From contig OZ024740.1 in NCBI GenBank assembly GCA_964016885.1, forward strand, positions 199,764,001 through 199,828,000: a stretch of 64,000 bases of DNA. The letters run 5' to 3'. This document shows, piece by piece, positions 1 to 64,000 of the stretch; within the stretch, counting starts at the first letter, position 1; each line of letters begins with the position of its first letter. Below the pieces are notes generated by a model that worked only from the letters and a program-made list of their open reading frames with translations, made no database searches and was not told where the DNA came from. Source of the stretch: Eledone cirrhosa (taxonomy: Eukaryota). The position numbers and the translations under genes are program-made.

Positions 1-395
1 TTCCAGCCGACTGAGCCTACACCTGCTAGTCATGACATCACATCCAGCCCGACTGTGCATATCAATCTTTTTCATAAAAACAATGAATAGGAAAGGTGAC
101 AGCATTCGCCCTTTGCTGAGTCCGACTCTCACATAGAATTTTGATTTAGCAATATTTATCTGAACACAAATACTAGGCCATTCTTATTGAAGCATCAGGG
201 CAACAATAAGCTGACCATCGGTTCCATACTCCTGCAGAACCTTCCACAGCAGATCCTCTGGACTCGGTCATATCCACTTCTGAGTTCTAAAATGCAAGAA
301 TACATCTCTTGGCAATTCTCCCACGATTTCGCATGGACCTGGTGCAATGTAAATATATAATCATCTGTGATGCGCCAGGGGCGAAATCATTTTAA
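1..395 (-). pseudogene. Decayed non-LTR retrotransposon (RTE-like) reverse transcriptase fragment
   Basis: Manual minus-strand translation with frameshifts gives FRPWRITDDYIFTLHQ..KSWE..YSCILEL..GYDRV, LLWKVLQEYGTDGQL and VRVGLSKGRMLSPFLFIVFM. These match LINE RT motifs FRPGRSTTDQIFTL, DLEKAYDRV and GLRQGCVLSPLLF. Confidence 0.75.
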
Positions 396-1877
396 AATGA
401 ATTTGCACCATGGTTTCCTAAATATGTGTTAGTTGTTCTGGTAAAGGAAACAGTATATATGAACCTTTAAGTTTTGGATGATTAGTATAGTCTTTTGAAA
501 ATGTGGTACAATGCTATTTAGAAATACAGGAGTATATTACAAAAATCAAAGCAGTTAGCTGGAAACTAGCGATGTGGGTTAGACTACCATGTGTACTGAT
601 ACATATCTTTTTCCTTTAAGTGTCCGGATGAGCTCCGTTTTTATTAGACTATGTTATTTAGTCAAATAGTTACAGCGAGGATTACTCTTCCAATTTAAAT
701 ATTTCCTTTTATTATTACTCCTAAAACAAAGAAAGATGTGTTTGGATTCATTGGCCTACCGCCCGATTACATATTTCACCGGCAAATAAGTGTATACACC
801 CTATTATTATTAGACTATTATATTCAGTCAAAACGTTACGGTAAAGTTTCCTATTTCAATTTTTAGTTAGGTTTTATTTCATGTTTCGGGTTTAAGACCC
901 CGTAACAAAAGGGAGGAAATAGAATGTGATGATATTGACGAGCGGAACACTTCTGCTTGTAATATGTGCTATAGTAAATAAAATGATAAATATGCATGTC
1001 TGTGTACGTTTGAGTCCCTAAAATGATATTTCAACGATTGAATAGCTTTAGATTTACTGCACATTCTCAGATCAAGCCGCTTATCGAACAATTAGAGTTA
1101 CTAATTGTTAAATATTGACTCAACGGGAACAGGTACCTCAAAGGATTCTAACCAAGGTTATAATAATTCTGCTAATTCGTCGAGTAGTATAATTGCTACA
1201 AAAAAAAATAGCAAAAAAAACTAGGACAGTTTCAAAAATTCTGTTTAACATTTAGTCAGTCAGTGTATTCTTCTGACATTAAATTATGCGAAGACTGACG
1301 TTTTCATATCGGCTTTTCTAACGTTTATTGATATGAAAACAGCACTAGAGAGGATATCCGTCTGTCGGGGAAAAAAACATATCGTTTGAAGCCGTGGTAT
1401 ATCTGACAGAAATCTTTTGATTTCTGATTTACTTTCTGTGCATGTGTTTCCACACGTTAAAATGAAATCTCTCATTATTGATCTCAAAGTTTCAAACTTC
1501 GCGTTACTCGCATAAATCACAGTGTATTTCTCGATCTGGATCCGACAAGGCTTACAAAAAATGTCAGTAATGTATTCACGTTTATGGAAATAAATATAAC
1601 TAAACACAATACATCACAATTTTTCACGTATCTCTGCACACGGAAGAAGCATTCGTCATAATACTCTATTTATACAAAGCTTGAAAAAGAGAAAATGACC
1701 TACACGATCTTAGTTTCTAAATATTCCCAGTAAAGCGAATACGTACAACAAGAATGAGGGGTGATGTTTGCAATTTCCGCGGGGCCATGGACAATTTCCT
1801 GTAAAACAATATATTTTAACTTCTTCTAAAACTACTTATATAATATTTCAAATTCCTATTAAATTTTCTAAAGGTAG

Positions 1878-2065
1878 TGATGGATTGGCAGAATCATTAG
1901 AATTTTGAAGAAATACGCTTTACTCTGTGTTTTGAGATTGTGATATCTAATCTTGTTAAGGTCAACTTTCCCTAACATAAATTCCGAGTTCGATAAATAT
2001 ATTAGTTACCATATACTTGGGTCGATACAATGGACTTTCGACCCTAACTTCTAACATAAGTAGCA
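1878..2065 (+). mobile_element. Old, degenerate copy of the tRNA-derived SINE family seen at 6593
   Basis: ttggcagaatcattag head, plus aggtcaactttccct...gagttcgataaa similar to the younger copies. Confidence 0.45.
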
Positions 2066-2701
2066 TCCTGCTTAAATTAGAAAACCTGAGTATAATGGAG
2101 AAAATTATCATCGATACATGAGCTAGTTTATGTATGTTGGAAGCAGTGTAACCGTGTCAATTCATCGATATGTCCAGCTCCTGGGTGTGATGTTAGTCCT
2201 ACGGGGAACTGGAATTATATGGGCTAGAACAAACGAATTTCAGCCCCGGAGGACACGCTCGTACCCCGTTGGTCAGTTGTCATACCATTCCCCAGCCGAA
2301 AGTCTATAGATATTCTATAGATATAAAGTCTAGAGACAGGTCGACCTGTTATAGTTGTTTTTATCAGAATGTTTAAGTTCAGCTGACCTCCTTTACCGTG
2401 GATGTAGTGGTAGTGGTCTTAAGAGGTCAGCCAGCAGGTCAATCTTAGTAGGCTGCTGCTATGATCGGAGTAAACAAATCAACTTCGTCGAGTGCTCCAG
2501 CCTGCAAACTGAGGTATCGGTAAACAACCAACACATACACAATATATATATATATACACTCAAAGCCTCTGATCTGACTTAAAGACTGATATTTCATCTA
2601 TTTGTTCGTGCTTAACTTTGGATTGGTGGAAAATAAAAATATGTTCAAGTAAGGTGACGTTTGCAGTAAAGGAATTATTTTCTTATATTAATATATACAC
2701 A

Positions 2702-2823
2702 AGTTCTGAGTTCAAATCCCGCCGAGGTTAACTTTGCCTTTCATCCTTACGGGGTCGATAAAATAAAGTACCAGTAATGTACTGGGTAATTTTCTGGCCT
2801 TGTGCCAATAGTAGAAACAATTA
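2702..2823 (+). mobile_element. SINE, 5'-truncated
   Basis: B-box-like gagttcaaatccc followed by gcctttcatccttacggggtcgataaaataaagtaccag, which recurs about 9 times in the window. Confidence 0.8.
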
Positions 2824-3399
2824 ATATATACACAAGTCATCTATATTTGTCTTTGTATTTCAAATAGAGTATTCAATCATTTTTTATTTATTTTTATCTA
2901 TTTTTTAATTCTTTTTTTTACTGTTTTTATCTGCAAATCCTAACAAACATTGGATTCTTGATAAAATGGAACCCACATATACACACATGCCCATACAAGG
3001 ACACAAACTCACCAGACAACAACAACATGAAAACAAAATGAACTTTCTATTAATGAATCGAACCCCACAAACACAAAAACCACCCCTCTCCCATAAGGAA
3101 TATGTACAAGAAGTAATTTTGACAGGACATTTACATATGTTCTAATTGCCCCAAAATATGGGAAAACACTTTATTGATATTTGTATACACATTAAAACCG
3201 ATAATATTTTATAAAACTTAAATTCAGGCCGGACGTTGTCTAGCGGATCGGTTCACTGAGCACCTCCGAAATATTCGTCGCTGCGGGTGATCCCCCATCG
3301 CCCGCCACTTTGGCTCCACCGTACTCTCCGCTCGCAACCTGATTGAGTGCCATGGCCCCCCCATGCCCACTTAAGGCCGAACGACGCACCATCTTCACA

Positions 3400-4780
3400 T
3401 TACAGACCTGCACCCAACCCAGTTTGAACTCCCCACCCCTCTTCATTTTGCCATCGACCGGTCCCCGTCCCCTCCCCTACCCCCACACAAACACCACTAA
3501 CACTACTAACACTCCCAAAATTAACAATCCCCTCACCTTCCAGCCACCCCCACAAACACATTGCTCCACCCCACCACTAATAATACTAACACCAGCTATC
3601 ACACACACACGCACCCACACCCTAAACACTCACACACACCAGTATATATATACACTCACTCACACATATGTGCATACCCATATTACCACCACTAACCCCC
3701 ACCCTCACAACCACATTTGACCAGCCCACCACTAATATACAAGCCCCCCACCCCCTTCCTCCTTACAACACACACGCACAAAACACCAGCATATCTACAC
3801 TCCTGTACTATCAACACTACACACCTGTACTACCACCACTAACTCCCACGCACACCCATTTTCGACAACGCCACCACTAATAATGCTAACACCCACCCTA
3901 CCACACACACACGCACTTACACGCAAAACACGCACACACATACCAGTATATATACACTCACTCATACACAGTACCCAGCACTTTCTCTCCCCTCTCTCTC
4001 TTCTCTCATACTACCAACACTACCTCCACATCATACACCCAAATCCTACTAAAACCTCCACTAATATATACACACACCCTACACACACACACACCACCCT
4101 CTCTTTCAACTTTTCACACTGACCGTCCTCCTCTTCCGTCCACCTCGCCTCCGCACACACATCCACACACACCACACACACATGCAGGCCTCCCTTACAC
4201 AGCTGAGATCTACTACTACTCGACCGCACCCTCACCAATCTTGACTGCTCAGCTCCTTTCTCCCCTCACCCTCACACATCGCCCTGCCATCTCCAACCCT
4301 TGACTTGATCATCTTGACCACTTCCTGTTGCGCACGCCCTACAACGTTCTACTTCTTCCTCACCATTCCCACGGACATTTTCACGCAAAGTTTTCACGCT
4401 CGGATATCTATGAGAATACTGCCCGTAACAATGCCATCATTTCCCAAACACACCGGAAACACATTCAGAAACATAGACACACACACACACACACACATAC
4501 ACACACATACACTTACACCCATTTCGCACACACGCAACAATAAATTCCCACGTACCCACATCACATAAACACACACACACACACGTGCGTATCCTCACAT
4601 ACACCCACTCTGCCTCCGGATTACGCATTCTCTCCCCCATCCCAACCGACCCCTTTCTATGCACGCCTCACATCTTTTCACAACTTATTTTAAACTTTTA
4701 TTTTCCAATTCATGTTTTATTTTTTTCCACCAACTTCCCCATCACCCCCTCGAATTTCCTCACACCCCTCACTCTCACTA
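3400..4780 (+). repeat. C/A-rich, strand-asymmetric low-complexity tract with imperfect internal duplications (possibly a PLE 3' region)
   Basis: Almost no G on the + strand. Repeated ccaccactaataat(a/g)ctaacacc and accagtatatatacactcactca blocks. Composition resembles the PLE 3' regions at 12380-12650 and, on the minus strand, 61750-62100. Confidence 0.5.
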
Positions 4781-5042
4781 AGGGTGAACTTAATAGCTTT
4801 TGTAACTTGTACTTGTTGTTTTTTTACTTACATATATATATATATATATATATAGGTCTGTTGGTTCACCACTGGATAGAACTGGTCATTCCGTATGGTC
4901 AACTTCGATGTATTATTATGGAGAGCACTCAGCGTAATGCAACTCACCCGTCTTCGTAAGTGTAGTTGGTGGTGCGAGTACCGACTTAATTATTATAAAA
5001 TAACAGGAGGCTGGACTGGTGTAAATCCTTGAAAAGTTTATT

Positions 5043-5100
5043 ATACTATGATCATTTCAATGACTGGGTTCAGTATGAATCCGGTGACATCATCAGGTAT
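5043..5100 (-). ncRNA. Degenerate type I hammerhead ribozyme motif
   Basis: Reverse complement reads atac-CTGATGA-tgtcaccggattcatactgaacccagtcatt-GAAA-tgatca-TA-gtat. Stem III is palindromic; stem II is imperfect. Confidence 0.45.
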
Positions 5101-5630
5101 TCAAAATATATCAAAGGAATATAACTATGAAATCCATGTGGCTGAAAATCGGATCAAGAGGATGACCGACTATTTAGCAGCTTCTACCTCAGTTGGCCGC
5201 CCTCAAGTGTTGATTATTAAGTCTACTTATGACCATCTTGTGAGGGAGCGTAAGCTTATAATGTGCTACTACCTCCCCGAAAAGAGAAATGTCAGTGTTG
5301 AGGTTATGCCACAATCAGGCTGAACATGCGTGCTAGAAATTGCCGCGAAAAATGTTTTTTCCAAAGAACAAATATCTTCAACAATGACATATATAGTGGG
5401 CGTCCGTATGGTATAATGTGTGGACAGAAATTTCGAATAGCAATTAGAAACGTTAAACTTATGTTAAGAGTTATAGGATAAAATTAGAAAAATAAGGTTT
5501 AAGGTTTGGGTTGTGAGATTTAGTTAAATAATTTACAGAAAGAGGCTTTTATGAAAAAGTTTAAGTGTATTATAGATAGTCTCGATAAGTTTTCAGTGTA
5601 GATTATAGAGAAAAGATTAAGCCCATGCTT

Positions 5631-6148
5631 AGCGGTCAATAACCAGCGAGGACTGAAGATCCCGGCCAGCCCTCCCTAACCACGTGCCAGCCGTTCCGAG
5701 TAATATCCTCTTGCGGAAGAAATGGAAATTAATTTTTCTGAGCACTCCAAGAATGTAATTGTCTTAGGCGTCGGGTGTGTTATTGGGGAGTCCGCCTACA
5801 CCGTCTGGCCATCGTATATACCAAACGAATACTATTAATTCACACAGGAAGAAGATTTAGTTACGTGTCTGTAGAGGAGGCATGGTACAGCTAATAGTTA
5901 TGATTAAGCCTAGAATTCAAAGGTACTATTTGGCGGTCAAAGCCGGCGGCGAGGCGGGTTCCAAGTCCGACTGGGCGACGGGGCGGAGCAGCCGTTCCGA
6001 GTAATTTCGTTTACCGGCAGAAGGGGAAATTTATATTTCCAAGCACTCAAGGAAGGCTTATCCACCCGAGCGCCTGGCGTTCAGTCGGGAAAGCCGCCAC
6101 ATCTGTCGGATCATCGTGTGTTCGCAAACGATTATTATATATTCACAC
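5631..6148. repeat. Two diverged ~300-bp GC-richer direct repeats
   Basis: Collinear shared blocks gcggtcaa, agccgttccgagtaat, ggaaatt, agcactc, catcgt, caaacga and attcacac at ~5631-5845 and ~5933-6148. Confidence 0.65.
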
Positions 6149-6330
6149 CCGTGATGTGAGGTTGAAAGTAGTAAAACCCGATGAAATGCGCAAATAGGCT
6201 ATATTTAGTCCCCAGTTAGTCCGGGCTATACGTAGTGTGAGTAGGGGGAGTGAATAAAGGTAAACAGATATAAGGGTACAGAGAGTAATATTCTAGGGTC
6301 GTGTGCTATTGAGCACAATGATAAGTATAT

Positions 6331-6494
6331 AATTGTTTCTACTTTAGGCACAAGGCCAGAAAATACCCAGTGCATTACTGGTACTTTATTTTATCGACCC
6401 CGTAAGGATGAAAGGCAATTCAACCTCGGCAGGATTTGAACTCAGATCGTAAAGGGACGTAACTATGCTGGAAAGCATGGCGTCCGACCCTCTA
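6331..6494 (-). mobile_element. SINE (tRNA-derived)
   Basis: Reverse complement of the copies at 2702 and 6593. Confidence 0.8.
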
Positions 6495-6592
6495 AATACA
6501 TAAACTATATATATATATATATATAGTTTATTTATTTTTATTTATGTATTTTGCTTATTATTCTTTTTATTTAGGTATTTATTTACTTGCGT

Positions 6593-6721
6593 TTGGCAGT
6601 ATCGGTAGAGGGTCGGACGCCATGCTTTCCAGCATAGTTACGTCCCTTTACGATCTGAGTTCAAATCCCGCCGAGGTTGACTTTGCCTTTCATCCTTACG
6701 GGGTCGATAAAATAAAGTACC
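6593..6721 (+). mobile_element. SINE with tRNA-like head
   Basis: A-box-like tggcagtatcggtaga and B-box-like gagttcaaatccc, then the conserved gcctttcatccttacggggtcgataaa core. Confidence 0.8.
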
Positions 6722-6779
6722 ATATATATATAAGAATAATAAATAAATACATAAATAAAAATACATAAATATATATATT

Positions 6780-6843
<64 letters not shown>

Positions 6844-7116
6844 TGTGTATTTTTATTTATGTATTTTGCTTATTATTCATATATATATATACCCATATTT
6901 GTTCAATTGAAGAATGTTGAGTGATTAAAAATCTGCCGATATTTTCTTAACAGATGTAAAGCACTCCATGAATTTCGTCCATCCGGAGTTTTATTCCGGA
7001 GTTTATGCTCAGATCAGAGCAAACATCACGGACGCTCTATCTCAAAATTATTTTTGAAAAGCATTAGAAATGGGCAACCGGTTAAACTTAAAACCAAAAC
7101 TGAATACTAACCAAAG

Positions 7117-7175
<59 letters not shown>

Positions 7176-7178
<3 letters not shown>

Positions 7179-7305
7179 TATAACGTATGTCCATAGAATC
7201 ATTTGGTAATATATATACACCAATTCCTCTCCCAATGAGCATAATCAACCACACAAAAAAACAATTAAACCAGGCTGTAAGATTAAAAGGCATCTATGAA
7301 GAAAT
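7176..7305. repeat. Short interspersed repeat next to (TA)n; other copies at ~17914-18050 and ~48851-48998
   Basis: Shared tatgtccatagaatcatttg...catAATCAACCACACAAAAAA...attaaaccag...atgaagaaat. Confidence 0.8.
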
Positions 7306-7326
7306 ATATATATATATATATATATA

Positions 7327-7717
7327 TTGGGCTGCCCTTTCTAGCAGTTCGTCCATCAGAGGCCACTGGTTCACTGCTCTTAAACACGCTGTTACTTCTC
7401 TCTCCCACGTGTAGCTGGACAGTCACTTTTAAAATTCTCTTAGTGTTGTCTGAAATGTATTGCCTTCCACACGCTGATAAACCGAGGTTATTCCATTTCT
7501 GTCAACAAATTACTGGCGAAACATCTCTTTGGATTTGTACGTGTGGTATATAGTTATAGAGTTATTTATTTACGCTTTAAATTTATATTTTTAATTATCG
7601 TGTCTATAGTCTGCCTTTCATAGGTTATAGATTCCATACACTGGTGGTTTGTTCCCTGTTTTATTGATAGCGCACTGTATATCTCTCTCTGGTGTGTTAC
7701 CTTTTCAACATATTGTA
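7327..7717 (+). mobile_element. HHR-bearing non-autonomous element (family B); second copy at 31057-31461, 3' fragment at ~18730-18780 on the minus strand
   Basis: Highly similar to 31057-31461. HHR at 7467-7546: ccacacg-CTGATAA-accgag...ctggc-GAAA-ca...tg-TA-cgtgtgg. Confidence 0.75.
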
Positions 7718-7798
7718 TTTGAAAGAGCTGAAGATCTCTTCTCCTTTGAGCCCATTATTTACAGGGAATGGCGAGAGCCTATCGCTCCGTTAATTTAT

Positions 7799-7840
<42 letters not shown>

Positions 7841-7845
<5 letters not shown>

Positions 7846-8562
7846 ATTAAATAAATGGAAAACTATATTTATTTCATTATATATATTTCGGGGATATCAT
7901 ATTAACAATATGCTATGCCTTCATCAGACAAAGTACAATATAAACAGTTTTATAGATAAATAGATTCGACATACCGTAATAAACATCGACTTCATTTGAA
8001 GAGGTTTACGCTAGCAGTGAAAATTTTATACAGAGAGAAAGAAAGAGAGAAAAAAGATATATTTTCTATATTTTTACTTATTATTATTATTATTGTTATC
8101 TTTTTATTTTTAGTTTTGTTTATAATATAATATATATTTTTTATTAGTATATTGAAATCTGCTCTCTATTTCTGCTTGATAGATAATCTTGTAGAGTAAT
8201 CGCAGGAATAATAATACGCTCAAATTTTTATACCACATTGAGAATGTTTTCCGGTAACTTAGAGTTTGCAGAGTGAATCAGTTGGATTCACATGGATGTT
8301 TGTAGCTGTCACATAAACATATGAATTTTTTAAAACTAAACATAAGATAATGAATTTTCACACATTATGGATACTTGTTTCATTCAGGAATACTGATATT
8401 TACAATATAGTGTAAGTTTTATAAATACTAATACATTAAAACATAGGGTTTTCTACGCCTCGAATATGTCTGGCTATTTTTAAATTTTTCTCTCGCTATT
8501 TTTTTTCCTCTCTCTATATTTTTTTCTCTCTCTATATATCTCCCTTACATTAATACTTGAGC

Positions 8563-8601
<39 letters not shown>

Positions 8602-9144
8602 ATGTATCATTGATACACTTACTCAAAATGACCTCCCACTACCTAATTTTCTATATATATATATGTATCTATCTCTATTTCCTCTCTATATATATATATA
8701 TATATCTTTCTGTTTCTTTACATGAAGCCCTTCGCTTTATCTATTTTTCCATCTCTCTATTTTGTTCTATGCATTTCTTCTTTTTCTTTTTTCTTCTTTT
8801 TCTTCCTTTTCTTCGTTTTGTCTTTCTTTCTTTTTTCTCTCTTTCTTTCTCTCTGTATAACATTTTCACTGCTAGCGTAAACCTCTTCAAATGAAGTCGA
8901 TGTTTATTACGGTATGTCGAATCTATTTATCTATAAAACTGTTTATATTGTATTTTGTCTGATGAAGGCATAGCATATTGTTAATATGATATCCCCGAAA
9001 TATATATAATGAAATAAATATGGTTTTATAAATATAGTTTTCCATTTATTTAATATTGTAAATATACTCCAAATATTTGTCTAGTGCTTTTATATCAGTT
9101 ATAAATATTTACTAGTTGTAACCCAACAATTTTAAATATAACTT

Positions 9145-9150
<6 letters not shown>
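7841..9150 (+). mobile_element. Fold-back element with inverted arms 7841-8025 and 8863-9059, one HHR in each arm
   Basis: Arms are reverse complements. The + HHR at 8951-9016 reads ttttgt-CTGATGA-aggcatagcatatt.gtt.aatatgatatcccc-GAAA-tatata-TA-atgaaa. The - copy is at ~7870-7935. Flanked by (TA)n. Confidence 0.75.
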
Positions 9151-9191
<41 letters not shown>

Positions 9192-9194
<3 letters not shown>

Positions 9195-9461
9195 TAGAAA
9201 AAAAGATGAAATCGAAAATGCAACTGGCGTCTTATTTTTTTTTTAAATATATATATTTATTTGGTTCCTTTACCGTTTTCGCAGTTCTTCTACTTTTGAA
9301 AAGCAGAAGAACTGCGAAACCAGAAAAGGAACCAAATAAATATATATATATATATTTTTAAATAAGACTCCAGTTGCATTTTCGATTTCATCTGTCCTTC
9401 TTTATATTTTCACTCGTGTAGGACACGTCGGTTATTTTTCATTTCGTAAAAAAAACCTCAC

Positions 9462-9468
<7 letters not shown>
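9192..9468 (+). mobile_element. Small fold-back element centred near 9298 with a variant HHR-like core; another copy at 53048-53280 on the minus strand
   Basis: ~100-bp inverted arms plus a ~65-nt one-sided tail. The 53 kb copy reads ctt-TTGAAAA-gcag.aagaa.ctgc-GAAA-ccgg-TA-aag. Confidence 0.6.
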
Positions 9469-9545
<77 letters not shown>

Positions 9546-9779
9546 ACATATATCCATATATATATATATCATTTATTTTGTTTGACCTGTTTGGCTTGAC
9601 TTGTCTTTTGGCTTAGGTGGTTAAGGCTCTTTTGACCACTTTTCAGTTTCTATGGCGTTTTAACATATTGTTTAGCTCTAGTTTTTCTTAACTATTGGAG
9701 CGCTTGCCATTATTTCTACAACTTTGCGTTTCATTTCACTTTTTCTACCAGCCGAAATACGATTCTCGCTGAATATATA

Positions 9780-9830
<51 letters not shown>

Positions 9831-10352
9831 ATATTTGGGGAGGGTCATATTTGCGTAATATTGCCAGAATTAATAACAGAACACACTCACTGTTTGGTTG
9901 GTTTTCGCTTCTCGCTGTCTTTTATATATATATATCTGCGATCTAACTTACTCGGTCCTCAATGTTGCCATTGACTGACCGGCGGTCAAAAATAATACAG
10001 ATACAATATAGACAAACACATATATATATAGTTTACATAATTTACATAAATCTTTCGTTGCACATCTGCAACATCGTCAGTGGTGTTATATTCATTGTTC
10101 CTCCTGTTGTGTTGTATGTCTACGCCATTTTTTTTGTTCAGTCTGTCTATATATTTATTTATTTATTTGCTTGTTTGTTTATCTTATTTTATTTTGTCTT
10201 CTTTGCGCATGCGTTTGCGTGTGTGTATAGTGTTATGTGTGATGTGTGACTAGTGTGTATAGTGTTGTGTCTGCTGGGTGACTAGTGTGTGTTTATGTGC
10301 CCGTGCATGCATCTATCTATCCCATTTTACCCCATCCAATTTACCCATCTAT

Positions 10353-10969
10353 TTACACTTCCCCCAGGTCAGTGTTGTTTGTTTGGGTGTTGTTGTTGTT
10401 CCACTCATTCTTTCTGTTTAGCTTTGGTCTTCTAATTTCTATTTCACTGGCCTCTCTGATTTGCCTATCTGCTGGGTCATTCCTATGTTTAGATATTATT
10501 CTAATTTCTATGTTGTCTATGTTACCGTCATGTTGTTGTCTAGCATGTTCGTATAGTACTGACCCGTTTTTTCGTCCTTTTAGTTCCCCCCAGTGTTGGT
10601 CTATCCTTTCACCTATGCTACGAGCTGTCTCACCTATGTATGTTGTTGTCGTGTTTCTGCAAGTACCCTCTGTACATCTTATGCTATAGACTACGTTTCT
10701 AGTTTTACAGTTTATCCGGGGGTTCACCTTACATATGATACATTTCCTATTGGTACAGTGGGTTTTCTTAAAAGGGTAGGTTTTGCTGATCAGGGATTTT
10801 ATGGTGGTTCCTGGCTTTTCTACCACCTTTATTTTTTAAGTGGGTCTTTCTCAGGGCCTTTCTACACTGGTTAGCTAATTTCCCTCCAGGGGTGGCGTCC
10901 ACAAACATGACACTCTGATATCTCTGGTTGTCGTACCATGATGTGGCCTTCCCTATCTTATGTCTAGCC
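10353..10969 (-). pseudogene. Inverted duplicate of the PLE linker/GIY-YIG coding region
   Basis: ORF 10353..10826 matches the C-terminus of the 10928..12379 ORF. Confidence 0.9.
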
Positions 10970-12379
10970 AAAGCTATACGGACCCCCCAAAACACTGATC
11001 GGGTAAGAAAAATGTTCGCACATGCAATAGGGGCTAGTATCAAAACTACCCTAAAGGGCCACATATTTAAGTTCAATGAGAAAATCTACACCCAAAATGA
11101 GGGAGCAGCCATCGGCGTCAGCATAGCTGGTGATGTTGCCAAACTTTTCATGGTATGGTGGGAAAGGAGACTTAAAAATCTCCTTAATGAAAGCTCCATA
11201 GACCTCATCATGTACTCTCGTTATGTAGACGATATCAATATAGTTATAAGAACACCCCCACTAGAGAGCACTAACAAGTTTGATTTAGAACGTAGCACGA
11301 TGGAAAGCATCCAGCAGATAGCTAATTCCATACACCAGAGTATAACTGTAACTATAGACTTCCCTTCCAAACACCCTAACAATAGACTACCTGTATTAGA
11401 CACAGAACTCTGGATTAACACTATAGACGAGAGAGCTCAAATTCTCCACTCACACTATGCTAAACCCATGGCCTCCAAATACCTGATACTCAAAAACTCA
11501 GCAATGTCCAGTAGTGCTAAGTTTAATATTCTGATCGCAGATTTGGTACGAGTGATGAAGAATGTGTCCAGCATGTGCGACCCAACAGAAATGGAAGGAC
11601 ACATCCAACACTTCATCAACCGCATGCAGTTCTCTGGCTACAACCAAAGAGACAGAGTCAGAGTTTACGAAGGAGCCATGGAAAAGTATAAGACCCTCAT
11701 AGAACTGGACATGAAAGGAATTTGCCCACTATACAGGAGCAAATCATGGAATAGCTTAGATAGGGCTAGACATAAGATAGGGAAGGCCACATCATGGTAC
11801 GACAACCAGAGATATCAGAGTGTCATGTTTGTGGACGCCACCCCTGGAGGGAAATTAGCTAACCAGTGTAGAAAGGCCCTGAGAAAGACCCACTTAAAAA
11901 TAAAGGTGGTAGAAAAGCCAGGAACCACCATAAAATCCCTGATCAGCAAAACCTACCCTTTTAAGAAAACCCACTGTACCAATAGGAAATGTATCATATG
12001 TAAGGTGAACCCCCGGATAAACTGTAAAACTAGAAACGTAGTCTATAGCATAAGATGTACAGAGGGTACTTGCAGAAACACGACAACAACATACATAGGT
12101 GAGACAGCTCGTAGCATAGGTGAAAGGATAGACCAACACTGGGGGGAACTAAAAGGACGAAAAAACGGGTCAGTACTATACGAACATGCTAGACAACAAC
12201 ATGACGGTAACATAGACAACATAGAAATTAGAATAATATCTAAACATAGGAATGACCCAGCAGATAGGCAAATCAGAGAGGCCAGTGAAATAGAAATTAG
12301 AAGACCAAAGCTAAACAGAAAGAATGAGTGGAACAACAACAACACCCAAACAAACAACACTGACCTGGGGGAAGTGTAA
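10970..12379 (+). CDS. PLE reverse transcriptase (C-terminal part), Cys-rich linker and GIY-YIG endonuclease; 5'-truncated, no internal stops
   Basis: Motifs QNEGAAIGVSIAG, YSRYVDDI, LPVLDTELWI, HYAKPMAS, CTNRKCIICK, NVVYSIRC..YIGETARSIGERIDQH and REASEI..PKLN. The first ~14 codons of the called ORF (from 10928) come from the inverted arm. Confidence 0.92.
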   Translation, partial: KAIRTPQNTDRVRKMFAHAIGASIKTTLKGHIFKFNEKIYTQNEGAAIGVSIAGDVAKLFMVWWERRLKNLLNESSIDLIMYSRYVDDINIVIRTPPLESTNKFDLERSTMESIQQIANSIHQSITVTIDFPSKHPNNRLPVLDTELWINTIDERAQILHSHYAKPMASKYLILKNSAMSSSAKFNILIADLVRVMKNVSSMCDPTEMEGHIQHFINRMQFSGYNQRDRVRVYEGAMEKYKTLIELDMKGICPLYRSKSWNSLDRARHKIGKATSWYDNQRYQSVMFVDATPGGKLANQCRKALRKTHLKIKVVEKPGTTIKSLISKTYPFKKTHCTNRKCIICKVNPRINCKTRNVVYSIRCTEGTCRNTTTTYIGETARSIGERIDQHWGELKGRKNGSVLYEHARQQHDGNIDNIEIRIISKHRNDPADRQIREASEIEIRRPKLNRKNEWNNNNTQTNNTDLGEV

Positions 12380-12645
12380 ATAGATAGGTAAATTGGATGG
12401 GGTAAAATGGGATAGATAGATGCATGCACGGGCACATAAACACACACTAGTCACCCAGCAGACACAACACTATACACACTAGTCACACATCACACATAAC
12501 ACTATACACACACGCAAACGCATGCGCAAAGAAGACAAAATAAAATAAGATAAACAAACAAGCAAATAAATAAATAAATATATAGACAGACTGAACAAAA
12601 AAAATGGCGTAGACATACAACACAACAGGAGGAACAATGAATATA

Positions 12646-12690
12646 ACACCACTGACGATGTTGCAGATGTGCAACGAAAGATTTATGTAA
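12646..12690 (+). ncRNA. HHR-like motif in the PLE 3' region (inverted copy at ~10043-10086)
   Basis: cca-CTGACGA-t.gttgca.gatg.tgcaac-GAAA-gatt-TA-tg. Stem II is good; stems I and III are weak. Confidence 0.55.
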
Positions 12691-12967
12691 ATTATGTAAA
12701 CTATATATATATGTGTTTGTCTATATTGTATCTGTATTATTTTTGACCGCCGGTCAGTCAATGGCAACAATGAGGACCGAGTAAGTTAGATCGCAGATAT
12801 ATATATATAAAAGACAGCGAGAAGCGAAAACCAACCAAACAGTGAGTGTGTTCTGTTATTAATTCTGGCAATATTACGCAAATATGACCCTCCCCAAATA
12901 TAACAATATCTGTTTCGACACACGATTTCATATAAAAAACCTCGCAAAACTATATATATATATATAT

Positions 12968-13936
12968 ATAACAATATATTTAGAAACACACAGATACATG
13001 CGGACACACACATATACATGAATGCATCCGCACCCAACTGTGAGTTAATGGTGCCAACTTCACCGATGTTGCTCAATGAATGACTGGGACAGACCAATCC
13101 AGTTGAACTAGACTGAACCAGTATCAGAGTTAAACATACATTATGAAGAGAGAAGAAACATTTAGATATAATTAGTAATAAAATGTATCATACCTAAACT
13201 GCTTCTAGATTCCTCGACTACGTAGTTTCGTGGCATAAACAAAAACAATATATCATAAAGATATAGAGTCCTTGCGAGGTCTGCCGACTTATTAAGAGGA
13301 TACCTCATTTTACTAGTCTCAAGAACGCGTCTACACGACGTGAGAAAGAATCCCAAAAGGCGGAGGGGGAAATAGTCACGCGATATAAAGGTCGAGAAAC
13401 AGAGCTAAGCCTCTTATAACCCCGAAGAAAATACCACGGAGGCGGAGGGGGTATTTATATCGAAGCCGTATATGTGTGTCCCCGCATGTATCTGTGTGTT
13501 TCTAAATATATTGTTAATAACTCCCTCTGGTCGAGCAATCTTTGAAGTGTTGGGACAGCTGGAAAGCTTCCATTACTCATACTTCTTGCCTCCTTCACCA
13601 CCTCTTCTACGGCTTCGATATAAATACCCCCTCCGCCTCCGTGGCATTTTCTTCGGGGTTATAAGAGGCTTAGCTCTGTTTCTCGACCTTTATATCGCGT
13701 GACTATTTCCCCCTCCGCCTTTTGGGATTCTTTCTCACGTCGTGTAGACGCGTTCTTGAGACTAGTAAAATGAGGTATCCTCTTGATAAGTCGGCAGACC
13801 TCGCAAGGACTCTATATATTTATGATATATTGTTTTTGTTTATGCCACGAAACTACGTAGTCGAGGAATCTAGAAGCAGTTTAGGTATGATACATTTTAT
13901 TACTAATTATATCTAAATGTTTCTTCTCTCTTCATA

Positions 13937-13941
<5 letters not shown>
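12968..13941. mobile_element. Head-to-head pair of circularly permuted copies of a ~590-nt HHR-bearing element
   Basis: Arms 12968-13470 (-) and 13470-13941 (+). HHR at 13779-13866: cctc-TTGATAA-gtcggca...tgccac-GAAA-ctacgtag-TC-gagg. Confidence 0.8.
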
Positions 13942-13994
<53 letters not shown>

Positions 13995-15529
13995 ATCGAA
14001 TAAGATGAAGCGAAGTAGTTTCAGATGTTACAGTCCTTTAATGATAACGCTGTGATACATATTGCAATGACGATAGTGACCACACGATTCCGTGCGCCCA
14101 GTTCTGTGACATCATCAGACAGCTCCTTACATAATAAGGTTATGTTTTCGAGGAAATCCAAATTGAATCGCCATGGGAACGGACAAAGCGTGTGCTCTTG
14201 AATTCCTCGCCCGTTCCATTGTGAGTCCCAATTCACCCCTACCGGTCCGCGCAGGCGCAATTCCGAAGGAAGTTAACCATCAACTACCCAAAGTTCTACA
14301 AAACTCGCCTAGGCAGGTCCCGCTCTCAACCAAACAATCACCCCATCTAGATCTGCAATATGACACGATTATAGTTTACTGCTAGCCACCCTGCCAGTGG
14401 CATTTGGCCGAAAGCTAGTGGGGGTGGGAGACTATGAATTTCAATAGGTCTCAATAATATCCCTAAATTAAGCAGGGACAGTAGGATTGACCATCACCTG
14501 CTAAGAGAATATATACTTATTTCTAGGTATTATGGTTCCAATGTGGAAATTATGATTGAGAATTAGAAATTAAAACTAAAAATTAAAAATTAAAAAAATT
14601 ACAAGTTAAAATCTTGATTGAAGTAAGTAAAAAAATATGTGTACATATAATAACTAATAAATAGGGAGATGTTTCAATTATAGTAAGAAGGATCAATATT
14701 ACAGATATATTATCCATATATTGAACGATAGTACCGTACAGAACGGAGGGTAAATGACAATATGAAACGTAGTAGTTAGGCAAATACATAGTTAATATCT
14801 CTCTCACATGAATCAAAACAAAAAATACAAAATATAAAAGACGCACAAAATACAAACAATACAAAAAATACATAAATGCAAAATGAGATAGGAGATATAT
14901 ATGAGAAACATATACGAGGAAGGTAAACGGTATGGAGATGAGGCTATACGTGGTTAAGATGATTGTCAATTTTGTCCATTTAAAGTGCATATAAAAATTC
15001 GTTATCCGATGAAGTGAGGGGGCTTCCATTCAAGGCCTCAGGGCAAATGCAATTTGCTGCAGGAAAATAGGTGTTTATCGTTGCCTTTAGTTCCGCGTAT
15101 CTATCCTGTCGAAAGTTAGTTTATAACTGTACCAATACTCTCACAGATTTTCAATATATGTATATATATTTCGTTTCTGAATTTGTTTAGCAAGATTATT
15201 TATCTGAAAACATGTGTTGAAACCGATATTGTTATGCTTGGGAGGGTCATGTTGCCAATAAGAAACACACGCACCAGTTTCTTTCACTTCAATTCCTTAT
15301 AAATTTAAATTCATAAATTTAAGAATTTATAAATTTCCGGTTGGTTGGTTGGTTCCACAACCAGACGATTATTCATATATTCTCAAAGTTCATTCGCCAC
15401 ACATTATGTGACCTCTTCAGTTACTGGGGATTATTTTCTTTGTTTTTGTGCCTCTCCTTTGTTCTGTACTACGCCACCTTGTTTTATATATATATATATA
15501 CATATATATATGTATATATATATATATAT

Positions 15530-15594
<65 letters not shown>

Positions 15595-15596
<2 letters not shown>

Positions 15597-15780
15597 ACAA
15601 AGGAATTGTGGTAAGGAACCAGATGGGCCATAACTCACCAGAGTACAAAATACTTAGGGTTGTATATATATATAGGAAAAAGCATGACCCCGACGGCTGA
15701 GCTCAAGCCGTTTCGACGAGTCCAGAAATAACCGTCGAAACGGCTTAAGCTCTACCGTCGGGGTCATACTTTTTCCTATA
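15595..15780 (-). mobile_element. Palindromic mini-element (family C); other copies at 25214-25417 and 51497-51686
   Basis: Inverted arms ccccgacggctgagctcaagccgtttcgacg / cgtcgaaacggcttgagctc, plus a one-sided tail tgtggtaaggaaccagatggaccataac. Flanked by (TA)n. Confidence 0.8.
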
Positions 15781-15793
15781 TATATATATATAT

Positions 15794-15921
<128 letters not shown>

Positions 15922-15929
15922 CTTTATAT

Positions 15930-17911
15930 ATACCTTTATATATATACAAGCGAGGATGTGTGTGTCTGTGTACAATTTTGCATACTTAAGGCTTTTACAA
16001 TTACCAAATGAAGTTAACCAAATGTTTCGTGCACGTTGCACAGGTCGCTAAGATTGTCACATCACAAACATTTTTCAAATCGACCCACGTTGAGCAATAA
16101 AAAATCGATATCAAATTATCGGTAGAAAAATTGATGTAAGGGAGATAACAAACTTTATTGACAATGCTTATAAAAAGGGAGATAACCAACTTTTCAAAAA
16201 TATAAACATCACATTCACTTGAAGATAAATCACTAATATTATCGCTTGTGTCTTGTTTATTCTTTATTGCACTTTCAAAGTTAAAAAAATCACTTGTTGT
16301 TTTAACTTGTTTCACTCTATTAAGTGTTAATTTTCGCGTTTATTGCCTAATCTCGCATCAGTCTAGAATTGACGAGATTTTGATGATGGTTCGTTTATTT
16401 TTAGAACAATTGTTATGGGACTTTCCATTCAAACCATTGGGACCTACAACTTTTTCAATTTTAAAACTTTCATAAGCCATGTTGATACAAAAAAAAATGT
16501 GTTGCACCTTCAAAGTTAACTGTAACGCTTCAATTCATACATTTTGATTTTACAACTTTTCACCAAATAAAAGAAAGTATGCACATATTGGCTATCTGTC
16601 GAAGAAAACAATGCGTGTAAATGACGCTCCGCCAATAACCGAAAATAGACAATCACTAAATGCGGTGAGTACAGTTATTGCAACATCTTTGTCTGAGCGT
16701 AGGTTAGTGCGGCGGACCAATAATGCTAAAGCAACTGCTGCAGCACGAGCTGCAGAGACTACAGAGCAACGTGAAACACGCCTTGCTATGGATGCTACAG
16801 ATACTGCTGCGGCAAGATCTGCAGAGGCAGTACAAAAATATGAAAGACGCCGTGCGCGTAATGCTTCAGCTAATGTTGCAGCAAGAGCAATTGAGACTGA
16901 GCAAGAACGTCAAAGTCGGCATTTGAGAAATGCTTCAGCTACTGCTACGGCACGAGCTGTAGAAACTGTAACAAGTCGAGCTATTTTCTTGGAGGGTAAC
17001 GCTCAACGTAGAGCTTTATCGCGGGTTATTTCAAAGGCATCACGCTCACGATGGTACCTTAAGGCAGTTAATTATGACTCTAATGTAAACTATCAAATCC
17101 ATCCTGATATTCAAATATATGCCATGTCAAATACTTTCCAACATTGTAAAGCTAAATAGTGGTGGTGGTGGTGGTGGGTGCGGGAATCAGCTGGAATGTG
17201 CTGCTCCAACTGTAAGGTTAATTTGCCCACCCTTAGGGAACCACCGCAACCTCTCCAGATGCTTCTAACAGGTAAGCATTCACAATCACGTGATTTTCTG
17301 AAGCATATCCGACAGTACAACATTGCGTTTCAAATGATCTCTTTCCGTGCAAAACGTCTGCTCACAAGTTGGCAGTCGAGTTAATCTCTTTGCGTTTGTT
17401 CCGAAAAGAAAAACAAAGAATATCGTCTATCCTGAAGTGCTTTAGTGTTACCTAAAAACTTATTACAGCTCTGCCTTGACTTCACCTTACTCATTACAAT
17501 ATGTCATGCAGGATATTTTGGATTATAAGTTAAAAATGTAACCATACACAGCAAAGGATGCTCTCAAAGATTAGATTTTCTCTTATTCTACTCTCATTGT
17601 TTTTTTGTTTGTATACAACTCTGCTTTCATTACAACTTTTTGTACTTTAGCCAAATTGCCTGTTTTTTTACAGATTTGCAACGTGTATTGTCTTTAATCA
17701 TTTGTATAACTACATCCTGTTCAGTGTGTTCCTTAATTATCAGCATAGTTTTATGTGTACAAAGATTGCACTAAATATTTGTTTGCATTAATTATTGAAG
17801 ACATCTGCTTATTTTGACAGGTTTAGGACAAATAATGTTCTTCTCTTACTTTCAGGCTGTATATTCTTAGCATAATTTCAAACCCCGAGCGACGCCGGGT
17901 AAATCTACTAG
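15930..17911 (+). mobile_element. Internally deleted Helitron
   Basis: 3' hairpin CCCG-agcgacgc-CGGG followed by CTAG|t at 17908-17911. Rep N-terminal coding remnant is joined directly to a helicase C-terminal remnant. The 5' end is approximate. Confidence 0.85.
16611..17446 (+). pseudogene. Helitron Rep/Hel remnant: four 23-aa STPR-like repeats, N-terminal Cys domain, then the Pif1 helicase C-terminus
   Basis: AAARAAETTEQRETRL-type repeats; QHCKAK*..ESAGMCC..KVNLPTL..PP..FLKHIRQYNIAFQMISF; then VCSQVGSRVNL..KTKNIVYPEVL*. Confidence 0.85.
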
Positions 17912-18047
17912 TGTACAATAATGTATGTCCATAGAATCATTTGATAAGATTTATACACCATCTCCTCTCTCAATCAGCATAATCAACCACACAAAAAACT
18001 AATTAAACCAGACTAAAAGGCACCTATGAAGAAATAGATAAATAAAC

Positions 18048-18094
<47 letters not shown>

Positions 18095-18153
18095 ATAATA
18101 ATAAATTTGAAGACTTAAAGCCAAAGAGGGCTCGATAATGATAAATAATGGTT

Positions 18154-18204
18154 AGTTTCAGAAGATCCCGTTAAGGGTGAAAGCACCGATTCTTTGCTTA
18201 AACT
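18154..18204 (+). ncRNA. Relic type I HHR (related degenerate copy at ~20557-20606)
   Basis: agttt-CAGAAGA-tccc.gtta.agggt-GAAA-gca.ccgattctt.tgc-TT-aaact. The core is mutated. Confidence 0.45.
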
Positions 18205-18215
18205 TTAATCTGTTA

Positions 18216-18280
<65 letters not shown>

Positions 18281-18284
<4 letters not shown>

Positions 18285-18361
18285 GAGGGTCAAAAACCTC
18301 GAAAAACTAAAATATATATATATATATATATTAGTTTTGCGAGGTTTTTTACCCTCCCCTA
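18281..18361. repeat. 30-bp inverted pair around (TA)n that shares the terminal motif of the 9823-12950 PLE
   Basis: ggggagggtcaaaaacctcgaaaaactaa...ttagttttgcgaggttttttaccctcccc; compare aaaaaacctcgcaaaacta at ~12934-12952. Confidence 0.6.
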
Positions 18362-19575
<1,214 letters not shown>

Positions 19576-19587
19576 TTTAAATATCTA

Positions 19588-21171
19588 CTAGCAGAGGTAC
19601 CCGGCTTTGCTCGGGTATTAAATATCAGTTATGTATACGATTTATGTCAAAACTTAACTGCTGCTTCTAAAACTATACTTTTACAAAATCATCGGCTTTT
19701 TCCAAAAGGGGGTTCCTGTCTCCAGGGGTCCTCTACTCAATATGTGCCAATTCTGAGAGTTCACATTCATCTGTAGAACAAACGTAGCCCATGTGTCAAG
19801 TTTTGTGAAAATCGGTTGCAAACTCCAGAAGTTATGACGTTTTGTTGCATTGCATTGCAGTGCTTCAGTCGACTGAAAGGAAGTGGTTATCTGCCGGGAA
19901 GCCCTATAATCAATATCTGGAAAAATGAAAGTGCCCATTACCATCCGGTGTACATAAGTAACCTGTGCCTTAAGTTTGGTAAAAATACTGTAGAAATGCA
20001 TAAGGTTTACACACGCGCTGCGTGTGTTTCTGTGTATGTATTTGTGTCTGCGTATGTGAATGTATGTGTATGTCCGTCGGCGCATATGTATGTACTGGCC
20101 TAAATCTTCACTATTTACTTTTACTATTTTAAGTCAGAGTTAAAATCCCGTCGAGGTTAACTTTGCCTCTCATTCTTACGGGGCCGATAAAATAAAGTAC
20201 GAGTAATGTACTGGGTAATTGCTGGCCTTCTGCCAAAAGTAGAAATAACTATTTTAATAACCTCTGTCATTTCCGTTTACAATTTTATTTACATCATTCT
20301 TAAACTCCGGGGTTGGAAATCATTGGGTTATTTTAAATAGAATATTAGTCAAACGAGTCCATTTACACCATAAACTTGGTCTTGTCTTTGCATGAAATTG
20401 TTCTTCACCGGTCCACATAACGACGTATTATCCTCGCTTTTTTTCTGTTCATTACCAGGGAACGTCTTCACGAACCAAAATATCGTCTTCCTGTTTTCCT
20501 TCGGTTGCAACGTTTCTCGAAATATTTAATTCTGCGTTTACAGATTGAATTTTTTTGTTTCAGAAATGCCGTTAATGTTGAAAGCAGCGATTCTTTGCTT
20601 AAACTTTCTTTCTTTCTCAACCCCTCTCCCTTTTTTTCTCATACCCCTCTCTGTCTTTCTCTATCGCTCTCACTCATACCCTCTCTCTCTCTCTCTCTCT
20701 TCCTCTACAGAGTGGATAACAATAAAGAACGCACAGATATCTCCCCCCCTCTCTCTCTCTCTCTCGCTCTATCTCTCCCTCTCTCTCTCTCTATCTGATT
20801 ATCTTGTACTTCCCTCTGTATAACGACTTATCTCACTCTCTCTCTCTACATCTCCCTTTCTCACTTTAGATGTTTATGTATACGTGTGTGATATATATAT
20901 ATAGAGAGAGAGAGAGTTGCAACATGTATGTAGTTTCATAGATTTTTGAGGGTAGTAGTGAGAGTGAATAAGCGGGTAAGAAAGAAGGTTACAACATGTA
21001 TTTAGTTTTATCTATTTTTTCAGAGAAGCAGTAAATTGTTGGCAAAGTTCATTACGCGATGGTAAATTTGGAGCACATTGGAAAAAAGATCATCGAAATC
21101 GGCAGAGAAATGTGGAAATGCATAAAAATCACACACACACACAGACAGACATCTTCCGTTTTATATATATA
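19588..21171 (-). mobile_element. Non-autonomous Helitron containing a SINE at ~20133-20252
   Basis: Minus-strand 3' end CCCG-agcaaagc-CGGG..CTAG at 19588-19591. The 5' region (20910-21170) is homologous to the Helitron 5' ends at 24620-24888 and 26230-26504. Confidence 0.75.
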
Positions 21172-24100
21172 CTAGGAGTTTAGCAGGTAAACGTAGCTTG
21201 AAAGCGCATGAGCTTAACAATTAAGTGCATAAACGCAGTTGAACCGGTTATTAATAATTACGAACCAATTAGCATTTTGGACAATCAATGATGGGTTAAT
21301 AATCTTCCAATAGCAATTTAGTAGACCAAAGTTGCAAGATGGTGGCCCTGATGCCGCTGGGTGTCAGATCTGTCCGCTATTGGTGACCATACCAGTTTTC
21401 CAGACGGCATAGCTCCAACACCTCCAGCACCTGCACCAACATTTATAGCACCTCTTTGTAGACGATATTTCGTGTCATCCCTTGAGGAGTGAAATCAAAA
21501 ACTCCATTCCTGCTCCCTACGCGGGAACAGGCAACATAAAGTTGGCCATGGGAGAAGCATAGCTCCCTCAAATGGATGCCCGCTACCGACAATATTGGCC
21601 CTTGTGACTTGTTAATGGACATGGCAAAACATGGTCTCACCGGAAATTGGGATCGCCGGAAATCGAACGGGATATCTGACGCCGAAGAGAAAAGGTTCAT
21701 CCTTGGATGAAAACATTATCCCCTCTCCCGCACCTCGTTACAATGGTGGCCTCAATCAAGTGGGCCGTCAATGACTTGACGACCATGCGAGTACCGTTGC
21801 ACTGCTTTGGTGGACGCAAGTTCCTTATTAGCATAATGGGACAGCCAACCCTAATCTTAAGAATGGGAGGTGGGAACCCTGGGGCCTCAAGGGAATTTAA
21901 TAACTCAACCGGATAATTAACGATATCGTCAGGGTCTGACGTCCGGTCGATAGATTTGAAGGTGTGCTCTTTAGCGGGAATCTTCTCAATCAGCTGCTCG
22001 TTAATAACATTAACCATGGAATTTTCGGAGCAAGGATGGGTCTTTCGCTGAGCCAATCGAGGTTTTTAAAGTTAGATGAGACATTAGGAAAAACTGCTTC
22101 CAAAAGGTCAGAAGGGCTGCTCACAATGTTGCACAGGGAGTCGATTGCTATGCCACCCTGTCATCCGCGGGGACCATGCAAATGAGCACGCATATTTGTG
22201 CTCATATTCAAACTCTTCACATGGAGCCACAGCATTGACGACTTAAGGCAGGCATGCACTTCATCAGCTCTTGTCCCTTTGGGGATGACAGGCAGCGTTT
22301 GCCGAAAATCCCCTGATAGCAGAAGGGTTACGCCACCCATAAGAGCCGTAGAATCCCTAATGTCTTTCAGGGTCATGTCCATTGCCTCAAGAGCACCCTT
22401 GTGTGCCTTGTGCACTCATCCCAAACAACGAGGCAACATTTTTTGAGAACCAGAGCTTCGTGTGAACTCTTGCTGATATTGCATGTTGGTGTCTCAGTTT
22501 CTACTAAATCCAAGGGGAGTTTAAAGGTTGAATGTGCTGTCCTGCCTTCCGACCGCAAAGTAGCAGCGATCCCGGACCAAGCAACGGCCAACGCAATTTT
22601 TTTCTCCTGAAGAATCTTAGCAAGAATCAATTTCGTTACATAAGTTTTTCCGGTACCTCCAGTAGCATCGAGAAATTAAATACCCCCACTCTGATTTTGA
22701 ACCACGTCAATGATAGTTTAATAGGCCAACCTTTGGTCCGACAGAAGTTTGGGCTCATTTTCCTCAAGTATTGGGAAAGAGATTCGATGTCATATGCTGT
22801 TTCCGCAACAAATCCGGAGCCAACGTGTTAGCTTCCTCGCTGACGGTTGACGGCAAGCCATACGTCGCCAAGTCACTCCCACCCATGTCGAGGAGTGCGT
22901 CCTCGATATCAATGAGTGTCCTGTTGTAGATAATGTCGCTGTAACCAACTTCCACTGAAGCCAGGCGCAGGAAGTCCTCAGACATGAAGTCTATGTACTT
23001 GACCCATAAAGATTTGGGATCACCCAATTCACACTTTTGAAGCAAAGGGCATCAGGGCCCTTATTTACATATTTGCATATGTATTTTATCGACTTGACGG
23101 AGTTGCAAAACTCAACGTTGATGTGGGCATTGAACATCTTCAAGAGAAGCGGGCAGTAAGGGACAATACATCTATTGTCGACTTGACCTCCTATTAGTGT
23201 TGTGGTGAAGCCACAGCTCTCGGACCGTCTCCGTATGTACAGGGGGTACCCGTAGTCACCAGTCTGAGTCTGGTCAACAAATATTTGGGGGTATCCCTTA
23301 CTGCACCCCCCGCCCCCAACCCTCCCCACCCTTTCAGATACGTGTGATGCTCATTAGGACTCGACGCACACGGACCATGAATCATGTTACCTTTGACGAT
23401 GTCATGTAATTCCTGGTCAGTTGCTGGATTATGGATTTCAGCCGAAATGAAGCTGTCTATGGCATTTGGATTGATTTTATCAGCTAACCAAATCAAATTG
23501 TGAGCATGTGGCAGCCCTCTTTTTTGCCATTCGACGGTGAACATGTCACATTTTACAGGCCCAAATACCTGACCTTTTTGATGAAAGCCATGCGTTTAGC
23601 CAGTTTCAGTCTAAACACTCTGGCAATTAGGTCATGTCTGTTCGAATAAGTTTGCCCAGGAAAAAGTTCACGGGTTACATTCCGATTCATATGTCTATAT
23701 CATTAATCTGTTATATGAAGTGTTGTTTTGCCTGTTGTTATTTGCAATAAGTCGATTGAAAATGCCGCAGAGAAGCCGTATGTCAATACGGAACGCTCCA
23801 CTGCAGTGTTGTCATATAGGGAGTGAAGAGCGACAGAGATAATAAAGCAGTTAAATTATAGAGAGGAGGAATATACGGAACGCTCCATTTGATCATATAC
23901 ATTGTTTCTCTCTCTGCAGTGTTGCCATATAGGGAGTGAAGAGCGACAGTGAGAGAGTAAAGCAGTTAAATTATAGAGAGGGGGAACATACGGAACACTC
24001 AATTTGATCATAAACATTGTTTCTCTCTCTGCAGTGTTGTCATATATGGAATGAAGAGCGACAGAGAGAGTAAAGCAGTTAAATTGTTATTTCATGTAAA

Positions 24101-24888
24101 ATGAAATGTTGAGAGAACAATATGTATTTAGTGTTATCGGCTTTTTAAATGTTGTTATTCGATGTATGAGTGTCGTTATGACTGTTTGTTGTATGAAATG
24201 TTGTTGCTTAGTTATCAAAGTTTTTTTGCGTTCCCGAACGAATAGGGGGAATGATCTATTATATAGAGAGAGAAGAGCGACGGATAGTGTGAAGCTAGTG
24301 TTAAACCTCGAAGCATAAAGAGACTAATGCAGTTAAATTATAGAGAGAGGGATAATCTATTGTAGAGAGAGCGAAGAGCGACGGAGAGAGTAAAGCTATG
24401 GTTGTTGTGTTGCTTAGGTTTCAAAGTTTGTGTCGCGTTCCTTCAAAAGAAGTTTTGTTGTTCTAAACTGTAAAGGGTAGTAGACGCAGGCAGTAACCTT
24501 TTAAAGAGAGTTTCAGAGGAGATTGAGGTGGGAGTAGAGCGAGTGATGAATCTTTTAAAGAGAGTTGCAGAGGAGATTGAGAGTGGAGGAGAGGAAAATA
24601 TGAACCTTTTAAAGAGAGTTGCAACATGTATGTAGTTTCATATGTATCTGTTAGTAGTAGTGAGAGGAATGAAGCGTGTAAGAGAGAGGGTTACAGCATG
24701 TATTTAGTTTTATCGATTTTTTTTCATAGAAGCAGGACATTTTTGGCAGAAATAATTACGCATTGACCTGCGCTGGTAAATTTGGAGCACATTGGAAAAA
24801 AATCATCAAAATTGGTAGAGAAATGTGGAAATGTATAAACATCATACACACACACAGATAGACATCTACCGTTTTATATATATATAGA
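21172..24888 (-). mobile_element. Decayed, internally deleted autonomous-type Helitron, head-to-tail with the previous one
   Basis: CTAG at 21172-21175. The 5' end reads TCtatatatataaaacggtagatgtc. Contains Rep and Pif1 fragments and internal ~115-bp and ~50-bp minisatellites (23780-24630). Confidence 0.85.
21443..23690 (-). pseudogene. Helitron Rep (HUH/Y2) + Pif1 helicase, with multiple frameshifts
   Basis: VEWQKRGLPHAH, HINVEFCNSVKSIKYICKYVNKG, FLDATGGTGKT (P-loop), GRTAHSTFKLP, VVWDEC, GDFRQTLPVIPKG, PIMLIRNL..CNGTR, FAMSINKSQG, FSHGQLYVACSRVG. Confidence 0.93.
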
Positions 24889-25016
24889 GATGTATATGAA
24901 TATATATGTATATATATATATACTGTATATATGTGTGTGTGTGTGAGTGTGTGTGTGTGTACGTATGTATGTATATGTAGAAATATATATATAATATTTA
25001 TACACACACACACACG

Positions 25017-25087
<71 letters not shown>

Positions 25088-25171
25088 ATATATGTATATC
25101 TATCTATGTATCTATCTATCTATCTATATATCTATCTATCTCTCACTCTCTCTCTCTCTCTATATATATAT

Positions 25172-25213
<42 letters not shown>

Positions 25214-25216
<3 letters not shown>

Positions 25217-25413
25217 AACCAGTAAGACCCCGACGGCTGAGCTCAAGCCGTTTCGACGGCTAATTCTGGACTAAAATGTCCAGAATTAGCCGTCGAAACG
25301 GCTTGAGCTCAGCCGTCGAGGTGTTACTGGTTCCTAATACCCACTCTACTACACCAAGTATTGAGTACTTTGGTGCGTTATGGTCCACCTGGTTCCTTAC
25401 CACATTTCCTTCG

Positions 25414-25417
<4 letters not shown>
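25214..25417 (+). mobile_element. Palindromic mini-element (family C)
   Basis: ~57-bp arms around the loop taaaat, plus an ~80-nt tail; flanked by (TA)n. Confidence 0.8.
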
Positions 25418-25493
<76 letters not shown>

Positions 25494-25495
25494 TT

Positions 25496-25577
<82 letters not shown>

Positions 25578-26004
25578 ATATATATATAAATCTCTGTGGG
25601 TATCATTTCAGTTTTGATTGTTAGGGATTATTTACATATCTACTGAATTCCATGTGCTGTGTTAATCCATGTGTTCACTTCACACAGTTAGTATAGAACT
25701 ATATGCAAATTAACAAAGAACATTTGGTTTTGAGCTAGCTGCAAATGTACTGCAACCCTAACGACGGAACATGACTTATATCAAAACACAAACCACAAAA
25801 TAAATATGTCCGTTAGAAATATGGAAAAATATGCAACAGAAATATATGCTATAGAAACTAGAGGTGCATTAGAAAGGAAACTTCGACATGTTATGTAAGT
25901 GTAAAATAATAATTGTTTCTACTTCTGGCACAAGGCCAGCAATTTGAACAGGGGTGGAATGTCGATTAAATCGACTCCAGTGATTGCTGGTGCTTTATTT
26001 TAAG

Positions 26005-26504
26005 AGTTTTGTCGTTGTTCTAAATTGTAATGGTGATAGAGTAGTAGACGGAGGCAGTAACCTTTTAAAGAGAGTTGCAGAGGTTATTGAGGGGGAGTAG
26101 AGAGAGTAATGAACCTTTTAAAGAGAGTTGCACAGGAGATTGAGGGGGGGAGTAGAGAGAGTGATGAACCTTTTAAAGAGAATCGCAGAGGAGTTTGAGA
26201 GTGGAGTAGAGGAAAATATTAACCTTTTAAAGAGAGTTGCAACATGTATGTAGTTTCATATATTTTTCATGGTAGTAGTGAGAGGAATGAAGCGTGAAAG
26301 AGAGAGGGTTACAGCATGTATTTAGTTTTATCGATTTTTTTTCATAGAAGCAGGAAATCTTTGGAAAAAATAATTACGCGTTGATCTGCCCTGGTGAATT
26401 TGAAGCACATTGGAAAGAGAATCATCAAAATCAGTAGAGAAATGTGGAAATGCATAAAAATCATACACACACAGAGACAGACATCTACCGTTTTATATAT
26501 ATAG
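26005..26504 (-). mobile_element. Orphan Helitron 5'-end fragment
   Basis: Homologous to 24450-24888, including the aaccttttaaagagagttgc minisatellite and the gacatctaccgttttatatatataga terminus. Confidence 0.75.
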
Positions 26505-26879
26505 AGATATATAGAGATAGATGTTCCAGACATAAAGCCTTATGAAATATCTATGTCAGTATATAATAATGGCTTTGTGGGGGCGCTTAGATTTTTGGGT
26601 TATGTCTTCAGCTGACTATCGTTAGGTCTTCAGTTTCATTCTTGCAAGAATACATGAATTCCCGTTGCTATATATATATATATTAGTATGTTCCAGAATC
26701 CGACATTTTACACAAAAGTGTTTTTTTCTTAGCTCCATATACATTTTCTCATGCCATTTTGTATATTATCAATTTATAATGTAATTTTGATTATTTCAGA
26801 CTAATTTAAACTTTGCCTAATAGATGCAAATTGGCAGAATAATGGCGGAAACCAGTAGGCCAAGTTGTAGCTACTCGCT

Positions 26880-29165
26880 CCGTTGTGATGATCGAGAAAT
26901 ATGACTCCTGGGGCAATATGTTACATCCTTTTCACCAAACAAAATACCAACAAAGGGAGATGTTCTAAGATATTTCTTATGAAACACGAAAAGCATTTGA
27001 GCTTCAATGGTGCTATTGTGGATACGCTTGTGATCGAAGTAGTTAGTCAGTGGGAAAAGCTGGTGTGGCGACTCAACGAAAAGACAAAGTGAAACTGAAA
27101 ATTATAAACATGTATAGCGAATACAGAACTTTACAAAAAAAATAAATGTTCTAAGTCAAACAAAGAAAAGGAAGCACTATTTATTTCTGAATTGGATTCG
27201 TATTTCTACATTGCACATACTGATGCTGAAAAGAAAATTTTGAAAGACCGTCTTCGTAATAATGAACAGAAAAATGGAAGATGCTACATATCTCGAAGCC
27301 CAGCGTTGCCAGAAAAAAGTATCTCTGTGTGCTGAAGACAAGGGTTACGAGAAAAAGGTATCTTCAAAGTTTAAGCGTGATCAGGTTTCTGTGGCTCGTC
27401 GAGAGTCAGAGAACCATAGAAAGCGTTTGTCAGGATCTGTAGCAGCACAACTTCCACGTAATGAACTGAGAGATTCAAGTTCAACCAATGATGAAACTGA
27501 AGATGAACAGGATCCTGAATTTCAGGCCTCCAACCCACCCAGAGACAGCTCAAAGTCAGACAAGAAACGAAAAGTCCAGCTGGAACCCCCAAAGAATCCA
27601 TTTCAAAGTTCAAAAATTCTCTAATGGCTGATCGTTTAAACCTGACACTGGGCCTGAGAACAGCATTCATGGCATCGATTATTTCTGAGGGTGGGACTGA
27701 CATAGACGCCACAACTCTCTCCAAGAATAGTAGTAGACGTGCAGCTAAGAAGATCAGAACTATGGGAGCTGAACACATAAAGGAACAATTTGCCCTACCA
27801 GACTTTGTTACCTTGCATTGAGATGGAAAAATAATTCCTTGTTACCACGAGATGCTAGGTGTGCTATTTGCTGGAACTCCGGGCTTCAGAGAAGGTAAAC
27901 TCCTCGGTGTTACCATAATTCCTGATGGCACTGGAACCACCCAAGCCAAAGCATCATTTAATCTTGTTAAAGATTGGAATGTTGATGGATCTGTGGTGGG
28001 TGGGTCTTCGACACAACTGCTTCAAATTCTGGATGGAAAAATGGTGCCTGCGTGAACAATAACAGATGTTCAAGTAAAAGGTGTTTTATTTTGCTTGTCG
28101 GCACCATGTCATGGAGCGTATCTTGTGTGCAGTGTGGGAACAACTATTTGGAGCAATGTCCAGTCGAGACACCCCAGAGTTCAAGGAGTTCAAAAAAGAT
28201 TTGGTGTCACTCACCGAGAAGACCAACTTTAAAACATTGAATATTGTCGACCGGAGACTCAAGCGTCTGTGTTCTGAGAACATCATGTTCCTCCAAGAAT
28301 TGCTGACATCTGACGATGGGAAAATGCGTTCTCTTCCACCGGACGACTACCGTGAACGTGCCGAGTTGATGTTGATCTTACTTGGTGTTACCCCTCCTCG
28401 TGGAATTCATTGGATGCTGCCTGGTGCACATCATAACGCTCGGTGGATGTCTACAATCATGTATAATGCAAAGATGTATGCATTTGGTGAGCGACTCAAC
28501 TACAATCAACCTAAAATGGAAAAGTTTCGCCAGATTTGTATGTTCAAGGCTCTCTTCTACGTACGATACTGGCTGACAGCTGTCATGCGTGCTGGTGCAC
28601 CATTCAATGACCTTCGAGTCTACGTGGAGTTGACACAGTACAGTAAGGTTGACAGAGATCTCTCGCAGGCAACCACTACTGCTCTGAGCAGGCATCTTTG
28701 GTACCCGACGGAGGAAGCCATTCCTCTAGCACTGTTTGCAAGTCGGGTCCAAGAGTCCGAGAAGAAACAACTAACCCAACGTCTTGTCAAAACGAAAACG
28801 TCTGGGCCTCTCGACCGTGGTGCTCCTGTATTTCCCGAGTTGAAGTCGTCCACGAAGCTGCCTCATCTAGTTGGGAAGAAATCAAGGCTTCTGTTCGATC
28901 ACCTTGGTCTCGACGATACTTGGCTTGAGCTATCACCTGCAGCTTGGTCATCACAAGCCTCATATCAAAATGCCTGTGCTGTTGTACACAATATCAATGT
29001 AGTCTAACGATCTGGTGGAGAGAGCAGTCAAGTTGATAACTGATTTTGTTGCCATCACCAAGAATGAGGAGAAGTAGTGTGTTCTTCAAGTAGTCGAAGC
29101 TCATCGTCGCAAGGTCCTGGATTTCAAAAAAGAAACTCTGGAAAAAATATGTCTTGGATAACTTA
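26880..29165 (+). pseudogene. Decayed cut-and-paste transposase, hAT superfamily (hATm-like motifs)
   Basis: Frameshifted ORFs give LH*DGK, DGTGTTQA, FDTTASNSGWKNGACV, FACRHHVMERIL, PGAHHNARWM, RHLWY and VV-NDLVERAVKL. No matching pair of terminal inverted repeats was found. Confidence 0.75.
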
Positions 29166-29450
29166 ACTGAACTTGTTTCTTCCTTGTACACCTTATATTC
29201 AAAGCTGGTAAACTAATTATAATGGATTAATAAAATAAACAATTATTGTAAGGTCATATTTGGTTTCACATTTTCATGATTTCATGCAACATAATCACAT
29301 TTTCCACAATAATCACCATAATATAGGCAAAACTCAGAATAATTTATTTTATACAACATATGTTTTATTTTACCGATTTGGCCATTTATAATGGGGAAAT
29401 ACCCAGGGAGGGTTAGTATTGTGACTTTACATTTTATGTTCACTCTAATA

Positions 29451-29486
<36 letters not shown>

Positions 29487-29494
29487 CACACACG

Positions 29495-29566
<72 letters not shown>

Positions 29567-30106
29567 TATATATATATTAATACTACTACACCAAATGACC
29601 AGCCCTGTCCATTGTTCAATTGGTCAAGTATAGATTAAAATAGGCACTCCCAAAAATTCTTATTTAGATCAAATAAACCATTTACTCATTGTATTCTCAT
29701 TAGAAACCCTTCATATACTTGTTTAGCAGTAAATTGAATTACCACCTGTCATATACTATCCCCTCTCTTCTTCCTCTATTACAACTAATATAAATACTTC
29801 AATTTTTCAGATTTTTTCCAATTTATCCAAAATCTCTGAAGAAGTGACAACTGATTATACATTTGCTAACATTATATGATTACGCAAGCAGCGATACATA
29901 GGTATTCCGTCTGTTACAGAAACATATGTCAATACCTAATAAATTCCTTTTTTTTTAACAAGCACTTTCATTTTATATTCATCTTATCTACATTTTCTCC
30001 GGAATATAATTTATACTCGTTGAGCAAACCTACACGTACGCTGTTCATCTCTAACGTGACGATATATTATCACTACATTATTGATAACCTGAAATTTTAT
30101 ATATAT

Positions 30107-30163
<57 letters not shown>

Positions 30164-30175
30164 CATATATATATT

Positions 30176-30235
<60 letters not shown>

Positions 30236-30260
30236 CATATATACTTATATATATATATAT

Positions 30261-31030
30261 ATTTGGATTTAATGCTCTGAAATAGCGATATATATGTGAA
30301 GACAAACATAGAATATTCGAAAATATTCTGTATGTTTATAATAAACATTTTGAAGACCCAATCGCTATAGAATAGAATACGTCACGTATTACAATTTGAG
30401 ATTCTCGATAAAAGTAAGGGAAGTAATCTACGCGTTTCATTCTTGTTAGAAATCTTCAGGATTACATATCCAATACTTTTATCGAGAACGACACAGCTAG
30501 AGACTTATAGAATACTTAGCTGTGTACAGGAACTGGTTTGATAGAGCGGTAGCCGGTCCGGCAGAAATTAGAATTTGGATTTAATGCTCTGAAATAGCGA
30601 TATATATGTGAAGACAAACATAGAATATTCGAAAATATTCTGTATGTTTATAATAAACATTTTGAAGACCCAATCGCTATAGAATAGAATACGTCACGTA
30701 TTACAATTTGAGATTCTCGATAAAAGTAAGGGAAGTAATCTACGCGTTTCATTCTTGTTAGAGATCTTCAGGATTACATATCCAATACTTTTATCGAGAA
30801 CGACACAGCTAGAGACTTATAGAATACTTAGCTGTGTACAGGAACTGGTTTGATAGAGCGGTAGCCGGTCCGGCAGAAATTAGAATTTGGATTTAATGCT
30901 CTGAAATAGCGATATATATGTGAAGACAAACATAGAATATTCGAAAATATATAAGATTTCTAACAAGAATGAAACGCGTAGATTACTTCCCTTACTTTTA
31001 TCGAGAATCTTAAATTGTAATACGTGACGT
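30261..31030 (-). mobile_element. Retrozyme-like tandem array: 2.2 x 312-bp units (-) plus a short inverted piece at 30953-31030 (+)
   Basis: Period 312 (30261/30573/30885). HHRs at 30423-30465 and 30735-30777 read on the minus strand gtaatc-CTGAAGA-t(t/c)tct.aaca.agaat-GAAA-cgcg-TA-gattac. Confidence 0.85.
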
Positions 31031-31461
31031 GGTTGAGCACACTTCTCTGAGTGGCTTTGGGCTGCCCTTTCTAGCAGTTCGTCCCTCAGAGGCCACTGGT
31101 TCACTGCCCTTAAACACGCTGTTACTTCTCTCTCCCACGTGTAGCTGGACAGTCACTTTTAAAATTCTCTTAGTGTTGTCTGAAATGTATAGCCTTACAC
31201 ACGCTGATGAACCGAGGCTAACCCATTTCTTTCAACAAATTACTGGTGAAACATATCTTTGGATTAGTATCTTTGGATTTGTACGTGTGTTATATAGTTA
31301 TAGAGGTATTTATTTGCGCTTTAATTTATATTTTTAATTATCGTGTCTATAGTCTGCCTTTCATAGGTTATAGATTCCATACACTGGTGGTTTTTTTCCC
31401 TCTTTTATTGATAGCGCACTGTATATCTCTCTCTGGTGTGTTACCTATTCAACATATTGTA
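31031..31461 (+). mobile_element. Family B element with a canonical-core HHR at 31197-31290
   Basis: acacacg-CTGATGA-accgag...ctggt-GAAA-ca...tg-TA-cgtgtgt. Homologous to 7327-7717. Confidence 0.75.
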
Positions 31462-32059
31462 TATATATATATATATATGTGAATGTATGTATGGGTGTGT
31501 TTGTGTATGCATATGTGTTTGCGTCTAGCGACTTTACATATATATGTCCTTCTGGTGCAGCATTTCCCCCATTTTAATCGTTAGTGTAAACATTTCTGTA
31601 ATTTCTATAGGAACAATAAGATCATTCCGTCACCAATACTCGGGAAATTAGTTTCACTTGTTTTCGACATTTCCTCAGCTTTTTGTTAGCTTAGAAAATA
31701 TATTTTCTAATGAATAGGATTAAATTGAAAACGAAACCGATACCTTCGTTTCTCTGACATTCTAAAGAACACACCAGTTGACGCCGCCGTCTCTAAACAT
31801 ATATTATTCGAAATTCCATTACACTTTGTGATTCTTCTCTATTTATACTTTACAGCTGTAGATTACTTTTAATTGTTTCTGTTTTATTTTGTATGTCTCT
31901 CCATTGCCGGGATGGAATTAAAATTGACGATTGCCAATCCTTCATTACATAGATTCGATGAATTTCTAATAACAGATTTGGAAATTGCTTCAATAAATTC
32001 TCTCTAAATGATTCTAAAATAGAAAATGGAAAATTAGAAAACCGAAAAAAATTAATAGA

Positions 32060-32226
32060 AATAATTGTTTCTACTGTTGGCACAACGCCACCAAATACAA
32101 AGTGTATTAGTGGTACTTTATTTTATCGACACCATAAGGATGAAAAACAAAGTTAACCTCGGCGGGATTTGAACTCAAAATGGCAAGGGCCGTAACTCTA
32201 TGCGTCAAAGCATGGCGTCCGACCCT
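32060..32226 (-). mobile_element. SINE
   Basis: Reverse complement of the SINE consensus in this window. Confidence 0.75.
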
Positions 32227-32304
32227 TAATAGAAATAATAATAGACGTTTCTTTATTAGCCACAGAGGGCTTACATTAAGAGGATAATAAAGACGGTAGA
32301 TAAT

Positions 32305-32341
32305 AACAATAGTAGTAGTAACAGCTACAGCAGCAGCGCCG

Positions 32342-32377
<36 letters not shown>

Positions 32378-32378
32378 A

Positions 32379-32416
<38 letters not shown>

Positions 32417-32417
32417 A

Positions 32418-32450
<33 letters not shown>

Positions 32451-32533
32451 AAGTAGTAGTAGTAGTAGTTGTAGTAGTAATAGTAGTAGTAGTAGTAGTA
32501 GTAGTAGCTGTAGTAGTAGTAGTAGTAGTAGTA
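32305..32533. repeat. (TAG)n/(CAG)n trinucleotide microsatellite
   Basis: Direct inspection. Confidence 0.95.
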
Positions 32534-32675
32534 AAATAAATAAATGAATAAACATACGACACATTCATTCCATTAAAAAATGCGAGTTCAGGTGGATATA
32601 CTTTTATATATTATAAACATGAAGAATGTTTCGGTACGAAGGAGGTAAACAGGTCTCATTATTATTTGGAAAAAA

Positions 32676-32843
32676 AGGTCGGACGCCATGCTTTCCAGCA
32701 AAGAGTTACGGCTCTTTATGTTCTGAGTTCAAATCCCGCCGAGTTTAACTTTGCCTTTCATCCTTACGGGGTCGATAAAATAAAGTACCAGTAATGTACT
32801 GAGATAATTGCTGGCCTTCTGCCAAAACATAGCAACAATTATT
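32676..32843 (+). mobile_element. SINE between two ~165-bp direct repeats
   Basis: SINE consensus match. Flanking repeats at ~32512-32676 and ~32940-33108. Confidence 0.8.
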
Positions 32844-33280
32844 ATTTGGAAATGAAAAAAGAAAAATAATAATGAATGAATAAATAAATAAAAAATAATA
32901 AATAAATAAATAGTAAAGAAATCATTATTTGAAAATGTAGTAGTAGCAGTAGTAGTAGTAGTAAAATAAATAAATGAATAAACATACGACACATTCATTC
33001 CATTAATAAATGCGAGTTCAGGTGGATATACTTTTATACATTATAAACATGAAGAATGTGTCGGTACGAAGGAGGTAAACAGGTCTCATTATTATTTGGA
33101 AAAAAAGGGCGGTGGATACCAAATTTTCCCTTGACAATACGATTATTCACCAGGCGTCTGCTGTTAACAATAGAACTTTTAATTTCGACAAAATGCGACC
33201 AATGAAATACGAATTAGATTTGATAAAACGAAGTACTAGTTTCGATATGATTGATGTTTATATGGTGCACCAGCATATAA

Positions 33281-33318
<38 letters not shown>

Positions 33319-33388
33319 GTGTGTGTGTCTGTGTGTGTGTGTGTGTGTGTGTGTACATTTACATACATATATATATATATGTAAATGT

Positions 33389-33446
<58 letters not shown>

Positions 33447-35399
33447 ATGGGAATATTAGATATATAAAATATACTAGGATCTTTAAGCCTGATAATTTCA
33501 AATAGTTTCCTCTCCTATTTTCCATTAACAAATGTTTAAATATATTGAAGCATCTTGCTGAAATGTAATGCACGCTCACGAACATACGCAATCATCTAAC
33601 ACACCGAAAAGCTTTAGTGGTATATTTGTCACGCTTTTAAATGGAATGTCAATGAAATCAATGGAGAGAATTGATTTATTATTAAGGATTATTTAGTTCG
33701 AACACCTAGGAGCCTCTAATAATATTTTAGTGCAAATCGATTGATAATTCGCTCCTTGTGCTTTTCCCTCTCTGTCTTATCGTTTCTTTCGTTACTTCTT
33801 TTCTTTTCTTCGATTACATCAAGCCCGTATGTTTGAAGGATGTAGTGAAGCGTTAATAGTGGTTACGGTCGTTGATATATTAAATGGTCGTTCTATTCTC
33901 TTCAGTTGGATGCTGTCATGCAGTTGTATGATGTGATTATTGCTCTCAGACATGATTGGGCATGACATATACGGTTATTGCGCATAACTTGAAATATACT
34001 TAGTTCACGATGGTGCTGCTGGTTACTATTGATTGTATTTATTTGCTTTTACTTGATAGGTTTGGTGGAATTGAAATGCCCAGGGCCTTCCTTGCCTTTC
34101 AGAAATCGGAAAGATCGATAACGTTGATGATCTGTTTCAACAGTGACAGTTCAATTCTTATGAGAAATATTAAATAAAAGGGATTTCTAGAGGGCCAACG
34201 TTATGGCCTATAATGTCTGTCCATATTGGTAAATATGGACTATTGGAATAGGACTCAAGTGTGATCAAGAGAAGGGAAACAACTGAGTTTCAAAAATAAG
34301 GACTGGATAAAATGGTTATGGCTGAGTCTAGGGGAATTAAAAAGCATGTGAGATGAGTGGATTTGAAACGATTGAGTTTGATTTATGGTTGTACATACCT
34401 ATTTTTAAGAAAGCCCCATAGTTATGATTGAAGCGTTACGAATAACAAGCCAATGCTTAAACAATTGTTATTTTCGCCTATATACTGCAGTTATATATAT
34501 TTTTAGAGTCGGTATAAACCTTCAAGCCAGTTTCAAGTTACTTTATAACTCCCATGCTTCAAGTTACATTCTAATGACCTGAAATTGCTTTCATATTGAC
34601 GCAGGTGTAACATCAACCCTGTATCAAATTACACCTGCATTGTTCATAACGCATCCCTCTCTCAATTAACAAAATTGATAACTTTTCCTGCTTACAAATC
34701 GTAATGCCTTTATTATATAAAACACGTGAAACATAGAGGATTTTAAGCTGGTCTTACAATTGCGTAGAAAATTGAAGGTATCTCCCTATATATATGTTTC
34801 TTATGCATGTTAAAAAAACAATACCATTTTAATTGCTATGATTTCAACATTAGAGATTCATAATCCCAATTTTTCATGAGAATTTAAAGAACGAACATTT
34901 TTTTTTTTTTTTTTTCAGTCGTGCACCGAAGCCTAACAAGGTGATGATCGATAACTGAATAGAATGTTAACCCATTAAGCCAATGTTAGAATCAAACGTT
35001 CGAATTGTTGTTACAATTCAGATTTCTAGTTAGATTTACATAACACATGTTCTAAGTTACAGTATTTCTTGTGTATCTTTGGAGACACTATTTGACTAAG
35101 AATTGCAATTATTCGTAGGCAAGATATATATATATATATACACGTACTTACTGATCGCGTAGTTCAATCCAAACAATAACTTACTGACGTTCTCCATATT
35201 AAATATATTATACTGGTGTTTTGTATATAAAAGACAAACATAATATATCTTACCTTATATCTATGGGGTTGAGATGATATTATTTCCCAATGGTAATTCC
35301 CAGTGACACCTGAAATGAACAATAAAACAAAGTTATAATATAGTCATTACTAGAATATAAGCTATTTCGTTAATACAATTAGTTTGTTTGTTAATAATC

Positions 35400-35720
35400 T
35401 TCGTTGTGATTTGCTATTGTATGTGAATTGGTGAAGGTATAAGTCACAATTGTTAGAAACTTCAGCTCACGAACGTAAAGTCCTAACTTGAATTAATAGC
35501 AGCTAGGTTGTCCTTCAGCAAAATACATTTTTTCATGCAAAAGGAGTGCATTCAGTTAGAAGAAAGCGTCCATTCTTGTCACACAATGGGACACGCTGAA
35601 TCTCAGTAAGAACTACGTTAAGGATACGTGAAGTTGCGGATCTCAGGTACTTGGAGGTTAACTTCACAAGTAAGCTGTGATGCTGTTCGAACAAATGAAA
35701 ACCAACGTATTACCAATGCT
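35400..35720 (+). mobile_element. Old SINE-like relic of a second family
   Basis: cacgctgaatctcagtaagaactacgttaaggatacgtg resembles an octopus SINE body as I recall it. Not verifiable within the window. Confidence 0.4.
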
Positions 35721-36019
35721 GTAAGATTGCCGTTTCGCATATATATGTATATATATTCAGTATATGTTACGTAATTCCAAAGGAAAAGCAAAGGCAAAAA
35801 AAACAGTGCTCTATGTATAGAACAGAGCTATTTAATTAGAATGTGAACAACACAAAATCTAACTACTCCATTACCAAAGGTTTCTGGGTCACAGTCGATA
35901 ATAATATAAAAGTCTGGATCGTTCGTCAGATAGAGATGTTATCTAAATATATATATATATATATATGCACATACACACACCCACGCATGCACACTCACCT
36001 ACACACACATACACGTATA

Positions 36020-36150
36020 TATTGGTTGAGGTATGAGTTTGTGGTTCAGTCCAGCTACGCGGCACTTTGGACAATTGTTTTCAACTGTTGTCTCGTGTTG
36101 GTAAACACCTTGTGAGTGGACTTTCTTAAACGTTAACTGTAGATTATCCG
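36020..36150 (+). mobile_element. Old SINE-like relic of a third family (a minus-strand relic at ~37390-37740 contains a younger SINE at 37469-37566)
   Basis: ggttcagtccagctacgcggcactttggacaattgttttc...ccttgtgagtgga resembles an octopus tRNA-derived SINE from memory. Confidence 0.4.
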
Positions 36151-36184
<34 letters not shown>

Positions 36185-36546
36185 AGAGAGAATGAGAGGG
36201 AGAGGTGTGTGAGGGGCGGAGTAAATGCTAAACTTAAAACAAAAAATTATTTCTTATGTATAATGTTATGTTTAACCCTCTTTATTAAAGTTCTTTCTTG
36301 CTACAATATATTATATAAGGAATAATGTAATCTCATTTAGATGATTGATTTGATCGCAGTCTATCACATACAGTACTCTAAATACTGTCTAGCCACCACG
36401 AACAAGTATTGAAATGATAGAAACATATGCATTTTTCATCCACGAAATGACATATTCATGAATATATTATGATAGTGATAGTGAATTTATTGAATATCTT
36501 GAAAATTGGCTTCAGACTGACTTCTGAAATGAATCATATTGTATAA

Positions 36547-36610
<64 letters not shown>

Positions 36611-38931
36611 AGTAAAAGGGAGAAAGAAAGATAGATGCTGACAGCCACACACATACACACTCAGACACACAGGCACACATGCACACACGGATACAAACAC
36701 ACACACACACACACACATACACGCCCCCCCCCCCCATATATATATGACACTTTTGAATATTGGAAAATATTCATCTATTGATATTTGAAAATATCAGCTC
36801 AAAATTATGAATCTAGAATATAAATATAATGAAGTTATTTTTATAACAACATATTGTTTTTTTCAATGAAACTTTTCTAAAAATATTATTGTCTGTTTTC
36901 ATAAGGATTCGTAGTCATATATATACGATATAAATAGAATACAGTCAATCAAGTATACGCTAGAAATGATATATGATTATCTAAGTTTGAGTTATTGTCT
37001 TTGGACTGAACACTATATTAAACAAAGCAAATAGTTTATGCTGCCATCTTCCCTATTAAATTTATTCATACGTTTTTCTGCTCCGTAGAAGATGTGAAAA
37101 TAAATCTATTTTGAAATGAAATATTTACTAAAGCGAGTCCATAGAAACGTACCTATATCTACATTATCATATCAAAACAATCATTTATTGACACGACAGT
37201 CAACGACGATCATATTTCTCATGTGAACCCATTCCACTATGAATGTTTATAAAAGGGAGAAAAATACATTTGTCTATTTCTCCATCTTTTAACCAAAATC
37301 AAACTTGGTGGAAAATATACACTCTGTTCCTGGAAGAAGACTGCTGTATTAACACCCATACAACACTTTCTAGCTAATATGTTACTACGTTACTGGTTTC
37401 AGTCATTAGATTGAGGTCAAGCTGAGGTAGCAGCTTCCTATCGACGCCAGTACTTATTTATTACAGTCGTTAACTTTGCCTTTCATCCTTACGGGGTCGG
37501 TAAAATAAAGTACCAGTAATGTACTTGTTAATTGCTGGCCTTGTTTCTAAAATAGAAACAATTATTAATTTTATCATTCTTTTCCCGCACTGCTAATTTC
37601 CGATAGGTTCCCGCAGTTTTACGCTACCATATGTCTCTCAGTAGCCATTGATCTCCCCGAGATCAATGGCTACTGCTATGCAATGGACTTGAAATCAGTG
37701 ACATGTAGTTGCAACGCGAACTCGTTAAACACTTAGCTATTTACATATGTTATTACAGTCATGTTCTTGATGGAAATTCCTTGTTCCACCGAGAAAATAA
37801 AAAATAATAATTAAAAATAAATAGAAATAAAAACAATTAACTTTTACAGCTCAACATAGACGTGAGTAATAGAAATAGTTAATATTATAAACAGTGACTA
37901 CACGATCAAATAGGCTAATAAAATGTTCTTTTGCAATTCGAAACATTCAAATTTCAAATGTATGTAATAGATAAATAATCTGTGATGATGTTTACCCCAT
38001 CGGTTTCAAGACATAAGTATTCAATTAGTCAATCAACTGTAGTTTGAAATCTGGAATTAACGTGTAAAGTGATTGCGTATTCCTCAGACTGGTGTAATCA
38101 TTGTCATGGCTTGACTTCGCTAACAAAGATTTATGAAGGAGCCTGCTCACATCTATTAAAGGTTCACTGGCTTCTGACGCGACCAATACACGGGAGAAAG
38201 ACGAAGCTGAAGTGATTATAAGGGAAATTCTGTTAAGGGATTGGTGTTGATGAGCCACGTGTCTTCTTCTGTGTTCTCCTATCTGCAACATCTTGTCTAT
38301 GAGCAATTTCGAATGGTGGTAATCGTTCAGAGGTCAAACCTGGTCAGAGTCTGCGTCTTTTTCAAGTTGACAAGCATACTCCTTTCCAGTATGCTATAAG
38401 CTGCAAGGTTAATTTCGTGAGGGCAAGGAGAGTAGCAACATCGTAGAATAATAATTCCACAATGAGTTATTCCTGTATCTTGAGTCGGACTGAAGTCATC
38501 TCTTGTTAGACAGGTAGTTGTTAGTGTAATTTCTGACATGGAGAACGTCAGCTCGATACGGGACCTTTGTGGTCAGAGTGGGCAACTTGCAGAAAATGAC
38601 GGCGAAAATTATCGGCGCTAGAACGCATTTCCTCGTTTTATGCATTACCTATGTGGAAGTGTTTGTAAAGCTTATGTTTGCTTCTGAGGGGGCCATGATC
38701 GTACTTATACAATTGCATGATTACGTTCAGAATTCTTTTTTGTATGTGTTGGTGGCGGGTGGGCTGCAATATATGCGCATCCTAGGGGTTCAAAGATATG
38801 GGAACCAAATAAATATATATATATATTGGGGTGTGTGTCTGATGGAAGCTAAGATGCTTCCATAGGCAGTATGCTGGTTGCGCACTCTCTCTCTATATAT
38901 ATATATATGTGTGTGCGTGTGTGTGTGTGTG

Positions 38932-38993
<62 letters not shown>

Positions 38994-39087
38994 TGTGAGT
39001 GTGTTTGTGTGTTTGTGTGATAGCTGCATTTCGATTTTGTGAATTGGCATTACTCTTGACCGCATGCTATATATATATGTATATATA

Positions 39088-39736
39088 TATAGAATTCACA
39101 AGAATCAAAGCTATGTTCAAAGCATTTATTCACTTACAATTGTTTCATCCAAACCTAGGCTTGGGGTCTTCGGAGCATTTTTCAATGTTTGTACACATGA
39201 TTGACCTCCTTTCCAACGCAAGAGACATACATATACATATGTATATATTGATGTAGAGTGGAGTGACATATATTATATTATAATTCTGTATAGCAATTCA
39301 AATTCAAAATCAAAATGTAGTCTACTCACAGTACGTGTCAGGGGACCTATTAGAACTACGTCTATATAACCCCTGGTAAGTTATGAGTCAGCGTATGGCT
39401 GACTGCATTGCAAAGCTAAATACATATCTAGGGCAGACCAAAAAGCATCTCTCACTTACAAAGTCATTAATCCATCCATCAAGTTATACATGCATATATT
39501 GATTTTGTTTTAATGTAATTTTGATTTTGAATTTGAATTGCTATACAGAAATATAATATATGTCACTCCACTGTACATTAATATATATATATATATGTCT
39601 CTTGCGTTGGAAAGGAGGTCAATCATGTGTACAAACATTGAAAAATGCTCCGATGACTCCAAGCCTAGGTTTGGATGAAACAATTGTAAGTGAATAAATG
39701 CTTTGAACATAGATTTGATTCTTGTGAATTCTATAT
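39088..39736. mobile_element. Head-to-head pair of family D HHR elements (arms ~39088-39318 and ~39513-39736)
   Basis: Mirror ORFs MFKAFIHLQLFHPNLGL. HHRs at 39131-39177 (-) and 39646-39692 (+): tgct-CCGATGA-ctccaagc.ctag.gtttggat-GAAA-caattg-TA-agtg. Confidence 0.8.
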
Positions 39737-40394
39737 AACTGCTCTGTAGAACAACTGATGTTATTACATTGAGCTATTTATCTTACTGGTAATAAGGTAG
39801 TAATAAATTACTGAACTTCACTGATTAGGGTTTAAAATATATATAACTATAAAAAGTTTTAGTATATACATAACGATAAAGAGTATCCTTAATATTATGT
39901 ATATATATATATATATATTCGTATGTGGTTGACGGCTGAGAAAAGCGTATTCAGACCGAAATGGAGTGTTAATATTTATTTCATTAAGGATAAATAGTGT
40001 GTCATGTTATTCTGGAGTTTCGCCTGTTTCTCACGGATTCAGATGTCTGACAGGATCACCCTGTAATAAACAGGTGAATTTCCCGAGTAACAAGACACAC
40101 TACTTAGCCTAAATATAATATAAATATATAGAGAGAGTGTTTCACATTTAGCACCTTACTCCAGCAAACACGACGGGTAGGAGACCCTTTCAGGAACTCA
40201 TATGTATGCCGGGCACACGAGCAGAAGGACGTGTGTTTTTTCTTGCCGGCATCATATCAATAAATCGGATTTCATCTGGGGATACCGTTCTCATAACAAC
40301 AACAAATGCATGAAGGACTTCTCGATTGCATGGAGAACCGTGGAAATAAGTATAATGATTAAACGATTTATGTAACAACAACATTTTATTTTGT

Positions 40395-41451
<1,057 letters not shown>

Positions 41452-42264
41452 CAACGAATTAAGCCGTATATATATCAACGCAATCAGAAACAGAAGGGCC
41501 ATCTCTGACTCCTTCAAAAATATGGGGTCTAATTAATATTTCCAAGGAAACATTATCTCTTATTCTTTTCTTTTGACTTCCCCTCTTAACTGCATCTCAC
41601 CTTTCTTCACCAGATCTAGCAGCTTCTAACACATAACCAATATATATAGATATGAGCGGAAGTTAAAATCAGACGGCTGTAAAAACTTTGCAGTGATACT
41701 AGTACGTGACTGCCTACCTTGTCTACTTATATGCATACGTGCCTCACATGGTCTTTATACTTAATTATAAATCCTTCTCATTTATTTCAAATTGATGTTT
41801 TACGTTATTACCTGGTTCGTGAATATACACTATTCTTTTCTTATAATGGATTCTGCTTTCTATAAGTCTGCAGCCTTGCTGGGTCTCTGCTTTCATTTAG
41901 TCTACTAGATGAAGTTCACACAGAAGGCATTAATTAGTCAAATGGAGGAAAAAGAAGTAACGGACGAAAGAGAAATGAAGAGAGTACTTTGCTAAATTGC
42001 CACATTGTTGCAAAATGAACAACTTAACCACACAAGCCAATTATATATAATTTAGCTTGTTATTTTCTATTCTGTTGAACATATACATGGGTGGTCCCGT
42101 AACTTCTGCATGAGTTGCACGGGCGCCGTATTGATATACGGCTTCTCCAGGACATTTTAAAACCTGGCGGAGTTCATCTCCTCCCATGTCTGAATACAAC
42201 CGATTTCTTCCTGAGAAATATAGAGAGTAAGTGAATGTAAGTGAGAATCAGATATAGAGGAAGA

Positions 42265-42420
42265 ATCGACCCCAGTATTTGACTGGTAATTTTTTTTTAC
42301 CGAACGAGAATGGGTGAAAGTGAAGTCTTAACTTCGGCGGGATTTGAATTCAGAGAACAGAATCGAATCGAAACACAAATATTTCTGTCCCATGTTCTAA
42401 CAGCTCTACCAATTCCATGA
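42265..42420 (-). mobile_element. Diverged SINE
   Basis: atcgaccccagtatttgactggta...cttcggcgggatttgaattcaga. Confidence 0.6.
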
Positions 42421-42781
42421 CACTTTAACATATATTTAACATATATTGAGAGCTACAAATGCCTTAAAATATCGTAAAAGTACAACATCTCACATACTGC
42501 CCTCATCTCTAATGTCCAATATCATTTCCTCATGGTGTCTATTTAGTTTTTTTAATCGTATTGTATTTTACATTTACTATGGAATATCACGGTTTGTCCC
42601 ACTTAGAGTATTTGTGAAAAACTGGTTTGTCTTTTTTTTAACTCTTCAATAAGAAGGATTGATGGGGAAGACACGCACGCATACAGAAACGCACAGTCGT
42701 GTGCGCAAAGAATATATGTACATACGTATGTTTCTTTATATGATTGTTTGGGGGGTTGGCAGTGTATAAATATATACATAC

Positions 42782-42834
<53 letters not shown>

Positions 42835-42835
42835 C

Positions 42836-42870
<35 letters not shown>

Positions 42871-42881
42871 CATATATATAT

Positions 42882-45800
42882 ATGAATATAGACATAGAAT
42901 ATTCGAAAATATTCTGTATGTTTACAATAAACATTTTGAAGACCTAATCGCTATAGAATAGAATACGTCACGTATTACAATTAGATTCTCGATAAAAGCA
43001 AGGGAAGTAAGTCTACGCGTTTCATTCTTGTTAGAATTCATCAGGACTACATATCCAGTGCTTTTATCGAGAATGACACAGCTAGAGACTTATAGAATAC
43101 TTAGCTGTGTACAGGAACTGGTTTGAAAGAGCGGTTGCCGGTCCGGCAGAAATTAGAAATTGGAATAAATGCTCTGAAATAGCGATATATATGTGAATAT
43201 AGACATAGAATATTCGAAAATATTCTGTATGTTTACAATAAACATTTTGAAGACCTAATCGCTATAGAATAGAATACGTCACGTATTACAATTAGATTCT
43301 CGATAAAAGCAAGGGAAGTAAGTCTACGCGTTTCATTCTTGTTAGAATTCATCAGGACTACATATCCAGTGCTTTTATCGAGAATGACACAGCTAGAGAC
43401 TTATAGAATACTTAGCTGTGTACAGGAACTGGTTTGAAAGAGCGGTTGCCGGTCCGGCAGAAATTAGAAATTGGAATAAATGCTCTGAAATAGCGATATA
43501 TATGTGAATATAGACATAGAATATTCGAAAATATTCTGTATGTTTACAATAAACATTTTGAAGACCTAATCGCTATAGAATAGAATACGTCACGTATTAC
43601 AATTAGATTCTCGATAAAAGCAAATCGAGAATCTAATTGTAATACGTGACGTATTCTATTCTATAGCGATTAGGTCTTCAAAATGTTTATTGTAAACATA
43701 CAGAATATTTTCGAATATTCTATGTCTATATTCACATATATATCGCTATTTCAGAGCATTTATTCCAATTTCTAATTTCTGCCGGACCGGCAACCGCTCT
43801 TTCAAACCAGTTCCTGTACACAGCTAAGTATTCTATAAGTCTCTAGCTGTGTCATTCTCGATAAAAGCACTGGATATGTAGTCCTGATGAATTCTAACAA
43901 GAATGAAACGCGTAGACTTACTTCCCTTGCTTTTATCGAGAATCTAATTGTAATACGTGACGTATTCTATTCTATAGCGATTAGGTCTTCAAAATGTTTA
44001 TTGTAAACATACAGAATATTTTCGAATATTCTATGTCTATATTCACATATATATCGCTATTTCAGAGCATTTATTCCAATTTCTAATTTCTGCCGGACCG
44101 GCAACCGCTCTTTCAAACCAGTTCCTGTACACAGCTAAGTATTCTATAAGTCTCTAGCTGTGTCATTCTCGATAAAAGCACTGGATATGTAGTCCTGATG
44201 AATTCTAACAAGAATGAAACGCGTAGACTTACTTCCCTTGCTTTTATCGAGAATCTAATTGTAATACGTGACGTATTCTATTCTATAGCGATTAGGTCTT
44301 CAAAATGTTTATTGTAAACATACAGAATATTTTCGAATATTCTATGTCTATATTCACATATATATCGCTATTTCAGAGCATTTATTCCAATTTCTAATTT
44401 CTGCCGGACCGGCAACCGCTCTTTCAAACCAGTTCCTGTACACAGCTAAGTATTCTATAAGTCTCTAGCTGTGTCATTCTCGATAAAAGCACTGGATATG
44501 TAGTCCTGATGAATTCTAACAAGAATGAAACGCGTAGACTTACTTCCCTTGCTTTTATCGAGAATCTAATTGTAATACGTGACGTATTCTATTCTATAGC
44601 GATTAGGTCTTCAAAATGTTTATTGTAAACATACAGAATATTTTCGAATATTCTATGTCTATATTCACATATATATCGCTATTTCAGAGCATTTATTCCA
44701 ATTTCTAATTTCTGCCGGACCGGCAACCGCTCTTTCAAACCAGTTCCTGTACACAGCTAAGTATTCTATAAGTCTCTAGCTGTGTCATTCTCGATAAAAG
44801 CACTGGATATGTAGTCCTGATGAATTCTAACAAGAATGAAACGCGTAGACTTACTTCCCTTGCTTTTATCGAGAATCTAATTGTAATACGTGACGTATTC
44901 TATTCTATAGCGATTAGGTCTTCAAAATGTTTATTGTAAACATACAGAATATTTTCGAATATTCTATGTCTATATTCACATATATATCGCTATTTCAGAG
45001 CATTTATTCCAATTTCTAATTTCTGCCGGACCGGCAACCGCTCTTTCAAACCAGTTCCTGTACACAGCTAAGTATTCTATAAGTCTCTAGCTGTGTCATT
45101 CTCGATAAAAGCACTGGATATGTAGTCCTGATGAATTCTAACAAGAATGAAACGCGTAGACTTACTTCCCTTGCTTTTATCGAGAATCTAATTGTAATAC
45201 GTGACGTATTCTATTCTATAGCGATTAGGTCTTCAAAATGTTTATTGTAAACATACAGAATATTTTCGAATATTCTATGTCTATATTCACATATATATCG
45301 CTATTTCAGAGCATTTATTCCAATTTCTAATTTCTGCCGGACCGGCAACCGCTCTTTCAAACCAGTTCCTGTACACAGCTAAGTATTCTATAAGTCTCTA
45401 GCTGTGTCATTCTCGATAAAAGCACTGGATATGTAGTCCTGATGAATTCTAACAAGAATGAAACGCGTAGACTTACTTCCCTTGCTTTTATCGAGAATCT
45501 AATTGTAATACGTGACGTATTCTATTCTATAGCGATTAGGTCTTCAAAATGTTTATTGTAAACATACAGAATATTTTCGAATATTCTATGTCTATATTCA
45601 CATATATATCGCTATTTCAGAGCATTTATTCCAATTTCTAATTTCTGCCGGACCGGCAACCGCTCTTTCAAACCAGTTCCTGTACACAGCTAAGTATTCT
45701 ATAAGTCTCTAGCTGTGTCATTCTCGATAAAAGCACTGGATATGTAGTCCTGATGAATTCTAACAAGAATGAAACGCGTAGACTTACTTCCCTTGCTTTT

Positions 45801-45944
45801 ATCGAGAATCTAATTGTAATACGTGACGTATTCTATTCTATAGCGATTAGGTCTTCAAAATGTTTATTGTAAACATACAGAATATTTTCGAATATTCTAT
45901 GTCTATATTCACATATATATCGCTATTTCAGAGCATTTATTCCA

Positions 45945-45949
<5 letters not shown>
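42882..45949 (+). mobile_element. Retrozyme-like 311-bp tandem array: 2.4 units (-) joined head-to-head to 7.5 units (+), 9 HHRs
   Basis: CTGATGA at 43884, 44195, 44506, 44817, 45128, 45439 and 45750 (+), and at 43038-43044 and 43349-43355 (-). Units look identical. Strand switch at 43623/43624. (TA)n on both flanks. Confidence 0.92.
43878..43921 (+). ncRNA. Minimal type I hammerhead ribozyme (representative array copy)
   Basis: gtagtc-CTGATGA-attct.aaca.agaat-GAAA-cgcg-TA-gac(t)tac. Complete core, 5-bp stem II, palindromic CGCG stem III, predicted cleavage after GUA. Confidence 0.88.
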
Positions 45950-46034
<85 letters not shown>

Positions 46035-46632
46035 GACTTTTTCTTTTTTTAAATGCATATAATGTTACCTTTTTACACCAACGTTTGCAAATTTCTGTCT
46101 TATATGTTTATACACTAGATATGGCTTTCTATAATAATAGTACTAAACACTGTTTTTCTGGGCCCCTTTAGAAATAACCTGCTACTATAACAGCCCTAAT
46201 AACTTGTCTGTGACATTGTACCACTTTGACCCCTCTAACTAAATTTTGTCCGAACAACACCACTAGAAGTATCTACTTCCCAGCCAACCTTAACACGCCT
46301 CATTAAGCTAACTGCTGCCAAAACATTCTCTCTTCACAATCTCTACTAGTCTGACAGTCTTAAACCCTAAGACTCCCTCCACCTTACTCACTTCCCTCTT
46401 CCACTTCTCTTCCTACCTCCTTTTTTATCTTTTATCTAGTGTATATAATATTTTCATATCATTCTAATACAAAGGTCTGATGACATGGTGTGTTGGCTTA
46501 CAGTGTACTTTCGGTTTTTGATAATATTTGTGTATTATTCAAATAGCGAGGTATAGGTAACTCATACACTATAGAAACAATTGTTACCTAATAAATTCTA
46601 TATACCCGCATTTCCATTTCGTAAATTTTTCT

Positions 46633-47064
<432 letters not shown>

Positions 47065-47379
47065 GTTGAGCTCTGCTGAGGATCTCCATTGAAAGTTTTC
47101 GTGAAATAGTCTTTAAGACTATACAGAGCATTTGAAGTTTTTCCAAATTGAAGGATGAGTATTTTAAACTTTATTTTATCACGAGTTAAGGCTCTATTGA
47201 TTTTTCCCTGGATTATACTAAATTCTGTGGATGAATCTATATCCTGATTCTCTTTGAGATGAGTTTGAATTATTTTTCCCACATCTTACGTTAACTATTT
47301 TTCCCATTTTGACGCTATAGTCACTTATATATATTATGGAATACTGTTGGCTTTTCGCTACAAGTTTTCTATACCTTTC

Positions 47380-47433
<54 letters not shown>

Positions 47434-47782
47434 TTCTCTCTCTCTCTCTACCCCTCTCACTCTATCGTTCTCTCTCTACCCCTCTCACACTCTCTCATCA
47501 CACACACTCTGTCTTTTCTTTTAAAATTATTCTGTATGTGGGCTGTGTATCATCAAGGAATATAGAATGATTGAATACTATGATAAATAAAGTGGCAACA
47601 ACGCCAACTTTTACAAATGACTGTGTTTACCGTACTGAGTAGCTATGTTACATCGTGTAGATAGCTGTGTTTGTATTTGTGTGTATATATATATGCGCAT
47701 GTGTTTGTTTCAGTGGTAACGAAAAGCAATATAAGATGTCAATGTATAATTGTCTGAAAGAAACATGTTGGATAGTTCAATT

Positions 47783-47914
<132 letters not shown>

Positions 47915-47921
47915 TAAATGA

Positions 47922-47965
<44 letters not shown>

Positions 47966-48637
47966 GTATATATATATATATAAATATGGGCATTTACTCC
48001 AACATAGTTATATGTTAGAGTAAATAAATATATGTAGTACATGAATTTGTTATCTGGCGATATACGGTATGCTTTTAAATAAACATTTTCAAAGTTTTCC
48101 GGCCATGAATTTCAAAACTGATGGCGTAGCACCATCAAGTGTGTTCTAACAGAAGATAAAGACGGGCAGAAATATAGGAAAAAGAATTTGAAAAGGCAAT
48201 TGTAGTCTTTAAGAAAAGTTATTTATAATAAATTTACATGTTTGAATGATTTTCAAAAGTTAAGTGAGATTGAAACATATGTGGCTATGTGTCCTTATCT
48301 GATATTTTGGGAAATTTGTTTCCGTTTTATACAACATCACATTCTGAACACAGGGGCCATAGAGTCGTCATGTTATACGTTAAGAGAATCCCTTTTCTTC
48401 TTAACAGCGGGAGTAGCTCTCTAATTTTTTTATTATCCTATCTTTATTTTAGTTATTATATTCTTCGATCACCCTCCTTTGTAGCTCGACTTGACGAATA
48501 TTTGCTTTTCTTTCCTATCATAAAGATAAGGTTTTTATCGTTGTTCTTTTCTGTTTCATTTCGCCTTTATTTCACAGTTTTTTCTTTACTTTCATTCAAT
48601 AAATTCCATGGTTAATTCCATCTTTTGCTTTCGGAGC

Positions 48638-48727
<90 letters not shown>

Positions 48728-48792
48728 TGGCATATATAGACACATACTGAAAAGATATATATTAACACGGGTTAACACATATATATATGTAT

Positions 48793-48855
<63 letters not shown>

Positions 48856-49657
48856 AAAGTATGTCCATAGAGTCATTTGATAAAATATATACACCATTTC
48901 CTCTCTAAATCAGCATGATTAACCACACAAAAAAAACAATTAAACCAGGCTAAAAGATTAAAAGACACCAATGAAGAAATAATAGATAAATAAACGACAG
49001 CCATCTATTCGCGATCAACAGCCATAGAATATTTACCCAGCATTTCCAATAGCACATGGGAATCGATTAAATGTATCGTCAACCATACACAATTAGGTAT
49101 AAAATCAAAGTTAGAAGAACAATAAAATATATATATATATATATACGCACAGGCTAAATATGAAATAACATTTTTCTGTTAACGATATGTGTAAGTTCAG
49201 TCGTTACTTGAAAAGTAGACTGCAATCTATCGTAAAGTGCGTGAACAACATATACATATATACACACGTGTTGTTGATTCCAACTCCGAGTTGGTCGATT
49301 GACTGAACATCCTGTTCCGGAAATGAACGACCAGGTGGCTGAACGTTCCACAGACCGTCCTATACTAAACGCAAATCTCTGGGAGATTCAGTGTAATATG
49401 GTGCGTGTCAAGGCTGACAATGTCATTCAAATATGCAGATGAAAACCGTGTCGTACACACACACAAGACGACACGCTCACGTACACAAACCCTCACAGAC
49501 ACACACACACACACACACCATATATAGATAAATATACAAATATACACACATATATATATATGTATGTATATATATATAGAAGGTGAGTAATGTTGGAGAA
49601 CAATAAAACTATTCATATATCAGATAAGTAGCACTCAACAGTTGGTAGAACAGGAGT

Positions 49658-49781
49658 ATATATAATAAAGATGAAATAAAGATGGTTATAAGAGTTCCAT
49701 ATATTTTATACGTATTCGAAATACGTATAATAAAATATATGGAACTCTTATAACCATCTTTATTTCATCTTTATTATGTAT
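49658..49781. repeat. Near-perfect hairpin (~60-bp arms)
   Basis: taataaagatgaaataaagatggttataagagttccatatattttatacgtatt-cga-aatacgtata..atatatggaactcttataaccatctttatttcatctttatta. Confidence 0.85.
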
Positions 49782-49794
49782 ATACACCCCCCCC

Positions 49795-49856
<62 letters not shown>

Positions 49857-50130
49857 TATATACACACACAAACACATGTATATATATACACACATAAATA
49901 TATATATATATTATATATATATATATGATTCCTGATTTATTTCTAAAGAATGAAACAGTTCTAGTCCTGTAGAATCTCATCTATATTAAAACTTTTATAC
50001 TTTTATACTTTTATACTTTTATACTCTGCTATGTATTGAGTACCTTACTTCCTGTGGTTACCTCCGATTCAACCCGGAATAATTTACCTATATATATATA
50101 TATCTATATATATATATCTATATATATATA

Positions 50131-50216
<86 letters not shown>

Positions 50217-50390
50217 ATTGAAAAAGTGTAGAATAACATGATCAGCAGTAAAAAAAATGGGGGGATTTATTTACACACGTCATCTACGTAAACCTCTTGT
50301 TGAGTCAAACAACGCCGTTCGCTAAAACACTCCATAATAAGAAGTATTCACAACCTCTAACTAGATTACCTATAACGATACTTTGTTATC

Positions 50391-50447
<57 letters not shown>

Positions 50448-50881
50448 AAGAAAATAGAACGCATACATATTTTATGTTTTTCTCCTTGACTGAATTTCTA
50501 TATCGCCAAGATGGCGAGGATAAACAGGAAGCAGTATTTATAGCAGGGGACTGAAAAATCAATGCTAAATGCGGTTATATATTGAATGAAGGAAAATATG
50601 GATGAATAATATATCCATAACGGTATAATAATATCCATAGCGCTAAACATCTCCATCAAGAAATACATTAAATGTCAAGTACTTTGTCCACAGAGCCTAC
50701 ATAATTTACATTGTATAGAGATGCTGCCGTTAGGTACATCTATTACACATTACACCCACACAGAAAGTCAAACACTCATTTATATATACATATATAAATG
50801 AGTGTGTATTCAGAAACAGATAAATATGCATGCATACACGTACATACCTTACATACAGTCACAATCTGACAAACGCATAGA

Positions 50882-51487
<606 letters not shown>

Positions 51488-51496
51488 TATATATAC

Positions 51497-51681
51497 AACG
51501 GAGGTGTGGTAAGGAACCAGATGGACCATAACGCACCAGAGTACTCAATACTTAGAGTAGTAGAGAGGGTAATAGGAAAATGTTTAACCCCGATTGCAGA
51601 TCTCAAGCTGTTTCGACAGCTATTTCTGGAGACCAGAAACAGGCGTCGAAACGGCTTGAGCTCTGCCTTCAGGGTTAACAT

Positions 51682-51686
<5 letters not shown>
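51497..51686 (-). mobile_element. Palindromic mini-element (family C), more diverged copy
   Basis: Homologous to the 15595 and 25214 copies. Confidence 0.75.
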
Positions 51687-51738
<52 letters not shown>

Positions 51739-51848
51739 CAAAGAGTTATTTAATTTGTTGGTTATTCAACAAATTTATTTATAACAGATTCGAAGCACTC
51801 TACAGTTTTCTTCTGGAGTATAATATCAATATTATTATAATATCAAAT

Positions 51849-51962
51849 TTCAAATCCCGCCAAGGTTAACTTTGACTTTCATCCTTACGGGGTCGATAAA
51901 ATAAAGTACCAGTAATGCACTGGGTGATAGCTGGCCTTGTGCCTAACGTAGAAACAATTATT
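51849..51962 (+). mobile_element. SINE, 5'-truncated
   Basis: ttcaaatcccgccaaggttaactttgactttcatccttacggggtcgataaaataaagtaccag. Confidence 0.8.
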
Positions 51963-52979
51963 ATAATATCAATTATTATAAATTTATTATTATTACTATA
52001 TATATATATTCATTTACATCTAAAAATATAATCACTTATGAGTCTATATATGTTTTAACCCGTATATATATACGTCGCATCTTACTGATCATATCCGATG
52101 GAATGTCTGTGTAACGTACAGTAATTTCGACATACAGATGATCGAAACTTATTAATATTCCCTTTGGCTTACTTATGTCATTTTGTATTTAATTAATTGT
52201 ACAGAAATTGCGACTTCTTAATTACGATACGGCGCGCAGCACAAACGTATTTTCTATTTCTCTCCTGCTACTTGTTCTCCCTTTTAACTCCTTTTTACCT
52301 ATATTATCAATAACAGAGTATACTAGATGTACCGAGGTCTATGTCCCCGAACGTTAGGCATTACCATTACGACACACACATACACACACACGCGAATATA
52401 TATATACAATATTTTTGATATCCTATATATGTGTGTGTAAATAGAGAGAGAGAGAGGAAACTGAAGTGAGAGAGAGAGAGAGGTAACTGGAAAGAGAGAG
52501 AGGTAACTAGTGAGAGAGAGAGGTAACTGGAGAGGGCGAGAGAGAGAGATAGGTGGGCAAACATACAAACCTACTGGCTAAACTGTGATCAGACATGTAT
52601 CTACGCTTACGGGTTGATTCATGAACAAATCGTTAGGCATGTAGATAGGCAGGCTGATTGATTGGCAGATAATTATGGTCGCCTATTAGTCTTTTTATGT
52701 TGATACAAATATGTGTCTAATTATATGAAAATATTTTTTTTTTATTATTTAGAAACAACTCTGGCTCTGAAAATTTCCAAGGTTTCTGATATTGGAGCGG
52801 TTGAAGTATCCTGACTCCGGACACCTAACCCGAATGTTTACTAAAGGGAACTTAATACCAGCTGATGGGGCTCAACTGATCAATGTATTAAATCCACCAT
52901 TCCCGAAGGCTACAGCCTGATCTGTGTAGAGGTTAGCGCCGGTTAGTGTACTCGTAGATCGATAAGATAAGTAGAATCT

Positions 52980-53055
<76 letters not shown>

Positions 53056-53299
53056 GTGAGGTTATTTTACAAAATGAAAAATAACCGAGGTGTCCTACAC
53101 GAGTGAAAGTATAAAGAAAAAAGAGATGAAATCGAAAATGCAACTGGAGTCTTATTTTTTTTTTAAATATATATATTTATTTGGTTCCTTTACCGGTTTC
53201 GCAGTTCTTCTGCTTTTCAAAAGTAGAGTTGAGATGGAGGGTCTGTGGTTTTTCTCACATCTGTAGATGTATATATAGATATATTTATATATGCATACA

Positions 53300-54133
53300 T
53301 ACTGAAGTAAAAGTTAAGTGTAAATATGCAACATTAAGAGCACTGAGTACATAGGACGAGTTTAGTATAGACAATTACAACAGTGACATAAACAGGTACT
53401 CATGTTTCGTTGGGTTCTGTGCCCTAACTCATTCAACCTGTCGTGAGAAAAATAAAAACAAAGATGGCCACCTAGGCTTGATTGTGTTTTCCTTTTAGGA
53501 ATATAAAATAAGAGTTTACGCAGGGACTTGTAATACAGAAAAAGTTTAGAAGAAAGTTTTTTTTTAAAATTATAGGGTAATAGTGAGCGAGGTAACACTT
53601 GAAAGACCGCAATCAATTTTGAATAAGATAGAAGCACAATAATGTCTTCTAGTTGAATAAAAAAAATGCAATTTCACCGAATTACAATATAGTCAGTAAA
53701 TCAAATTACACACCTAGACCTGTTAATCAGGCCTAAGCCATTTATCTATCCAGCCGCGAAACAATTGAACCGTGTGTTGTGGCAGTGCGTATCTGCAGAT
53801 AATTATGAGAGTGTCCACCATTTTTCAGAATTACAAAGCCGAACAAATTTTGGCATATTTACGTAGACGGTAGATGTTTCCAAAATCAGCCATTTGAGGT
53901 AAAAGGTCTTGCCGTTGTTCTTAAGGCCCCATACGTGGTTTGCAAACTGGGTGGTATGTTTTTTGTCGGGATATCTGAATGTTGTTTCGTGATTCAGGTA
54001 CCGTTATATTCCTAAAAGGAAAGCACAATCAACCCTAGGCGGACATCTTAGTTTTTTTATTTTTCTCATGATAGGATGAAAAATTTGGGGCCCAGAACCC
54101 AACGAAGCTTGAGTACCTGTTAAATGTCACTGT
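53300..54133 (-). mobile_element. Old 5'-truncated PLE: GIY-YIG C-terminal fragment, 3' region, and an inverted copy of its 3' end at 54004-54133
   Basis: Manual minus-strand translation of ~54003-53810 gives RYLNHETTFRYPDKKHTTQFANHVWGLKNNGKTFYLKWLILE..RLCNSEK, homologous to the endonuclease in ORF 61825..62745. 53378-53505 is mirrored at 54004-54133. Relic HHR cagg-TTGAATGA..GAAA-catgag-TA-cctg. Confidence 0.75.
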
Positions 54134-54135
54134 CG

Positions 54136-54205
<70 letters not shown>

Positions 54206-54305
54206 TATTAAGTTGTTAAACAATATTCGATGATTATGTCAAAAAATGAGTTTTACAGTGGATTGGAAGCACTCAACGGTAATTTAATTTTCAGGAGTTA
54301 TTAAT

Positions 54306-55619
54306 ATATAAGTATTAATAAAATAGATGTTCTTTTGATCAATTACATTTTATTATACATATTTCGGATGTACAACAGTACGTCCTCATCAGACAAAATA
54401 TAATGATACATGACATACCCTGAGATGTGAAATGGTTAAGATTTAATCAAGGTAGTGATTACCCGATCGAAAATTTTACTTATATAATAACTGTGTGAGA
54501 GTGCGAAAACGTAATGATTAATTAGAGAGTGTGTGAGTAAGAAAAATATATACTTCTATATACATGATTCAAATAAAGAGGAAATATCCAAGCTAAAAAT
54601 TATTATAGACATTATTTTGAACATTATACATGCACTCATTATTCGTTTTTCTTATATGTATATATATATTTAAATGTAACACGTTGTTAAGAGTATAACT
54701 GCTATCATTTACCTAAAGTATAATACATTAATAATACTTAATATATATCTATATATATATACATCCCTATATGTAATAATATGTTGATATCTTGGTTGAA
54801 GAATAATTAGTACATTTACACCCAATTATACTTATGTATTTTATCCGTAACATATTATTTTATTTTATTTTATTTTTATTTTTGTCGGTATTATTTACCT
54901 TATACATACTGACTCATTAATATATACCTATATACATAATAGTTATTCATATATTTATGACAATAAGTACTTCAAAAGCTTTACATACCTAATATGTTGA
55001 GATATTTGTTAAAGTTTAGATTTAGGTAATTAATCAACAGTATAATATTTCATTCTTTACGTGCCAGCTAAATCCTTTAAAATGTTATTCTCACAATTCA
55101 GAAGTTTAGAAATGATATATGATATATATAAATAATATATAGATAAATAGCAAAATATCCTGAAATCTGGAGTCTTCACATTAATATTATAAATTAAATA
55201 TTTTCAAAGTCTAACTTCTTAACTTTCGACCCCCCCCCCGCTCCCACACTTTACTTTTCCCTCCTTATAAATCTTTTTCCATTGGCTATCATTGGCTGTT
55301 ATGATTCATGAGACGTTTCCCTAGATATATTATATTGTAGTATCATACAATTTACAACGTTAGAACACTTTAAGTATGCAACGTTTTTTCTTACTCACAC
55401 ACACTCTAAAGAATTCATTACGTTTTCGCACTCTCAGACAGATATTATATAAGCAAAATTTTCTATCGGGTAATCACTACCTTGATTAAATCTTAACCAT
55501 TTAACATCTCAGGGTATGTCATGTATCATTATATTTTGTCTGATGAGGACGTACTGTTGTACATCCGAAATATGTATAATAAAATGTAATTGATCAAAAG
55601 AACATCTATTTTATTAATA

Positions 55620-55622
<3 letters not shown>
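54306..55622 (+). mobile_element. Fold-back element (arms 54306-54545 and 55385-55622) with a canonical HHR in each arm
   Basis: 55531-55587 reads atattttgt-CTGATGA-ggacgtac.tgtt.gtacatcc-GAAA-tatgta-TA-ataaaatgt. The - copy is at 54345-54401. Confidence 0.8.
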
Positions 55623-55704
<82 letters not shown>

Positions 55705-55710
55705 ATATAA

Positions 55711-56839
<1,129 letters not shown>

Positions 56840-56909
56840 TTAGTTATACTATTTATGGTTATGTAAACACAAAACCTTATGCAGTTATAAGTATTTTACA
56901 CACACCCTA

Positions 56910-57392
56910 AATAAGTAGAAGTGCATCATCGCGGTACAAACCACCGTTGAGGTAAGGGAGGTCCTTATGGATTTCATTGAGGAGGTATAGGCCGACCAAA
57001 TCAGTGACCTGCGCCGAGTCACTAGATCCCATGGTTATGTCGAAATTGTTGTGCGTATCCTTGCGTGTCCATAGTTGGTCCTCGAAGGTGATTATGGTTT
57101 TACGGGCCGCAAGGATGACATCAACCTGGGCTCTAGTCAGGTCGCTATTGCTCATGGCCATGATAAGTGGCTTATTTAATAGGATAGGGGAAATAGAGGT
57201 GTAGTATGAATTGATATCAAATTGAATACATTTTTTTGTTCTTATTATTCTTGATATCCTTGAACCATTCAATCACTTCACCCGTATTTCCCCATTGTTT
57301 AAGGTGTATCTTGTGTTTAATTTGTGGGATGATTTTATCCAAAATCTTCTTGCTGATAATACCAATGTCGGACTTGGAAGGGCAGATAAGTC
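56910..57392 (-). pseudogene. Inverted 5' part of a PLE RT (one frameshift)
   Basis: RLICPSKSDIG..QWGNTGEVIEWF..QFDINSYYTSI..FDITMGSSDSAQVTDLVGLYLL..GLYRDDALLLI. Confidence 0.9.
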
Positions 57393-58797
57393 TTTGTACC
57401 ACGATGATGCACTTCTACTTATAGAATATAAAAAATTTAATATAGAAAGAACTAGAAAACAATTGCATAAGACATTCAAAAACTTTAACCTTAGTATCAC
57501 CATGGACAAAAACACTAAACATGTTAACTTCCTAGACGCCACACTATACCTAGACTCAAAAATATATACACCTTTCCATAAGCCTAACGAGAAACTTATT
57601 TACGTAGATACCAAGTCTAATCACCCTAGATCAATATTAAACTCTATCTCTAAGGGGGTGTCCAATAGAATCTCTAGTCTGTCCTATGACGCAAACATAT
57701 TTAGCAAAAACTCACAATATTACAATCAAGCATTAGCTAGCTCCGGCCATAATATAGAAATTGAGTTCCTACCTAAGAAAACACATAGCTACAACATCAT
57801 CTCGCACAACATGTCCATGAGGAAACCTAATAATAGGAATAGCAACCACAAGTGCAGCAAAGCGGAGGGTGCCACCGGAAGTAACCATTACCATGGAAAC
57901 TGCTGTGGGGCCTTAGGAGGAAGCAACACACCAAATACTAAAAGCAAAAATAGAAGAAGAAATAATACATTTTTCAACCCTCCTTTCAACCTAAATGTCT
58001 CCACCAACATACCTAGGGCTTTCTTCTCACTACTAGATAAAAACTTCCCTCTAGGACACAAGTACCACAACCTCTTAAACAAAAACACCATTAAAATCTC
58101 ATACTCTACGACGCCTAACTTAGCATACCACGTAGCTAGCAGCAATAATAGTAAAATTAGTTCTTACTTCCAACAAACAAAATCACAACGGGATGCAAAC
58201 CCTCTAAATACCACTGTAGCAAGCAACCATAGCAACGGCAGTAACAATAGAAATAACACTAGTATAAGTAATAACACCAGGGTTGTCAACCCGAACGCCC
58301 AAAATCCTATAGCTACCACACAGACTTCCGCACTGCATTATAACCAGCGGACTAACGCACAGGATAATTGTAACTGTAGAGCTAATAGAACCTGCCCTTT
58401 AGATAAAAAATGCCTAACCAAGGATATCATATACTCATGCACCGTCACAACTAGCAACTCTTCAGAAACCTATGTAGGCTCCACTTCTAACTGCTTCAAA
58501 ATCAGATATAATTCGCACATCCACTCGTTCAAAAAGCACAGTCTAGCAAACTCCACCTCACTTTCTAGCTACATACACTATCTAAAATCTAAAAATAAAC
58601 CATACACACTCAAATGGGAAGTGATAGGCAGCGCGACCTCGTACAAACCACCTAATAAATTTTGTAACCTCTGTATACTAGAGACACACAATATTATCTT
58701 CTCCAACAGTAACCTACTTAACAAAAAATCTGAGGTGTTTGCAACTTGCCAGCACCGCTTCAGACATTCCTTCCAAAACTTTAAGCCCAATATATAG
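57393..58797 (+). CDS. PLE RT C-terminus, Cys linker and GIY-YIG endonuclease (Nematis-like architecture); 5'-truncated
   Basis: LYHDDALLLI, VNFLDATL, PFHKPNEKLIYV..SNHP, FFNPPFN, KISYS, CNCRANRTCPLDKKC, IIYSC..TYVGST..FKIRYNSH, CNLCILE, LLNKKSE..CQH. Confidence 0.9.
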
Positions 58798-60235
58798 CAA
58801 TGTCGGACTGGAACCTAACACCACATCTAGCATCAAACACCAGAGACACACCTTATACTACATAGCCAACACTAACTGATCTATTATAACACAAACAACG
58901 ACATCCCTCTGGAACCCTTCGCAGGGAGAATACCCATTTATACCTCTACGTCAGGTGTGACAACATCCACCCACTTGAACGGCACTACACCGCTCTAAGG
59001 GTAATTTGAGCATGAATTGATCGGTTGGATAGTGTTGTGCAGAGGAAACACCTTCCTTAGACAGATGAAAAATGTTTTAATCTAGTAACACTGTTGACCA
59101 GTAGGACCGGGTTGCTGAGCGCAGTGAGTGAATGCATTGCAACAGCCGTGCGGGTTGTACATATATGGATGATCTGACGGTCAGAGAGGGGTCGCGAGGA
59201 CTGCAAATTGACCTCTGGCCGGCCTGGGGATGATTATCTCTCGACATCCAATGTAGCAAGTGATGACCCAGATCTTACCAGAGATCATTGGGTCCTGAAG
59301 CAATCCTGCAATCACCGCGCCTGGTCCTATGAGTAGACTACGACCACAGAGATCATTATTTAGAATCCTCGCTCATCATCTATAATTTCCATTTCACCTT
59401 ACGATGGGTTAATCCACCATAATAATATGATCACCTTCAGCATAACTTAATTAAACTACTCTATAGTTAATACACTTTATGCTTTAAAAATTTCTCTTGG
59501 AGGATGCGCATCACCATAGAAATTAGGGTCTATATTGGGACACATTTTAATAGATAGGTATAGAAACCCCAGAGTTACCTCCCCGCATGCATTAACTCCC
59601 CTTAGCCACACACACACTTCCGGGCGGTATTCAATGGCGTTTCTCGAAACGTAACAGCCTCCTGTATTGAACTAAAGAACACCAGACTACGATCTCTAAC
59701 TGGATTGTCGTGGATTATGTGAAGGGCATATAATCGAAAAATACACTCCCCTGACCATGAAAATGCCGAAGTACATGAAATACTTGACTTCCCTGCGCTG
59801 TGCATCTCCAATACTTTTAACACTTTTAATGCTTGCACTATTTTTAATGCTTATAATATTTCTCCACACACAGACTATATCAATCATATAAAGAATTTGC
59901 CACCAGATCTACCAACCTAACACTCTTGTTTACCTACCTAAGTGCCTCTACCACACATATCTCTCTGCCACACTATATAGACAATACGCACATGCGTGCC
60001 ACACATATAACATTTACACTATATAACCGCTTATCTTCATGTTGTATTTTAACCTGTATTTTGATTTTTGATTGTACCTCTTAATATAAATGTAATCTCG
60101 AAGTGTGTACTGCCACTCTAAATTCTGTAATGAACGTTGACCCACAATGTTTGAATATGTATCAATGTTTGAATATGTATCGGTATGTCTCTCGGCTGAA
60201 AAGGAGGTCATATAACTGTCCATGCATTAATAAAT

Positions 60236-60282
60236 TGCTCCGAAGAATCCAAACCTCGGTTTGGAGGAAACAGCTGTAAGCA
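60236..60282 (+). ncRNA. Type I HHR with a CCGAAGA core (family D)
   Basis: tgct-CCGAAGA-atccaaac.ctcg.gtttggag-GAAA-cagctg-TA-agca. Confidence 0.7.
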
Positions 60283-60320
60283 CAATAATGTTTTGAACAG
60301 TTCTTTGATTCTTATATTTC

Positions 60321-60356
<36 letters not shown>

Positions 60357-60392
60357 ATATTAGTTATGTAATAAACAACATAAGATAATTAT

Positions 60393-60452
60393 TTCATTTG
60401 TCAGTGATTTCTTGAGGCAGATGCTGTGTCTGTCTTCAGTCGTCAGAATGAA
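60393..60452 (-). ncRNA. Degenerate HHR at the presumed 3' end of the minus-strand PLE
   Basis: Reverse complement reads ttcatt-CTGACGA-ctgaagacaga..tctgcctcaa-GAAA-tcactga-CA-aatgaa. The cleavage-triplet U is mutated. Confidence 0.55.
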
Positions 60453-60801
60453 TAAATAACATGGTGTTTTTATTAAATATGGATTTGAAAACAACATTTA
60501 GGAAATATGAAAGTGAGGCTGAAAAAAACGGGCGAAAAGGAAATAGGGGGGAAAAAAATGTATATATAAAACATAAATATCCAGGCCATAATCATACACA
60601 CACTCAACAACGCGCATATACTTAATAGTACGTAGATGTATACTTTCTCACATAAGCGTTTTTGCGTCTAAATATATACGGACAGGAACATATATACATA
60701 CACATATACACAAGATATATATGTACTCAAAAATGTACACACAAATACGGGAAGTACTTTCGAAACAGGAATAACAAAATAAATAAATAAGAACAAAGAA
60801 T

Positions 60802-60843
<42 letters not shown>

Positions 60844-61546
60844 AAAGTAAAAATCAAAATCAAAAACATAATAAAGTCAAAAAGGGGACGTGTTGACACC
60901 AAAAGGTGTGAGTGTGTGGGGGAGGGGGTGAAATAAATTAAAACAACTTAAAAATAAACAAATACACACGATAAACATATACATATATATATATACACAT
61001 ATATATACATATATACACATATACACACACATACACACACATATATATATATATAAACAAACATACATACATATACACACAAATCCACATATACACATAC
61101 AAAAAAAACCTACAATAATATAGCGACCGACAGTCTGGCCGCATTGCCACAGCAACGAAAAAAACTGAACTCAGGAAAAATGTTGTGACATATATATATA
61201 CACGTAAAAATACACACATGAACACACACACCCCTATACATACACATACATATATACATATACACACACATACACGTGCGTCTGTGTCTACATAAACATA
61301 TAGGCAGACAAACTATAAATACACACACGCTCGCTTGTGGGAGTATAAAAGAGGCGTACCAAAAAATGAAAAAAAGGTGATATTTTTCTCCGGAAGACCT
61401 GTCCAGTGCTTCGTATCAGTTAAAATTATATATTGTTGTAGAATAACCGACAAAATAAATATATCTATGCTTATGAATGTGCGTACACATACACACATAG
61501 ATATATACACACATACACATATATACACACACATATATATATAAAC

Positions 61547-61582
<36 letters not shown>

Positions 61583-62119
61583 ATATACACACACACATAT
61601 ATATATATATATATACACACATACACACATACACACGCACATACATATAAATAATAAAAATACGTATATATGTATGTACACATAAGCCTGTCAGCATATG
61701 CGCCCACATACAACCTTATGTGAGTACTTTTAAAAACCTAGTTGGTAAGTAAGGACAAGGGGGAGTAAAACTGAAATAAAATAATAAAAACAATTATTTA
61801 GAACAGGTAAGAGAGAAAAGGGGTTTAAAATGTTGTAGTAGAGAGTGAGTGTTTGTGATGAGATCTGGATAAGGGTATATAGTTAAAAAGTGATATGGGT
61901 AAAGGATGAAGGTGGTGGGTGTGTATAAAGGTATGGTAGACAGTAGGGGGGGGGGGGGGATTATAAGTCAAATGAAAAAAAAAGAAATAAAAATAAAGCA
62001 ATATATAGAAAGAGATGAGAGAGTAAATGTAAATATTGGTAGAAAGTATGTGTTCATAAAGTAATGATATTGGTAGTAAGTGGAAGGCGTGATAAGGTGG
62101 TTGAGTAATCGTTGGTGTG

Positions 62120-64000
62120 TTAATCCAGTTAAAATGTAGATGCGATTTCAGGTGCGGACAACATCTAAAGATGTCGGTCTTAGAGTTGAGACAAGTGGGA
62201 GGGGTTTTCAAGTTTTGGAGAATTCTTAATTTTTCCGTAGTACACAAAGAACATTTCTTTGTGCTCTTTTGGTATTCTCTTGAATGTTCTAAAATAGTCC
62301 AATCAATTGTGTACGGATGTTTTTTGTCTTTAAACTCCCACACTTTATCTGCCAGCGCCGTTGCTGTTCTTTTTTCGGGGTGTTTGAAAGAAGCGACAGG
62401 TACATAGTACCTGGTTTTCAATTTTGTTTGAGTCATGCCAACATATCGTTCACTCCTGGTTGGCTGGTTATTAATCATCAGTGTCAATTTGGCCTCATAC
62501 ACAATAGATTTGGTATTACATTTACCCTGTAATGGGCATTCTTCCGGCTTCCTACAACTGCATCCTGGATTTACTCTAGTATCATTAGAGTTTGTAATTT
62601 TAGTTTTCATTGATGGGCAGCAAGAGTAGCTGATTTTAACTACATTTCTATTAAATATCTTATTATATCTATGATTAGGGGGAAAATGTTTGTCTAGGAG
62701 GTCGAGGAATTTTCTTCCAGTTAGAGAGAAGGGGATGTAAACCATAACAATTTTTCTTTTCCTGTTATTGTGTTTAGTGTTAGAAAGAGGAGTATGTAAA
62801 TATCTAATTTGTTCGGTGAAGCCGCTGTTATTGTGGACCTTATTATAATAAGGGCGGCTTTGTTAAAAATGTCTATAGACAAAGATAAGGTAGAGATCCT
62901 ACGGCTAATATTAGGAATAATATTTTTAAAGACTATAGAGGGATGGCAAGACTCTTTGTGTCTATATCTTAAAATTTCATTAAGTTTATAAGGTTTAAAA
63001 GAGGCGGTAAGTAGGTCAAGATTGATATCAAGAAAGTTATTATTAGTAAGATTCGTATCTATAGTAATTTTAGGGTTTAGGTTAGCAAAGGTATTGATTA
63101 AGTCTTTACAGAATTTATCAAATTTATGGCTGTTGTTGGTATGAGAAACTGCCAAACCGCCCTCTCGGTATAAACCGATATTATTGCAAAGAAATTTCTC
63201 TTTAAGGGTGTGGAGGAGGAATAATCCTACTAAGTCGCACACATGGGCACTATCATATGAGACCATCGCAATATCAAAAGAGTTTTCAGGGCTTCATTTT
63301 TTAACCCAAGTACCTTCATTAGCAAAGATTAGTGTTTTCCTAGCATGAAAGATAACGTCTTCTAATTTAGAAATATTAATGAAAAGTCTAACAAAATGTA
63401 ACGATTCAGTGGTAGAGAGGTAAAAATCAACAATATCAAATTGGGTAAATCTACACTTATTTTTTCCTCGTATATTATTAAACCAAGATATAACAGAGGA
63501 TGAATTTAACCACTGAGATAAGTCAGTCATATTTTTCTTAACATTTTTTTTACTCGCAAGACCAATTTCAGATTTAGCAGAGTTGATTAGTCTACAACTA
63601 GGTCGATTAATAAAGTCTAATTTATCGTGGTCTTTAACAACTTTACGTTTAGCTAGGTTTTCATTCCGGTTATCAATGTTTAAAGTACTAGTTAGGGCTT
63701 TAGCTTCATTATTAATGGTATTGTAAGTATTAATGTTAGCTATTTGGTATTTAGCCGTAATGCTATCTGTTAACAGTTCGTTATACGAGTCATTATTTAC
63801 TTCAAAAAGATTTTTGGTTTTGTCAGAAAAAACTAAAGTATTTGTAGAGTGTTTAAAATTAGAGATGACGTTAAAGAGTTTGGATTGAAAAGTATTGTTG
63901 TACTTACGGTATTTTAACTCACTAGTTAAGTTAGCTTGTCTATTTCGAAGTTGGCCATGTCCTTAACTCTAGGTGGGCATTTGCGAGATTTAACGTCAAA
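62120..64000 (-). pseudogene. Decayed PLE RT + GIY-YIG (Nematis-like), running off the window end
   Basis: Frameshifted ORFs give FSDKTKNLF, RLINSAKSEIG, QWLNSSSVISWF, QFDIVDFY, MVSYDSAHVCDLVGLFLL, GLYREGGL (YRDD lost), NFLDINLDL, CSCRKPEECPLQGKC, IVYEA..YVGMT and CSLCTTEK. Confidence 0.9.

What the first reader, a model, noticed from the sequence alone, without database searches (positions are those of the whole stretch)
12968..13941. Two inverted arms that only assemble into a ~590-nt circle
Seen: the right arm reads A(13470-13514), B(13515-13607), C(13608-13941). The left arm, on the minus strand, reads C, D(13136-13016), A. Order A-B-C plus C-D-A closes to a circular A-B-C-D monomer. It contains one HHR-like motif (cctc-TTGATAA...GAAA-ctacgtag-TC-gagg, palindromic stem III, long stem II insert). 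Inference: both arms were copied from a circular or multimeric RNA, starting at different phases.
Basis: partly seen in the sequence, partly recalled or inferred. Interest (0 to 1): 0.75.

Follow-up and report, generated by a model that had tools for sequence, protein, structure and literature searches.

The report
Twin-armed Penelope-spread hammerhead retrozyme
These two mirror-image arms are one insertion of a 593-base, protein-less repeat that has thousands of copies and a predicted self-cutting RNA motif; a Penelope-type retrotransposon enzyme likely copied it onto both DNA strands from two fixed start points, probably from a single-unit RNA circle that has not yet been observed.

Summary
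Both arms belong to a young, non-coding family with a 590-595-nt unit that also occurs as head-to-tail arrays; 2376 exact copies of one end exist. Arms end outward at only two unit positions (473 and 42-50) inside (TA)n; their inner ends are scattered. Among 70 consecutive insertions, 44 of 46 inverted ones pair one end of each type and none pairs two short ends. This is the Penelope-like (PLE) inverted-copy-plus-tail footprint, with a long tail of about 165 nt. The unit carries a conserved U3-A8 minimal hammerhead with a possible pseudoknot. Arms and tandem units of one insertion share haplotype (about 1% discordance against 43% between loci) and private variants, which points to a single-unit template, most simply a circle. 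No RNA was seen, no mobilising PLE was found, and 5' ends do not peak at the cut site. It is a new member of the animal non-LTR retrozymes; this scan noted the same architecture in other families before.

The parts
12968..13470 (-). Left arm, 'long-end' type: unit positions 139 to 47-50 of the next unit (C, D, A), 3' end outward into (TA)n
13468..13942 (+). Right arm, 'short-end' type: unit positions 595/1 to 473 (A, B, C), 3' end outward into (TA)n
13468..13470 (.). Head-to-head junction of the two 5'-truncated arms, 3-nt overlap GTA
   Evidence: sequence
12968..13135 (-). Tail (D plus A, about 165 nt) between the two fixed ends; predicted two hairpins with compensatory changes between subfamilies
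13772..13867 (+). Type I minimal hammerhead, U3-A8 core: stem I 13778-13782/13863-13867, core 13783-13789, branched stem II, GAAA 13849-13852, palindrome 13852-13861, predicted cut after 13862; possible pseudoknot 13772-13776 with 13798-13802
13211..13306 (-). Second hammerhead copy, core G5 mutated to A at 13293, predicted inactive
12951..12970 (.). Left (TA)n target tract, which is also the end of a neighbouring truncated coding PLE
13943..13986 (.). Right (TA)n target tract; a target-site duplication cannot be read in it

Best explanation
This is one insertion of a non-coding, hammerhead-bearing tandem repeat with thousands of copies, likely made by a borrowed Penelope-like enzyme that cut both strands of a TA repeat and primed one arm at each of two fixed sites on the RNA, probably a single-unit circle copied round more than once. 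Shown: unit and arrays, two fixed outer ends, scattered inner ends, one-of-each pairing, TA target, shared haplotype within insertions, conserved ribozyme fold. Inferred: target-primed reverse transcription by a PLE dimer in trans; the structured tail places the two start sites; a tandem transcript self-cleaves through dimeric hammerheads and is ligated; strand-displacing synthesis gives multimer arms; the two cDNA ends join by microhomology.
For: Fixed ends: 2376 exact short-end junctions, 1024 long-end junctions on the forward strand alone. Pairing: of 70 consecutive short-end loci, 46 inverted, 44 with a long end, 2 odd, 0 short/short; 23 of 24 inverted loci in the first set; 0 long/long among 15 long-end loci picked for lacking a listed partner (12 direct, 2 short, 1 odd). 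Same ends in sister subfamilies at about 82% and 74% identity. A coding PLE family of the same genome (938-aa ORF) has a U3-A8 hammerhead and its own two ends at +110 and +176, paired on opposite strands in TA tracts at L194, L198, L202, L262, L263. In vitro a PLE cuts both strands and starts at two internal sites that bound the tail (PMC11167929). Template longer than a cut monomer: in 43 of 43 resolved inverted loci at least one arm passes the cut site, and 37 of 43 total more than one unit. Single-unit bottleneck: at 16 common SNPs arms differ at 10 of 952 and tandem units at 9 of 1134 comparisons, against 43% between loci, with 28 haplotypes in 88 loci; 47 rare variants are shared by all copies within 28 of 83 insertions, up to 8 copies across both arms, unrelated to locus age (rho 0.015); this locus has two (positions 220, 238). 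No indel in about 245 passes through the cut site. Ribozyme columns 53 of 55 unchanged across three subfamilies against 197 of 288 elsewhere (p 2e-6). Circular fold z -6.8 against 30 shuffles.
Against: No RNA, circular or linear, was observed. No coding PLE with detectable homology to the unit was found among 50 endonuclease loci and the window. 5' ends do not pile up at the cut site: 2 of 49 listed direct junctions start exactly there, 17 start at a TA microhomology nearby. In the one PLE tested in vitro, ribozyme cleavage was not needed and uncut RNA was the main template; minimal hammerheads cleave poorly alone; 8 of 9 frog retrozyme dimers did not cleave. Variants present in only some copies recur within a lineage more than background (17 of 34 pairs against 24%), though mostly at a CpG and in one older lineage without fixed phase. 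Five of 56 loci have arms that differ at common SNPs. Hammerhead stems and the pseudoknot are nearly invariant, so they lack compensatory support, and the minimum-energy folds do not show the active form.
Confidence: 0.6

Rival explanations
1. Same PLE twin priming, but the template is an uncut linear tandem transcript from source arrays; no circle is involved and the ribozyme is incidental.
For: Arrays exist. Uncut RNA was the dominant template in vitro. No peak at the cut site. Some excess of shared partial variants within a lineage.
Against: Linear copying alone cannot homogenise units or regenerate long arrays, yet 28 haplotypes are each homogeneous within insertions and private variants fill up to 8 copies. 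The ribozyme is conserved far beyond its flanks.
Confidence: 0.22
2. A linear single-unit RNA is copied repeatedly by the enzyme jumping from its 5' end back to its 3' end, which mimics a circle.
For: Explains the single-unit bottleneck equally. A few arms start exactly at the cut site (L124, L132, L032 and one older copy in L045).
Against: No indels at the cut site in about 245 passes; jumps are usually imprecise (recalled). No other fixed internal scar was seen.
Confidence: 0.1
3. DNA-level origin: a fold-back (MITE-like) element or satellite whose arms were inverted and homogenised by recombination or gene conversion.
For: Arms are 99% identical inverted repeats; conversion can homogenise repeats (established knowledge).
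Against: Outer ends are two different fixed points and inner ends are scattered; a third of insertions have one arm only; shared private variants do not grow with age.
Confidence: 0.04
4. Assembly artefact (fold-back chimera of long reads).
For: This copy's junction was not bridged in the listed contigs.
Against: Arms differ at 5 sites, have unequal, non-mirror content, and follow a family-wide rule; both end types appear as loose ends in independent contigs.
Confidence: 0.02

Closest known systems
Metazoan non-LTR retrozymes (Cervera and de la Pena 2020, PMC7229834; Li, Clavereau and Pollet 2026, bioRxiv 10.64898/2026.07.22.740005)
   Same: Non-coding tandem units with one type I hammerhead each, dispersed monomers to multimers, low GC, highly paired predicted fold; unit length lies inside the 51-972 bp range of Li et al.; PLE mobilisation and circular templates were proposed there.
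   Different: Minimal U3-A8 core with a long branched stem II and a possible pseudoknot rather than the canonical motif; two fixed ends, inverted pairs and a TA target, which the parts I read do not describe ('inverted' occurs 0 times in PMC7229834); circles not shown here; no homologous pLTR found.
Insertion footprint of endonuclease-bearing PLEs: 5' truncation, partial tandems, adjacent inverted copy, one-sided tail, (TA)n bias (Craig et al. 2021, PMC8557442; Arkhipova et al. 2013, PMC3846280; Frangieh et al. 2024, PMC11167929)
   Same: Whole architecture; two start sites downstream of the hammerhead bounding a structured tail.
   Different: No ORF; tail about 165 nt against 30-40 nt in print (66 nt and about 45 nt in two coding families here); the one-of-each pairing is counted here.
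Minimal PLE hammerheads, including the U3-A8 variant of Schistosoma Cercyon (Cervera and de la Pena 2014, PMC4209133)
   Same: Short helix I, palindromic helix III, U3-A8 core, G-C first pair of helix II, pairs of motifs on opposite strands 100-700 bp apart.
   Different: Helix II carries a 50-nt branch; a 5-bp pairing between the 5' flank and loop II resembles the stem I-II pseudoknots of Perreault et al. 2011 (PMC3088659).
L1 twin priming (recalled, no call)
   Same: Two target-strand primers give head-to-head arms with 3' ends outward.
   Different: Here both priming sites are fixed and the arms overlap in sequence, which needs a circular or tandem template.

Membership tests
Non-LTR retrozyme | Tandem units, each with a complete type I hammerhead | tested here: met
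   L031 three identical units; 328 motif copies aligned, core intact in most
Non-LTR retrozyme | No coding capacity, no LTR | tested here: met
   No ORF of 170 aa inside the unit apart from chance read-throughs; indels between subfamilies break frames; ends are not terminal repeats
Non-LTR retrozyme | Dispersed, recently mobile copies | tested here: met
   2376 junctions; 95-100% identity
Non-LTR retrozyme | Self-cleavage | not testable with these tools
   Conservation only
Non-LTR retrozyme | Expression as linear and circular RNA | tested here: inconclusive
   No RNA holder listed; only contigs could be laid
Non-autonomous PLE | Fixed 3' ends, variable 5' truncation, partial tandems | tested here: met
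Non-autonomous PLE | Adjacent inverted copy with tail on one end only | tested here: met
   44 of 46 inverted loci; tail longer than published
Non-autonomous PLE | Microsatellite (TA)n target | tested here: met
Non-autonomous PLE | Sequence homology to the pLTR of a coding PLE of the same genome | tested here: inconclusive
   None among 50 endonuclease loci out of 10596 candidates; only analogous ends in one coding family
Autonomous PLE | RT plus GIY-YIG ORF between pLTRs | tested here: not met
   None of 70 sampled insertions encloses an ORF; L129 abuts a decayed RT fragment at its 5' end
Minimal type I hammerhead | Core YUGANRA, GAAA, UH, three helices, palindromic helix III | tested here: met
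   99% of cells pair over 33 pairs in 28 distinct rows, against 34-54% when slid; core helices invariant, so no covariation proof
Plant LTR retrozyme | Type III hammerhead in LTRs, 4-bp TSD | tested here: not met
   Type I topology, no LTR

The most novel reading that the evidence does not exclude
The genome records a Penelope enzyme dimer loading one circular ribozyme RNA, firing from two structurally fixed sites onto the two target strands and rolling round the circle, so that PLE tandem/inverted structure in general comes from circular templates; the family's pseudoknotted U3-A8 hammerhead is an active switch that makes the circle.
Probability: 0.4. Interest if true: 0.72.

Novelty: new member of a known kind. 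Interest (0 to 1): 0.45.

Why it matters
That animal retrozymes are spread by PLEs through circular RNA has been proposed since 2014-2020 but rests on co-occurrence and pLTR homology. This family offers thousands of young insertions whose ends, pairing and haplotypes can be counted, and these favour one template per insertion and a single-unit bottleneck. It is a compact substrate (595 nt, two defined start sites) for testing how PLEs make inverted and tandem copies, which is still open. The classes themselves are known, and the scan has met the architecture in other families.

Tried and rejected
Rfam: no family reached its threshold; only TA-repeat noise. RNA search: no RNA holder listed. Contigs laid: a run of organism B holds one closed 620-nt contig equal to a 590-nt unit plus overlap, and small run X5 is dominated by one variant; run kinds are unknown and a tandem array gives the same picture, so neither is used as evidence. 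Partner hunt: blastn/nhmmer against 50 GIY-YIG loci and the window found only family copies and simple repeats; L235 and L247 lie near PLE ORFs but are separated by TA tracts; L129 abuts a decayed RT fragment, a single case; a loose-end motif had no match. Peak of 5' ends at the cut site: not found. Two primers on one circle without strand displacement: rejected, 20 of 43 loci exceed both limits. Anticorrelation of arm lengths (rho -0.38 and -0.50) vanished once long loci were resolved (rho -0.18, p 0.24). Indel sites near TA runs and the long end were dropped from the haplotype test as alignment artefacts (25 sites, 16 kept). Paper searches listed no paper on one-of-each end pairing or twin priming in PLEs or retrozymes; subscription papers and the supplements of the cited papers were not seen and may hold such descriptions.

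Full report
Observation. The arms are as described: C is repeated in inverted form at 332/335 identity and A at 50/53. I number the unit from window position 13470 (A 1-45, B 46-138, C 139-472, D 473-595). The right arm runs 595 to 473 on +, the left arm 139 to 47-50 on minus. Their 5' ends meet at a GTA overlap and both 3' ends run into TA tracts.

The family. The window lies in a 3.0-Gb genome. The right arm has many 97-98% matches, among them three at 595-base spacing; that locus, L031, holds three identical units. Exact counts: 2376 junctions of position 473 with TATATA and 1024 forward-strand junctions of position 42-50 with TA (the reverse count of 2783 is inflated by overlapping matches). 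Two older subfamilies at about 82% and 74% identity have periods of mostly 588-595 and the same ends.

Two fixed ends, one of each. In the first 38 loci, 24 were inverted and 23 paired a short end (473) with a long end (42-50); one was odd. Because that set was biased, I took the first 70 listed short-end sites on contig 1: 24 single-arm, 46 inverted; 44 had a long-end partner, 2 had odd ends, none a second short end (with four edge cases resolved; two of the 44 are a local duplicate and one was already in the first set). Fifteen long-end sites without a listed partner gave 12 single-arm, 2 short partners, 1 odd, no long/long pair. Inner ends are spread over the whole unit. The borders that defined A, B, C, D at 13470 and 13608 are therefore accidents of this copy; the meaningful borders are 473 and 42-50.

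Ribozyme. Stem I is 5 bp, the core reads UUGAUAA (U3-A8), stem II has a bulge and a branch, helix III is the palindrome ACUACGUAGU and the cut is predicted after C13862. In 30 natural copies of three subfamilies 99% of cells pair, against 34-54% for slid partners; only the stem II branch shows a two-sided change. GAGGU just 5' of stem I can pair with ACCUC in loop II in 28 of 28 distinct rows; it may be a stem I-II pseudoknot as described in PMC3088659 (passages) or an inhibitory alternative fold, as RNAalifold draws it. These columns are unchanged in 53 of 55 cases against 197 of 288 elsewhere. The left-arm copy has lost G5. Activity is untested. The tail between the two ends folds into two hairpins, with four pairs changed on both sides between subfamilies (each is about one evolutionary event).

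Template. A linear unit cut at both ribozymes would allow arms of at most 80 and about 250 nt; in 43 of 43 resolved inverted loci at least one arm is longer, so the template was circular, tandem or re-entered. At 16 common SNPs, two arms of one insertion differ in 10 of 952 comparisons and tandem units in 9 of 1134, against 43% between loci; 88 fully typed loci fall into 28 haplotypes. Rare variants shared by every copy inside an insertion occur in 28 of 83 loci, in up to 8 copies over both arms, and do not rise with age; this locus has two that no other of 128 loci carries. I infer that each insertion descends from one unit very recently and that both arms came from the same template or the same source. 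A circle explains this most simply. Caveats: one active source per cell would also give matching arms; partial variants recur within a lineage somewhat above background; 5' ends show no peak at the cut site (2 of 49); no RNA was available.

Mobiliser. The genome is rich in GIY-YIG elements. No homologous pLTR was found. One coding family shows the same design: U3-A8 hammerhead, ends 110 and 176 nt after its start, paired on opposite strands in TA tracts, and an ORF just after the long end; its end sequences resemble ours by eye (pyrimidine tract then TATA; TTTCTAA then TATAT). A truncated coding PLE with inverted arms and a tail of about 45 nt directly flanks the finding. Calling these Neptune-like rests on the cysteine motif and C-terminal nuclease described in PMC8557442; I built no tree.

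Comparison with print. PMC8557442 (passages) and PMC3846280 (passages) describe the inverted truncated copy and the 30-40-bp one-sided tail. PMC11167929 (parts 1-2 of 4) shows both strands cut and two internal start sites bounding the tail, and that cleavage is dispensable in vitro. PMC4209133 (parts 1-2 of 4) describes minimal and U3-A8 motifs and proposes circular templates. PMC7229834 (passages and parts 2 and 4 of 6) shows retrozyme circles and names PLEs as likely mobilisers. The 2026 preprint (parts 1-3 of 5; supplements not seen) links retrozymes to pLTRs. Earlier notes of this scan report the same footprint in other families of this and other genomes; none matched this sequence. My reading was formed before I saw them.

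Verdict. A real, young non-LTR retrozyme with a PLE footprint: about 0.9 for PLE-type twin priming, about 0.6 for that plus a circular template. New member of a known kind, useful as a test system. Interest 0.45.

Noticed in passing
window 9826-12950: Truncated coding PLE (ORF 10919-12379, RT C-terminal part and GIY-YIG-like end) with inverted terminal arms, a short end on the left and a tail of about 45 nt on the right; the finding sits in its terminal TA tract.
   Followed up: partly
window 42874-45948: Second, unrelated retrozyme-like insertion: 311-nt period, CUGAUGA minimal hammerhead, nearly 100% identical units, 7 motif copies on + and 2 on minus, with two different outer ends about 28 nt apart in TA tracts.
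   Followed up: partly
window 15654-15790: Small near-palindromic element between TA tracts.
   Followed up: no
window 57226-58794 (+) and 61828-63962 (-): Further long ORFs that look like PLE fragments; the first has a weak GIY-YIG match.
   Followed up: no
L189, L194, L198, L202, L262, L263: Coding PLE family with U3-A8 hammerhead and paired ends 66 nt apart; a candidate enzyme for in vitro tests.
   Followed up: partly
L129:1449-3656: Decayed PLE RT fragment joined without a TA tract to the 5' end of a family copy, same strand; template switch or later deletion.
   Followed up: partly
L045:115-430: Older-subfamily insertion whose short arm begins exactly at the predicted cut site and whose long arm begins 10 nt downstream; fits copying of a cut linear RNA.
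   Followed up: partly
run X4 (organism B): The only full match is one closed contig of a 590-nt unit variant at low depth; circle, single array or contamination cannot be told.
   Followed up: no
family-wide: 33 of 120 SNP pairs show all four allele combinations, which suggests recombination or template switching between haplotypes, or recurrent mutation.
   Followed up: no
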